This document shows, piece by piece, positions 1-64,000 of a stretch of 64,000 nucleotides of DNA. Numbering within the stretch: the first letter of the stretch is position 1; each line of letters opens with the position of its first letter. Both the position numbers and the translations under genes were made by a program. A model generated the notes under the pieces. It searched no databases. It worked only from the letters and a program-made list of their open reading frames with translations, and had not been told where the DNA came from. The stretch comes from Octopus vulgaris. Its lineage: Eukaryota. The stretch spans positions 44,764,001-44,828,000 of the forward strand of contig OX597827.1 of the NCBI GenBank assembly GCA_951406725.2. The letters are read 5' to 3'.

Positions 1-167
1 GATACTGGTATGTTTACACCCCATAACTTAGCGGTTCAGCAAAAGAGGCCGATAGAATAAATACTAGGCTTCCAAAGAATAAGTCTTGAGGTCGATTTGC
101 TCAACTAAAAGGCTGTGCTTCAGCATGGCTGCAGTCAAATGACTGAAACGAGTAAAAGAGTAAAGAG

Positions 168-168
<1 letters not shown>
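1..168 (+). mobile_element. 3' part of major tRNA-derived SINE (family A)
   Basis: Matches the 3' half of full copies at 7379-7803 and 32292-32690 (GTAACTTAGCGGTTC...CAGCATGGC...CAGTCAAATGACTGAAAC...GTAAAAGAG), followed by (TA)n. Confidence 0.85.
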
Positions 169-200
<32 letters not shown>

Positions 201-605
201 GACACTGAACTAGGAACCAATCCTGAGTTGGATCTACCGTTTGTATGGATTCGGTACCTGTGTGTATATATGCATTTGTCTATATGTAGATGTATATGTG
301 CACACTTTCAACATACAACCAGCTAATAGTAACTTCAGTCATTCCTGAGTATTGCACATCCAGTGTCCAACATTACCTAGCACCATACATGTTGAAATAC
401 CTAGATTCTAATGAATCCTGCTACTGAGGATATATATGTACGTATATGTGTGTGTGTATATTTATACATATGTGTGTGTTTGTGTATGTACTTAAATGTG
501 TGTACATACATGTATGTGTATGTGTGTATATGTGTACATATATGTATGTACATATATATGTCTGTATGTATGTGTGTACAAATATATGTATAAATACACA
601 CACAA

Positions 606-643
<38 letters not shown>

Positions 644-1359
644 TCACAGTCACATAGAACTTATTAGTGAGCTAGAATAATTCCCTGGGGTAGTTTAGCT
701 AAAATTGAAAAAAATATAACAAAAGGAAGATAACAATAGAAGGTTCATGAAGTTCAGAAAACCAATGGTTTTTGGCCATAATTAGTTGTTTATTGTTTGT
801 TGATTTCTCTACAAATCACATGATTTTTCAGCCACAATCTAATTGGTTCATATCTTTAAAAATCTTCAGATTTTCTTTCTTTCAAATTTGCATGTTTGTA
901 TATTTGTATTGAAATTATTAGCCGATAAAAACTGCCTTATATTTTAATGTGTGGGGCTTGTGTTTGCATGTGTATGCATGCATGTCCATTGGGGCATGTG
1001 TATGCATGCATGTCCATTGGAACAGTGAGGTCCATCTAGTCATCCTGGGCTTGGGTTTGGGGTTAGGGTTGGGCTTTGTAGGTACCTTGTTAACTGATCA
1101 GGCCAAGTCATAACTGGTAGGTTCTCTAGCAGTGTGGACAGAAAATGGTTGTGGAGATTTCTTGGTACTGGTTTTCATGGCCTGCTTGCATTGTTCAGCT
1201 GCATCAATCCCGTTGGTTTCACATGTTTGCATGTCCTTGCAGACTGCTGATCACTACTTGCTTCAGTCCTGAGCTATTAGCTCCCATGTGATATGGCTGA
1301 TGTACATACACACACGGTACACGCACACGCATAGTATGTATGTATCTACATATATAGAT

Positions 1360-1520
1360 GGTGATGAGCATGCCAGGTGAAATGTTTAGTGGTACTTTTA
1401 GTCATCCTAATGTTTTGAGTTCAAATTCCATCAAGATTGACTTTGTCTTTCATCATTTTGGGGTCAATAAAATAAGTACCATTTGAGCACTGGGGTCAGT
1501 GTAATTGACTTTTAACTGCT
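1360..1520 (+). mobile_element. Degenerate SINE family B copy
   Basis: GAGTTCAAATTCC B-box-like motif and CTTTCATC...GGGGTCAATAAAATAAGTACC body shared with 16741-16940 and 58776-58990. Confidence 0.7.
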
Positions 1521-1559
1521 CTTGGGTAAGCATGTAAAAGCTGTACCCCTTTGTCAAGC

Positions 1560-1766
1560 CAGGGTGGCCCTCGTGTCGGTGGCACATAAAAGCACCCACT
1601 ATACTCTTGGAGTGGTTAGCATTAGGAAGGGCATCCAGCTGTAGAAACTCTGCCAGATCAAGATTGGAGCCTGGTGCAGCCATCTGGTTCGCCAGTCCTC
1701 AGTCAAATTGTCCAACCCATGCTAACATGGAATATGGATGTTAAACGATGTTGATGATGATGATGA
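1560..1766 (+). mobile_element. Family C non-autonomous retroelement with (TGA)n tail
   Basis: GGAAGGGCATCCAGCTGTAGAAAC...CCAACCCATGCTA.CATGG...GTTAAACGATGTTGATGATGA; homologous to 22303-22722 and to reverse copies at 16066-16290 and 31855-32102. An RTE relationship is inferred from the (TGA)n tail. Confidence 0.75.
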
Positions 1767-1769
1767 CCG

Positions 1770-2172
1770 TTTGGTTAAAAAGTTCATCTCCCAATCCCAC
1801 AGTTTTAGGCTCGGTTCCACTGCATGGCACATTGGCCAAGTGTCTTCTACTATAGCCCTGGACTGACCAAAGCTTTGTGAGTAGGTTTGGCACATGGAAA
1901 CTGAAAGAATCCTATTGTGTGTGTGCGTGTGTGTCCCCTTGTCTTGACATTGTGCAATAATCGTAAGCAAGTGTCACTGTCATACAAGCAGTGTTGCTCA
2001 TTCCCGGTCTTCCATGAAAACATGTCCTGTCATGGAGGGAATATTACCTTGCTTGGAATTACAAGTGAGGGTTATTGACTGGAAGGGCATCCAACCATAG
2101 AAAATCTGCGAATTCCGCCTGACCCATGCAAGCATGGAAAAAGAAAATGTTAAGACAACACCAACAATGATG
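1770..2172 (+). mobile_element. SINE with family A head and family C-type tail (family A/C)
   Basis: Head CCAAGTGTCTTCTACTATAGC...GGAAACTGAAAGAA, (TG)n spacer, distinct middle, then GGAAGGGCATCC...ACCCATGCAAGCATGGAAAA; also seen at 12520-12783, 47050-47730 and 56385-56730. Confidence 0.7.
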
Positions 2173-2735
2173 GCCGTGTGTGCATGTGTGCGCTTATATA
2201 TTGCTGTATGCATAACAGTCGCACTTATTGTATTTTATTTGCGTTTTGGATCGGTGATAGATGGTTCATTCATTTATTTATTATTTATTTACTTTATTTT
2301 TCCATTTTTATTAAAAAAAAAAAAAAAAAAGGACACCAAAATATTTTCCTGTTTCATTAGAAAGCTTAAATGCTTGGGGCAGAAGTGATATTTCTTGCGT
2401 CTAATTGTGAAAAACACAAGCTTTACAGCAGAGAAAGAAATGTGGAGGTGGAGCGAGCGGGGGTTGGGGGGAAGCACGAAACCAATGACAACAACAAGAC
2501 AACAACAAAAATAGCAATAAGTTAAAAAAAAAACACAAACAGACAAGCATGAAACGAGAATGAAACTTTATTAATTTGTAGGTATTCATTAAATTTGTAA
2601 TATCGATTTTATAATGTATTATAGAGGAGGGAAGGTGGGTATTTTTGTTGTTAGTTTTTTTTATCTTTGTTAGTTCCTTTAATATTTTATTTCTTAATCT
2701 TAATGTCGGCAGAAATAAACAAAAGCTCTAAAATT

Positions 2736-2778
<43 letters not shown>

Positions 2779-2784
2779 AATCTT

Positions 2785-2822
<38 letters not shown>

Positions 2823-2863
2823 ATACATCTTATACATATATACATCCACACACACACACACAT

Positions 2864-2905
<42 letters not shown>

Positions 2906-3045
2906 CATACACACACTACACACATGCATGAATGCACACACATACATAGTGCCTGTTGTTTGAGAATGTGTTTGTGTATGTATACAGACATCAACATACA
3001 TATATATGAACACACACATATACATACATACATACATACATACAC

Positions 3046-3090
<45 letters not shown>

Positions 3091-4435
3091 CATACAGACA
3101 CATACACACACACATACATACATACATACATATATATATGCATGCACAGAAAATCACACACACAGAGCGTTTGTTTAAAAGATATATAAAGTTAGTGAAT
3201 CACATCTTGGTATTTATTTTTAATTTTCCTTTGTGCTCACTCTCTCTGACTTTTCTCTCTCTCTCTCTCTGACTTTTCTCTCTCTCTCTCTCACAATCTC
3301 TCTCTCTCATTCTCACTCCCCTTCCTCACACGCATACCCTCTCATCCGTTAATAATTCTGTTTAAAAATCAATACAAGGACAGTCTTGTAAAATAAACAC
3401 TTAGGATGAAACAAGACTGATTGGTGGCTGCGTTGATGGTGTATGGGATGATGTTGGCAGTGGTGGCTGGTGGTTGTAGTCAAGGTTGTTGTTGTGGCGG
3501 TGTTTCAAATCTTCTGGTAGCAAGTGGTACGGATGGTAATGACCAAGGTGGTGGTGTTGTTGCTATGGTGGTGTTACTGTTTTGCTCCAGTTCAACAGTG
3601 ATTGAGCAAATAGACCTATGATCAATGATGCTCCAACAATGACCATCCCATCTTTTATTCAAATTGTATAGCTAAAGTCTATTCTAATTATTCCAATAAG
3701 TTTCTATAACAGTAGCCTGCGATTTGAGTGACATCTGGCTGTTATTTCTAACAATTCGGTTGACTACCTAAAGGCTTCTTTGACTAAGGTAACCATGTAA
3801 AAGCCTCAGAGTTCAATTCTTCTCTCTATGGGTTTCAATTAAGGCTTTTTCTCTCATAGTCTCAACCACCATCTTGGCTATCATTCATCATCATCATCAT
3901 TGTCATTGTTACAGGCATCATTTCTACTAGTAGAATTACTATGCTGTCACTGACAGCAATTCATCATTATCATACCATCAGCAGCATCACCATCACCACC
4001 ACCACCACCATCACCACCACCCCTATGGTTACCATCATCACCACAACCATACTAACACTGCTATTATCATCTTCTCTTCCATCGTTACTATCAGCATCAC
4101 TGTCACCACTATAGACGCTATACTATTAACTATCATCATCATCATTATCATCATCTCTACCTTTACCTTTTTACATCCGTCGTCGCTGCCATCGCTACTT
4201 CCATTATACTATTAGTGCCACTTAGCCTTCACCACCATTACCATTATCAATTATCACGACCACCATCAATATCCTTCCCTATCACCCACTTAGAAAAGGG
4301 ATGGATAAGCTCTGTGACAATCATCGCAGATGGAGTCATCCCTCTCCAGCAGCACACATCATTACAACTCTAGTTATATATGTATATGTGCACCATGGCG
4401 TATGTGTATGCATTGTGTATATCACTGCACTATGC

Positions 4436-4548
<113 letters not shown>

Positions 4549-5087
4549 TTTTCCCTCTCTCTTTCTCTCACTCATTCACTCACTCTGTATAAATGGCTTC
4601 CTCTGTGAAAATTCATTTATGCAGGTGAAACACTCTTCAAATCTAGTAGCTCATAAACTTAGCATATTTTATCATTTCTCCCAGGGGTGCTGATCTGACA
4701 TATGCCAGTCTCAGCTAAGTGAATAATTATTTATTATCTCTTTATGCCACTTTTATTTTTGCATTGGAAGCCTCGCCTTGAAATGCAAATTATGTCCAAG
4801 ATTGAATGACTAGCCACATCAACGCTGGCTCCACATTCCTGCTTTCCTATCACAAGTGTGACCCCTTCTTCCACTTTCATCTTGACAGATATGATCAACC
4901 CTCACCCATTACTCAAATTCTGAACACACTGTGCCAGTCTAAGCTTCCCACTCCATGTTTAGGAATCCATACACTCTAAACAAACCAACCCGCCTGTCAT
5001 CATCTTCTCTTCTTTCCTACCATCTAACTGAGAGCTCTTTTAGCAGCAATACAAAGAGATGTGAGTCCAAGCTCTAGCAATGTAGAG

Positions 5088-5284
5088 CATTGCTCTGCAA
5101 CCTTTTTTTTTTTTTTTCTCACTTGTGGTACACTTGTATTCTTTCCAAAATTTGGTGGCACACCTGAGCTAAAAATATAGCTAATAGTATCGGGGAAAAA
5201 ATTACATTCAGGTTACACTACGGCACACCTAGCATCATCTTGTGGGACACCAGTGTGCCATGGCATAACCGTTGCAGAGCACTG
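5088..5284. mobile_element. hAT (Charlie-like) MITE
   Basis: TIRs CATTGCTCTGCAAC / GTTGCAGAGCACTG; 8-bp flanks ATGTAGAG / ATGTAGGG fit a TSD with one mismatch. Confidence 0.8.
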
Positions 5285-5869
5285 ATGTAGGGAACAGTAA
5301 GTCTGAATGATGTGTTATAAAGGGAAGATATAGTCTCTGCTAGTTGCTGTAATGGCAACCTCTCTTAGAAAGCAGAAATTTGAATTAAAATTTTTATGGA
5401 ACAGACTAAGCTCTGCAAGCCACAATGAAGACAACTCATCTAGGAGACCAGCGGCTTTGTATAAAAACTTGAATAGTGTGAAGGGGAGCAGTTTAGTGCT
5501 GATGTACAACTCCTGTGTCGATAGCATAGTTTAAGAACATTTACTTCGTGTTGGAAAGTGGTTGGTGATAGGAAGATGAGCCAACCACGAAAGTCATGCC
5601 AATTGCAATGAGAAATTGGAGTTGTACTTATACAGGTCTAACGCAATGAACATGTTACTATTTGGCTTGATAGGTGGTTCGTCTAGTCATCAATCAATCA
5701 ATCAATCAACCTTCAATGTAGTTGAAAAATCAGTTTCAATCAGTCAGAATTCACAGTATGGATTATACTATTCATCCTTTTGATTGCTGAATACAAAAAC
5801 ATTGTTTGCAAGACCTTTTTTGGGTCATTTGTCTGAGTCACCGTCTCATCTTTGTATGTCAGTCTGTCA

Positions 5870-6016
5870 CAAAGTTACCCATTTACATCTGAGTGGACTG
5901 GGGCAATGTGAAATGAGGTATTTTACTGAAGAACACAACACATAGCAGGTCTGGGAATCGAAAGCCTGATCTCGCAGTCTTCAGTGCAAAACTCTAACTG
6001 CTAGGCCACATGCCTT
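5870..6016 (-). mobile_element. Degenerate tRNA-derived SINE
   Basis: Minus-strand head GAAGGCATGTGGCCTAGCAGTTAG...TTTCGATTCCCAGAC, similar to the head of the SINE at 11672-11983. Confidence 0.55.
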
Positions 6017-6099
6017 CTGGTAGGAAACATCAGTCCATAACTGAGAACCTCAAGAGATCACATTAGCTTGAAGAGAAGCTAGTCATCAAACATATATAA

Positions 6100-6602
6100 T
6101 GCAGAGGGAAATTGAAAGAGAGTTGCCAATTTGCCAATGTTCTGTGATAAGAGTTTTAGAGGTTTGTAGTGTTCCATGTTGCAAAATATATCAGTGTGAA
6201 TCAAGATGGTATTTGAGAAAAGTGTGTACCGAATGATAGCAGCACTCTTGAAGATACTTGAAAATGCTACTTTGAGATGTTAAGGAATGAGCAGAATGCA
6301 AAAGGGAAAGAGCACCCCCAACTAGACTCATCAGAGCTATTGGAGTTGACAGTTATATATTGAAAGAACAATTAAGAATATGAAGGCAAAAAAAAAAATC
6401 TGGATTGTTAGGAGTTGCTAAGATACTGAAAATATTGGCAAAGTAGTATAATCAGTTACAAGTGCAAAAGAGATGCTGGAAAGAAGCAATTATGAGGGCA
6501 TCAAACTGATGGAGGAAGTTATGAAAGTCACAAAAGGGATTACAGAAAAATTGACTACAAGGAGAATTTAGTTTGAGTGAGATGCAGTTTGGGTTTGTAC
6601 CA
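6100..6602 (+). mobile_element. Decayed RTE-clade LINE reverse transcriptase fragment
   Basis: Frameshifted translation near 6455-6600 reads YKCKRDA/LERSNYEGIKLMEEVMKV...MQFGFVP, matching the RTE motif YKGKGD...NYRGIKLL...MQFGF. The 5' boundary is uncertain. Confidence 0.7.
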
Positions 6603-6676
6603 CTTTGGGAACCCACATCCTGCTGATGCCCACTTCCTTTTTTTTGTCTGCTTTTCTATGCTTGCATGGGTTAGAC

Positions 6677-6930
6677 TAGTATTTCTCAACCATTTTTTTT
6701 TTACCTATGCACCCCTTTGATTCCCGTTCTATTCAGATGGTCTCAGTTAGCCATTCCATGTTAAAAAAATATATATCTTTATAATTAAATGTTATTGCGA
6801 GTTATATTAAAACACTGTTAAAATATTTTGTGCATGGTAGACGTATCACCAATTAATTTCAGGTAAATTTTAACAGCAAAATCTTATATGAACTCTTAAA
6901 GGCCATATTAATCCTGGTTGAGAATTACTG
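6677..6930. mobile_element. hAT (Charlie-like) MITE
   Basis: TIRs TAGTATTTCTCAACC / GGTTGAGAATTACTG; diverged 8-bp flanks GGTTAGAC / GGCTAGAT. The left subterminal sequence matches the reverse complement of 56017-56057. Confidence 0.7.
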
Positions 6931-7378
6931 GGCTAGATAAATAACATTGTTTTTCAGCCAGATACCCTTACTATTGCTTGTTTTCCAAATCAGGGTTTAT
7001 TTTAGAAACCTCTTCTAAAGGGTAGAGCTTAGAGATGATTTCTTGACAGAGTACAACAAGCATCATGGTTTCTAGCTAAGCACTTTTTCAGGCAAATAGT
7101 CACACACACACACACACACATTGGGTTTTGTACTGTTGCCTTCCACCAAATTTACTCAGAAAGTATTGACCCCAGTACTAGAGAAGAAAATACATTTTCA
7201 AGGTATGTGCAGTGGGACTGAACCTAAAACCACATTGTTGAGAAGCAAGCTTTTTAATCATACACTATGCCTATATATACATACCATTCATACATGTGTG
7301 TGTGTGTGTATATGCATGTGTGTGTGTGTGTGTGTGCGTATATGCATGTGTATGAATCTGGATATATATTCACATGTA

Positions 7379-7541
7379 GGCGTGGGAGTGGCTGTGTGGT
7401 AAGTAGCCTGCTTACCAATCACATGGTTCCAGGTTCAGTCCCACTGCGTGGCACCTTGGGCAAGAGTCTTCTACTATAGTTTTGGGCCGACCAAAGCCTT
7501 TTTGAGTGGATTTGGTAGACGGAAACTGAAAGAAGCCTGTC

Positions 7542-7589
<48 letters not shown>

Positions 7590-7803
7590 TTGTGTATATG
7601 TTTGTGTGTCTGTGATTGTCCCCCCAACATCACTTGACAGCCGATGGTGGTGTGTTTACTTCCCTGTAACTTAGCAGTTTGGCAAAAGAGACCAATAGAA
7701 TAAGTACTAGGCTTACAAAGAATAAGTCCTGGGGACAATTTGCTCGACTACAGGCAGTGCTCCAGCATGGCCACCGTCAAATGACTGAAACAAGTAAAAG
7801 AGT
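7379..7803 (+). mobile_element. Full-length tRNA-derived SINE family A
   Basis: A-box-like TGGCTGTGTGG, B-box-like GGTTCAGTCCC, CCTTGGGCAAG CORE-like motif, internal (TA)n/(TG)n, GTAAAAGAG tail; many homologous copies in the window. Confidence 0.9.
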
Positions 7804-8281
7804 ATGTATGAATGTGGATATATGTACATAAATATGTTACGTACATGTGGAATCGTGTGTATGATGCACATATATGCATACAATATAGATACACTTGTAT
7901 ATAAGTGTATATATATATATATAAAACATTGGTTTAAAATAATACTGATGTCTTCTGTCATCTTAATTAAACTTTATGTTGCTCCAAAACTTCACTGTTG
8001 CAGTTGTAATTTTGTTATTACTGGCATTGTTGTTGTTGTTTGTTATCTTTTCTGCTTGTTCATATATTTTTCAGATTTCAGTATGTATGCATGTATATAT
8101 GTGTAATATAGACAGAAAGGAAATCTGTTTTGAATGTTGCATATTAATTCATGTATTTTATTTATATCTAATTTTTTACATTTTAATTCTATTTTTCACA
8201 CTCGAACATTTTTTTTTATGCATAAATTTTATTCTTTTGCATAATATATTTTATTATTATTGTTGTCGTTGTTGTTGTCAA

Positions 8282-8460
8282 GATAGTGAGCTGGCAAAAT
8301 GGTTAGCATGCTGGACAAAATGCATAAACAGTATTTCTTGGCTTTCGTTCTGAGTTCAAATTGCACCGTGGTTGACTTTGCCTGTCATCCTTTCGTAGTC
8401 GATGTAATCAACTAGTCCCCTCCCCCCAAAATTTCAGGCCTTGTGCCTCCAGTAGAAAGG
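8282..8460 (+). mobile_element. SINE family B ending in (ATT)n
   Basis: GAGCTGGCAAAATGGTTAGCA...GAGTTCAAATT...CAGGCCTTGTGCC...GAAAGG then ATTATTATT. Confidence 0.75.
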
Positions 8461-8565
8461 ATTATTATTATTATTATTACATACGCACACATTCTTTGTT
8501 TTGTCCTGTACTGTCTGTAATGTTTTTCTTAATGTAAACCCTTGTGGTTAATAAAGAAAGCATTA

Positions 8566-8597
<32 letters not shown>

Positions 8598-8606
8598 TTT
8601 ATTATT

Positions 8607-9172
8607 CAGCGAAAGAGAACAGTGCATGTCATCAAAGTGACAGTGAGGTAAAATATACGAAGTCCAATACACCCATTATGACTACATGTCTGATAAGGGT
8701 ACACCAGGCACATGCATCACAGTCATGTGCGTGACATAGTAATCTCATATCATGATAAACAATGCATGAACTTGCAGGTGGGCCCCAGTTAGAATTTTCT
8801 GCAGGTCGAGTAGCCCATCCTGCTCAAAAGGTCCCTGAATAATGGTTGTTTAAAGGATGTTGAACGAAACACCCATGTTTCTGAAGGTGAATTACTCAAA
8901 CCTCAAAGAATTCCTCTCAACACATGGCTATGATGCTCCTCCACTACTTCTGCTCATGATCAGAAATGCACATATTGTCAGCCACTAAGGGATATACTCA
9001 ACTAGTTATGGTCAAGCAACTGAGAACTGGCAAGCAAATCTGTGGTATTGAACACAATATTTGCTGTAGACTATCTTTTATACCAAGACAAAAAAAATGT
9101 ACATGATAACACTTCCAATCAGTTAAGATCAGAAGCCATGAGAGCCTCTGCCTGATACTGCATCAGGGCATT
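8607..9172. mobile_element. Unclassified ~570-bp complex sequence embedded in a (TTA)n array (probable TE insertion)
   Basis: Non-repetitive block bounded on both sides by (TTA)n, with no long ORF. Assignment to a (TAA)n-targeting R4/Dong-type retroelement UTR is inference only. Confidence 0.45.
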
Positions 9173-10512
9173 TATTATTATTATCATTATTATTATAAGT
9201 AGTAGTAGTAGTTGTTGTTGTTGTTTTTGCAATGGTATAATCAGAATTAATGATAATCATGATGGTGGTGTTTCTGTTTGTGGATTTGCTGGTGTTAGAG
9301 TGATGGTGGCGGTGTTGGTGGAAGTGAATGAGGCAAAGGTGACATTGTTGGTAGCATTTGATTTGAAGACTGTAGTGGTGGTGGTGGTGATGGTGGTGGT
9401 GCTAGAGCAGTGGCTAATGTTGATGATGATGATGTGGATGTTGTTTAGCCCCAAGTAATTTCTTGATCAAGCAGTTGCTGCTTCTGCTGACAACAACGAT
9501 GATGATGATGATATTGTTGGTGTTTAGGAGAATTTCAGACAGTGGCAGTGATAATGATCATAATGCCAGCACTTTATTATTATTATTATTATTTGTTCAT
9601 GTTTTTATTTTGTTTTGTTTTTTGTACATTTTATAAGATTTGAAACTAATGTTGTTATCATTATTTATTATCATTATTATTTATATCATTTTTATCGGTT
9701 TTTGTTGTGTATATTTTTTTCAAATATTCTTTTGCTATTTTTTAATTTTTTTTCATCTTCTTCTTCTTCTTTGCGTCTGCTTTTGACTTACGATCATATC
9801 ATCCATCTACCGTGATGGAAGACAAATAAATATCTAGCTGTCTTTGTTAGAAATGCAGCAATGATGCTGGTGATGATATTGTGATGCTGCTGCTGCTGCT
9901 GATGATGATGATGATGGAGATAATAATGATGGTTTGGAAGGTCTGGTGGTAGGAGTTTCCCAGCTTGATGTAAATACACACACACACACACTAACACATA
10001 CATTTTTGTGTTTGTGTGTGTGTCTGTCTGTCTGTCTACTGTCTATGTACACTTATGCTTAAGCTGAAAATATGTTTCCTTGTGACACATATGTGTAAAT
10101 GTGTGTTCATGTGTCCGTACAGAAACACACGGTCATAGACACTCTCAATGTACACATATACATGTTTGCTTACACAGACACACACACACAATCACATGTG
10201 CATACACATACTAATACACACGTGTGTGAATCTGTAGTCATAAACACTGCAAACTTTATCACACAAATACAAAAATTTGTGTTCTCATAAATATACCACA
10301 CACACACACACACATGCACACACACACTTACGCATTTGCATATGTATGCATACATCACAAGTATACGCACACAAAATATATGGATGCAAATTTGTTCTGA
10401 TTTCTAATGAAATTATTTCTGATACACGCACACAAACACACACACATGCATGCACACTCACTTTCATATAATATACATATGTATATATATGTGTGCTAGT
10501 GTGTGCATGCAT

Positions 10513-10990
<478 letters not shown>

Positions 10991-11671
10991 TGTAGACACG
11001 CACATATATGCGTGTGCATGTATATATGTATATATGTGTGTGTATGTATATGTATATATATATGTATATATTTATATATATATACACACACACATACTCA
11101 TGCATGCACACACAAGTACATACATACACAGTCTAATGGACACAAAAATTACCAGATGATGTTTATACTGAATTATTACAATATTGTTCTTCACTACACA
11201 CACATACTTGCAAGCACACACACTCACACACATACACACACAAGCACTATTGATAAGATTTAAAATTTTGCAAGTTCATTACCACAGTCTCATGTAGCTT
11301 TTTTGCACAGACTGTTTTTCTTTTTTGGCTTTTCTTTTTGAATTCTTAATAAGGTTTTTTTTTTTATCCGTTATGTGTTTGTGGAGTGAGGATACATGTA
11401 TGGGAAGTGAAATGGTGTTTGGTGCTTGTCACAGTTTGTTGTCCTTATGTGTGTATCAGGCAATGCATTCTGCAACTACTAGATTCTAGTCATCGTTGTC
11501 ATGATGATGATCATCATCATTGTTTTGGCATCTGTTTTTGAAGCCTACATGGGTTGGACAGAGTAGATTGAGGCACGTTTTCTGTGGCCAGATGCCTTTC
11601 CAGTCACCAATCCTCACCTGTAGGTAATATTTCCCTTTGGTCTGACAGGTTTTCTCAGAATATATATATAT

Positions 11672-11980
11672 ATCACCGTCACCGTGATCGACCAGGCTGT
11701 CAGATGTTGCTACACATCGCTGGTCACAATGCGCTTCGCATTGTTTTTTAGCCTTCAAATGACGCCACCCCGCTGGCTAAGCGAGCAGGCCAACAGAAGA
11801 AAGAGTGAGAGAAAGTTGTGGCGAAAGAGTACAGCAGGGTTCGCCACCACCCCCTGCCGGAGCTTCGTGGGGCTTTAGGTGTTTTCGCTCAATAAACACT
11901 CACAACTCCCTGTCTGGGAATCGAAATTGCGATCCTATGACTGCGAGTTCGCTGCCCTAATCACTGGGCCATTGCGCCTC

Positions 11981-11983
<3 letters not shown>
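11672..11983 (-). mobile_element. Young tRNA-derived SINE (family D) with RTE-LINE-like 3' tail
   Basis: Minus strand: GTGGAGGCGCAATGGCCCAGTGATTAGGGCAG (A box) ... TTTCGATTCCC (B box); CpG-rich; the tail TGTGACCAGCGATGT...CTGACAGCCTGGTCGATCACGGTGA resembles the RTE 3' end at 24966-25022. Confidence 0.85.
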
Positions 11984-12046
<63 letters not shown>

Positions 12047-12438
12047 TTTGGACTTTGGGCATCTGTTCTGTAGTATACCAATTAGTGTACTTTCACCATT
12101 TAGGCTACCTGGCGTCATCCACAGTTATGATATATTTGTCACTGGATCTATGTCAGGAATTCTACAGTGCTCATTGAGACTATAATGAGTGAGGGAAACT
12201 GAAAATGAGTTTAGCTAGAATCTTTATTCAACATAATGATCATTTCGATCCATCCTGAATTTGTCCCTTACAGGTGGGATCTCATACAGCTAGTTGAGTT
12301 GCATCCATCAATGACAAGTCACAGGCTGTGCCTTGTCACGTGTCTCATTTAGATAAGATACCTCACTACATATACTGAGCACAGTTGTGTTGCATAAAGA
12401 TACTTGCTAAATCCATTTTGCATTTCGCTCACTCATTT

Positions 12439-12534
<96 letters not shown>

Positions 12535-12964
12535 TGTCCTTGTATTGATGTCATGTGATAGTTGTAAACAAGTACCACTGTCATACATGCGGTGTCATTC
12601 ATTTCCAACATACTGAGAGAAGGACATATCTGACCATGGTGGTGGGGAATATTACTTTGCTTGGAATCAAGGTGAGGGCTGGCAGCAAGGTGGGCATCTG
12701 GCTGTGGAAAATCTACCATAATACATTCCATCTGACCCATGCAAGCATGGAAAAGTTGACATTAAAATGATGATGATGATGATTTGGAAAATTATTCTTT
12801 CTTCTGTCGTTGATTGTCTTATGGTGCTGTGTTTATGATGTGATATTTTCCTCACTGTCCAGTGGTTACATATGACTTATTTCTTCTGATGTAAGAGTTA
12901 TGGCATGGCAAATTCTAAAACTGACCATTTGACTGACTGACAGTTATACTGGACTGAGCATTTA

Positions 12965-13200
12965 TATGATGTTTGGTAGCAGTGTTAGGCTAGATATCTG
13001 TCTGGGTGACCGGCCGACTCATTTGGCAGCCATAATGAATGAGGTGTCTGTAGGCTTGACCAGCCTATTTGGCAATCATATCAAATTAATGTATTTGTAT
13101 TGTTGACCAATATAGCAGCTCTATTAAGGCTGAATGTTAGTGTGTAGTTGACCCATTTGGCAGCCATATTGAAAGTAGGTGATATTCTGAGTGACTCATC
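12965..13200. repeat. Degenerate ~45-bp tandem repeat
   Basis: GAC(C/T)CATTTGGCAGCCATA-like motif recurs at about 13016, 13058, 13105 and 13150, with a partial copy at 13193. Confidence 0.6.
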
Positions 13201-13984
13201 AATTGTTATATTAGACTTCTTTTTTTTCTTATCATTCTACTTTCATTCCCCTTTATCATTCTACTTTCATTTTCTTCTCTTTTTTTCCTTTCAGCCATTT
13301 TTCTTTTCATTCCTTTTTCTATTTTTTCTCCTCTTTCTTCTTGATTTTGTTTCTGCTTTTTTTTTTTTTGTCTTTTCCTTTCCATGTTCTTCTTCCATCT
13401 TATTTTTGTTCTCAGTTTGTCCTTTTCTTTTGTTTCCTATCCATCTATGGTTTCCCATCTCATTTTACTGAGATTCCTAAATAGCAACTATTTTGTTAGG
13501 CCTGTCTCATCAGAGGTCATGTTTTTGAGTGAGTCGCTGTCCTGGACCAAGTTGTAACCAAAGCTTGGTGTCTGGCATTTGCCATATTGCTAAATGTTCA
13601 TTCTATTTTACCAACCAAGTAATGCAATTAGTGGAATGCCTCCTTGACCATTCTATAAAGGGTTAATGGAGAAGAATATAAGCAATGGTAACCTGGGAAC
13701 AAATTTGGTCATTAATGAGGACAGTCTGAATAGTATCCTTTGAGGACATTCTGGTTAGAGACTTCTGAAGTTTATTGACCTGACAGTAAAACAAGAGTTA
13801 GGTGTGTTATACCAAGTCAGAATAAAATCTAGACACACGACAGTGCTGTCAGCCTGTGTGTAAAACAGCCATGGGCGACCTTATACCAGAAGCAAGCCAC
13901 ATGAGACATGGCTCATCATCTTTTTTTCACTGTTTTTGCAACCCATTTTGGTAAGGTTCCCTATTTGTTGTCCATGGTTTCTGT

Positions 13985-14778
13985 TCCAGTTCTTTACATT
14001 CTGAGTTCCATTCCCATTGGGTTCAATTGTGTTCTTCATCCTTTAGAAATTGAAAAAATTAAATCACCAGTCTAGTATTTTTTTTTTTCCAACTCTAGGC
14101 ACAAGGCCCGAAATTTTTTGGGAAGGGTGCCAGTCGATTAGATCGACCCGAGTATATAACTGGTACTTAATTTATCGTCCCCGAAAGGATGAAAGGCAAA
14201 GTCAACCTTGGCTGAATTGGAACTCAGGACGTAAAGACAGACAAAATATTGCTGAGCATTTTGTCCGGTGTGCTATCATTTCTGCCAGCTCACTGCCTTG
14301 TCTAGTATTGGGGCTCACCAGTCTAGTATAGGTGCCACTGGTATTTACTTAGACTCTCGCTTCGATAGTGCCTAAATCAGAAACCATTAGGGTGGTGAGC
14401 TGACAGAATTGGTAGAGCATAGATTACGGCACACAATTCCTTCAGACTCCTTACATTTTGAGTTCAAATTTCAGCACGGTCCAACTTCGTCTTTCATTTT
14501 TTGAAGATCAGTAAAATAGTTGGTGTCAGCTAAAGCTCCTGCCTCCAAAATTTCTGGCCTTGTGCCAAAATTTGAAACTTATTAAAGGCAGCTAGCTGGC
14601 AGAATCATTAGCTTGCTGGGCAAAATGCTTAGTGACAGTTCGTCTGTTTTCACATTCTGAGTTCAAATTCCACTGAGGTCAACTTTTCCCTTCATCCTCT
14701 CAGGGTCGATAAAGTAAGTACCAGTTGAGTACTGGGGTCAATGCAATTGGCTTACCCCCTCCCCAGAAATTTGAAATA
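13985..14778. mobile_element. Cluster of SINE family B copies (one minus copy at 14090-14300, several plus copies)
   Basis: Repeated GAGTTCAAATT / CTTTCATCC / GTACCAG motifs and their reverse complements. Confidence 0.75.
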
Positions 14779-15671
14779 ATCATCATCATCATCATGTGAA
14801 AAACAATTGATAACTGTAAATGTTAGACTACCCCTGTGAACAATTTCGTTCCTTTTACAACTGTTATCATTTATCATTACCATCATCACCACCACCACCT
14901 CCTCCGAATACTGAAGAAGAACTGGCTGAACCAAGCAATTTCCCCATAGGCCAGCCAGCAGTTGTAGTAGGTAGATTTGCAGAAATGGTTAGGAAAAAAG
15001 GGGGTAAAAAAATAACAGAGAGAGAGAGAGAAAAAAAAAAGAGATTTAGCTGCTGCCAAATGTAACATATGTTATAAGAGCACTTTCATTAAACTGCAAA
15101 AAAATACAAGAAAACCCACCTAATTTAGAAATAAATTATGAAGTAATTTATAATGACATTCACCATCATCCATGGTGTGGTCTCTGTTGCTGTTGTTTCT
15201 TTTTCTTAAGAGAAGAGCATGAGAGAAGATCAATATCTTGCTCTCTTTGTTTGTTTTGCTTTATTGTTTTTTTCGTTCTGAAAAATCAGAAATAGAAAGT
15301 GACCTTTAAGATAGCAGCACCAGCTAGGTGTAAATAAAAACAAAAAAAGAAAAGTTAAAAAAAAAAAAGAAAAACAGTAAAAAAAAAACAACACTGACAA
15401 GACATGAACAAAGTCATATATCAAGAGACATTGCATTTTAAAAAGTAGTTCTACAATTAGTAGTAGTAGTAGTAGTAGTAGTAGTGGGTGAAGGGGTGGT
15501 CTAAGAGAGTATCTTGGGAGGGCAGGTGTGACAAGATTGAAAATTCTTGTCAGTTACCATATTGTTTTATTCTTATTTTTGCATTCCTCCTCCTAAGAAG
15601 AAAATTGTATGCGCATATGTATGTGCTTGTGCAACCTCCCCTCCCCCACACACCCACTCTATTAATTCATT

Positions 15672-16057
15672 GCAGGTGTGGCTGTGTGGTAAGAAGTTTG
15701 CTTTGCCAACCACACACTTCTGCGTTCAATCCCACTCTGTGGCACCTTGGGCAAGTGTCTTCTACTACCGCCCTTGGGTCAACCGAAGTTTTGTGAGTGG
15801 ATTTGGTAGATGGAAACTGAAAGAAGCTCATCCTACATATGTGTGTGTGTGTTTGTGTTTTTCTGCCACTATTGCTTGACAACTGGTGTTGGTGTGTTTA
15901 CATCCCCATAACTTAACAGTTCAGCAAAAGAGACCAATAGAATAAGTACCAGGTTTAAAACATAAATACTGGGGTCGATTCATTCAACTAAAATCTTCCA
16001 AGGCGGTGTCCCAGGATGGTCACAGTCTAATGACTGGAACAAGTAAAAGATAAAAGA
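15672..16057 (+). mobile_element. SINE family A
   Basis: Colinear with 7379-7803. Confidence 0.85.
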
Positions 16058-16065
16058 TATATATA

Positions 16066-16290
16066 TCATCATCATCATCATCATTGTTTAATGTCTGCTT
16101 TCCATACTGGCATGGGTTGGACGGTTTGACTGAGAACTGGCGAGCCAGATGGCTGCACCTGGCTCCAATCTGATCTGGCAGTGTTTCTACAGCTGGATGC
16201 CCTTCCTAACGCCAACCACTCCGAGAGTGTTGTGGGTGCTTTTTATGTGCCACCGGCAGTACTGGCGACGGCCACACTCAAATGGTGTTT
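16066..16290 (-). mobile_element. Family C element
   Basis: (CAT)n followed by the reverse complement of 1560-1766. Confidence 0.8.
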
Positions 16291-16740
16291 TTTATGTGCC
16301 ATTTTGGCAAAAGAGATTGATAGACTGAATACCAGGGTTTAAAAAGTTATGTACTGGGATTGATTTGTTCAACTTAAACTCTTTAGAGTGGTACCCCCAG
16401 CATGGCCAAATTCTAATGACTGAAACAAAAGATAAAAGACACACACACACACTAGTCTGATAAATGATAACTTTCCTCTTCACATACTCTGAAGTTTCTT
16501 CAATATGAAACCCTTCAGTAACATGAATTGGCTGTTATGAGATTAACTTAGAGTAGCATATAAATAATATATTCACTCTATTATGTAATATTGTATGCAT
16601 AGATCCAACATAAAAACGTAGTGAAGATAATAGGCTATCTTTGAGAACAGTTTCACTCCTTTGCTGTGCTATCATCAGCAACAGAGTACTTTCCTTAAAC
16701 TCCATGACTTATAAAAACTATTGCTATTATTAAAAGGATT

Positions 16741-16940
16741 AAGGTGTCGAGCTGGCAGAATTGTTAGCATGCTGGACTAAATGCTTTGTAGTATTTCGCC
16801 CCTCACTCCATTCTGAGTTCAAATTCTGCTGAGGTTGACTTTGCTTTTCATCCTTTTGGGGTCAAAAAATTAAGTACCAGTTGAACGCTGAGGTCAATGT
16901 AATGAACACAAATCCTCCCGCAAAATGGCTGCCCTTGTGC
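16741..16940 (+). mobile_element. SINE family B
   Basis: AAGGTGTCGAGCTGGCAGAATTGTTAGC...GAGTTCAAATTC...TAAGTACCAG. Confidence 0.8.
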
Positions 16941-17377
16941 ATATCATAATTTCAGTTGCTTTGATTTATAGATTTTTGAAGTATTAAGTGTTGTGTTTCA
17001 GTGCCACTCTGTACTACAAATTATTTATGCAGATTTCATCCAACATTATGACTGTCAATCTCTCTAATGTATGCAGTGTGGGCTAAAATTTATAGATATA
17101 CTCTGTAATACAGAATAGCATAACATTTATATACAGCTGACCGTCTATGTTTTTCAACATAATGTGAATCACAGGAACTACTAATGTAATAATAAACCTC
17201 CCCAGCAACAACACTTCTATATTGAGGATCAAATGATCAAATGACTCAGGTTAAACCCCTCCCTTAAAATCTCAACTCCCATCCTACACACCTCATTTGT
17301 CAGAAATTTACTAACAGGATGTAATTTATCAGCTCCTTGTTCTTAATACTAAACATATAAACAAACATTAACACCCT

Positions 17378-17414
17378 TATTATTATTATTATTATTATTA
17401 CTATTATTACTATA

Positions 17415-17477
<63 letters not shown>
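17378..17477. repeat. (TTA)n microsatellite
   Basis: About 100 bp of TTA repeats with a few CTA variants. Confidence 0.95.
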
Positions 17478-17478
<1 letters not shown>

Positions 17479-17824
17479 TCATCATCATCATCTCCATGTC
17501 AAATGAAATAGCTAAATCTTTTCTGATTTTCATTATCTCAATCCTTTTTTCTTTAATTACAATGTTTCTGCTGATATACACTGCCTTCGTTGCAATATAT
17601 TTTTAACAAAAATAATAAATTCAGTAAAAACACAGATTTTATCATGATTTAGCTGATGTGAAAGCGGCAAGTTGGCAGAATCTTTAGCAAGCCAGACAAA
17701 ATGCTTAGCCGGATATATTTTCATGGAAGATTGAAAATGAATGATACAGTTTGTGCAATGGCGATATTCATTTATAATTATCATGTGATGTCTAGACAAG
17801 GATACACACACATATGTACTTAAG

Positions 17825-17874
<50 letters not shown>

Positions 17875-17891
17875 GAGATTATTTCAGCTTC

Positions 17892-18233
17892 TATTGGGTT
17901 ATCCGGAAAGTTCGTGCTGATTTTTAAAGGAAAGAAAAAGGTCAATAAATACTTGTCATTACATTTTTAATCAACCAAATATGAACCATTTTGTTGTACA
18001 ATGCGTCTCCATCTTTCCTTTAACTAAAAAATACCTTCTTCCCAGAATTGAGGTGGTTTCATGGCAAAGAATTCATCAAGGTATCTTTTTACGTCATCCA
18101 AGGAGTTGAAATTTTTACCATTAAGACTATTCTGCAGAGACCTGAATAAGTGGAAATCTGAAGGAGCAACATCTGGTGAATATGGAGTGGGGAGTGACAC
18201 ATCCCAGCCGAGCTACAGCAATTTTTGTCTAGT
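17892..18233 (-). pseudogene. Mariner (Tc1/mariner) transposase 3' remnant with terminal inverted repeat
   Basis: Minus-strand translation TRQKLL*LGWDVSLPTPYSPDVAPSDFHLFRSLQNSLNGKNFNSLDDVKRYLDEFFAMKPPQFWEEGIF*LKERWRRIVQQNGSYLVD* contains the mariner YSPDLAPSD motif; it ends at a TA followed by TTGGGTTATCCGGAAAGTTCG (TIR-like). Confidence 0.9.
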
Positions 18234-19535
18234 TCCCAAAGCATCAAGTGCCGAAAATGAACTTTCTTATCTTCCAGAGAATTAACACAGGTGTTGATTT
18301 GTTTAAATCCCCTTGCCCCGCTAGCTTTATGGGTTAGCAAAAAGAACCTCATAGAATAGGTATCACCAGAGTTTAAAATATGTCCTAAAATCAATTTGGT
18401 CAACTGAACTCTTCAAGGCAGTGCTCCAGCATGGCTTCTATTCAATGACTGAAACAGATAAAAGAATAAAGAATGAAAAATATGAAAGACTCAAAAAAAA
18501 AAAAAAGTCGAATTTTCCTTTTGCCTTTCCTTGGAGATTTAACCATTGTTGACAATTTGAACCTATTGACCTTGTTGGTGTTTAACCTTAGATCAGCTCT
18601 AATCAAGCAAACCTATGATCAAAGGCATTCCAGGTATGACTATTCTGCCATAGTATATCTGTATGACTACATTTATCCAATAGGTCCCTCCTTTTTCTAG
18701 ATAATAGGGTGTGACTTGAGAGAGAGATTTAACTACTATTTATGTCAGTAGGTTGAATGATGACTCAGAGTCTGTCTTTTTCCTCTCACTCTCTTTCTTC
18801 TGCTCTCCCTCCTTCTCTCTCTCTTACGGCGCTGTGTGTTGTGCGGTGCCACCCAACTCCATTAATTTATGCTTATGATAGAGAAGCAATCAATCAATCA
18901 GACTTTCAAGAGTAAGATAATCCAATAATAGATCAAATATGGTATAAATATGTAGACAAATTGAAGCCAGTCGCTTTTAATAATTTTTGTGTAACCTTCT
19001 CATCATCGTTGTCATTATTGTCATTATCTCTTCCGTTGTCAATCAGTTCGTTATCAGGCAATCAAGCTGATTACTTGACTTTCCATGGTCACAGGTATAT
19101 ATCAACGAATGAGACCATTGTGAGCCTCTGTGTATAGCCATTTGACCTACTATAAATAACAGCTTAATCTCCCTCAAATCACATGCTTTTATCTCTTACG
19201 ACCTCCTTCAGAAATAAAATGAGGAAAAAAAAAGGACATAGCAGATAAGTTAGTCTGAGATACACTATGTCTAGATGAACGACAAGCGGATCATAGCCGA
19301 AGCAGTAACATATTTGATCGTAGCACAGGTATGGTTGATCAGGATTCACCACCTGGGGTTAAACAAAACAACCACCACCACCACCATGGAGAGCCAGTTT
19401 TTCTTCAGACTTTAGTCAAAGGTGAAGTCAACTCAGCCCCACAAACAAGCACAAAAAAAAAGAGAAAAACAAATTGTAAATTTTACAATTCTAGCATCGT
19501 TACCCCTGCAGCATTAACATTTTCTGCTAAGTGAA

Positions 19536-20031
19536 TTAACCTTTTCATAACCAAATTTCTAATCAAATACTCTGTGAGTATTTCTATTAATTTTGAAACT
19601 AATCAGGAATTTAATTGCATTTAGTAAAGTCACTTTTACGTTTATTCATTTCTAAAATGAACTGGTGTTTGGAACATAACTTGAAGATGAAGTTCTTCCT
19701 TAAAATTATCAACAGAAGCTTTTAATTCAAATAAGAATGATTTAAAACGAGTAATTTTGTACGATAGAACCAGGGGTGGTTTGTATGGGAAGGGTGAGAG
19801 AGTTAACCCTTCTGTTGCCATATTTCTGTCAAAATACTCTGCCTTTGTTTCAATTAATTTCGAAATTAATGAAGAAGTTTGTTAACTAGCTTTGTCATTA
19901 TTTAGATGATATCTCAGACTTCAATTAACACGGTATTTTGATGAGAGTTTTTAATTTAGATCACTTTAGAACAAAGTCTGTACCATAGACCCAAGGGCTG
20001 TCTTGGACAGGGGTTGACATCAAAGGGTTAA
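19536..20031. mobile_element. Two tandem TTAA-bounded (piggyBac-like) MITE copies
   Basis: Copy 2 is TTAA-CCCT...AGGG-TTAA (19803-20031); copy 1 (19536-19795) is a diverged homologue sharing ATTTCT...AAATACTCTG...ATTAATTT.GAAA.TAAT. Confidence 0.65.
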
Positions 20032-20940
20032 ACATCTTGCCTGTGGTCATTGTGGATTGCTTGCTGTTGGTAGGGATATGAATTGTTGACCTTTTGAATA
20101 GGTATCTGATAATGACATTTGACTATATATGCACACACACACACACACTCTCTCTCTCTCTCTCTGATTGCAATTGATCATCTTATGAAGAGAGAGACAC
20201 CTTATTGGATAATGTAGTCCTAGAAAAACAATGCCCAAGAGAAGGCCAGGAGAGCCATGGGTGGAATGTCATCAGTCATAAGAACCATTGTCATGAAAGT
20301 TAAACCAAAGAAGGTTTTCAAATATTTTCAGAATATTCTGAAACGTCACTTTTTACTGGTATGTTGAAATGGTTCATTTTTGACCAGATATTGATACTGG
20401 GACAATTTCTTCCAGATTTTCACAGCATTGTCTTTAACATAAAACTTCTTACCTCACATTCACTTTTGCCACACACACCATACCATGTTAAAGGAGAATT
20501 GTGACCACAGACTTTGTCGTCCAGTTATCACGTTAGCATTTTTTTTTTAATTTCAAGGTCAATGTAAATAAACATAACAAGGCTTTTTTATACTACTCTG
20601 GTGAAATTCAGAGGAATTAGCAGTTAATATTTTTAGGTGAAAAGGTGGCAAACTGATAAAGTCGTTCGCATGCTGGACACAATGCTTTTAGCAACATTCC
20701 GTCTGTCTTTACATTCTGGGTTCAAATTCCGCCGAGATCCATCTTGCTTTTCATCCTTTTGGTGTTGATAAAACAAATACCAGTTGAACACTAGGGTTGA
20801 TGTAATCAACCTGCTCTCTCTACTGAAATTACTGGCTTTGTGCCAAAATTTGAAACCAATATTTTCAGGTAAAAGAAATCATTTTATGCAATGTTACATG
20901 CATCAGACTTTTTGGATTCTCTTCAAAAAAATTCACTTTT

Positions 20941-21313
20941 GGAGTGCCTGTGTGGTAAGTAGTTTGCATACCAGCCACATGGTTCCGGGTTCGGTCCCAC
21001 TGTGTGACACCTTGGGCAAGTGTCTTCTACTATGGCCTCGGGCCGACCAAAGGCTTGTGAGTGGATTTGGTAGATGGAAACTGAAAGAAGCCCATCATAT
21101 ATAGGTATGTGTGTGTCTGTGTTTGCCCCCCCCCCCCACATTGCTTGACAACCGATGCAGGTGTGTTTCCATCCCCGTAACTTAGCGGTTTGGCAAAACA
21201 GACTGATAGGCTTACAAAGAATAAGTCCTGAGGGTTGATTTGCTCGACTAAAGGCAGTGCTCCAGCATGGCCGCAGTCAAATGACTGAAACAAGTAAAAG
21301 AGAGTAAAAGAGT
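20941..21313 (+). mobile_element. SINE family A
   Basis: Colinear with 7379-7803. Confidence 0.9.
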
Positions 21314-22302
21314 ATACATTCCAGATAAAATATCTTTTGCCTAATACTTTTGCCCTGACCAGTCAAACTTTACTGCAGAAAATGAATCAATACAATTTGT
21401 GTAAATGTTCAATATTTACACCTTTGATTTTTCATAATTTATCTCTCTCTCCGACTGTCACATACGTCTCATGAAAATGGCCCACAAGTCTCTTCAGGTG
21501 GAGGTTGACCTAGAACTAAATATCCAATAACAGCTGATTAATTAGTATCATTACTATCCTGTTCTCAGTTTGGTTAATTATTTGTTTTCTTTAGAAATAA
21601 GTTGCTTTCTGAAAAGAAAGGGGGAAATAAGCCCCTCTAAAGAAGCACATGCATAAAAGCTAGCTTGGTTTGATCTGAGGCTGTGGTGATATGCAGTAAG
21701 ATGGCACCCAAAATTTGACCAGTTTCTCCATTGCAATTTGAGGTTTTTGTACCAACCATTGTAAATAAAAAATAAATAAATATACAAATAAAAAATATAA
21801 AACCTTTAGTAATAAAGTTAACCAATCAGGATATGTTCTAGAAAATAAGGAACTTTGTTATAACCAACATAACTTAGATTTAGAAATAGGGATTGGTAAC
21901 AAGTAAATTCTCTCCTCCCTTGCTCATTGTTGTCAGCTATAGACCCACTATTAAGTCTTCCCTACCCTTCCTATGTCCATATTTAACTATTTTGATTCTA
22001 AACCTACCTCAGTTTGCCTCTCATTCTAGGATACAATGATTTATTCTAAGATACAATGATTTATTCTAATATAATGTAAAAATCTTTCATGTTGTTATAT
22101 TCCAAAGTTCCTTAATAAAGAATAAGTTTAATTATTTGACTAATCACCACAAATTATTGTTTTTAAAATTATTTGAAATACATAACAGAAAAGTGTTTTT
22201 CATTAGAAATCTGGTTACAAATGAGTTAGTTGTCAGATTACTGGCAACCAAGATAGGATAAGAAAAACAACTTTGAATATATACATTGATAAAACATATA
22301 AG

Positions 22303-22722
22303 TGAGATCGTTGCCAGAGCAACAAGCTGGCCTCCGTGCCGATGGCACGTTAAAAACCACCATTTAAGCGTTATCATTACCTGCGTTGTCTTACTAGCAC
22401 TTGTGCTGGTGGCACATGAAAAAACATTCAAGCAAGGTCATTGCCAGTGCCACTGGACTGGCTCCCTGTGCCAGTAGCACATAAAAAGCACCATTTGAGC
22501 ATGGCTGTTGCCAGTACCACCTGACTGGCCTTCGTGCCGGTGGCACATAAAAGCACCCGCTACATTCTCGGAGTGGTTGGTGTCAGGAAGGGCATCCATC
22601 TGTAGAAACTCTGCCAGATCAGATTGGAGTCTGGTGCAGCCATCTGGTTTGCCAGACCTCAGTCAAATCGTCAAAACCATGCTAGCATGGAAAGCGGACG
22701 TTAAATGATGATGATGATGATG
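22303..22722 (+). mobile_element. Family C element with internal tandem sub-repeats
   Basis: Four copies of GTGCC.GTGGCAC.T.AAAA at about 22336-22555, then GGAAGGGCATCC...GTTAAATGATGATGATGA. Confidence 0.8.
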
Positions 22723-22724
22723 AG

Positions 22725-23365
22725 CGTATATCTACTTGGAACACACAGTGGATATGTGCCAAGATATGGAGGCTGAAATTTTCAGGAGAGTATGAGCAGG
22801 TTGAAAAGCATTCACCTTGATAAAAGACATGCTAAAATCAAAGCTGGACAAGACCCCACATGTCGGCCGTTTCAATAGCACTGTCCTACTTGCATTCTTA
22901 TATGCATATGAGACACGGGCCACTACAAGGAGGGAAAACATTGATTATAGATAGTATGTAGCACTCCGTTGGTTATGACGATGAGGGTCCCTGTTGATCA
23001 GATCAAAGGCCATGGAAAGATCCATGATACCATATCTGAAATGAGGTGATTTGAGAATGAAGTGGAATGAATGATGCAATTGCAGAATGCCGAAAGCGCA
23101 AATTCCTCTCCAGTGGAATTTGTGCTTTTGGGATTCTGCAGTCATGTCATCCATTGGACATGTTGCAAGGTTCTTAGACAACAAGTGGATCCAAGCAGTT
23201 GTTGAGTGGTATCCAGGAGATCAGAAAAGGCCAACAGGGAGGTCTTTGTGACAGTGGGAAAGCAATGTGCATGAAGATGGAAAAGAAGGGCACACTCCAA
23301 AAACGAATTGGAAGCACAATGTGACCTGCAATGTATAACAACATCTGATAGACTGGTTGATACAT
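22725..23365 (+). mobile_element. Decayed RTE LINE 3' fragment with internal insertion
   Basis: Translates (with stops) to EAEIFRRV*AG*KAF...FNSTVLLAFLYAYETRATT and DNKWIQAVVEWYPGDQKRPTGR, typical RTE C-terminal motifs; related to 24756-25022. Confidence 0.8.
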
Positions 23366-24664
23366 GTAATATATATGACTAGGGTATAAATACCCAGGGT
23401 CACTTGAACTGTTAATTCTAAAGCCGGTGCCAACATATATCCGGAAGTAAGCCAAAAAAAAAAATTTTATTAGAATTACATGTTTAATAATGAGAACAAT
23501 CATTTTCTAAATTACTAATTCTCTATAGGGGGAGATAATCCTAACATCTTTCAATAAGATTATTTAATACAGGATGCTATACAAGAATAAATCTGATCTT
23601 TAGCAGTGCGGTGACATGGAAACATGTATTTCATTTATATAAATTCCTTCGTCTCAGCTGACAGCTATTGACTAAAGTTTAAAATATCCAGCTACTTCTC
23701 TCATTATGACTTGTGTACTACCACCTTCTCAACCATGGTCACCACTCTCAGAGTACCACATCACCTCCTACACTTCCTTTCTCCTCACCTATACCCACCA
23801 CCACTTTTATTTATTTATTTATCCACTATGCCCACCACCACTTTTATTTATTTATTTATTTACTTATACTAGTTGTCTCTTTATCGCTCCTCCTGTATCT
23901 ACCATATCATATGTAGATAAGCCAGTGAGGAAAGCCTCTACATGGTCACTTGCCCTGCTAAAAATAGAAACCAAATGTTCCTCAAAATTACACTCTAGAA
24001 AAAGGAAGGAGACATGAAGAAGTATAGTCTTAGACAGGTTATGTCTGAAAATAAACGACGAGGTGGTCAGGGTTAGATTGCCTTTGATCATAGGTCTACT
24101 AATCAGAGCTGACCTGGGGCTAAACAACTACAACAGCAGCAACAACACCTTATCTCGACAGTGTTACACCAGAACACTTTCTTCCTCTTACATCATTAGA
24201 TCAAGTAGGTTAGGGTGGGTGTGTCTGTTACCGAGACCTTTTGATGTTTCAATCATCAGTTATTATGGCTGGGAGGCAAGTGGGTTGTCGGAATCGGTAG
24301 AGCATTGAAGTAAATGTCTTGTGCTGTTTAGTTGTGTCCGTTTTATGTTCTGAGTTCAAATTCCACCGAGGTTGACTTTTCGCTTTCATCTTTTCAGGGT
24401 TGATAAAATAAGTACCAGTTAAGTACTGTGAATGATTCAATCACCTTGTCATCTTCCCCGCTTACGTTGTGTGGCCTTGTGTCTGTGTTAGAAATCATTA
24501 TGACAGGCAGGAGACTTGCCCTCTATAAGGAAATGGTGTTCTGGCCATTGTAGCTACAGTGGTGTGAGTGGAATGCCTTTGATCATAGAATAGGTCTGCT
24601 GAATTGAGGCTGATCTGAGACTAAAGAACAACTGCAAACATACACTATCAATATAAAGTCACTC

Positions 24665-25018
24665 ATTAAGCTAGAAATAGCAGGAACATCGACAACTTAA
24701 AATAAAGGAAGGACACATTTAATAACATAGACTTAGACACATCACCAATATATATGTCATCGCAGAGTATACTCACAGCAAGTATAGATGGGCTGGACAC
24801 GTCGCCCGGCTCACCGATAATCGGTGGACGCACGCAGTTGTCGAGTGGTACCCACGTGCGCGGAAAAGACCACCCGGAAGACCTCCACGACGGTGGAGTG
24901 ACGATTTCAAGAGGACGATTGGGATCACGTGGATGAGAAGGGCGTGATCCAGAGAGGAGTGGACAGCGTGCTGTGACCAGCGGTGTCAAATGGACGCCTG
25001 ACGGACTGGTCGGTCAAA

Positions 25019-25065
<47 letters not shown>

Positions 25066-25133
25066 TCAATAAGCTAGAAATAGCAGCAGCATCTCCAACT
25101 TAAAGAAGGACACATTTAATTATGCCAACCTAG

Positions 25134-25182
<49 letters not shown>

Positions 25183-25398
25183 TACTCCATGAACTAGAAA
25201 TAGTAGCAGCATCTCCAATTTAATAACGAAGGACACATTTAATAATGTAGACCTGATGGTGGTACTCCAGCATGGACACAGCTGAATGACTGAAACAAAT
25301 AAAAGAATTATAGAATACACACACACACACACACACACACAATAAGCTAGAAATAAATGAAGGCCACATTGAATAATGCGGATCCGGACACACTATGA
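24665..25398 (+). repeat. Four local copies of a ~60-80-bp unit separated by microsatellites
   Basis: AAGCTAGAAATAG...GAAGGACACATTTAAT at about 24668, 25071, 25192 and 25344. Confidence 0.75.
24756..25022 (+). mobile_element. Young 5'-truncated RTE LINE 3' end inserted in (TA)n
   Basis: CpG-rich; translates VIAEYTHSKYRWAGHVARLTDNRWTHAVVEWYPRARKRPPGRPPRRWSDDFKRTIGITWMRRA*SREEW, the RTE WAGHVAR...W.P...KRP.GRP..RW signature. Confidence 0.9.
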
Positions 25399-26124
25399 TC
25401 AAGGATAAACCTATCCCTCCCCCACAAACAATAACAACCACCACATGATCATATATCCGTTCATGTGATGATGAACTTTCATCTCCATCAGTCTGAAGGA
25501 GAATGATGTTGCTGCCAGTGTGAAGTTGGAGTAGTTTGTTGTTGTTGTTGTTGGTGGTGCTTGTGATGGTGATGGCGGCAGCGGCAGTTGTTGTTGTTGT
25601 TGTTAGCCACAGGTTAATTTTGATTGAGCTGATCTATGATCAAAGCATTACAAAATCACAGCCATCCCATTTTATTTTCAGACAATACATCCACGTCTGT
25701 TCTGCAGATCACATCCTTCTTTTCGTTTTTTTTTTTTCTTTTAAGATAACAGGGTACAATTTCTTAAGATTGTAGAGTGAGGGTAATTTGGTTGCTTTTT
25801 ATGGATTCAGTTGTTGATGGTGACGGTGTCACTTCTGTTGAGTTGTTATTTGTAAAAAAAAACAAAGGCAGTGTTTTACATCCATTACTTTAATTTTCTC
25901 GGGTGATTCCCAGTTACTTTCACTCCTCGACTCTACTGCCAAGAAATAAAGAAAATATTTTGATCTCACTGCAAAGCTACAGTTAATGAATAGCTGGTGG
26001 AAGATGGATAATTAGATGTACTCTACAGAGAGAGCTCGTTAAATCACATTTAAGGATATGAGACATACTTAGAATGGTGTTGCTAACTCAGGAAACTCCT
26101 ATTTCTTTCTGTGTCCTATTTTAT

Positions 26125-26162
<38 letters not shown>

Positions 26163-26227
26163 ACTCATACACACACACATATCTAGTCATTCATTTGTAT
26201 ATATATCTACTCTTTAGCTTTTAGTCA

Positions 26228-26266
<39 letters not shown>

Positions 26267-26533
26267 TCATATGACTGCATATCTATGCAGTTATATAGTT
26301 TCCAGATTTTGGCCCAAGGTCATCTATTTCAAGATAGGGGTTAACTTAATTAGATTGACACCAATATTCAACCGGTACTTATTTCATTGACACCACCACC
26401 CCAAAAAGGATGAAAGGCAAAATTGATGTATGTGTAATGTATGGATATACATATATCCATACTTGTGTTTGCATAATTGTTTCTGACGTAGATGCAAGGC
26501 CAGTAATTCTTTGGGGTGCATGTTAGCCATATA

Positions 26534-26596
<63 letters not shown>

Positions 26597-29500
26597 CTTA
26601 AAATTAATATAGGATAGGAAAAATTATGGAAATTTTTGTCTTCCAGTGGCCTAGCATGTATACAAAGTCAATAGACTTGCAAATTATTTTATTTGCTAAT
26701 TAAAGTTTGAAACCTAAGATCCGGCTGTAAAACATGGTAAATGTTTTTTATTTTTCATTCACTTCTAAATTGTTCTTAACTGTGGTTTGGACTCATTTGA
26801 CTGTTCCTTCTACTATATCAGGTGACCTGTTAAGGCCCATTTCTTTTGTGTACATATATTATATGGAATTCAGGTATGTGAGGTGAAGAAAAGATATCAA
26901 CATCTGGCTGAGACCTAACAAATCAAATTCTTTGAAGTTGTTTTTTATATAATTACTGGTGTTGTTTGCTGAGTCACTATGCTCAGTTTGGATTAAACAG
27001 ATCCACTACATAGATGGAGTCAGTCAACTACTTGTAGAATCCACAAACACTAACCACTTGACATGGCAATAGTCATTCAACTCACTTTTTTTTATTTTTT
27101 GTTTTTTTTCTTAAGGAGATACAGGCTAATTAAGGATAGATATACATGAAGAGGAGTCAAGCATTATCAACCAGATGCAAACATAATCTGGGGAATTAAA
27201 ATTTTTTATGAATATTGGGGTTTTCTCATCTTCGTCATCTCCATTATTTTTTTAACATCACTTTTCCAAACTTGCATGGGTCAAACTGAATTTGTAGAGG
27301 CAAGTTTTCTATGGTCTGATGCCCTTCCTGTCGTTAAGTCTCGTCTCCCCTTGGCTGGACACTTCCCACAGAAGACTGGAAACAAAAGACATGCTTCTTT
27401 TGATGGTGATAGTTCTTTTACAACTATCCCACCACATTATGTCAACGCATGGACACACACACACACATGTTGCTCTTAATTACTTTTTAATTGACCTGCT
27501 GGCTATTTGTGACATCAGTGTCTGAACAGACGCTGAAATTCTATATATTGTTGACAAGGAGATTCAATTGTTGTGTCACTAACAGATGTCTGTCACTGAG
27601 GAGCCTGGGTAGAGTGAAATCACGTGATCTGGCAATGCTGATGGCCCAAAGCAGATTGTCCTCATCTGTCAATGATATAAATATGAGTGCTTTTGTGCAC
27701 CACAAGTCCATTTAAGAGGTCCTCAATAAGGTAAATAATGCAGTATTCAGGGCTCTAAAAATACATCCATGTTAAGTTGCATACAAAGATTGCTTTTTAG
27801 TATTAATATTGCTTTTGTTGCTGTTAACTGTGTGTTTGTGTGTGGGGGGGTAGGGGGTGTACACTGGGTTTCTTTTAGTTTCTATCAACCAAATCCATTC
27901 ACAAAGCTTTTTGTCGGCCCAGGGCGATACTAAAAGACACTTGCCCAAGGTGTAATGCAGTGAGACTGAACCCAAAGTCATGAACTTCTTAAATACACAT
28001 CCATACATGTGCTTGTTAAAAAAAAAAACATCAGAAATCTTAAACCTCCTGTTTTCAATTGGTTGCTGTATGGTTTTGACGTAAAAAAAAAAGAAACCCT
28101 CTCAACAACCATATCTCCTTGAAAAAAAAACAAAAATCTTTCTGCAGCCTTCAAAGTCGAGGGGATTATGATTTTTAAACTCTCTAAATGTCAGGTAAAT
28201 ATATCCCAAGATGAAGTTATTTAAGTAAATAAAAAAAATCTTAAACTGTGACACACACACATACATATATATGTATATATATATATATATGTGTATACAC
28301 ACACATATATGTATATACACACACACACTTACACGTAAGAGTAAGTGGTTCTGATTTCAAAGTATTAAATGAATGCTATGAAAATTACTGCTATATCTCA
28401 TGTCAACTGAGCTAAACTGTATTTCAGTTTTACAAACTGGCCCTATCTACCCCTACTGTCTCAAAGCAAGCCAGTCTTCGTGCATTTAGCTTAGATGCAG
28501 TTGTAATGTATTTAAAATTTTATGGGGGGAGGGGGGAAGCACTGATAACTAAGTCCAGTGTTTAGATCCCATTAAATTCCTTCTGGTACAGGATACTGTA
28601 TCTCTTATCTTACATGTGTGTTTATATCATTGAACTGTCGCTATGCTGAAGTACTGTCTTGAAAAGTTTAATCAAACAATTGGTCCTAGTATTTATTTTT
28701 TCAAACTTGTACTTATTCTATTGGCCACTTTTACTAAACCACTGAATTACAGGGATGTAAACAACCCAACTTCGGATGTCAAGCAGTGTATGGCAGGGAT
28801 AAACAGAAACACACGCTTATACACAATGGGCTTCTTTAATTTTCCATCTACCAAATTCACTCACAAGGTTTTGGTCACACAGTGGGACTGAACCAAGACC
28901 ACATGGTTGGGAAGCAAGCTTTTTTAACCACACAGCCACATAGGTGCCTATGTAGGCAACATTTCCAGATGATCTGACATCAATTCCCAACAGCTGGATT
29001 GAATTATTCCCAAATAAAACCGTTCAGATCACTCAGTCTATAAGCCCTGTGATTTTTATGTCTACCTGCAGTAGACTCGATGCCTTGCTACCCCATGAGT
29101 AAAGAGCCTAACACCTTATTCACATTACCATTCTGTTTCTGCTTTGTTGTGGTTACTCTGTAATCTATTCGACATTACACCTGACAAGTCAACCCTGTTT
29201 ACTTTTGTTACATTTGTTTACTGTTAAATCTTCTCTACTGCAAACTGGACATGATGTTTGCCCTCGACTGCTTGCACTGCACCCCACACAAACAAATACA
29301 GGTAGCATGATGGAATGCAGTGTGTTGTAGCAAGCTGGAATTAGGCATGCTACATTTTGACCTGCCAGGCCAAATATTTGAATAAGGTGACATCCATGCC
29401 ATGGCTATAGTACTGTGGGCTTTATTTTATGACAATTTGGCTCTTTAGATTCTCTAAAGTCACTATACTGACTACCTGTATGAAGCTATAAGACTTTCTT

Positions 29501-30288
29501 ATTCTTTACCAAAGGGTGGCCTTGGCAGGAAAGAATTCTGTTGCCTGGAGCAGTTGTTTTCAACCAGGGTTCAGCCAGTACAGTCCAGGGGTTCCGCAAA
29601 AAGTTACAAAACTGCTAAAATCGGCAGTAATTTTTAATTCTGTGTCTGTGCAGATATGTGTGCATAAGACACGTCCCTACTTAGCAGTTCAAAGAGCCGA
29701 TAGAATAAGTACTAGGCTTACAAAGAATAAGTCCTGGGGTCGATTTGCTCAACTAAAGGCGGTGCTCCAGCATGGCTGCAGTCAAATGACTGAAACAAGT
29801 AAAACAAAAAAAAATATTGACTACCTGTATGAAGCTCCAAGTGCATTTACAATAAACCTGCGAATTTTATTGCCTGGAGGAAAGCTCCAAGTGCATTTAA
29901 AATAAACCTGCAGATAATCATGGCATCTAATGAGGGAAATGACTGAACCAAATAAAAGAGTAAAAAAATATGTAATTTACTTGTTTCAGTCATTTGACTG
30001 CAGCCATGCTGGAGCACCACCTTAACAGGTTTTAGTTGAAAAACTCGACCCTAGGACTTACTCTATCGGATCCTTTTGTCAAACCACTAAGTTATGGAGA
30101 CATAAACTCACCAACGTCAGTTATCAAGCGTTGGTGGAGGGACAAACACAGATGCAAAGAGCCACATGTAAATATATACATAAATATATATAAATTTATA
30201 TAAATTAGGATAAGATCGTTATTTAAATACCGATCCAAACATGTGGCCAGCATGGGAATAAAAACCTTCAAAGGTAATGGTTATTATA

Positions 30289-30430
30289 AAAATTATAATT
30301 TAGGGTATCTAAGAGATACCACCACGTGGGAAATAGCAGCCAAAACTTGACTCTAAAAAGTTTTAGAGTCAAGTTTTGGCTGCTATTTCCAGCGTGGTGG
30401 TATCTCTTGGATACCCTAAATTATAATTTT
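30289..30430. repeat. Near-perfect palindrome (70-bp arms, 2-nt loop)
   Basis: AAAATTATAATTTAGGGTATC...TTGACTCTAAAA-AG-TTTTAGAGTCAA...GATACCCTAAATTATAATTTT with about 3 mismatches. Confidence 0.9.
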
Positions 30431-30591
30431 AAAGATGTGTGTGTGTATATATATATATATATACACTTCTAATATATATATATTTCTTCTAATATAAAAT
30501 ACCTGTACATTATCTCCAAACCTTCTAATATATATATATAATCATCATCATTTAGCGTCCGTTTTCCATGCTAGCATGGGTTGGACTGCTA

Positions 30592-30733
<142 letters not shown>

Positions 30734-31611
30734 ATGTATATACGACAGGCTTCTTTCAGTTTCCGTCTGCCAAATCCACTTGCAAGGTTTTGGTCAGCCC
30801 GAGGCTACAGTAGAAGACTTTTGCCCAAGGTGCCACGCAGTGGGACTGAACATGGAGCCAGGTGGTTGGAAGCAAACTTCTTACAACACTGCCATGCCTG
30901 CACCTAAACGTGCGTGTGTGTGTGTTACACACACACACACACACACATTTCTATACTATTCTTCTCAACGAATAACAAATTTGTACTCTAGCAAATTTAT
31001 TGAGTAATTGTTCAGCTTAATGTAAATTCTTTTTTTGTTATAAAAACAAATAATACATACGTATTTAAGGCTATGTTTGTATATATGGTTGTAACTCAAC
31101 AAAATGTGTGAATGAATGAGAGAGAGAGAGAGAGAGAGAAAGATACAGAGCTTAACATACGTTTCGTTGCTCTTATAATATGACTTGAATGTGTGGTTCA
31201 CTGCGTGTATGTAAAATATGTGTGTATGTGAGTGTGTATACGTGTGTTTTAAGCTAGAGTTACCTACCTTGCATTGTCGAGTCCTGAGGAAGAGGAACGT
31301 AGTAGCTGTGTATGAATATGATGGTTGCATATCTCTATTGTTTTTAATAGAATTTTCTTTAAAGACAATACTAGTGGTGGTGGTAGTGATAGTAGTAGTA
31401 GTGGTAGTAGTGGTAGTGGTAGTAGTGTTGATGACTCATTTGCTACTATTTCCAATATTTGCTATAATGACAGGAACATGGAATAGTTTTTGCTTCTTCT
31501 GCTTAATGGATGAGAATAAAAACAAAATTATTCATAGTGGAGTGGAAAATGTGTGTTGATGAAGAGGTATGTATGCATCTGCTTAGATAGATAGATATAT
31601 ATATGTATATA

Positions 31612-31657
<46 letters not shown>

Positions 31658-31729
31658 ATATATAACACTTTCATATTTATATATATATATATATATATAT
31701 ATTCTTTCATATATACGTATGTATGTATG

Positions 31730-31786
<57 letters not shown>

Positions 31787-31807
31787 TTTCATATATACGT
31801 ATGTATG

Positions 31808-31848
<41 letters not shown>

Positions 31849-31854
31849 CATATA

Positions 31855-32102
31855 TCATCATCATCGTCATCGTTTAACGTCCGCTTTCCATGCTAGCATG
31901 GGTTGGACGATTTGACTGAGGTCTGGCGAACCAGATGGCTGCACCAGACTCCAATCTGATCTGGCAGAGTTTCTACAGCTGGATGCTCTTCCTAATGCCA
32001 ACCACTCTGAGAGTGTAGCGGATGATTTTACGTGCCACCGTCATGATGAGCCAGTCAGACAGTACTGGCAGCGGCCACGCTCAAATGGTGCTCTTTATGT
32101 GC
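31855..32102 (-). mobile_element. Family C element
   Basis: (CAT)n-CGTTTAACGTCCGCTTTCCATGCTAGCATGGGTTGGACG..., the reverse complement of the 3' part of 22303-22722. Confidence 0.85.
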
Positions 32103-32291
32103 CGGACAAATGAAAGGGCACTCAACACATTTATTGGGTGTTACATCATGTATGGATCTGATTTACATATATATATATATATATAGGCGCAGGAGTGGCT
32201 GTGTGGTAAGTAGCTTGCTAACCACTCAACACATGTTATCACTGGGTGTTACATCATGTATGGATCTGATTTACATATATATATATATATA

Positions 32292-32690
32292 GGCGCAGGA
32301 GTGGCTGTGTGGTAAGTAGCTTGCTAACCAACCACATGGTTCCGGGTTCAGTCCCACTGCGTGGCATCTTGGGCAAGTGTCTTCTGCTATAGCCCCGGGC
32401 CGACCAATGCCTTGTGAGTGGATTTGGTAGACGGAAACTGAAAGAAGCCTGTCGTATATATGTATATATATATGTATGTGTGTGTGTTTGTGTGTCTGTG
32501 TTTGTCTCCCTAGCATTGCTTGACAACCGATGCTGGTGTGTTTACGTCCCCGTAACTTAGCGGTTCGGCAAAAAGTGACCGATAGAATAAGTACTGGGCT
32601 TACAAAGAATAAGTCCTGGGGTTGATTTGCTCGACTAAAGGCGGTGCTCCAGCATGGCCGCAGTCAAATGACTGAAACAAGTAAAAGAAT
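32292..32690 (+). mobile_element. Young full-length SINE family A
   Basis: GGCGCAGGAGTGGCTGTGTGG...GGTTCAGTCCC...GTAAAAGAA with CpGs retained. Confidence 0.9.
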
Positions 32691-32712
32691 ATATATATAT
32701 ATATATATATAT

Positions 32713-32759
<47 letters not shown>

Positions 32760-32964
32760 ATATATATATATACATACATACAAAGAGGGTGAAATAAGCA
32801 TGTTCATAACTGAGAAGAATATTTTGAGAGAAAGCGTGTATATGTGTCTACCATCCACACACACACAGATGAAACTGTTCATTGGATAAATATATTGGAT
32901 AAATATATATATGTATGCTTATGTATGTATCTCTCTTTCTATATATGTGTGTGTACGTGTGTCT

Positions 32965-33735
32965 TTTGTCTTTTATTTATTTCAGTCTTCCGACTGCATC
33001 CATGCTGGAGCACTGGGCACTGCCTTGAATTTCAGTTGAACGAATTTCAGTCATCCGACTGCATCCATGCTGGGGCACTGGGCACTGCCTTGAATTTCAG
33101 TTGAACGAATTGATCCCAAGGCTTATTTTCTTCTTTTTTTTTTTAGGCATGGCGCTTATTCTATCAGTCCCTTTTGCCAAACCTCTAGATTACTTGGATG
33201 TAAATGCACCAACACCAGTAGTTGTCAAGTGGTGGTGGGTGACAATCACAGATGCGATAACATAGACATACATGGATATATATATACACACACACTCGAT
33301 GGGCTTCTGTCTACAGATTCCACTCAAGGCTTTGGTCAGCCTGAGGCTACAGCAAAAGTCACTTGCCCAAGGTGCCATGCTGGAAAATTGAACCCAGGAC
33401 CATATGGTTGGCTAGCAAATTTCTTACCATACAGTCACATTTGCACTTGTGTATATATAAATATACACAAGTGCAAATGTGACTGTATATATATTCTTTT
33501 ATTCTTTTACTTGTTTCAGTCATTTGACTACAGCCATGCTGGAGCACTACCTCTAGTCAAACAAATGGCCCCCAGGACTAATTCTTTGTAAGTCTAGTAC
33601 TTATTCTATCGGTCTCTATTACTGAACCAGTAAGTTACAGCGACGTAAACCCACCAACATCAGTAGTCAAGCGATAGTGGGGTGGGGGTCAAACACTGGC
33701 ATACAAACACACACACACATACATGTATATGTGTA

Positions 33736-33786
<51 letters not shown>

Positions 33787-33787
33787 G

Positions 33788-33821
<34 letters not shown>

Positions 33822-33975
33822 CTTCTTTCAGTTTCCATCTAACAAATCCCCTCACAAGGCTTTGGTCGGCCCAAGGCTATAGTAGAAGAGACTTGCCCAA
33901 GGTTCCATGCAGTGGGATTGAACCTGGAACCATGTGGTTGGGAACCAAGCTTCTTACCACACAGCCACTACTGCA
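32965..33975 (-). mobile_element. Two consecutive minus-strand SINE family A copies
   Basis: Reverse-complement family A sequences at about 32965-33450 (with an internal 64-bp tandem duplication at about 32980-33110) and 33493-33975. Confidence 0.8.
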
Positions 33976-34255
33976 TATATGTGTGTGTGTGTGTGTGTGT
34001 TGGACCTTTGAACTCTGTACATTTTTTCTCTCTCCGTTTTTTTTCATTTTCTCTCCATTTTTCTCCTCTTCATCTTTTCTGTTGAAGAGCATAGGCTCAA
34101 AACATTAAAGACTTTCCCATTTTCCCCCTTGTCTTAACCTAATACACCAGCTTGTTGTTCCTACACCTGTCTTCATCACTTGTTTCCTATAAATTTGAAC
34201 TATATAGCATGGACAATGGACATTAAATGATGATGATGATGATGATAATAATAAT

Positions 34256-35442
34256 GGTTTCAAATTTTTCTTGTGGGAGAGGATGAGTCAGTTACGTCAG
34301 CCCCAGTGTTTCACTGGTACTTAATTTATTAGCCCTGAAAGGATGAAAAGCAAAGTTGACCTCGGCAGAATTTGAACTTGGAATGTAAAGACAGGCAAAG
34401 ATACCACTAAGCATTTTGCCTGGTGTGCTAACCTTTCTGTCAGCTCACTGTCTTAAATAATAATAATAATAACGAGAGCACTCAGAGGGCACTAACCTCT
34501 GCCAAGGCAACACCAATGTCCTCTCAATGATTGACCACAGATGGTTAATAAAATGAGAATATCTGAAATAAACTCGACTGCTCTCTCAAACAAGAATACT
34601 AAAAATGAACCTGACTGCTCTCAAAAATTAAGTAAAAAAAACAGGAAAAAAAATCCAGGACCCTTGTCCGGTGCTAGATCAATTCCAAAATCTAATCAGT
34701 CCGTACCTGTCACAAAGCCAAACATTCCTGAAAGTTTCATCCGAATCCATCCAGCAGTTCTTGAGATATCTTGTCCACAGACAAACAAACAAACAAGCAC
34801 GAGTGAAAACAATACCTCTGCCTTCGCTAAGGCGGCAGTAATAATAATAATAATAATAACTCTTTCTGTCATAGGCGCAAGGCCTAAAATTTGGGGGAAG
34901 GGAGATAGTTGATTATGTCAACCCCAGTGCTTGACTGATACTCATTTTATTAACCCCAAACGGATGAAAGACAAAGATGGCCTCAGCAGAGCTTGAACTC
35001 CGAACATAAAAATGGATGAAACACTGCTAATCATTTTGAGACACAAGACCTGAAAGTTTTGGGGATGGTGCTGCTAATGGATCACATTAACCCCAGTACA
35101 TAACTGGTACTTTGTTTTATTGACCCTGAAAAGAGTGAAAGGCAATAGTTGAGCTCTGCGTAATATGAACTCAGAACATATTTTACCATCTCACCACCTT
35201 AATAATAATGGTTCCCAATTTTAGCACAAGGCCAGCAATTTCGGAAATGGTGGGAATTGATTACATCAACCCCAGTATTTAACTGGTACTTGTTTTATTG
35301 ACCTCGAAAGGATGAAAAGCAAAGCTGACTTAGGCTGAATCTGAACTCAGAACATGAAAACGGACGAAATGCCACTTAGCATTTTCCCTAACATTGCTAA
35401 TGATTCTGCTTGATCACCACCTTAATAACAATGATAACAATG

Positions 35443-35476
<34 letters not shown>

Positions 35477-35718
35477 TAATAATAGTGATAATCCTTTAGG
35501 TTATAGGCACAAAGCCTGAAATTTATGGGGGAGAGGGGATAGTCCGTTACATGAATCCCAGTGCTCAAATAGTATGTTTTTGATCGATCCCCTACCTCCC
35601 AAAGAATGAAAGGTAAATTTGATGTCAGTGGGATTTGAACTCTGAATGTAAAGATTAGTGAAATGCCACTAAGGCATTTTGTCCAGCACGGTAAGATTCT
35701 GTCATCTTGCCACCTTCA

Positions 35719-35720
<2 letters not shown>
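34256..35720 (-). mobile_element. Head-to-tail array of about five minus-strand SINE family B copies separated mostly by (TAA)n
   Basis: Recurring CTGGTACT...GGATGAAA.GCAAAG...TGAACTC..AA...AAGCATTTT...CACC.CCTT(A)ATAATAA at about 34256, 34860, 35040, 35208 and 35490. Confidence 0.8.
34471..34840. mobile_element. Non-autonomous Helentron/HINE-like element in (TAA)n
   Basis: ACCTCTGCC occurs near both ends, with a terminal hairpin CTGCCTT-CGCT-AAGGCGG, an internal (CAAA)n and (TAA)n flanks. The family assignment is by structural resemblance. Confidence 0.55.
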
Positions 35721-35760
<40 letters not shown>

Positions 35761-38700
35761 TTATAACAACAACAACAATAACAGCATAAACAATATCATT
35801 GATGTTGTTGAAGAATATTGATAATCTGTGAAGAAATATTTTAAAAGTGGCAAAAAGCAGTTCTATTGACATTTGCCCAGAGTCTTCTGACAAACACTGC
35901 TTCCACCACCGCCACCAATAGTACAACCACCATGTCAACCACTACCAGCAGCAGTAGCAGCAGCACCACCACCATTGACATAGACACCTCCACTACTGCC
36001 ACCACCTCTACTACCATCTTAACTATATGAAAATGTCTGTCTTGTTTTGTCTGTTCCAACTTATTATATATTTTAACTGAGCAAGCCAAGCCAAGCAGGC
36101 AAATCAATAATTTAACAGCAACATTAATGATTTTTTTTTTTTTAAACTTATTTATTTATTTTTGGAGTGTGTGTGTGTGTATGTGCACATGAGAGAGTGA
36201 ATGTGTGTGTGGTGTGTATGGCAGGGCAGCAAAGGAGGTAAGAAACAGATAGGAATAAAATGAAATAAAATAATGAGAAGAAGATGTAGTTGCAACATAG
36301 AATGGTATTTGCATTGCTTGCACTTTTACGAGTTCATTTACCATTATGATTTCCTAGAATTATGTTCCACTCCGTTCTTATTCATTTCTTTGTGTTCTCT
36401 ACGCTACTTAGAGGAAGAAGGATAGCGTCCATGACCTTTGTCAGTATCTTGGACACTAGTGTGAAGAAAGGAAGGAGTGAAGGAGGGTGTCTCCTCAATT
36501 GGACTAGACTAAGGGCCAAAAGGATTGCTACAGAGTGGAATCTGCTAAAGGTATCACATAACCAAGTGGCAATGAGTGACTGATTAAGATTATTTCTGCC
36601 AAAATAAAAATGGTTTTTCTGTGATTTTTCCATAGCTTCTGTCTACCAAATTTCTCTGATAGGGTTTTGGATACCTGCTCAAGGTACCATACACTGTTAC
36701 TGAACCCAAAACCATATAGTTACAATACAAACTTCTTAACCATGCTGCAATAGTTGCACCTATATTTATATTTTTTTAAGTTCACTTAGAATCTAAACAC
36801 ACCTTTGGTGTACCAATATGAAAAGCACTGTAGTAAGGTTGCAATATTAAACAATATTTAACTACTATTTCTAGCAGTTGGGAGTATTTCATGCTAGCTG
36901 CCCCTTTCATTTGAGTATTGTCGTTGTTTATCTCCTGTCATGAAATACAAGACTAAGAAGGCAATATAGGCCTAAGTTTGAATATGTAGTTAGCGAGTTC
37001 AAATTCCGCCGAGGTCAACTTTGCCTTTCATCCTTTCGGGGTCGATTAAATAAGTACCAGTTAAGCACTGGGGTTGATATATTCGACTTAATCCGTTTGT
37101 CTGTCCTTGTTTGTCCTCTCTTTAGCCCTTTAAGGCGGCGAGCTGGCAGAATCACTTGCACCAGGCAAAATGCTTATCAGTATTTGATGCAGTCCTGCAG
37201 TTCATTGGATTCTGAGATTGTCCTTCTTGTGCCAGTATGAAAGACGGATGTTAAACGATGATGATGATGATCTTGGTGAATGGTTAGGTTTTCTCATTCC
37301 TAACCAAAATTTCCAGAATGCAAATACCTCAGTTTTTCAATCATTTTCATACCTGTCATAACCAAATGTAGCAATATGTCTACATTGATCACATATCATA
37401 GATGCTTAACTTTTGGATTTTGGCTCGTAGCCTACAAAAATTGGACAGTTTATACCATTAAATATGGACCTAATGTCAGTTCCAGGTGAAGATGTTAGGC
37501 CTCCTACACCATGATAGAAACCATGATACTAAAAAATTATAGAGGCTAAGACACAACTCTGTTTCTTGCCATTTGTGGGAGAAAAATTATAGATATGTCT
37601 CCATTGCCCCTTAACACACATCAGTATACCACCATGGAATTGGTGCACTGCATACTTAAATATGGGTGGACAACCGTATCAGGGGAGAAATCTTAATAAA
37701 CTGCCATAATTCACTGTCATAAGCCTTTCTGAGATCAACAAAAGTCGTATACAAGGGTTGATTCTGTTCTGTAAATAGTTATATAATATATGTACTATAC
37801 AGTATATATCTATGTAAATACACACAAATATATATATACACATCATCATCATATATAAATAAATAAATGCTTAATGATCTAACATACATGTATACATGTG
37901 TGTGTGTATAACAATATCTCTCTCTCTATATATATATATATATACATCAATAAATACAGACATATGTACATATATATATATAAATATACATGTTTGTGTA
38001 AATACACAGTATACACACACCTATATATGTGCCTATATAAATATACATTGTGTGTGAATATGTATGTATGAATACACACACACATATACACACACACATA
38101 AATGTACATGTATATACACATACATACACACACATGTACACATGCAGTAAGATTCATTTAATATAAAGACGTTTATCATTTCAATTTCACTGTCTCACGG
38201 GATTTTTACTTCCATGATTCCATTAAAATCTTTGAGGATTATTGAACTGGGATTGAACAAAGAACATCATATTTGTGTACTAAACTATGTGGATACTGAC
38301 ACAAATGATGATGTACAGAAAAGAGCATAAGTGGGAGAGTACCAAGGGGAAATCATTTTTAAATCTGCATCAACACACATACATTCGAGTAGACGCTTAC
38401 AATGTTTTTGTTTATTTCTTTGTAAGACTAAGGGAAATATAAATGCAATCCGACTATAGCGTTTGGATCATGACAATGGGCTTATATAGAACAAGACCTT
38501 AGTCTCATATTCTTTCTCTTTCTTTCTCTCTCTCTTTCTGTCACTTGCTGTCTCATCACATCTCCTCTCTTCTCATGTTTGAGCATTTTGTTAAATACAT
38601 TATTACCACTAGACCATGGTTGAATGCACGCATTGTCACCATCATGATGTAACATTCATGTTCTATGCTGGCATGGGTTGGATAGTTTGATAGGGTCCAA

Positions 38701-40184
38701 TAGATCCAAGGACTGTATCTTACCCCACTACCTACTTTGGTATGCCCTTTCTAACACCACCTGCTTTACAGTGTGTAATGGGTACTTTTTCAGTACCGCC
38801 AGTCTAGTGTGGCCGTTATGCAGCTTCCAAGACTTTGAACCCATGGAAGGCAGCATTACTCCAGGAGTTGAGGGGTTAAAGCAGGAAAGAAGGGACCATA
38901 ACAGGTTCTTCTTAACACCAAATATTTCACAGCATGTACTGGGTACTTTTATTTTTGCTGTACCCCAAACCAGAGTAGTCACAATTGCAGCTTGCAAATC
39001 TATGAACTCTTGGAAGGGCTTCATTATTCCAGGATACAAGGGGTTCAAGCATGTGAGAAAGGGCCATAGCAGAACAGGTTTCTTGCTGTAGAGGAACTAT
39101 GTTGGACACCCACATTTTAGAGAAAAAGAATCAGAGTAATTGAGATGGAACTAGGAAGTGATAAAAATAGTGGGTGGCTAGACCCTCAAGTGTGAGGTGG
39201 GAAGAAAAGTGAGTGGGGACAGAGGAACCAGGAATGTGGAGAGTGGCAATTGGGGGAGTGAGAGATGGGGTATGAGTGAGGGATTTCAACCTGGAACATA
39301 AAGGAACAACATAACTACCACAAGGTTTGTTGTTTGCGGTTCCATCGATTATGCTAGTCCACTTCTATGTATACACATAGAATTCATGCACATATATACT
39401 TATGCACCAGAATGTATAAACACAGGCATATGTATACATACATATACTTCTGCACACTTGTACAAACAGACATGGATATATACTTCTACACACAGGTGTG
39501 TAAAAGCTCACATATGTATATGGATATATATTTATACATCAAAGTATATGAATACATGCATATACATATCTACATACACTTTTAGACATGTATAAACAGA
39601 CGTACATATGTACATGCGCATATACTTATGTAATAGACTCACACATATGCTTGTGTATAATATATACTTCTACATAAGTGTTTAGAAGGTAAGGCATTAA
39701 AAGAATTAGGAAAGTGATTTAATCTGTTGGTTTAAAGTTCCACTAATAAACCATCTCCCGATCCATCAGTTTTGATGGATGTGTCCATATTCATTTATCG
39801 ATTAATTGTCCATTCGCTTATCACTTATTTCTCTTTTCATGTTGCTCCATGCATTTACATTGGAAAGGAAGTCGAATCAGTGCGATGCCTGAGGAGGATT
39901 CTATTACAGTTGGCATCGATGTCTACATTAAGTTGTCAACATTGGAGTTTAGTCTTTTCTGCAAAAAGTACTGCTTAGTGGGTAGTTCTTACTCTTAAAT
40001 GGCTAGGTAGTAATCATAAACCTCTTCAAAGCAAGAGAGCACTCCATGTTGGTTATTGTCATTGTTTAAAACAACCACCACCCTACCACCACCCCACCCG
40101 CCACTCCCTTCCTGCGAGCCAAGGCATTTGATCAAAAGCATTTCCGCTGTGATTTTCTCATCTTTTTTTAATTTTTTTTGTTTC

Positions 40185-40984
40185 TTTTATCTTTCACTTG
40201 TTTCAGTTATTGGACTGCAGCCATGCTGGGCCACTTGCCTTGAAGGGTTTTTAATTGAATGAATCACCCCCTCCCCTCTTGTACTCGTATTATACAACCT
40301 GAGACTTGGTCAATCAGTGTCTTTTGTTGAACTACTATGTAAGTTATGCAGAATGTAAACAAACTAACACCAGCTGTGAAGTTGCGGTGGGAGACAAATA
40401 CAATCACACACACACACCTCTTTTATCTTATCTTTTACTTGTTTCAGTCATTAGACAGTGGCCATGCTGGGGCAACGCCTTCAAGAACTTTTAGCCAAAT
40501 GAATTGACTTCAGTACTTTTTTTAATCCCGGTACTTACGCTATCAGCCACTTTTGCTGAACCACTAAGTTACGTGGACGTAACCACACCAACACCAGTTG
40601 TCAAGCAGTATTAGGAGGACAAACACAGGCACAAAACACACACACCTAGATGTATATGCATACGCATATGTACAATGGGCTTCTTTCAATTTCCTTCTAC
40701 CGAATCCACTCACAAAGCTTTGGTTGGCCTGAGGCTATTAGTAGAGGACACTTGCCCAAGGTGCCATGCAGTTAGACTGAACCCAGAACCATGTGGTTTG
40801 GAAGCAAGCTTCTTACCACACAGCCACACCTGCCTATATATCTTTTGTTTGTTTCAGTCATTAGACTGTGGGGCACTGCCTTGAAGAATTTTTAGTCGAA
40901 GGAATCAGTCCCAGTACTTATTTACCATTAAGTCACTAGGACATAAATACACCAATGCTAGTTCTCAGGTGGTGGTGGAGATAG

Positions 40985-41017
<33 letters not shown>

Positions 41018-41750
41018 TACATATATATGACAGGCTTCTTTCAGTTTCTATCTACCAAATCCATCTGTTAGACTTTGGTTGGCTCAAAGCTATAGATGAA
41101 AACATTTGCCCAAGGTGCCATGCAGTGAGACAGAGTCTGGAAGCCTGTGGTTGGGAAGCAGACATCCCTGGACCTATTCTTGTATTTGTTTCAGTCATTT
41201 GACTGCGGCCATGCTGGAGCACCGTCTTTAGTTGAACAAACTGACCCCAAGACTTATTCTTTGTAAGCCTAGTACTTATTCTATCGGTCTATATTGCCGC
41301 ACCACTAAATTACAGGTACATAAACACACCAACATCAGTTGCCAAGCAATGGTGGGGCAACAAACACACACACACACACACACTCATATATATATGTATA
41401 TACGATGGGCTTCTTTCAGTTTCCATCTACCAAATCCACTTGCAAGGCTTTGGTCAGCCTGAGGCTATAGTAGAAGACACTTACCCAAGGTGCCACGCAG
41501 TGGGACTGAATCTAAAACCAAGTGGTAGTAAGCAAGCTACTTACCACACAGCCACTCCTGCGCCTATAAAGAAGAAAACCGATGGTGGTGTGTTTATGTC
41601 CCCGTAACTTAGCGGTTCGGCAAAAGAGACCAATTGAGTAAGTACTAGGCTTACAAAGAATAAGTCCTGGGGTCGATTTGCTTGACTAAAGTTGGTGCTC
41701 CAGCATGGCCGCAGTCTAATGACTGAAACAAGTAAAAGAATAAAAGAGTG
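40185..41750. mobile_element. Dense stack of SINE family A copies (four minus copies including a full one at 41176-41564, then a plus 3' half at 41578-41750)
   Basis: Repeated TTGTTTCAGTCA...CCATGCTGG and CCAAGGTGCCA.GCAG motifs; the last copy is in the opposite orientation. Confidence 0.8.
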
Positions 41751-42256
41751 AAAAAAAATCTTTGATATATTAGGACCAGAGAGGGAAAAAAGAAAACCAG
41801 ACGGGATGGTCATTCTGGAATGACTTTGATCATAGACCTGCTTCATAAACCATAACAATAGCAACAACTACAACCATTGCAGAGATATCTCTCTCTCTAC
41901 CTGTATATGTCATTGGTACAAAAAGTCATTTACAGAATATATTTTCCAGACCTTTCTTTATTTTGTTGTTATTCTGAAAAATATATCTTGTTTTGTTTTT
42001 GTTTTTTTTTATCTCTTCACTGAATGTATTTATCTATTTATTTATTTATGTATTTATTTATTTATTTATTTATTTATTTACTACCTGTTCTTGTCATATT
42101 TTGGTGGTGGTGATTTTTGTTGTTTTGGTTGCTGGTACTTGTTGCCAAATGTCACATTCTCCACTGTTTGAGCAACATCTCGAAAAAATTAGGTGGGCAA
42201 ACCCCTTGAAATACAAGCAACAGTCACAACAACAAAAACAACATGAAAGTAATAAG

Positions 42257-42292
<36 letters not shown>

Positions 42293-43004
42293 ACGCCCCA
42301 CACTTCAGTGTGTTATTTTCATCTTTCAGTGTCCCTGATACATGATAAATAAGATGGAACTGCGCAGATACAACACTTAATATCCAGTTATCTCTAGAGA
42401 TTGTTTCTTATTTTGCCTCTTTTAGTAAACAGCATGAAGTAGATAATTTAAAACTATGCAGGCTAACTAATAACCTGATCTAGTGTATTATCTTACTCTC
42501 TTCTCTACTCTTACACTGTACATTTTAATCAGTCCAATCTCCTGTCATCTTCATATGCCTTAGGGTTATTGTTGTTGTTTAAACCCAGGACAGCTCTGGA
42601 TAGACACACCTAAGGATCAAAAGAATTCCAGTTTCGATGGCTTTGCCATCATTTTTTTCTTTTTTTAATTTTTTTTTTTTTAGGTATAGCATACCCTTGG
42701 CTGCATCGTCTTCATCAGCTAATAAATCATTTTCTAAGACTGTAAGATGTAATTTTAAGGAGATTCAGCTGATGTTCATAATAGATAGAGCAATCACACA
42801 GAGGTTCCCAGAAAAGTTCTACCTATACACATACAGCTAAAATCACCGGATCTGTAGAACTAACATCAATTGGCCACTTACCATTTCATTAACTAGGTGG
42901 AAGATAAAGCTTACCTGAAAGAAGATATCCTTTTGCGTGTACTAAGAATTGAAACCTGGCATTCACTCCAAACTTTCTTGAGTCAATTAGTAATTTTTAT
43001 AGCA

Positions 43005-43520
43005 TTGTCACTGCCCATAGTGGTGAAATATCACAGTTGAGGGCAGTGGTGATGGTTTGTTTATATTACCTACAATGCAGAAATTATAACATTGTTTACA
43101 GGAACAAAACTAAACCACATTGTCTACAATGGTAAAATTACATCCATATCTGTAGTGGTGTAGTTCTTCCATTGCTCACAATACTGAAATTCTACTATTT
43201 ATTCCCCATCGATTAACTTTCTCCATTGCCTATTAAGGTGAAAATATATCATTACCTGCAGGTGTGAAATCGTTCCACATTGCTCAGAGATGAAAAATTT
43301 GTGCCACTGGCTTCAGTAATAATATTGCCCACCTAAGTTAAATTTCCCCATTGCCTACATAGGAACAAATCATACAGATGTCTGGCAATGCTTCAATTTA
43401 TATCATTATCGCAATGCTGAATTTTCTTCCCCCTTCGCTCACAGTCATACCACATTATCCACAGTGATGAAATCATACTCCCGTTGCTCACAGGTGTTAA
43501 ATTCAAACCACTGCTTAAGG
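43005..43520. repeat. Old degenerate ~26-27-bp minisatellite
   Basis: CATTG(C/T)(C/T)TACA....TGAAAT-like units recur at about 43009, 43064, 43090, 43118, 43170, 43224, 43250, 43278, 43349, 43404 and 43481. Confidence 0.65.
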
Positions 43521-44102
43521 AAGACCAAAGAAGACATGGCATAGTATGTTCTTGAATGGTAGATATAGGAGTCAGAGCCTGAGTAGAGCTAAGAGAAAAA
43601 TGAGCAATCAGGGTATTTGGAGAAGTTTCATTGTCCATTGTGCTGACAACACTGAAGGATATAAGAGACAGACCAAGAGAACTTTGTCATTTCTTTTTAG
43701 TGTTAGGTTAACTATGTTGTTGAAAGTAGGGTGGTTTTTATCTATTAGCACAGTACAGCACTGCCAAAAGATTGCTTACTATGTATTCAACTTCTGGTAT
43801 TCCAGAGACTCATTCATATTCTTCGCTGTCATATAACCAATATTTGGAACTAAAAAAAAACAACAGATGATTTCAGTTTTCTGAGTCAGTGTAGCACAGT
43901 CTCCTTCAAACTCCTAGAAGAGGCCAATTCTTCTATTGTCTTCTATTTGGAGAATCGGTCTGTGAAAATATTGTTAGCACACTGCACAATAAAATCTAAG
44001 ACGACGCTAATAGACTGGAAATGTTAACTTATTTTAGCAACCACTCATCTTGTAAATTTAGATATACAAACATAAGTAGATGGATGTCGAAGCAAAATAC
44101 CA

Positions 44103-44143
<41 letters not shown>

Positions 44144-46159
44144 TGTGTGTGTGTGCACTAGGACACATGTTTGTGTGTTTGTGCCTGTTTGTATGTGTGA
44201 TTGTGAGTGTGTTGTTTACATATGTGTGTTCGTTCAATCAATCAATAATCAATCAACTTTATTTATATCAAGAGTGATTATCTTTTATCTTTTAATGTTC
44301 ATTCCTAAAGGGGGTAGATATATTCCCACCACCCCACCTTCCCCCTCCAGAATCTTTGCTAGACGTTTTTACTTTAATATTAGTGAATACACAGGCTTAT
44401 TACACTATATCTTACTGACCATGTACCTGAGTTCTAATCCTGATGGCTATCAAATGATGTCTTTCATCTCGCCGACTATTTTCATAAAATAAATATAAGT
44501 CTTCTACTGAACCTCATTCTGCCATCTCTATTCCATTCCCTTTAAAATTCTCCTCTGCTACTCCCTCTCACCCCATCTGCTCTACCCACTCCTTGTGTCT
44601 AATCAAAACACTATGTTATTAATATTTCATGGCAAGTGATAGATAACTGAATCAGGAAAGTATTGCTTAAAATACTTTGTAGTATCTTAGTTTTAGCTCT
44701 TTATGTCCTTAGGTCAGTCTCCCACCGGAGTTGATTTTCATTTTCCAACTTTCTGAAGTGCATATAGTTGACTGTCCGTTTGAAGGCTGTGCCCCAGCGT
44801 GGGCACAATTTTGTAACTGGAACCAGGGCGCTGCACCAAGTTCTAATCTGATTTGGCAAGGTTTCTATGGCTGGATGCCCTTTATATATATATATAAAAT
44901 CTGCCTCAATAAACTCTGTCCACCCCATGCTAGCATGGAAAAGTGGATGTCAAAGTGATGATGGTGATGATATATATTAAGAAAGGGATGACAGAAAGAG
45001 GAAGGTTAATTAGTCACTTTCATTAGCTTATGGTTTTTATAGCTGTAGGGTGGGTGAGGCTATAAGATGATGTTATACTAGTCCTCGACTCTAGGTGTAC
45101 AATTCTTTAACCCTGAAACAGCTGTAAGGTAATAAAGATGATTACGTAACTACTGTTCCTTTATCATTCATTTATTAATTTATATTATGCTCTGTACTGA
45201 CCTTTTGATAAATAAAAGAGTTCGGAATAGAGAAAATTAGAGAATTCCACCCTCCTTACTTTTGAAAGTTAAGTATATTGGGTTTGAATAACTCATTATT
45301 AGTACCACTATGGCTAAGCAGAATCATAATGTAATAAATATGTGTATAAGTATCTACATATGTGTATGTATATGTGCATGTATGTTTATATATGTACATA
45401 TATATATATCTGTTTGAGTGTATGTATTTTTGTATGTGTATGTATGTATAAGATAAAGAAGAACTGATAACCAAGCACCTGGCTACAATAGATTTTCAAT
45501 GTCCAATAACTAAGCTGGCCTATCCATCACCATCGTTGTAGAGTGTGTGTGTGTGTGTGTATCCCCTGTGCTTTCATTGATTATGGCTGCAAGTCAGCAC
45601 AATACACCTTTCTTCAATATACAAGATACAAGATTTTTGTTGGCTAAGCATCAACGTCCTTTATGTGTGATACACCAGCAGAAAAATCTATATTCTCTAA
45701 TATCTATCGTAGGGCGTGTAGCATATTTGATTGTCTTTGATTTTTGTTTTCTTTTTCTTTATTCTTTTGGGGGGTTTTTTTCATTGTTTTTGTTTTTTGT
45801 TTCAAAATTCTATAATATTGAACACATTGTTGATTATCTCAAAAAACAAAAAAAAACAAATCTCATTGATTAATTAATAAAGCAGCTATTAAAATTATAC
45901 ATACAGAGCTTGTAAGTAGGTTATGGTTGTTGTTATGCATTTCGGTAAAACTTAAATGTTTAATTGATAGTAAAATATTTGCAGCCCAGTTGTAAAGTTG
46001 TAATGGCAAAAAACAAAAATCTGGAATTTTTTTTTTCACCAAGAAAATCAATTTTGCTTTCCTTGTTGTCACCATACATATATACATACACACACAAACA
46101 CACATATATATAAATACATATATACATATACATATATACATATACACACACACAAACAT

Positions 46160-46711
46160 ATATATAAGTATATATATGCACACATATATTGACAAATACA
46201 CATATACCTATATACATATGCACATACTTTTGTGTGAAAACTAGATATAAACACACATATACACATATATATCTCAGTATATATATATGCACACATATAC
46301 ACGTGTATACACACATGCACACGTATCTAAGTGTGTATGTATACATATATATATATATGCACACATATATACACGTGTATATGCACATACTTTTATGAGA
46401 AAACTAGATACAAACACATGCATACACACATATATCTAAGTATATATACATATATATATATATGCACACATATATACACATGTATACATACACACTACAC
46501 ATGTATATACCTGTGTACATGTGCACATACTTTTGTGTGAAAACTAGATATAAACACACACATACACACACATATATATCTAAGTATATATATATATGCA
46601 CACATATAAACACATGTATACACACACATACACTATACATATGTATATACCTATGTACATGTGCACATACTTTTGTGTGAAAACTAGATATAAACACACA
46701 TATATATCTAA

Positions 46712-46763
<52 letters not shown>

Positions 46764-46860
46764 CACACATATATACACTTGTATACACACACATACACTA
46801 CACATATGTATATACCTTTATACATGTGCACATACTTTTGTGTGGAAACTAGATATCTTA
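46160..46860. repeat. Higher-order tandem repeat (~140-170-bp units) built on TA/CA microsatellite
   Basis: GCACATACTTTTGTGTGAAAACTAGATA anchor (with minor variants) occurs five times, at about 46220, 46383, 46522, 46662 and 46828. Confidence 0.85.
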
Positions 46861-47443
46861 AGTCTATAATAATACTGCATTAAAATCTCTGGTTACTACA
46901 TGTAAAGAGATATTTCCAGATTCTGTGCACGCCCACCACAAATGTGTATTGACCATTCTCTTGTGTTTTTCGTCACACACACACACTTACATACATGACT
47001 CCGTGTGTGTATGTGTGTGTGTGTGTGTGTGTGCATGTGTGTGTAGTTGATGCAGCCATGTTCGTGTGGTTAAGACGCTTGCTTCCCAATCACCTGGTTT
47101 CTTTCAAGATCACTCCCAAAGTGTGGCACTTTGGGTGTCTTCTATTATAACCCTGAGCTGAACTAACTCTTGTGAGTGAATTTGGTAAGCAGTAAATTGA
47201 AAGAAGCTTGTTTTGTATGTATGTGTATGTATATACAGTTGTATATGCGTATATGTGAATGAATGAGTTTTTCTCTTTCCTCATCATATGATAGTTGCAA
47301 ATGAGTGTTACTGTCATACAAAACAGTGGCATTTATTTCCAATATTCTGCAGAAAAACCATCTGGCCATGTGGAAATATTACTTTCCTTGAAAACAGGTG
47401 AGGATGGGCAACAGGAAAAGCATCCACCCTTAAAAAATTTGCC

Positions 47444-47675
47444 TTAACCTTTTAACATTTAAACTGACCATATCAGGCTCAAATATTCTACCTGTCTTAT
47501 TTTCAAATCAGCCAAATGTTGCCTCCCACAGCTAGCTACCTTGTAATGCCATTCTGAAAATAAACAGTCACATTATTGAAACCTCAAAGCTAAGAGATAA
47601 TGCATGATTAATTCGAAACCATGTGATTAAATAAGTATTACATTTGACAGAGTAATCTAAATGCTGAAAGGTTAA
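47444..47675. mobile_element. piggyBac-like MITE nested in a family A/C SINE
   Basis: TTAA-CCTTTTAACATTTA ... TAAATGCTGAAAGG-TTAA. The host SINE resumes seamlessly (...TTTGCC|TTAA|TAAACTGTCC..., compare CTGCCTCAATAAACTCTGTCC at 44901). Confidence 0.8.
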
Positions 47676-47861
47676 TAAACTGTCCAAACTATGCAACTGT
47701 GGAAAAGTGGATGGTAAAATGATGATGATACTCTTTTTTTCTCTCTGGCAGTCAGTGTTGTGTGCTTACTACTCTCTAAGTTTTGCCTCATGAAATATGA
47801 AATTCCCTCAAGCATTGATATTGTCTACAACTTTTGTGAACTGAATGCACTGTTCATTATT

Positions 47862-48205
47862 TTAGCTCTTAGAACCTCCAGTGCCGTCAGCACAACAGGC
47901 TACAAACCATCTCAAACGATCACAATTGCTTGCTTTCCTCTTAGCTCCACCTGGGCCAACTCCCATCACTTCCATGTTGTCCTGGAACTTACTGCACCAC
48001 GTCTTATTTGGTCTCCTACTTGGTCTTTTTCCTCCTCCCAGCATCCACCCCATCACGATGATAGCACATCTCTCCTGTAGTAATCAAAGCACATGGTCAT
48101 TAAACTGTATCCACTGCTCTGTCACTTGTACTGCAGACTTCCCATGCTAGCTCTTCTCTTCACCTCTTCATTTTCTCACTCTATCCCAGTAAGAGATGCT
48201 CTGGA
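47862..48205 (-). mobile_element. Decayed RTE LINE 3' fragment
   Basis: Minus-strand ...DHVL*...MGWMLGGGKRPSRRPNKTW...DRLRWFVACC, matching the RTE GHVLR...W.P.GGKR.RGRPK.TW...DR..WR motif. Confidence 0.7.
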
Positions 48206-48404
48206 TTGAATGTAAGCAGTGTGAATGAAACACATCCAGCAACTGAGAGATCTTTGCTGTCTTCTTCCAGGTTTCACAGGTGTAGATGGCTCTTGATATG
48301 TTTTACTAACCACATATATACCGATTATTACTCATATAGTGTGGATGGTTCAGTTATTATAAAGCTAAGTCCATACCATGGTTTCATAATAAATTATAGC
48401 GTTA

Positions 48405-48783
48405 TCAAAGAAGCTTGAGAGGCGGTTGGATGGAACCTACACTCGCCTCCTTATGAGAGCTCAAAATCTCTTGTGGAAGCGTCATCCAACCAAAATGCAA
48501 ATATAAGGGAAACTACCACCTGTGTCATCTCTTGTGAAAGGTAGGAGAGTCCAATTTGCTGGACATTGTTGTAGAGCTGAAAACGAGGCAATTTCTACTC
48601 TTCTCCTCTGGAAGCTATCTACTCGCAATACCAGAGGGCGCACACTCTCCTACCCTGATGTAATCTCCAGGGATACAGGCATCCAGCAACAGGACCTCCG
48701 TAATGCTATGATGGACTGTGAAGTCTGGCGTAGCATGGTAAATTCCATTGTCTCGACCACGGTCAAACAATGATGATGATGAT
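48405..48783 (+). mobile_element. 5'-truncated RTE/RTE-X-like LINE 3' end with (TGA)n tail
   Basis: SKKLERRLDGTYTRLLMRAQNLLWKRHPTKMQI*GKLPPVSSLVKGRRVQFAGHCCR...LLLW...RGRTLSYPDVISRDTG...AMMDCEVWR, ending in TGATGATGATGAT. Confidence 0.85.
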
Positions 48784-50377
48784 AGAGGTATTTATAAACA
48801 AAAACAGACTCTGTACATCAACAACATTTTTCATTGCTTTACTAGGTTCAGTCTTTGGATTACTGCTATGTTCAGTGACAGCTTCCAAGTGTCTTTGTCC
48901 ATTATATCAGTTCCATTCTAGAACACAGGGATGCAGCTCAGTCAGTTACTTTTGCTATTGTACGTGTGCACACATGCACACACACAGAGAACAAACAAAG
49001 GTTGCCATATATGAGGTGATGAGCTGAAAATAATATTTTAATTAATTGAAATTATAACCCTTATGTGAAGAGAAAGTCAATAAGCATTAATGGAAATTAT
49101 TCTCTGAATGGGATGGACAAGGGAGGGGGAGAACCACTTGAATTTCAATCAGTCAAAAATTAAATTGAGTTATAGAAACAGTTGCAGGAGAAAATGTCTG
49201 ATCTTTGACAGCTATCATGACAAATCTAGACATGTTTGAACCTTATTTGACCTCCTCAGCAAAGCATAGTCCAAGCAATGACTGCCAAGAACGCAGAATG
49301 ACTAGGAGAAATAGTATTTTTCTTTTGTTTGTGTGTTTTTATGAAAAAATTTCACTGAATAGTATGTATGTTGGACTCCACACAATTTCTGTTTACGAAA
49401 ATTTTTGTCACTCAGTTAATTGATTTGCCAGAGGCTTCGGTAAAAAACAAATGTTTCATTACTGCACTGTGAAATTGAACCTAGATTAGTCACACTGCCA
49501 TGCTTGTGGCCATTGCACTATAATGGTTACATATGTAAGGCACCACACACACACATGTAGAACAAAGACATAAACAATCAAACAACAGGTGTCAGATTAG
49601 GTTATGACATTTATATGTTTAAACATGAATTTTGAATTGTTGCAGGAGCATAGATCCCAAGTGGTTGATAAAAAATCAGTTCATAATGCTTGTGGCATAT
49701 TTTTTGGAACAGTTACATGGTAAGTCTGAATTATTGGTGTTAGATAAAGCAGATCATCATAGGTGTAATAATCTAAAGCTGTGCAAGGAGGGAGGAAATA
49801 AGGAAGGTGTGCAGATAGTTTCTTACAGCTGTTTCAAGAATAGCTGTGCAGATGATGCATTTCCCTGCAAATGATCAGGAGCCAACCTTATCCTTGCAAT
49901 CTATTCCATCATCATAGGAAGAATGAGGCAGAGCCTTGATAGAAAATAATGATATACTTGTGATCTTTTATTGACTTCTTGTGATCTATACTCCTGTAAC
50001 AATTCAACACTCATATTTAAATACATGAATATCAACATCATAATCTAATCTGATAACCAGTTGTTTATTGATTTAGCCTATTTGTTCTATCATGCATGTA
50101 TCTATTCAACTGAAACGCTACCTATAGCCAATTGTCACTTGGTATGTATAACATGCCGGCTTTTTGGTTGCATTTCATGTTGGAGTTTAGGCCACAGTCA
50201 ACCTGAGTACTAGTTGTTGGTCCCTATTATCTTACGTCATCAGATATGATATAACCCGCATTCTAAATACACACACACACACACACACACGTACACGTAC
50301 ACATTTGTATATTTATTTATATATGTATAATTATGGATGTATGTATGTATGTATGTATATATATTTATTTATGTATG

Positions 50378-50410
<33 letters not shown>

Positions 50411-50770
50411 TTATTTATGTAGGTATATATGTGCATGTGTGTGTTATATGTATATGAAGGGAGGGGAAACAGTTTTATATTTGTTTTTTGGTTTCCCTGG
50501 TTCCTACTTAACTGTGAATACTCCTACCCCCACCCACCCCACTGTAGACTATCATGCTATCCTGGTTTGAGACACATCACTGAACACACCATTTTCATGC
50601 TGGGAATCCAGAACAAGGTACCCTGGCAGATATCAACTTCTCCCGCCATCCTACCATGTACTCATGGGAGTATTTGAACTAAGCATTTTCAAGCTATTAA
50701 AGCAATCTTTCAGCTAAAGGATAATGTGCCCCCACCCCCTACTGTTTGTAATTTGAAGGAATAAACTGAC

Positions 50771-50816
<46 letters not shown>

Positions 50817-51094
50817 TAAAAATCCGAGTATCTAGTTACAATCTTTTGGGTTTTTTTTCCTCTATCCATCTTATCTACATTCACTCTTAATGTAAAATGC
50901 ATAAATGAATTTTGTTTCTTCTGTCTCCCTTTCCTTCCTCTATCTCTCCCCCTGTCTTTGTCCTCTACACAGTCTCTCTCTCTCTCTTTCTCATCCTTTT
51001 TCTTCCCCCTCCAACTCTTTCTCTTTGTATGTATGTGTGTATATATATATGATTTTCAGGGCAAACACAAGTGAGAAATTCTCTCATACACATG

Positions 51095-51129
<35 letters not shown>

Positions 51130-51152
51130 GTTCTTTATTCTTTCTTTTTCTT

Positions 51153-51528
51153 TTATTCTTTTACTTGTTTCAGTCATTTGACTGTGGTCATGCTGGAGCA
51201 CTGCCTTTTGTCGAACAAATCAACCCCAGGACTTATTCTTTGTAAGCCTAGTACTTATTCTATCAGTCTATTCTGCTGAACTTTTCAGTTACAAGAACGT
51301 AAACACACCAGCATCAGTTGTCAAGCGATGGTGGGGGGGGGGGACACATACACACATATATATATACAACGGGCTTCTTTCAGTTTCCATCTACCAAATC
51401 CATTCACAAGGCTTTGGTCATCCCGAGGCTATTGTAGAAGACACTTGCCCAAGATGCCACACAGTGGGACAGAACCCAGAACCATGTGGGTGTAAGCAAG
51501 CTAGTTACCACACAGCTACTCCTGCACC
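51153..51528 (-). mobile_element. SINE family A
   Basis: Full reverse-complement copy ending CTCCTGCACC. Confidence 0.9.
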
Positions 51529-51834
51529 TATACACACACACACATACACACACTATCTGTGTGTGCATACATGAAACTCATGCTCACAGCCATGTCAATT
51601 TTTCCCTTATTAAGGATGGGAAATTGTTAAGTTACCCTACATTCATATCCATATGATATGATTTAAGTACATATTGCCCTTCAGCCATCAGTTGCCAGCA
51701 TGAGATGAAACAACGATGACAATAAAGAGGACTGTAAGTTGTAACTCTTGACCTGCTAAAAATATCAACGTAATGCCCCTCAAAACCCAGTCTGCAATTT
51801 TAGAAGAACTCACTTTGGATAATATAGTCGTATA

Positions 51835-52420
51835 GGTGCAGGTGTGGCTGTGTGGTAAGAAGCTTGCTTCTCAACCACATGGTTTCGCGTTCAGTCCCAC
51901 TGTGTGACACCTTGGTCAAATGTCTTCTACTATAGCCTCAGGCCAACCTGAGCCTCTTGAGTGGATTTGGTTGATTGAAACTGAAAGAAGCCCATCGTAT
52001 ATATATATATATATATATGATGGGCTTCTTTGGATTTGGTTGATTGAAACTGAAAGAAGCCCATCATATATATATATATATATATATATGATGGGCTTCT
52101 TTCAGTTTCAATCAACCAAATCCACTCAAGAGGCTCAGGTCGGCCTGAGGCTATAGTAGAAGACATTTGACAAAGGTCAAATATATATATCATGTCTGTG
52201 TATGTTTTTGTGTCTGTGTTTGTCTACCATCACCACTTGACAATTGCTGTTGGTGTGTCTACATCCCCGTAACTTAGCAGTTCAGCAAAAGAGCCTGGTA
52301 GAATATATACTAGGCTTAAGAATAAGTCCTGGGGTCAATTTGTTCAACTAAAACCACTCAAGATGGTGCTCCAGCATGGCTGCAGTCAAATGACTGAGAC
52401 TAGTAAAAGAATAAAAGAAT
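51835..52420 (+). mobile_element. SINE family A with internal inverted duplication (51910-52176)
   Basis: Normal head and tail; the middle is duplicated and inverted around two (TA)n tracts. Confidence 0.9.
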
Positions 52421-52868
52421 AACATTGTTAGGTTTGCTTGGGAGTGGGATGCTGGTCATGGAGATAGGGTGGTCATAGCAGCTGAAGTATCAACTGACCC
52501 AAAGGTCTGCTGAATCAGATATCTATCTCTATGGTTGAGCAGTTTGCCTTTCATCTTTCTGGGTTTGATAAAATAGAGTACCAGCCAAGCACTTCATCAT
52601 CATCATCATCATCATTTTTCATGTCCACTTTTCCATGCTTGCATGGCTTGGATGGAGTTTATTGAGGTAGATTTTCTATGGTCAGATGCCCTGCTTGCCG
52701 CCAAGCCTCACCTGTTTCTAAGTGAGCCAATAGTTCCCCATGGCCACACATTCTTTCACAGAATAGTGGATATGAATACCACTGCGTTGTATGACAGTGA
52801 CACTCATTTATGATTATCAAGACAAGGAGACACACGGACACACACACACACACACACGCACACACACA

Positions 52869-53013
52869 TTCTGTAAATATAATTATTATAAGCTTAAGCT
52901 TATAAGCATATGCCATATATTGGCTGTAGAAAATAGTCTAATATTGGGGCAATTTCTATAACCAATATATGGTGTATGCTTATAAGCCTAAACTTATAAG
53001 TATATTCACAGAA
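52869..53013. repeat. Imperfect ~145-bp palindrome (MITE- or foldback-like)
   Basis: TTCTGTAAATATA...GCTTATAAGCATATGCCATATATTGG pairs with CCAATATATGGTGTATGCTTATAAGC...TATATTCACAGAA around a central AATATT. Confidence 0.8.
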
Positions 53014-53809
53014 TTTTCACTTGTTACCATTTCTTAACTTACGCTGAACATGCACACATACACCAACCACAGGCTTTTTTCAGTTTCCGTCTACCATATC
53101 CACTCACAAGGCTTTGATTAGCATCGGGCTATAGTAAAACAGTAAGAGATTTGCTCAAGGTGCCATGCGGTGGGCCTGAACTCAGACCCATGTGGTTAGG
53201 AATCAGCCGACTTTACCAGACAACCACATCTGCACCTAAGGTACCAGCCAGGTAACGTGTGTTGATTTAATTGACTATATCCCTCATCTTAAATTTGTGG
53301 CTTTGTGCCTATCTTAGACATCACTACTACATTCTTATGAATGCAGCTTTTTTATTTTTTATTCAATTTCTTATTCCTAAATGCTGTCTCCGCCTCCTTC
53401 ATTGCATTAGTGGGAGGGTAGTGTGGGGATGTGGTGAGTTGGGGGTTAAACAATCAACATTAGCAGAGCTAGGGAATAAAACCCTAACAACTAGGAAGAT
53501 TTGAAGGAAGATGTGACTATCAGGTTTGGCGAAGCAGAAATGTTTTAAAAAGTCCATACTGCATGAGTTACTTTCTTGTTTTCTTCATTTTTTTTTTTTT
53601 ATTTTTACACATGCATGCTTGGCAGATTAACTTTTGTTTTGTTCTATCTTTACCTTGTCACTCATGCAAAACGAGAATTTATCAAGTGTGATATGGAAGA
53701 GACGAAGTTAACCTATAAAAAAATATCTACCACCCAACTGATCCCTTGTCTTGTATCTCCTCACCTAAATGACAACCAGTGACTATTATCTAGGAAGAAG
53801 TTAAGTGTG

Positions 53810-54230
53810 GGTATACTTAATGCCTGGATGAGCATTTAAAATAATAAAATAGTATAAAATATGTGCTGAAAAATGAAACAAACAATATTAGTCATTGATA
53901 TTTTTTCATTGTTCTAGCAAGTATGAGGCAACTGTGGACATGTTCATGCCTTATTTTGCCCTCATCAGTGTAATATAACCTCACTTTGCTTAAGTGGTAG
54001 TGAATGAGTCACTAATTAAAAAGATAGCAGTGTACATTTGTTGAGAGTGGTGATATACTTTGCTGACGAGTCCAAAATAAGGCAACACTTTGTCCAGAGT
54101 TGTCTCCCATACTTGATAGTAAAAGGTAACAGAAAATGAAAATGTTTTATGATCAACTAATATGGTTTTCTTTTCACTGTTTGTTTTATTCTACTTTTTA
54201 ATGAATGCTCTACGCATTGAATATATTGAA
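53810..54230. mobile_element. Diverged back-to-back repeat pair, each copy with a decayed hammerhead-like motif (Penelope pLTR or retrozyme remnant)
   Basis: Plus 54063: CTGACGA-GTCC-AAAATAA-GGC...GTC-CAGAGTTG...CATACTTG; minus 53968: CTGATGA-GGGC-AAAATAA-GGC...GTC-CACAGTTG...CATACTTG. Weaker homology continues about 150 bp outward. Confidence 0.55.
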
Positions 54231-55526
54231 GCAGAATAAAGTATGTGCTGAAACAAAAATCAATATTAGCCGTTGTTTAATACAATTTATCTTTATTTAT
54301 ATTTGTACTTATTTATTTCTATTTTATTTATTTCCTTTTTTTTTCTTTTTCTTGCATTGAATGAATTTGCATTTTCCAGCCAACCATTTCTGATTTAATC
54401 AAAAGCAGCAGTTGCGTTTTCGGTATATCCATTCAAATCAAATATGTTAGTCAGGGGTTGCCGTACAGACTATTTACAGTTTACTTGTCTCAGCCAACAA
54501 AAATGGTAAATGCACACAAGAGTGCTGTAAATGATTCAAAAAAAAAAAAGAGAACTGGGGTAAAGCTAAAAGATAGCCAATAAAGATGCAGAACATCTGA
54601 TAAGCATGGAAGACAAGCCAATGTGGGGTGATGGGCATTTCAGTTGGTCAGTATTGCATCAAAGACAATGCTCTAAGAACACTCCTGAACTGAAGGATGA
54701 TAGTGGTGGTAATAGTGGTAACCTCTTGTACTCCTCCTCCTCCTTTTTCTTGTACATCTACCCTTCTTGTTCTTCTTCTTTAATCAAATATGTTGACACA
54801 CACACTGACAAAGTGTTTAATCGCATGGACAACAATCTACTACATGAATTTCTGAATATTTGGAAGGGGTGGATTTACCTGTTGTTAATTGACAAATTGA
54901 TAATAATTTCTGATTTAGGCATAAAGAAGGGAGACATGAATTTTGGGGAAGAAGAGGTTAGCTAGCCATTACTAACAACCCCAGTTTTTGATGGGTACTT
55001 TATCAGCCCAGAATGGTTGAAAGGTAAGGATGACGTTGGCGGAATTTTGTCTCAGAACATAAAGGGCTGGAATAAATGCCACATGTTCCCACCCACCCAC
55101 CCAAAAACACTATGGCAATTCTACCAGTTCCTCACCACCTTATAATGTTGATTCCACTCGGTGGATATTGTTGTCACACGGACAGATCAATGAACAAGTG
55201 ACTGTTAGAGACAATGCTATCACTTTCATACCCTATTGTGTATTAACAAAAAAAAAGAGGGGGTAAGTGAATTCTGGATGAAATTAGGTTGCCAGATACA
55301 GAGTAGAAGCTGATCAGACTGACTATATTTCACACATCAAAGGGCCAGCTGTGTTTCACACAGTGTTGCATTGTCTATGGAATACTCAGCCACATTGCAC
55401 TATAATTCTATGAATATGTAGCTCAGACTTGTGCTGAGATCAACCTGCAGCCGTCAAAAAAGAACGGCTGCAGTGGCCACACTCAAAGTTTATCTAACCA
55501 AGATATTTAATCACTGGTAGTGTACA

Positions 55527-56057
55527 ACGGAGGTCTCAATCATATAAGATTTCGAAGGTGTCCACACAACAAAATAGTAAATTGGGGGTCAGGTGGTCAG
55601 AATATAGTTAATTGCTTTAGAAGTATGTATTGGTATTTATCGCAAGAAGCAGCTTGGTTTCTTTCTGCGATGTTTTACATAGATCACCCTACACAAGTTA
55701 ATGTGTGAAAAGCAAAGCATGAATTTTGAAACAAGTTTCCATAAAACTATTTTTTAAACAATTGCAGTGTGGAAGGTGTTTATAAGCCATTTAAGAAACA
55801 CACAAAAACCGTTAGATTCACTTCAACATTTAAATTTAATTTTCAAAATATTTTCGTCGCTTTGAAACCGCGACCTGTTCACTGACAAAATTCCGTGCTG
55901 CAATTGTTTACGTTCCAGCACACGATCTCAGATCAGGTCACTTGCTATGCAAGTACATCTCCGTAATGTTTTTTAAACATTGAATGGCTTTGGGGGCCCA
56001 CCAGAGTAAAATAGTAATCAAAGGGGTCCATAGATAAAAAATGGTTGAGAACTCCCT
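55527..56057. mobile_element. hAT (Charlie-like) MITE with nested insertion
   Basis: TIR-like ACGGAGGTCTCAATCAT / ATGGTTGAGAACTCCCT; direct repeat TAGTGTACAAC at 55518 and 56057 contains the TSD. Confidence 0.7.
55840..55890 (-). ncRNA. Candidate minimal type I hammerhead ribozyme, G3:C8 variant
   Basis: Minus strand: GTCA-GTGAACA-G-GTCGC-ggtttcaaa-GCGAC-GAAA-ATATTT-TGA, with a 5-bp stem II, intact GAAA and a palindromic stem III. Confidence 0.5.
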
Positions 56058-56779
56058 AGTGTACAACAACTCAAGATATAGCTGGTGCTATGACTTTGTG
56101 CCTATATGAATAAAAAAGATAAGAAGAATGGTTCACAAATATAACATAGAAAGAAGATATAGAATATTTCACATTTTATTGGAAACAAAATCCTTCACAA
56201 ATTGTTCCTGTGTTTCATGTTCCAAGTCTTTGAAGTTTCGTATTTCTGAAATTCAGACAAAAATTGCCAGAGTAATTATTTACACATATTTGTGAAGTTT
56301 TCAGTTTCCAGTAAAATCTGATATTTTTACAGCTGAGTACTTCTTTTACAACTGCATACTCTGTTTTTTTCTCAATTACATACTCTTGGTTTTAGTTCCA
56401 CTGCGTGACATGTTAGGCAGGTGTCTTCCTGTAATAGCACTGAAGCCTTGTGAATGAATATGACACATGGAAACTAAAAGAAGCCCGTTGTGTATCAATG
56501 TGTGTATGTGTCCTTGTCTTGATATTGTATTATGTTGTGAATGAATGCCATACATTTCCAATACTCTGCATTAGCATGTCTGCTCATGGAGAAAGATTAC
56601 CTGGCTTGGGAACAGGTAAGGATTGGTGACAGGGAGGCCATCCAAGCATAGAAAATCTACCTCAATAAACTCCACCTGACCCATGCAAGCATAGAAAAAC
56701 ACATTGAAAGGATGCTGATGATGATGATAATATTATTTCTATATATCCATACACACTGATATATACATACATACATACA

Positions 56780-56812
<33 letters not shown>

Positions 56813-56952
56813 CATCATCATCATCATCATCATCATTTAGCGTCCGTTTTCCATGCTAGCATGGGTTGGACGGTTCTGCTGGGGTCTGTGAAGCCAGAAG
56901 GCTTCATCAGGCCCAGTCAAATCTGGCAGTGTTTCTACGGCTGGATGCCCTT

Positions 56953-56999
<47 letters not shown>

Positions 57000-58589
57000 T
57001 TTGTTTATGTTTATTTAACCTCTCCAATCTTCCATCCACAGAAGCAGTCCAGTAATTTGGCATTGTGTAGGAAATTCTCTAAAAATGTTTGCCCAAAACC
57101 TTATTGATTGTTGTGCATGCAAGCAGAAATTATGATAGAGCAATCTACAGTGAAATTGTCTGTTGAAGCTTCTTAACTTGTGAGCAGATAATCAATACCT
57201 GCTGCTGCCGTTGCTGCTGCTGCTGTTGATACTATTATTGTTGTTTCTGCTGTAGTTGTTGCTTCAGTGGTTGTTGTTCTTCTTGTTCTTTGTCTTTCAT
57301 CCTTCCAGACACAGCATAATAAAGTACCAGTAATATATAGAAACAGAAGCAGTCAACTGCACTTTCCTTCTTTAGAGGTTGTCTTCGTTATATGAGTGAG
57401 TGGTTGGTTGGTTGGTTGGTCTTATGCCTTAGGATGACACAATTATTAGACACAATTATTAATATTTTTGATGCTGCTGGTATCATCATCATCATCATCA
57501 TCATTATTATTATTATTATGGCCTTGTATCTAGTCTTAATACATGTTTCTGTTTTGGTTTTTATTGTTGTCTTGTTTTGTTTTTGAATCCATTATAAATG
57601 CTTTCATGTTAAAGATAGTTTATTTGCTGGAGAAATTGTTGTTTTACAGATGGATGCCCTTTACTACTACTACTACTAATAATAATAATAATAATAATAA
57701 TAACCTCATGGTTACGAAGTGGAGAGTGGAAACTTTTTGTGTATATATGTGTGTTTAGTCAGGCAAAAGGAGAGAAGCAGTAGAATTAGGTACCCTACTC
57801 AGGGTCACAACATCAAGTCAGTAGTGTAGGTTGATCTAAAGCTGTGGGCAAGGGTCAGAGCCACAAAAGAAAGTATTAATAACATATTGGGATCCAGTCC
57901 TCTGCTAACATAACTTGGGGTTGAAATTTGACCAAGAGCAACCCTTCTTGGTCATCATCTTTTTAGGGTTCATCAAAAACAGTACCAAACCAGTACTATA
58001 TGCCTCTCCAAAACTTATCACTCTATACCAATCTAAGAGATTATTGTTATCCTCTTTGCCTGACCATTCTGTTCCTTGACCCTTATCCTCCTTGTCTTCC
58101 CCTCCTTACCGCTCATCTTCCTTGTCCTCTTCCACACCCTCCTTCTTCTTCTTGGCAGACACAGTAGCACATGAGACAAAATTATATAGTTAAGGCATTT
58201 TATATTCTGATTTCAAATCCAGCCCTGGTCAACTTTGTCTTTCATCCATCTGGGATCAGTTTAATTGCTGAACACCTTCCCTCAAAGTTTCTCATCTTCT
58301 TCCTGTGTCAGAACCATTCTGGAAGAATGGTTAAGAGCCAGACAATACTTTGTTTTATTCCTTCCAGCTTTTTACATTCTGAGTCTAAGTTTGACCAAGA
58401 CCAACTTTGAGTTTAATCCTTTTGGGTGTTGGTAAAATTCATACTGGGGTTGACAGTATCAATTTGCCCTTCACTGCTACCCTTCAAATTGTTGGGTTTG
58501 TGCCAAAATTAGAAAGAATTATTATTATTATGATTATTATTATTATTATTATTTTAAAAGGATTGATTTAACTCATCACAAAGGTAAAC

Positions 58590-58738
58590 AGTCAAGACAG
58601 AGCGCGATTCGATTGTAATAGATATATTATTGGTTGAACGATATTTCGACAGTAAGTCTGTCTTTGTCGAGTTACTGTCAAAATATCATTCAACCAATAA
58701 AATATCTATTACAATCGAATCACACTATACGTCTTGAC

Positions 58739-58739
<1 letters not shown>
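58590..58739. repeat. ~150-bp inverted repeat between (TTA)n tracts, carrying a hammerhead-like motif
   Basis: AGTCAAGAC...GATTCGATTGTAATAGATA...TTATTGGTTGAA...GACAGTAA pairs with TTACTGTC...TTCAACCAATAA...TATCTATTACAATCGAATC...GTCTTGACT; 16-nt spacer. Confidence 0.85.
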
Positions 58740-58775
<36 letters not shown>

Positions 58776-58777
<2 letters not shown>

Positions 58778-58990
58778 GGCAGTGAGTTGGCAGAATTGTT
58801 AGCACGCCTGGTGAAATGCTTAGCAGTATTTTGTCTGCCACTCCATTTTGAGTTCAAATTCCACTGAGGTCACCTTTGCCTTTCATCCTTTCAGGGTCGA
58901 TAAATTAAGTACCAGTTGGGCAGGATGGGGGTCAACGTAATCAACGTACCCCATTCCCTGAAATTACTGGCCTTGTGCCAAAATTTGAAA
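58776..58990 (+). mobile_element. SINE family B after (TTA)n
   Basis: AAGGCAGTGAGTTGGCAGAATTGTTAGC...GAGTTCAAATTCC...GGCCTTGTGCCAAAATTTGAAA then CATTATTAT. Confidence 0.85.
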
Positions 58991-60242
58991 GCATTATTAT
59001 ATTTCTCGTTATGTGTGGTCCTAGATGGGGCATAAGGAACATGTAGTGTTTTGAGAATGTAGCAAACATGTAGGATTGTAGTATCTTCTGTTTTACTTGC
59101 TTTGGTCATTGCACTATGGCCATGCTGGGGCACTGCCTTAATGATTTTAGTTGAACAAATGAACCCCAATACCCATTTTTTTTTTGTCTTTTCAAGTCTG
59201 CTACTCATTCTGTCAGTCTTTGTTGCCAAACCACTGTTACAAGGATATAAATAAACCAACACCAGTGGTAGGGGACAAACACAAAGGCAGAAACACACAC
59301 ACACACACACATGCACACATGTATACAGCAGCCTGCCACACAGTTTCTGTCTACTAGATTCTGTCACAAGGTATTGGACCAGCCTGGAACTGTAGCAGAC
59401 AACTCTTGCCCAAGGTGCCATGCAGTCAGACTGCAAAGTGAACTTCTGAACCACATAGCCAGGTCAGGGTGTAGTAGATACAGGAGAGAAAACAAACAAC
59501 TTTTAGTGTACCAACAACAGGTAGAGCATCAACAATATCAACAACAACAGTGACAGTCTGTCCTAAGAAACAGGCAAAGGCTTGCATGTAAAGTACAATT
59601 GATGAGAGGCTGTACACCTTGGAGACTGGCTGCAGATGGCGGGTATAGGCCGACTGGAGAGCTGCAAATTGTTGCAACGAAAACAATGGTGATAGACATA
59701 GCAAAAGAGGAAGAGCCGGCTACAGAACTGATTGTTACGATGGTGATGACAGCTAGAACAACAACAACAATTAGGGCAATGTTAACGAGCAATCAGGACA
59801 ATAACACAAACAATTAACACAACTGCAACATCGACAATGACAACAACATTTACCACAGTATCGTTGACCCAATTATCAACATCAACATCAGCATCATCAT
59901 TATCATCACCAACACCACCATCATCATCATAAACATCATCCCTGTCGTCATTATGCATGACAACAGTAACAACAACAGCATTATATATACACAACAGCTT
60001 GGAAATTTTTAATCTTTCACTGATTTCATTAAAATAATTTTTTTCTTTCTTTTTTTCCATTTTTTAAATTTTATTTTTATCCTTCATGTTTTTAATATTT
60101 TTATTGAAATGGAAATTGTTTTCTGAAATTGAAGATATAGCTGTGTGTGTGAATATATGAATATGTATGTATAAATTGTGTGAATATTTGGTTGGAGTCA
60201 TGTGTAACAATGTGTATGTATGTATTGCCATTTATATTTGCA

Positions 60243-60274
<32 letters not shown>

Positions 60275-61066
60275 AATATATATTTGTTATGCATTTCCCT
60301 TTAGCTGGCATGAATTTTGACTAATAAAGCTGTGAGATGTTAAATCTTAGTATATTAGCAAACACATACACATATATGCATGTATGTATGTATGTATGCT
60401 CATATTGAAATATTGAAATGTATGCTCATATCGAAATTACTTTCTCATACATATACTTTCAGACACACACACATACACACATGCACATCACATACGCAAA
60501 TGTGTGATGCTTGTAAAAGATTACCAAGCTAGAATATCTTAGCTTGTGTTATAAAATTAATAAACAAAAACTGTTCATTGAGGATTACTTTACAGCTTTT
60601 AACATAAATATAATAACAACAACCACAATAACAATAACAGCAACAATGGCGACAACAGCTTTTATGAATAAATGCAATCAACAATAACAACAGCTTTTAA
60701 CAAATCTACTACTACTACTATTACAATATTAACAACAGCAACCATGTAACAACAACAACAGCAACAAGTACAACAGCTTTTAATAAAACAAACATCTTTT
60801 AGCAACAGTGTACAACAATAATAATAATAACAACATCTCTTAGCAAAATTACAACAACAACAACAACTGGTAACTACACAAAAGTACCTTGTGGTTTTGT
60901 TTTCTCTTTGTAAATATTTTATTTCATTGTATTTTTTTTTAAATTTTTATTTTAGTTATTTTTGTTGTTTTTTTTGCTTTCTTTTTCTAATGAAATTCTT
61001 CTCTGAACAATTTCCTTCCATCACTCATCTTTCTTCCTTTCATATGAAACTGATGCTGCTACAGGG

Positions 61067-61108
<42 letters not shown>

Positions 61109-61294
61109 TCACACACACATGCACAAACAAATATCATAATCATCATCATTTAATTTCCGCTTTCCATGCTAGCATGGGTTGGACGGTTTGACTGGAGCTG
61201 GCAAAACCAGAATCCACACTAGGTTTCATTGCCTGTTTTGGTTTCTACAGCTGGATGCCCTTCCTAATGACGACTACTTCATTGAGTGTGTGTG

Positions 61295-61337
<43 letters not shown>

Positions 61338-61454
61338 ATATTTCGGAATGGTCATATTGCCAGTTTAGCCAATAAAAACATACGCACTATATATTTGGTG
61401 TTATTTTGCTTCAGTGATATTTATTTTTTACATTAATCTTAATCTTATTTCGGC

Positions 61455-62189
61455 ATGCAGTTCTCAGGTTACAGCCATAAAGAAAGGATCAGAGTATACA
61501 AAGGAGCCATGAAGAAATTTGATAATATATTATGTAATGATAGGAATGGGATTTGCCCACTCTATAGGAACAAGTCATGGAACACTATAGAAAGGACAAA
61601 AAAGAAAATAGGGAAGGCCAACTCTTGGTATGATAGCCATAAATACCAGAGTGTCATGTTCGTTGACACCACCCCTGGAGGTGAACTAGCGTACCGCTTT
61701 AGAAGGACCCTAGATAAACTTAAACTAAGAATTAAGGTTGTTGAAAAGCCAGGCAACCCTATCAGATCTATAATTGGTAGAAGCTATCCTTTTAGTAGAA
61801 CTCTCTGTATGGATAACTATTGCACTGTATGTAGATTTAGCCCACAAACGAACTGTAAAGCCAGAAATGTGGTCTATAGTATAAGATGTATAGAGGGACG
61901 ATGCAGTAACAAGACAGTAACATACGTAGGGGAAACTGCAAGAAGCATTGGTGAGCGGGTGAATGAACATTGGAGACAACTCAAGGAAGGTAAAAGCTCA
62001 TCGATTCTGTACCAACACGCCGAACAAGAACACGGGGGATCAATCAATAACATAGAGATTAAGATATTGTCCACACATAGAACAGATGCAACAATTAGAC
62101 AAATTACAGAAGCTACACATATAATAGAAAATAAACCTAGCCTGAATAGAAAACTAGAATGGAGCAATAGCGCACACCACAACATATGA
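61455..62189 (+). CDS. Penelope-like element ORF C-terminus: RT thumb/linker, Cys-rich motif and GIY-YIG endonuclease (5'-truncated, RT core missing)
   Basis: 244 aa, uninterrupted: LCMDNYCTVC...CKARNVVYSIRC...C...YVGETARSIGERVNEH...LYQHAEQEH...RQITEA..I...PSLNRKLEW fits the PLE GIY-YIG (VVY...YVGET, R..EH, E, LN). SGY...PLYR...FV..TPG..L...IKVVE.PG and LN.K.EW resemble Naiad-type PLEs. Confidence 0.9.
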   Translation: MQFSGYSHKERIRVYKGAMKKFDNILCNDRNGICPLYRNKSWNTIERTKKKIGKANSWYDSHKYQSVMFVDTTPGGELAYRFRRTLDKLKLRIKVVEKPGNPIRSIIGRSYPFSRTLCMDNYCTVCRFSPQTNCKARNVVYSIRCIEGRCSNKTVTYVGETARSIGERVNEHWRQLKEGKSSSILYQHAEQEHGGSINNIEIKILSTHRTDATIRQITEATHIIENKPSLNRKLEWSNSAHHNI

Positions 62190-62658
62190 CAATAGTGGAT
62201 CCTGCAAACACAATAAATACACAGGTAATTAAAGAAATAGAAATGAATATCTATATGTGTATATATGTGTGTATATATGTATATATATGTATATGTATAT
62301 GTATGTATATATATATATGTATATGTATATTCTTTTTTTTTTTTTTTCGGTTAGATTTATTATTATTATTACTAATATTGTTGTTATACATACATACAAG
62401 CATATGTAATGATAATAATGGGTGGATGTAAACACATGAACAAAATTAGAACAAAAGCAACAACAACAAAAACAAAATACAAATTACAAGAATGTATATA
62501 ACCAGAAGATACAAATATTACAGGCATCCCCCCACACACACTAAATAAACATAGACGCACATAGAGATATAAGCATGCGCAAATGAAGACATACAATAGA
62601 AATACAAAATGGCTGACGGTTAGTAAGGAGAGACACAAGTAAGTGAGAAGAAAACAAA

Positions 62659-62703
62659 GGACCACTGATGCGGTCACAGGAGTGTGACGAAAGAACTTTG
62701 GCC
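62659..62703 (+). ncRNA. Candidate minimal type I hammerhead ribozyme of the PLE pLTR (non-canonical at position 9)
   Basis: GGACCA-CTGATGCG-GTCACA-ggag-TGTGAC-GAAAG-aa-CTT-TGGCC: stem I CCA/TGG, 6-bp stem II, intact GAAA, 2-bp stem III, predicted cleavage after CUU at 62698. Confidence 0.6.
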
Positions 62704-62879
62704 GAAATAAGATTAAGATTAATGTAAAAAATAAATATCACTGAAGCAAAATAACACCAAATATATAGTGCGTATGTTTTTATTGGCTAAACTGGCAATA
62801 TGACCATTCCGAAATATAACAATATCTGTTTCAACACACGACTTCACATAAAAAATCTTGCACAACAAATATTTAAACG

Positions 62880-62924
<45 letters not shown>

Positions 62925-63058
62925 CCAGCTGTAGAAATCATGCAAAGCAGACAATGAAACCTAGTGCAGCTCCCAGGCTTGCCCTCTCCATGTCAAATTA
63001 TCCAACACATATCAGCATGGGAAAACAGAAGTTAAATGATAATGATTATCATATATAT

Positions 63059-63402
63059 AGGAGTGGCTGTGTGACATGTAGCTTGCTTACTACTGCATGA
63101 CACCTTGGGCAAGTGTCTTCTACTATAGCCTCAGACCAACCAAAGCCATGTGAGTGGATTTGGTAGGCAGAAATTGAAAGAAGCTCATCATATATGTGTG
63201 TGTGTGTTTGTGTTTGTGTTTGTCCCACCAACATTATTTGACAACCAATGTTGGTGTGTTTATATCCCCGTAACTTAGCGGTTCGGCAAAAGAGACCAAT
63301 AGGATAAGTACTAGGCTTACAAAATATAACTCCTGGGGTCGATTTGTTTGACTAAAGGTGGTGCTCCAGCATGGCTGCACTCAAATGACTGAAACAAAAG
63401 AA
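63059..63402 (+). mobile_element. SINE family A (short deletion in head)
   Basis: Colinear with 32292-32690. Confidence 0.85.
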
Positions 63403-63437
63403 TGAATGAATATAAATATACATGCACATACATATTC

Positions 63438-63637
63438 TACGTGGGTACTGAAAATTTCCTAGCTTTGGGTAAAAGAAAATACTGGAGGATCAGTTATGAT
63501 TTTATTCAACATATTCCCCCCTCAGATTCTCACATTTAATGCAGTGGTCCTTCAGTTTTTCTAACCTCTGTAAAAGAACTCAGAAGGTGGGGCCGCCAAC
63601 CAGGCTTTTCCCAATACTCCCAAAGCCAGCCAGGAAC

Positions 63638-63644
<7 letters not shown>
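63438..63644. mobile_element. Mariner-derived MITE / internal deletion derivative
   Basis: TA-CGTGGGTACTGAAAATTTCCTAGC at the left and GCCAGGAACTTTTCAG at the right (inverted); the minus strand retains a ...GEYVE* mariner C-terminus (TTATTCAACATATTCCCC). Confidence 0.65.
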
Positions 63645-63669
<25 letters not shown>

Positions 63670-64000
63670 CTGTGTATCATTATCTTGGTCATCATCATTA
63701 AATATCTATTTTCAATGCTGACATGAGTTGAACAGTTTGACAACAGCTGGCAAGTCAGAGGACTGTACTATGCACCAGTGTCTGCTTTGGCATGGTTCCT
63801 ACAGCTGGATTCTCATTCTAATGCCAATCACCTTACAGAGTGTGGTGAGTGCTTTTTGCATGGCACCGGCACCAGTGCGTCCCCTTGGAGATTGCAAGGC
63901 AACAACACCTGGACTGGGACTGCGAGTAGTATTGAAGGAGGTGGGTTTGTGCCAGCTGAAGAGAGGTTGGAAGAATAGTAGAGGGACAGAGGTAGCTGTC

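Follow-up and report, generated by a model that had tools for sequence, protein, structure and literature searches.

The window, a stretch of 64,000 nt of Octopus vulgaris DNA, harbours between positions 61,295 and 62,924 an insertion that is flanked by (TA)n on either side (61299-61333 on the left, 62880-62922 on the right), as a reading of the sequence alone had already reported. The final 4 nt of the left target tract are ambiguous with the end of the adjoining arm, and ends of the family abut (TA)n. The insertion opens on the reverse strand with an inverted, 5'-truncated arm lacking the tail (61330-61454), a copy of positions +3 to +127 of the pLTR on a scale in which +1 is 62699, counted from the predicted hammerhead cut (after 62698). 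Together with 62701-62825 this arm forms an inverted repeat of 125 nt with 100% complementarity, which bears out the mismatch-free repeat of the sequence-only reading. The two arms meet at the inversion junction 61453-61454, a 2-nt microhomology (GC) common to both; since these bases also belong to the ORF arm, the start of the inverted arm is uncertain within +3 to +5.

The forward strand then carries the last 244 codons and the stop of a 1,308-aa RT-EN ORF (61455-62189), covering the end of the thumb, the linker and the GIY-YIG domain. The open frame itself spans 248 codons (61443-62189), the first four of which derive from the inverted arm rather than from the ORF; it is uninterrupted, as claimed before, and matches Pfam GIY-YIG weakly (E 5e-4, 20.7 bits, sub-threshold at a cut-off of 22.6). 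Within it lie, also on the forward strand, a Zn-finger-like linker of the form C-x4-C-x2-C-x7-C (61806-61856), which has the short Nematis-type spacing given in the text of Fig. S2 of PMC8557442, and the GIY-YIG endonuclease (61869-62147) with two Cys and two His (CCHH) as well as the R, H, E and N residues. A TA/TG microsatellite and a T-run inside the 3' UTR (62245-62347, forward strand) belong to the element. They are followed on the same strand by a type I hammerhead motif with an A9C core and U17 (62659-62703), by the start of the next unit's ORF (62800-62880; ATG at 62800, 27 codons) and by a tail of 55 nt (62826-62880) bounded by the fixed ends 62825 and 62880. As the family ORF begins at the ATG equal to 62800, the right end of the window copy is the start of the next unit. 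The insertion sits between two oppositely oriented copies of another common repeat, which are 76% identical (61131-61254, forward; 62925-63054, reverse). Farther upstream in the window, a hairpin with 58-nt arms, 90% complementarity and a 10-nt loop occupies 58601-58726.

A search of the octopus genome itself yielded 2,085 candidates, 40 of which were scored; the best of these had 99-100% identity across the ORF portion. There are exactly 2,372 occurrences of the tail-less end followed by TA, and a 20-mer of the pLTR is present in 4,984 copies. Only 66 candidates extend to the 5' region, and among 20 regions fetched from these, eight contain an intact ORF of 1,307-1,309 codons, from which the window copy differs at 4-6 of 776 sites. 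The unit of 4.59 kb is arranged in tandem, with three pLTRs spaced by 4,589 and 4,587 nt at locus L101. With a single ORF for a telomerase-like RT and a GIY-YIG endonuclease (EN), a tandem pLTR containing a hammerhead, an inverted 5' copy and a one-sided tail, the family has the features of EN+ Penelope-like elements (PLEs), and its copy number is high, and both the earlier assignment to this group and the earlier notion of a young family stand. The locus is thus a real, young and ordinary-looking PLE insertion. Among named proteins, the nearest is 99% identical and carries the label Octopus vulgaris; 31 active Penelope-like families have already been counted in this species, without clade names (PMC13282606). 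A search of viral_contigs found no relative. Locus L241, considered as a duplicate of the window copy, turned out to be an independent insertion. Other retroelement-like ORFs lie beside family copies at L064, L066, L076 and L077, those at L076 and L077 apparently representing a second PLE family, and a predicted host protein (‘dynein regulatory complex subunit 6-like’) holds a 98% identical piece of the ORF, either by exonisation or through a gene-model error.

In the intact copies (1,307-1,309 aa), the RT lies upstream and the EN terminates the ORF. Pfam found nothing in the whole ORF and only RVT_1 and GIY-YIG, both sub-threshold, in its C-terminal part; a PDB sequence search with the single protein gave no match and a PDB profile search gave bacterial RTs only. 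A structural model of the RT-EN part (pLDDT 93) has its best fold matches among TERTs (Z 11.2, rmsd 3.6, 339 aligned), and its residues 666-765 match I-TevI (Z 9.8, rmsd 2.2, 90 aligned). C675, H718 and H723 of the EN are invariant in 107 sequences, C648, C653 and C656 of the linker are invariant too, the distance from CxxC to the next Cys is 5-12 aa in 94 proteins, and DKSG occurs in 91 of 108. The distance between RT3 and RT4 is 124-136 aa in 108 of 122 proteins (the remaining 14 did not match the motif used), about twice the span of the canonical rows in Fig. S1 of PMC8557442. The RT lineage carries an insertion of ~65 aa at the position of the telomerase IFD, a feature that canonical PLEs lack (PMC8557442); among the matches listed by a literature search for IFDs in PLEs, this paper is the only one that concerns PLEs, and five motifs of the octopus RT were not found in its supplement.

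The earlier label ‘Naiad-like’ has to be given up: Naiad is defined by an EN N-terminal to the RT (PMC8557442), whereas that of the octopus family lies C-terminal to it. Naiad resembles the family in several respects: it targets (TA)n, has inverted 5' copies and a tail, possesses a similar EN with both Zn-finger motifs and carries an insertion at the IFD position. It differs in the EN preceding the RT, the CxC and DKA motifs, its long linker and the lack of a canonical hammerhead; neither its EN order nor DKA nor the missing canonical hammerhead applies to the octopus family. Cephalopod Naiads are described as long inactive (PMC8557442). The Hydra clade, including Hydra-1_Obim, shares the C-terminal EN, the (TA)n targets and a hammerhead in which position 9 is followed by an extra base and which often has U17. 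It is defined by loss of CCHH (PMC8557442) and further differs by a CxCX5C linker, DKT, the absence of an IFD and a length of <3 kb, while in the octopus family the CCHH residues are invariant and the unit measures 4.59 kb. Neptune is marked by a long spacer, with ~25 aa separating CxxC from the next Cys, which is not seen in the octopus family. The invariant linker cysteines of the family set it apart from Penelope/Poseidon, which have no linker Zn finger. With Nematis (Nematis_C4, _Pp and _Cr; Fig. S2 of PMC8557442) the octopus family has in common, as compared by eye, the C-terminal GIY-YIG, CCHH, a pLTR hammerhead and a short CX2-5CxxC linker with about 7 residues to the next Cys. It differs from Nematis by DKSG instead of DKG, by an Asn-rich N-terminal insert and by the RT3-RT4 insertion, the nematode distance being about 60 aa by eye in two rows of Fig. 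S1 whose clade was read from the row names. We therefore suggest the description ‘Nematis-type’, not Nematis, a putative placement by motifs compared by eye rather than by a reference tree. At L105:3018-6944, the N-terminal third of the ORF contains a long in-frame Asn/Ser-rich low-complexity insert ahead of the RT. An in-frame Asn-rich insert has been described in Penelope families of the rotifer Adineta vaga (PMC3846280), which also share the inverted pLTR, the optional tail, first codons within the pLTR and microhomology junctions, but have low copy numbers and their insert elsewhere in the ORF.

Among 201 copy ends at loci not chosen for TA, 82 lie at +127 (62825) and 82 at +182 (62880), the others being mostly indel shifts or within a few bases of these fixed ends. 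Both fall inside the ORF start of the next unit. Five TA units directly follow 155 of 197 terminal ends, and the rest run mostly into AT-rich DNA, so the proposed preference for (TA)n is supported across the family. TA is present on both sides of 75 loci; of 20 loci where it is not, four have called target duplications of 14-16 bp. A hairpin around +127 folds no better than shuffled sequences (z +0.95). In the anole element Poseidon_Ac (PAc), the tail is delimited by two internal start sites of reverse transcription, and mutation of the hammerhead leaves insertion unchanged (PMC11167929). The octopus ends follow the pattern of internal initiation of reverse transcription described there, and by this analogy 62825 and 62880 would therefore be mechanistic ends and 62701 the place where one cDNA stopped. 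PAc further shares the tandem unit, an ORF start near the hammerhead, AT-rich targets and the position of the two ends in the ORF start. It differs in a tail of 30-40 nt instead of 55 nt and an ATG 26 nt upstream of the cut instead of 102 nt downstream, while the linker Zn finger and the strong (TA)n bias distinguish the octopus family.

Of 85 junctions that lack inserted bases, 63 show the two arms overlapping by ≥2 nt (chance 22%); in 37 of 122, inserted bases take the place of an overlap. A set of 49 junctions with a 10-nt overlap was dropped because a stricter filter for support eliminated it. The first base of an arm is T only slightly more often (44 of 170) than the composition of the element predicts (22% T), hence microhomology at T-runs is not a general rule. 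Ten of the 122 junctions are symmetric fold-backs, six of them at -82 to -101 (L040, L059, L128, L146, L176 and L201), a cluster that is possibly a palindrome-driven hot spot. When 73 head-to-head arm pairs were compared, the partners had 99 minority variants in common against 23 in shuffled pairs and differed at 137 sites against 323. The window arms likewise share an A at +76 (62774), a variant seen in one of 188 young arms. Both arms of one insertion thus come from one donor, either as one RNA copied twice or as two RNAs of the same donor.

In our view, the window most probably holds a 5'-truncated insertion of a young PLE with C-terminal EN. An uncut tandem transcript was likely the template for its two head-to-head arms, and these likely became joined through microhomology, not at a ribozyme cut. 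On the model of the anole element studied in vitro, the RT-EN protein would nick the two strands of a (TA)n tract at sites separated by 12-16 bp, and RNA from one donor would be primed at +127 by one strand and at +182 by the other. Each cDNA would end prematurely, and pairing of a few bases would link their 3' ends; at the window insertion, the arms would have reached lengths of about 125 nt and about 1,430 nt. The hammerhead descends from a canonical one and, with A9C and C17U, is probably weak and not required for insertion.

The motif consists of stem I (62659-62664/62699-62703), the core CUGAUGC (62665-62671), an extra G, a 6-bp stem II and GAAA (62689-62692), and minimum free energy folds contain stems I and II (z -1.5 and -1.2). 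None of 34 Rfam matches at E≤10 is a hammerhead. The complete CUGANGA/GAAA/UH core of active hammerheads is absent from the window, where position 9 is C instead of the canonical A, a substitution that the sequence-only reading had missed and that recurs in 171 of the 178 motifs first sampled. The hammerhead-like motif recognised in that reading is nevertheless real and of true hammerhead origin, as 316 exact motif copies in the genome have a purine at this position and thus the canonical core (A in 98 among 100 listed), next to 3,324 copies with C9 and 1,483 with U17. PLE ribozymes normally possess an extra base after position 9, a G10.1-C11.1 pair and a weak helix III (PMC4209133); U17 is common in Hydra motifs, and tabulated motifs keep A9 (PMC8557442). 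About six of 100 listed rows have lost helix III and the cut site through a recurrent deletion of 15 nt that lies between two GAAA words.

Over a segment of 277 nt, divergence from the own group is 3.5% for A9/C17 (n=11), 2.1% for C9/C17 (n=58) and 0.3% for C9/U17 (n=188), in a sample that is biased towards young copies and in which paired arms are not independent. The core subfamilies carry nested linked variants. At 0.0036 substitutions per site per million years, their ages are roughly 10, 6 and 1 million years. Canonical cores lie behind the ORF in two of eight related metagenome loci scanned, so that A9 is ancestral. The core changed stepwise, from canonical (oldest) through A9C to C17U (youngest), while the family kept expanding; the rising copy number after the core change may be the chance of one master lineage. 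In hammerheads, A9 pairs with G12. Core changes usually lower activity sharply, although some natural variants work (PMC3088659, PMC9901934), so that the A9C/C17U hammerhead is likely weakened. The passages of these two papers report no A9C activity, and none was found by a literature search on A9 substitutions.

One alternative, proposed for PLEs in PMC4209133, is that the hammerhead cuts the transcript despite A9C, the ends religate and a circular RNA serves as the template, on which copying passes freely over the cut and yields tandems. Tandem arrays such as L101 exist, natural core variants can retain activity (PMC3088659), and the anole ribozyme is protein-assisted (PMC11167929). The stems and all other core bases are fixed in the young subfamily as well; fixation within a group diverged by 0.3%, however, shows no selection. 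Given that the core left its ancestral state twice as copy number rose and that insertion in vitro does not require cleavage (PMC11167929), we regard this course of events as unlikely.

Still less probable is the model of the sequence-only reading, in which the RT ran off the 5' end of ribozyme-cut RNA and the inverted arm begins at the cut. We tabulated inversion breakpoints across other copies, using 92 of the first 100 listed copies on one contig (C1; 30 loci returned and 62 fetched), one of which ran off its locus. Of the remaining 91 arms (median length 224 nt), only one starts at +1 to +5, five at -8 to +6 and 14 at +72 to +87, while 53 continue beyond -8. Genome-wide, junction-type matches, in which a 20-nt anchor is kept and the consensus is lost 14-15 nt upstream, number 288 of 4,984 in the interval at the cut (-8 to +6), 457 of 3,338 at +72 to +87, at a T-run 80 nt away, and 107 of about 3,300 in an upstream control (-43 to -29) whose denominator comes from an anchor overlapping with its own. 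Inspection by eye classes 26, about 17 and about 15 of 100 listed rows, respectively, as indels, which leaves corrected junction rates of roughly 4%, 11% and 3%.

The interval at the cut is thus about 1.6 times richer in junctions than the control, so the motif region is not neutral; this excess over one upstream control is real and modest, and stalling at the motif stems or at a short T-run could explain it. The interval at +72 to +87, in turn, is about 2.5 times stronger than that at the cut. Judged by eye, 74 near-cut junctions among 100 listed rows fall at -7 (2), -6 (7), -3 (6), -2 (6), -1 (18), 0 (5), +1 (5), +2 (1), +3 (5), +4 (3), +5 (8) and +6 (8), with the mode at -1 and no peak at +1, where run-off would place them. 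Eight of the 18 junctions at -1 have the C of the older subfamily at position 0 (binomial p 0.10 versus chance), which fits copying across the scissile bond, weakly if taken alone. Locus L002 had seemed to share the +3 breakpoint owing to a query-edge effect; its actual junction is at -6.

The breakpoints consequently speak against ribozyme cleavage defining the end of the copied segment and leave a modest excess near the motif. The window arm does begin close to the predicted cut, at +3 to +5, as had been pointed out, but it lacks +1 and +2, and the supposed offset of 3 nt follows no rule: 62701 is a variable junction with a 2-nt microhomology, and its vicinity to the cut is most likely a coincidence. 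An assembly or gene-conversion artefact is hardly credible as the source of the perfect repeat, for although both arms carry the 62774 variant that by another count 186 of 188 young arms lack, and no contig listed from four public runs bridges the junction (which proves nothing), 73 arm pairs show this layout with differing junctions and, in many cases, shared rare variants, and the tail is present on one arm and absent from the other, as elsewhere in the family.

Under the internally initiated, microhomology-joined insertion that we prefer, the model of two start sites, known from one lizard element, applies to a distant clade as well. The RT, for its part, indicates a PLE lineage whose large insertion occupies the place of the telomerase IFD. 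The octopus family bears on the role of the hammerhead in Penelope elements: as it offers three natural ribozyme versions in known order and thousands of junctions, this role becomes directly testable, and the genomic side of that test already speaks against cleavage-defined ends. With this series of cores and junctions, the value of the family exceeds that of the single locus. Tentatively, the data may be read jointly as a widespread, unnamed PLE lineage with C-terminal EN and an IFD-sized insertion in the RT fingers, in which the octopus family documents how its catalytic hammerhead core was lost stepwise (A9/C17 to C9/C17 to C9/U17) during its largest expansion. If so, the series would be a natural experiment in which the ribozyme is dispensable for, or even a brake on, PLE spread in vivo.

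The family is also present at ≥90% in three runs labelled as other organisms (X16, X17 and X18; organisms B, C and D), and C is dominant at 62698 in X16 and X18.
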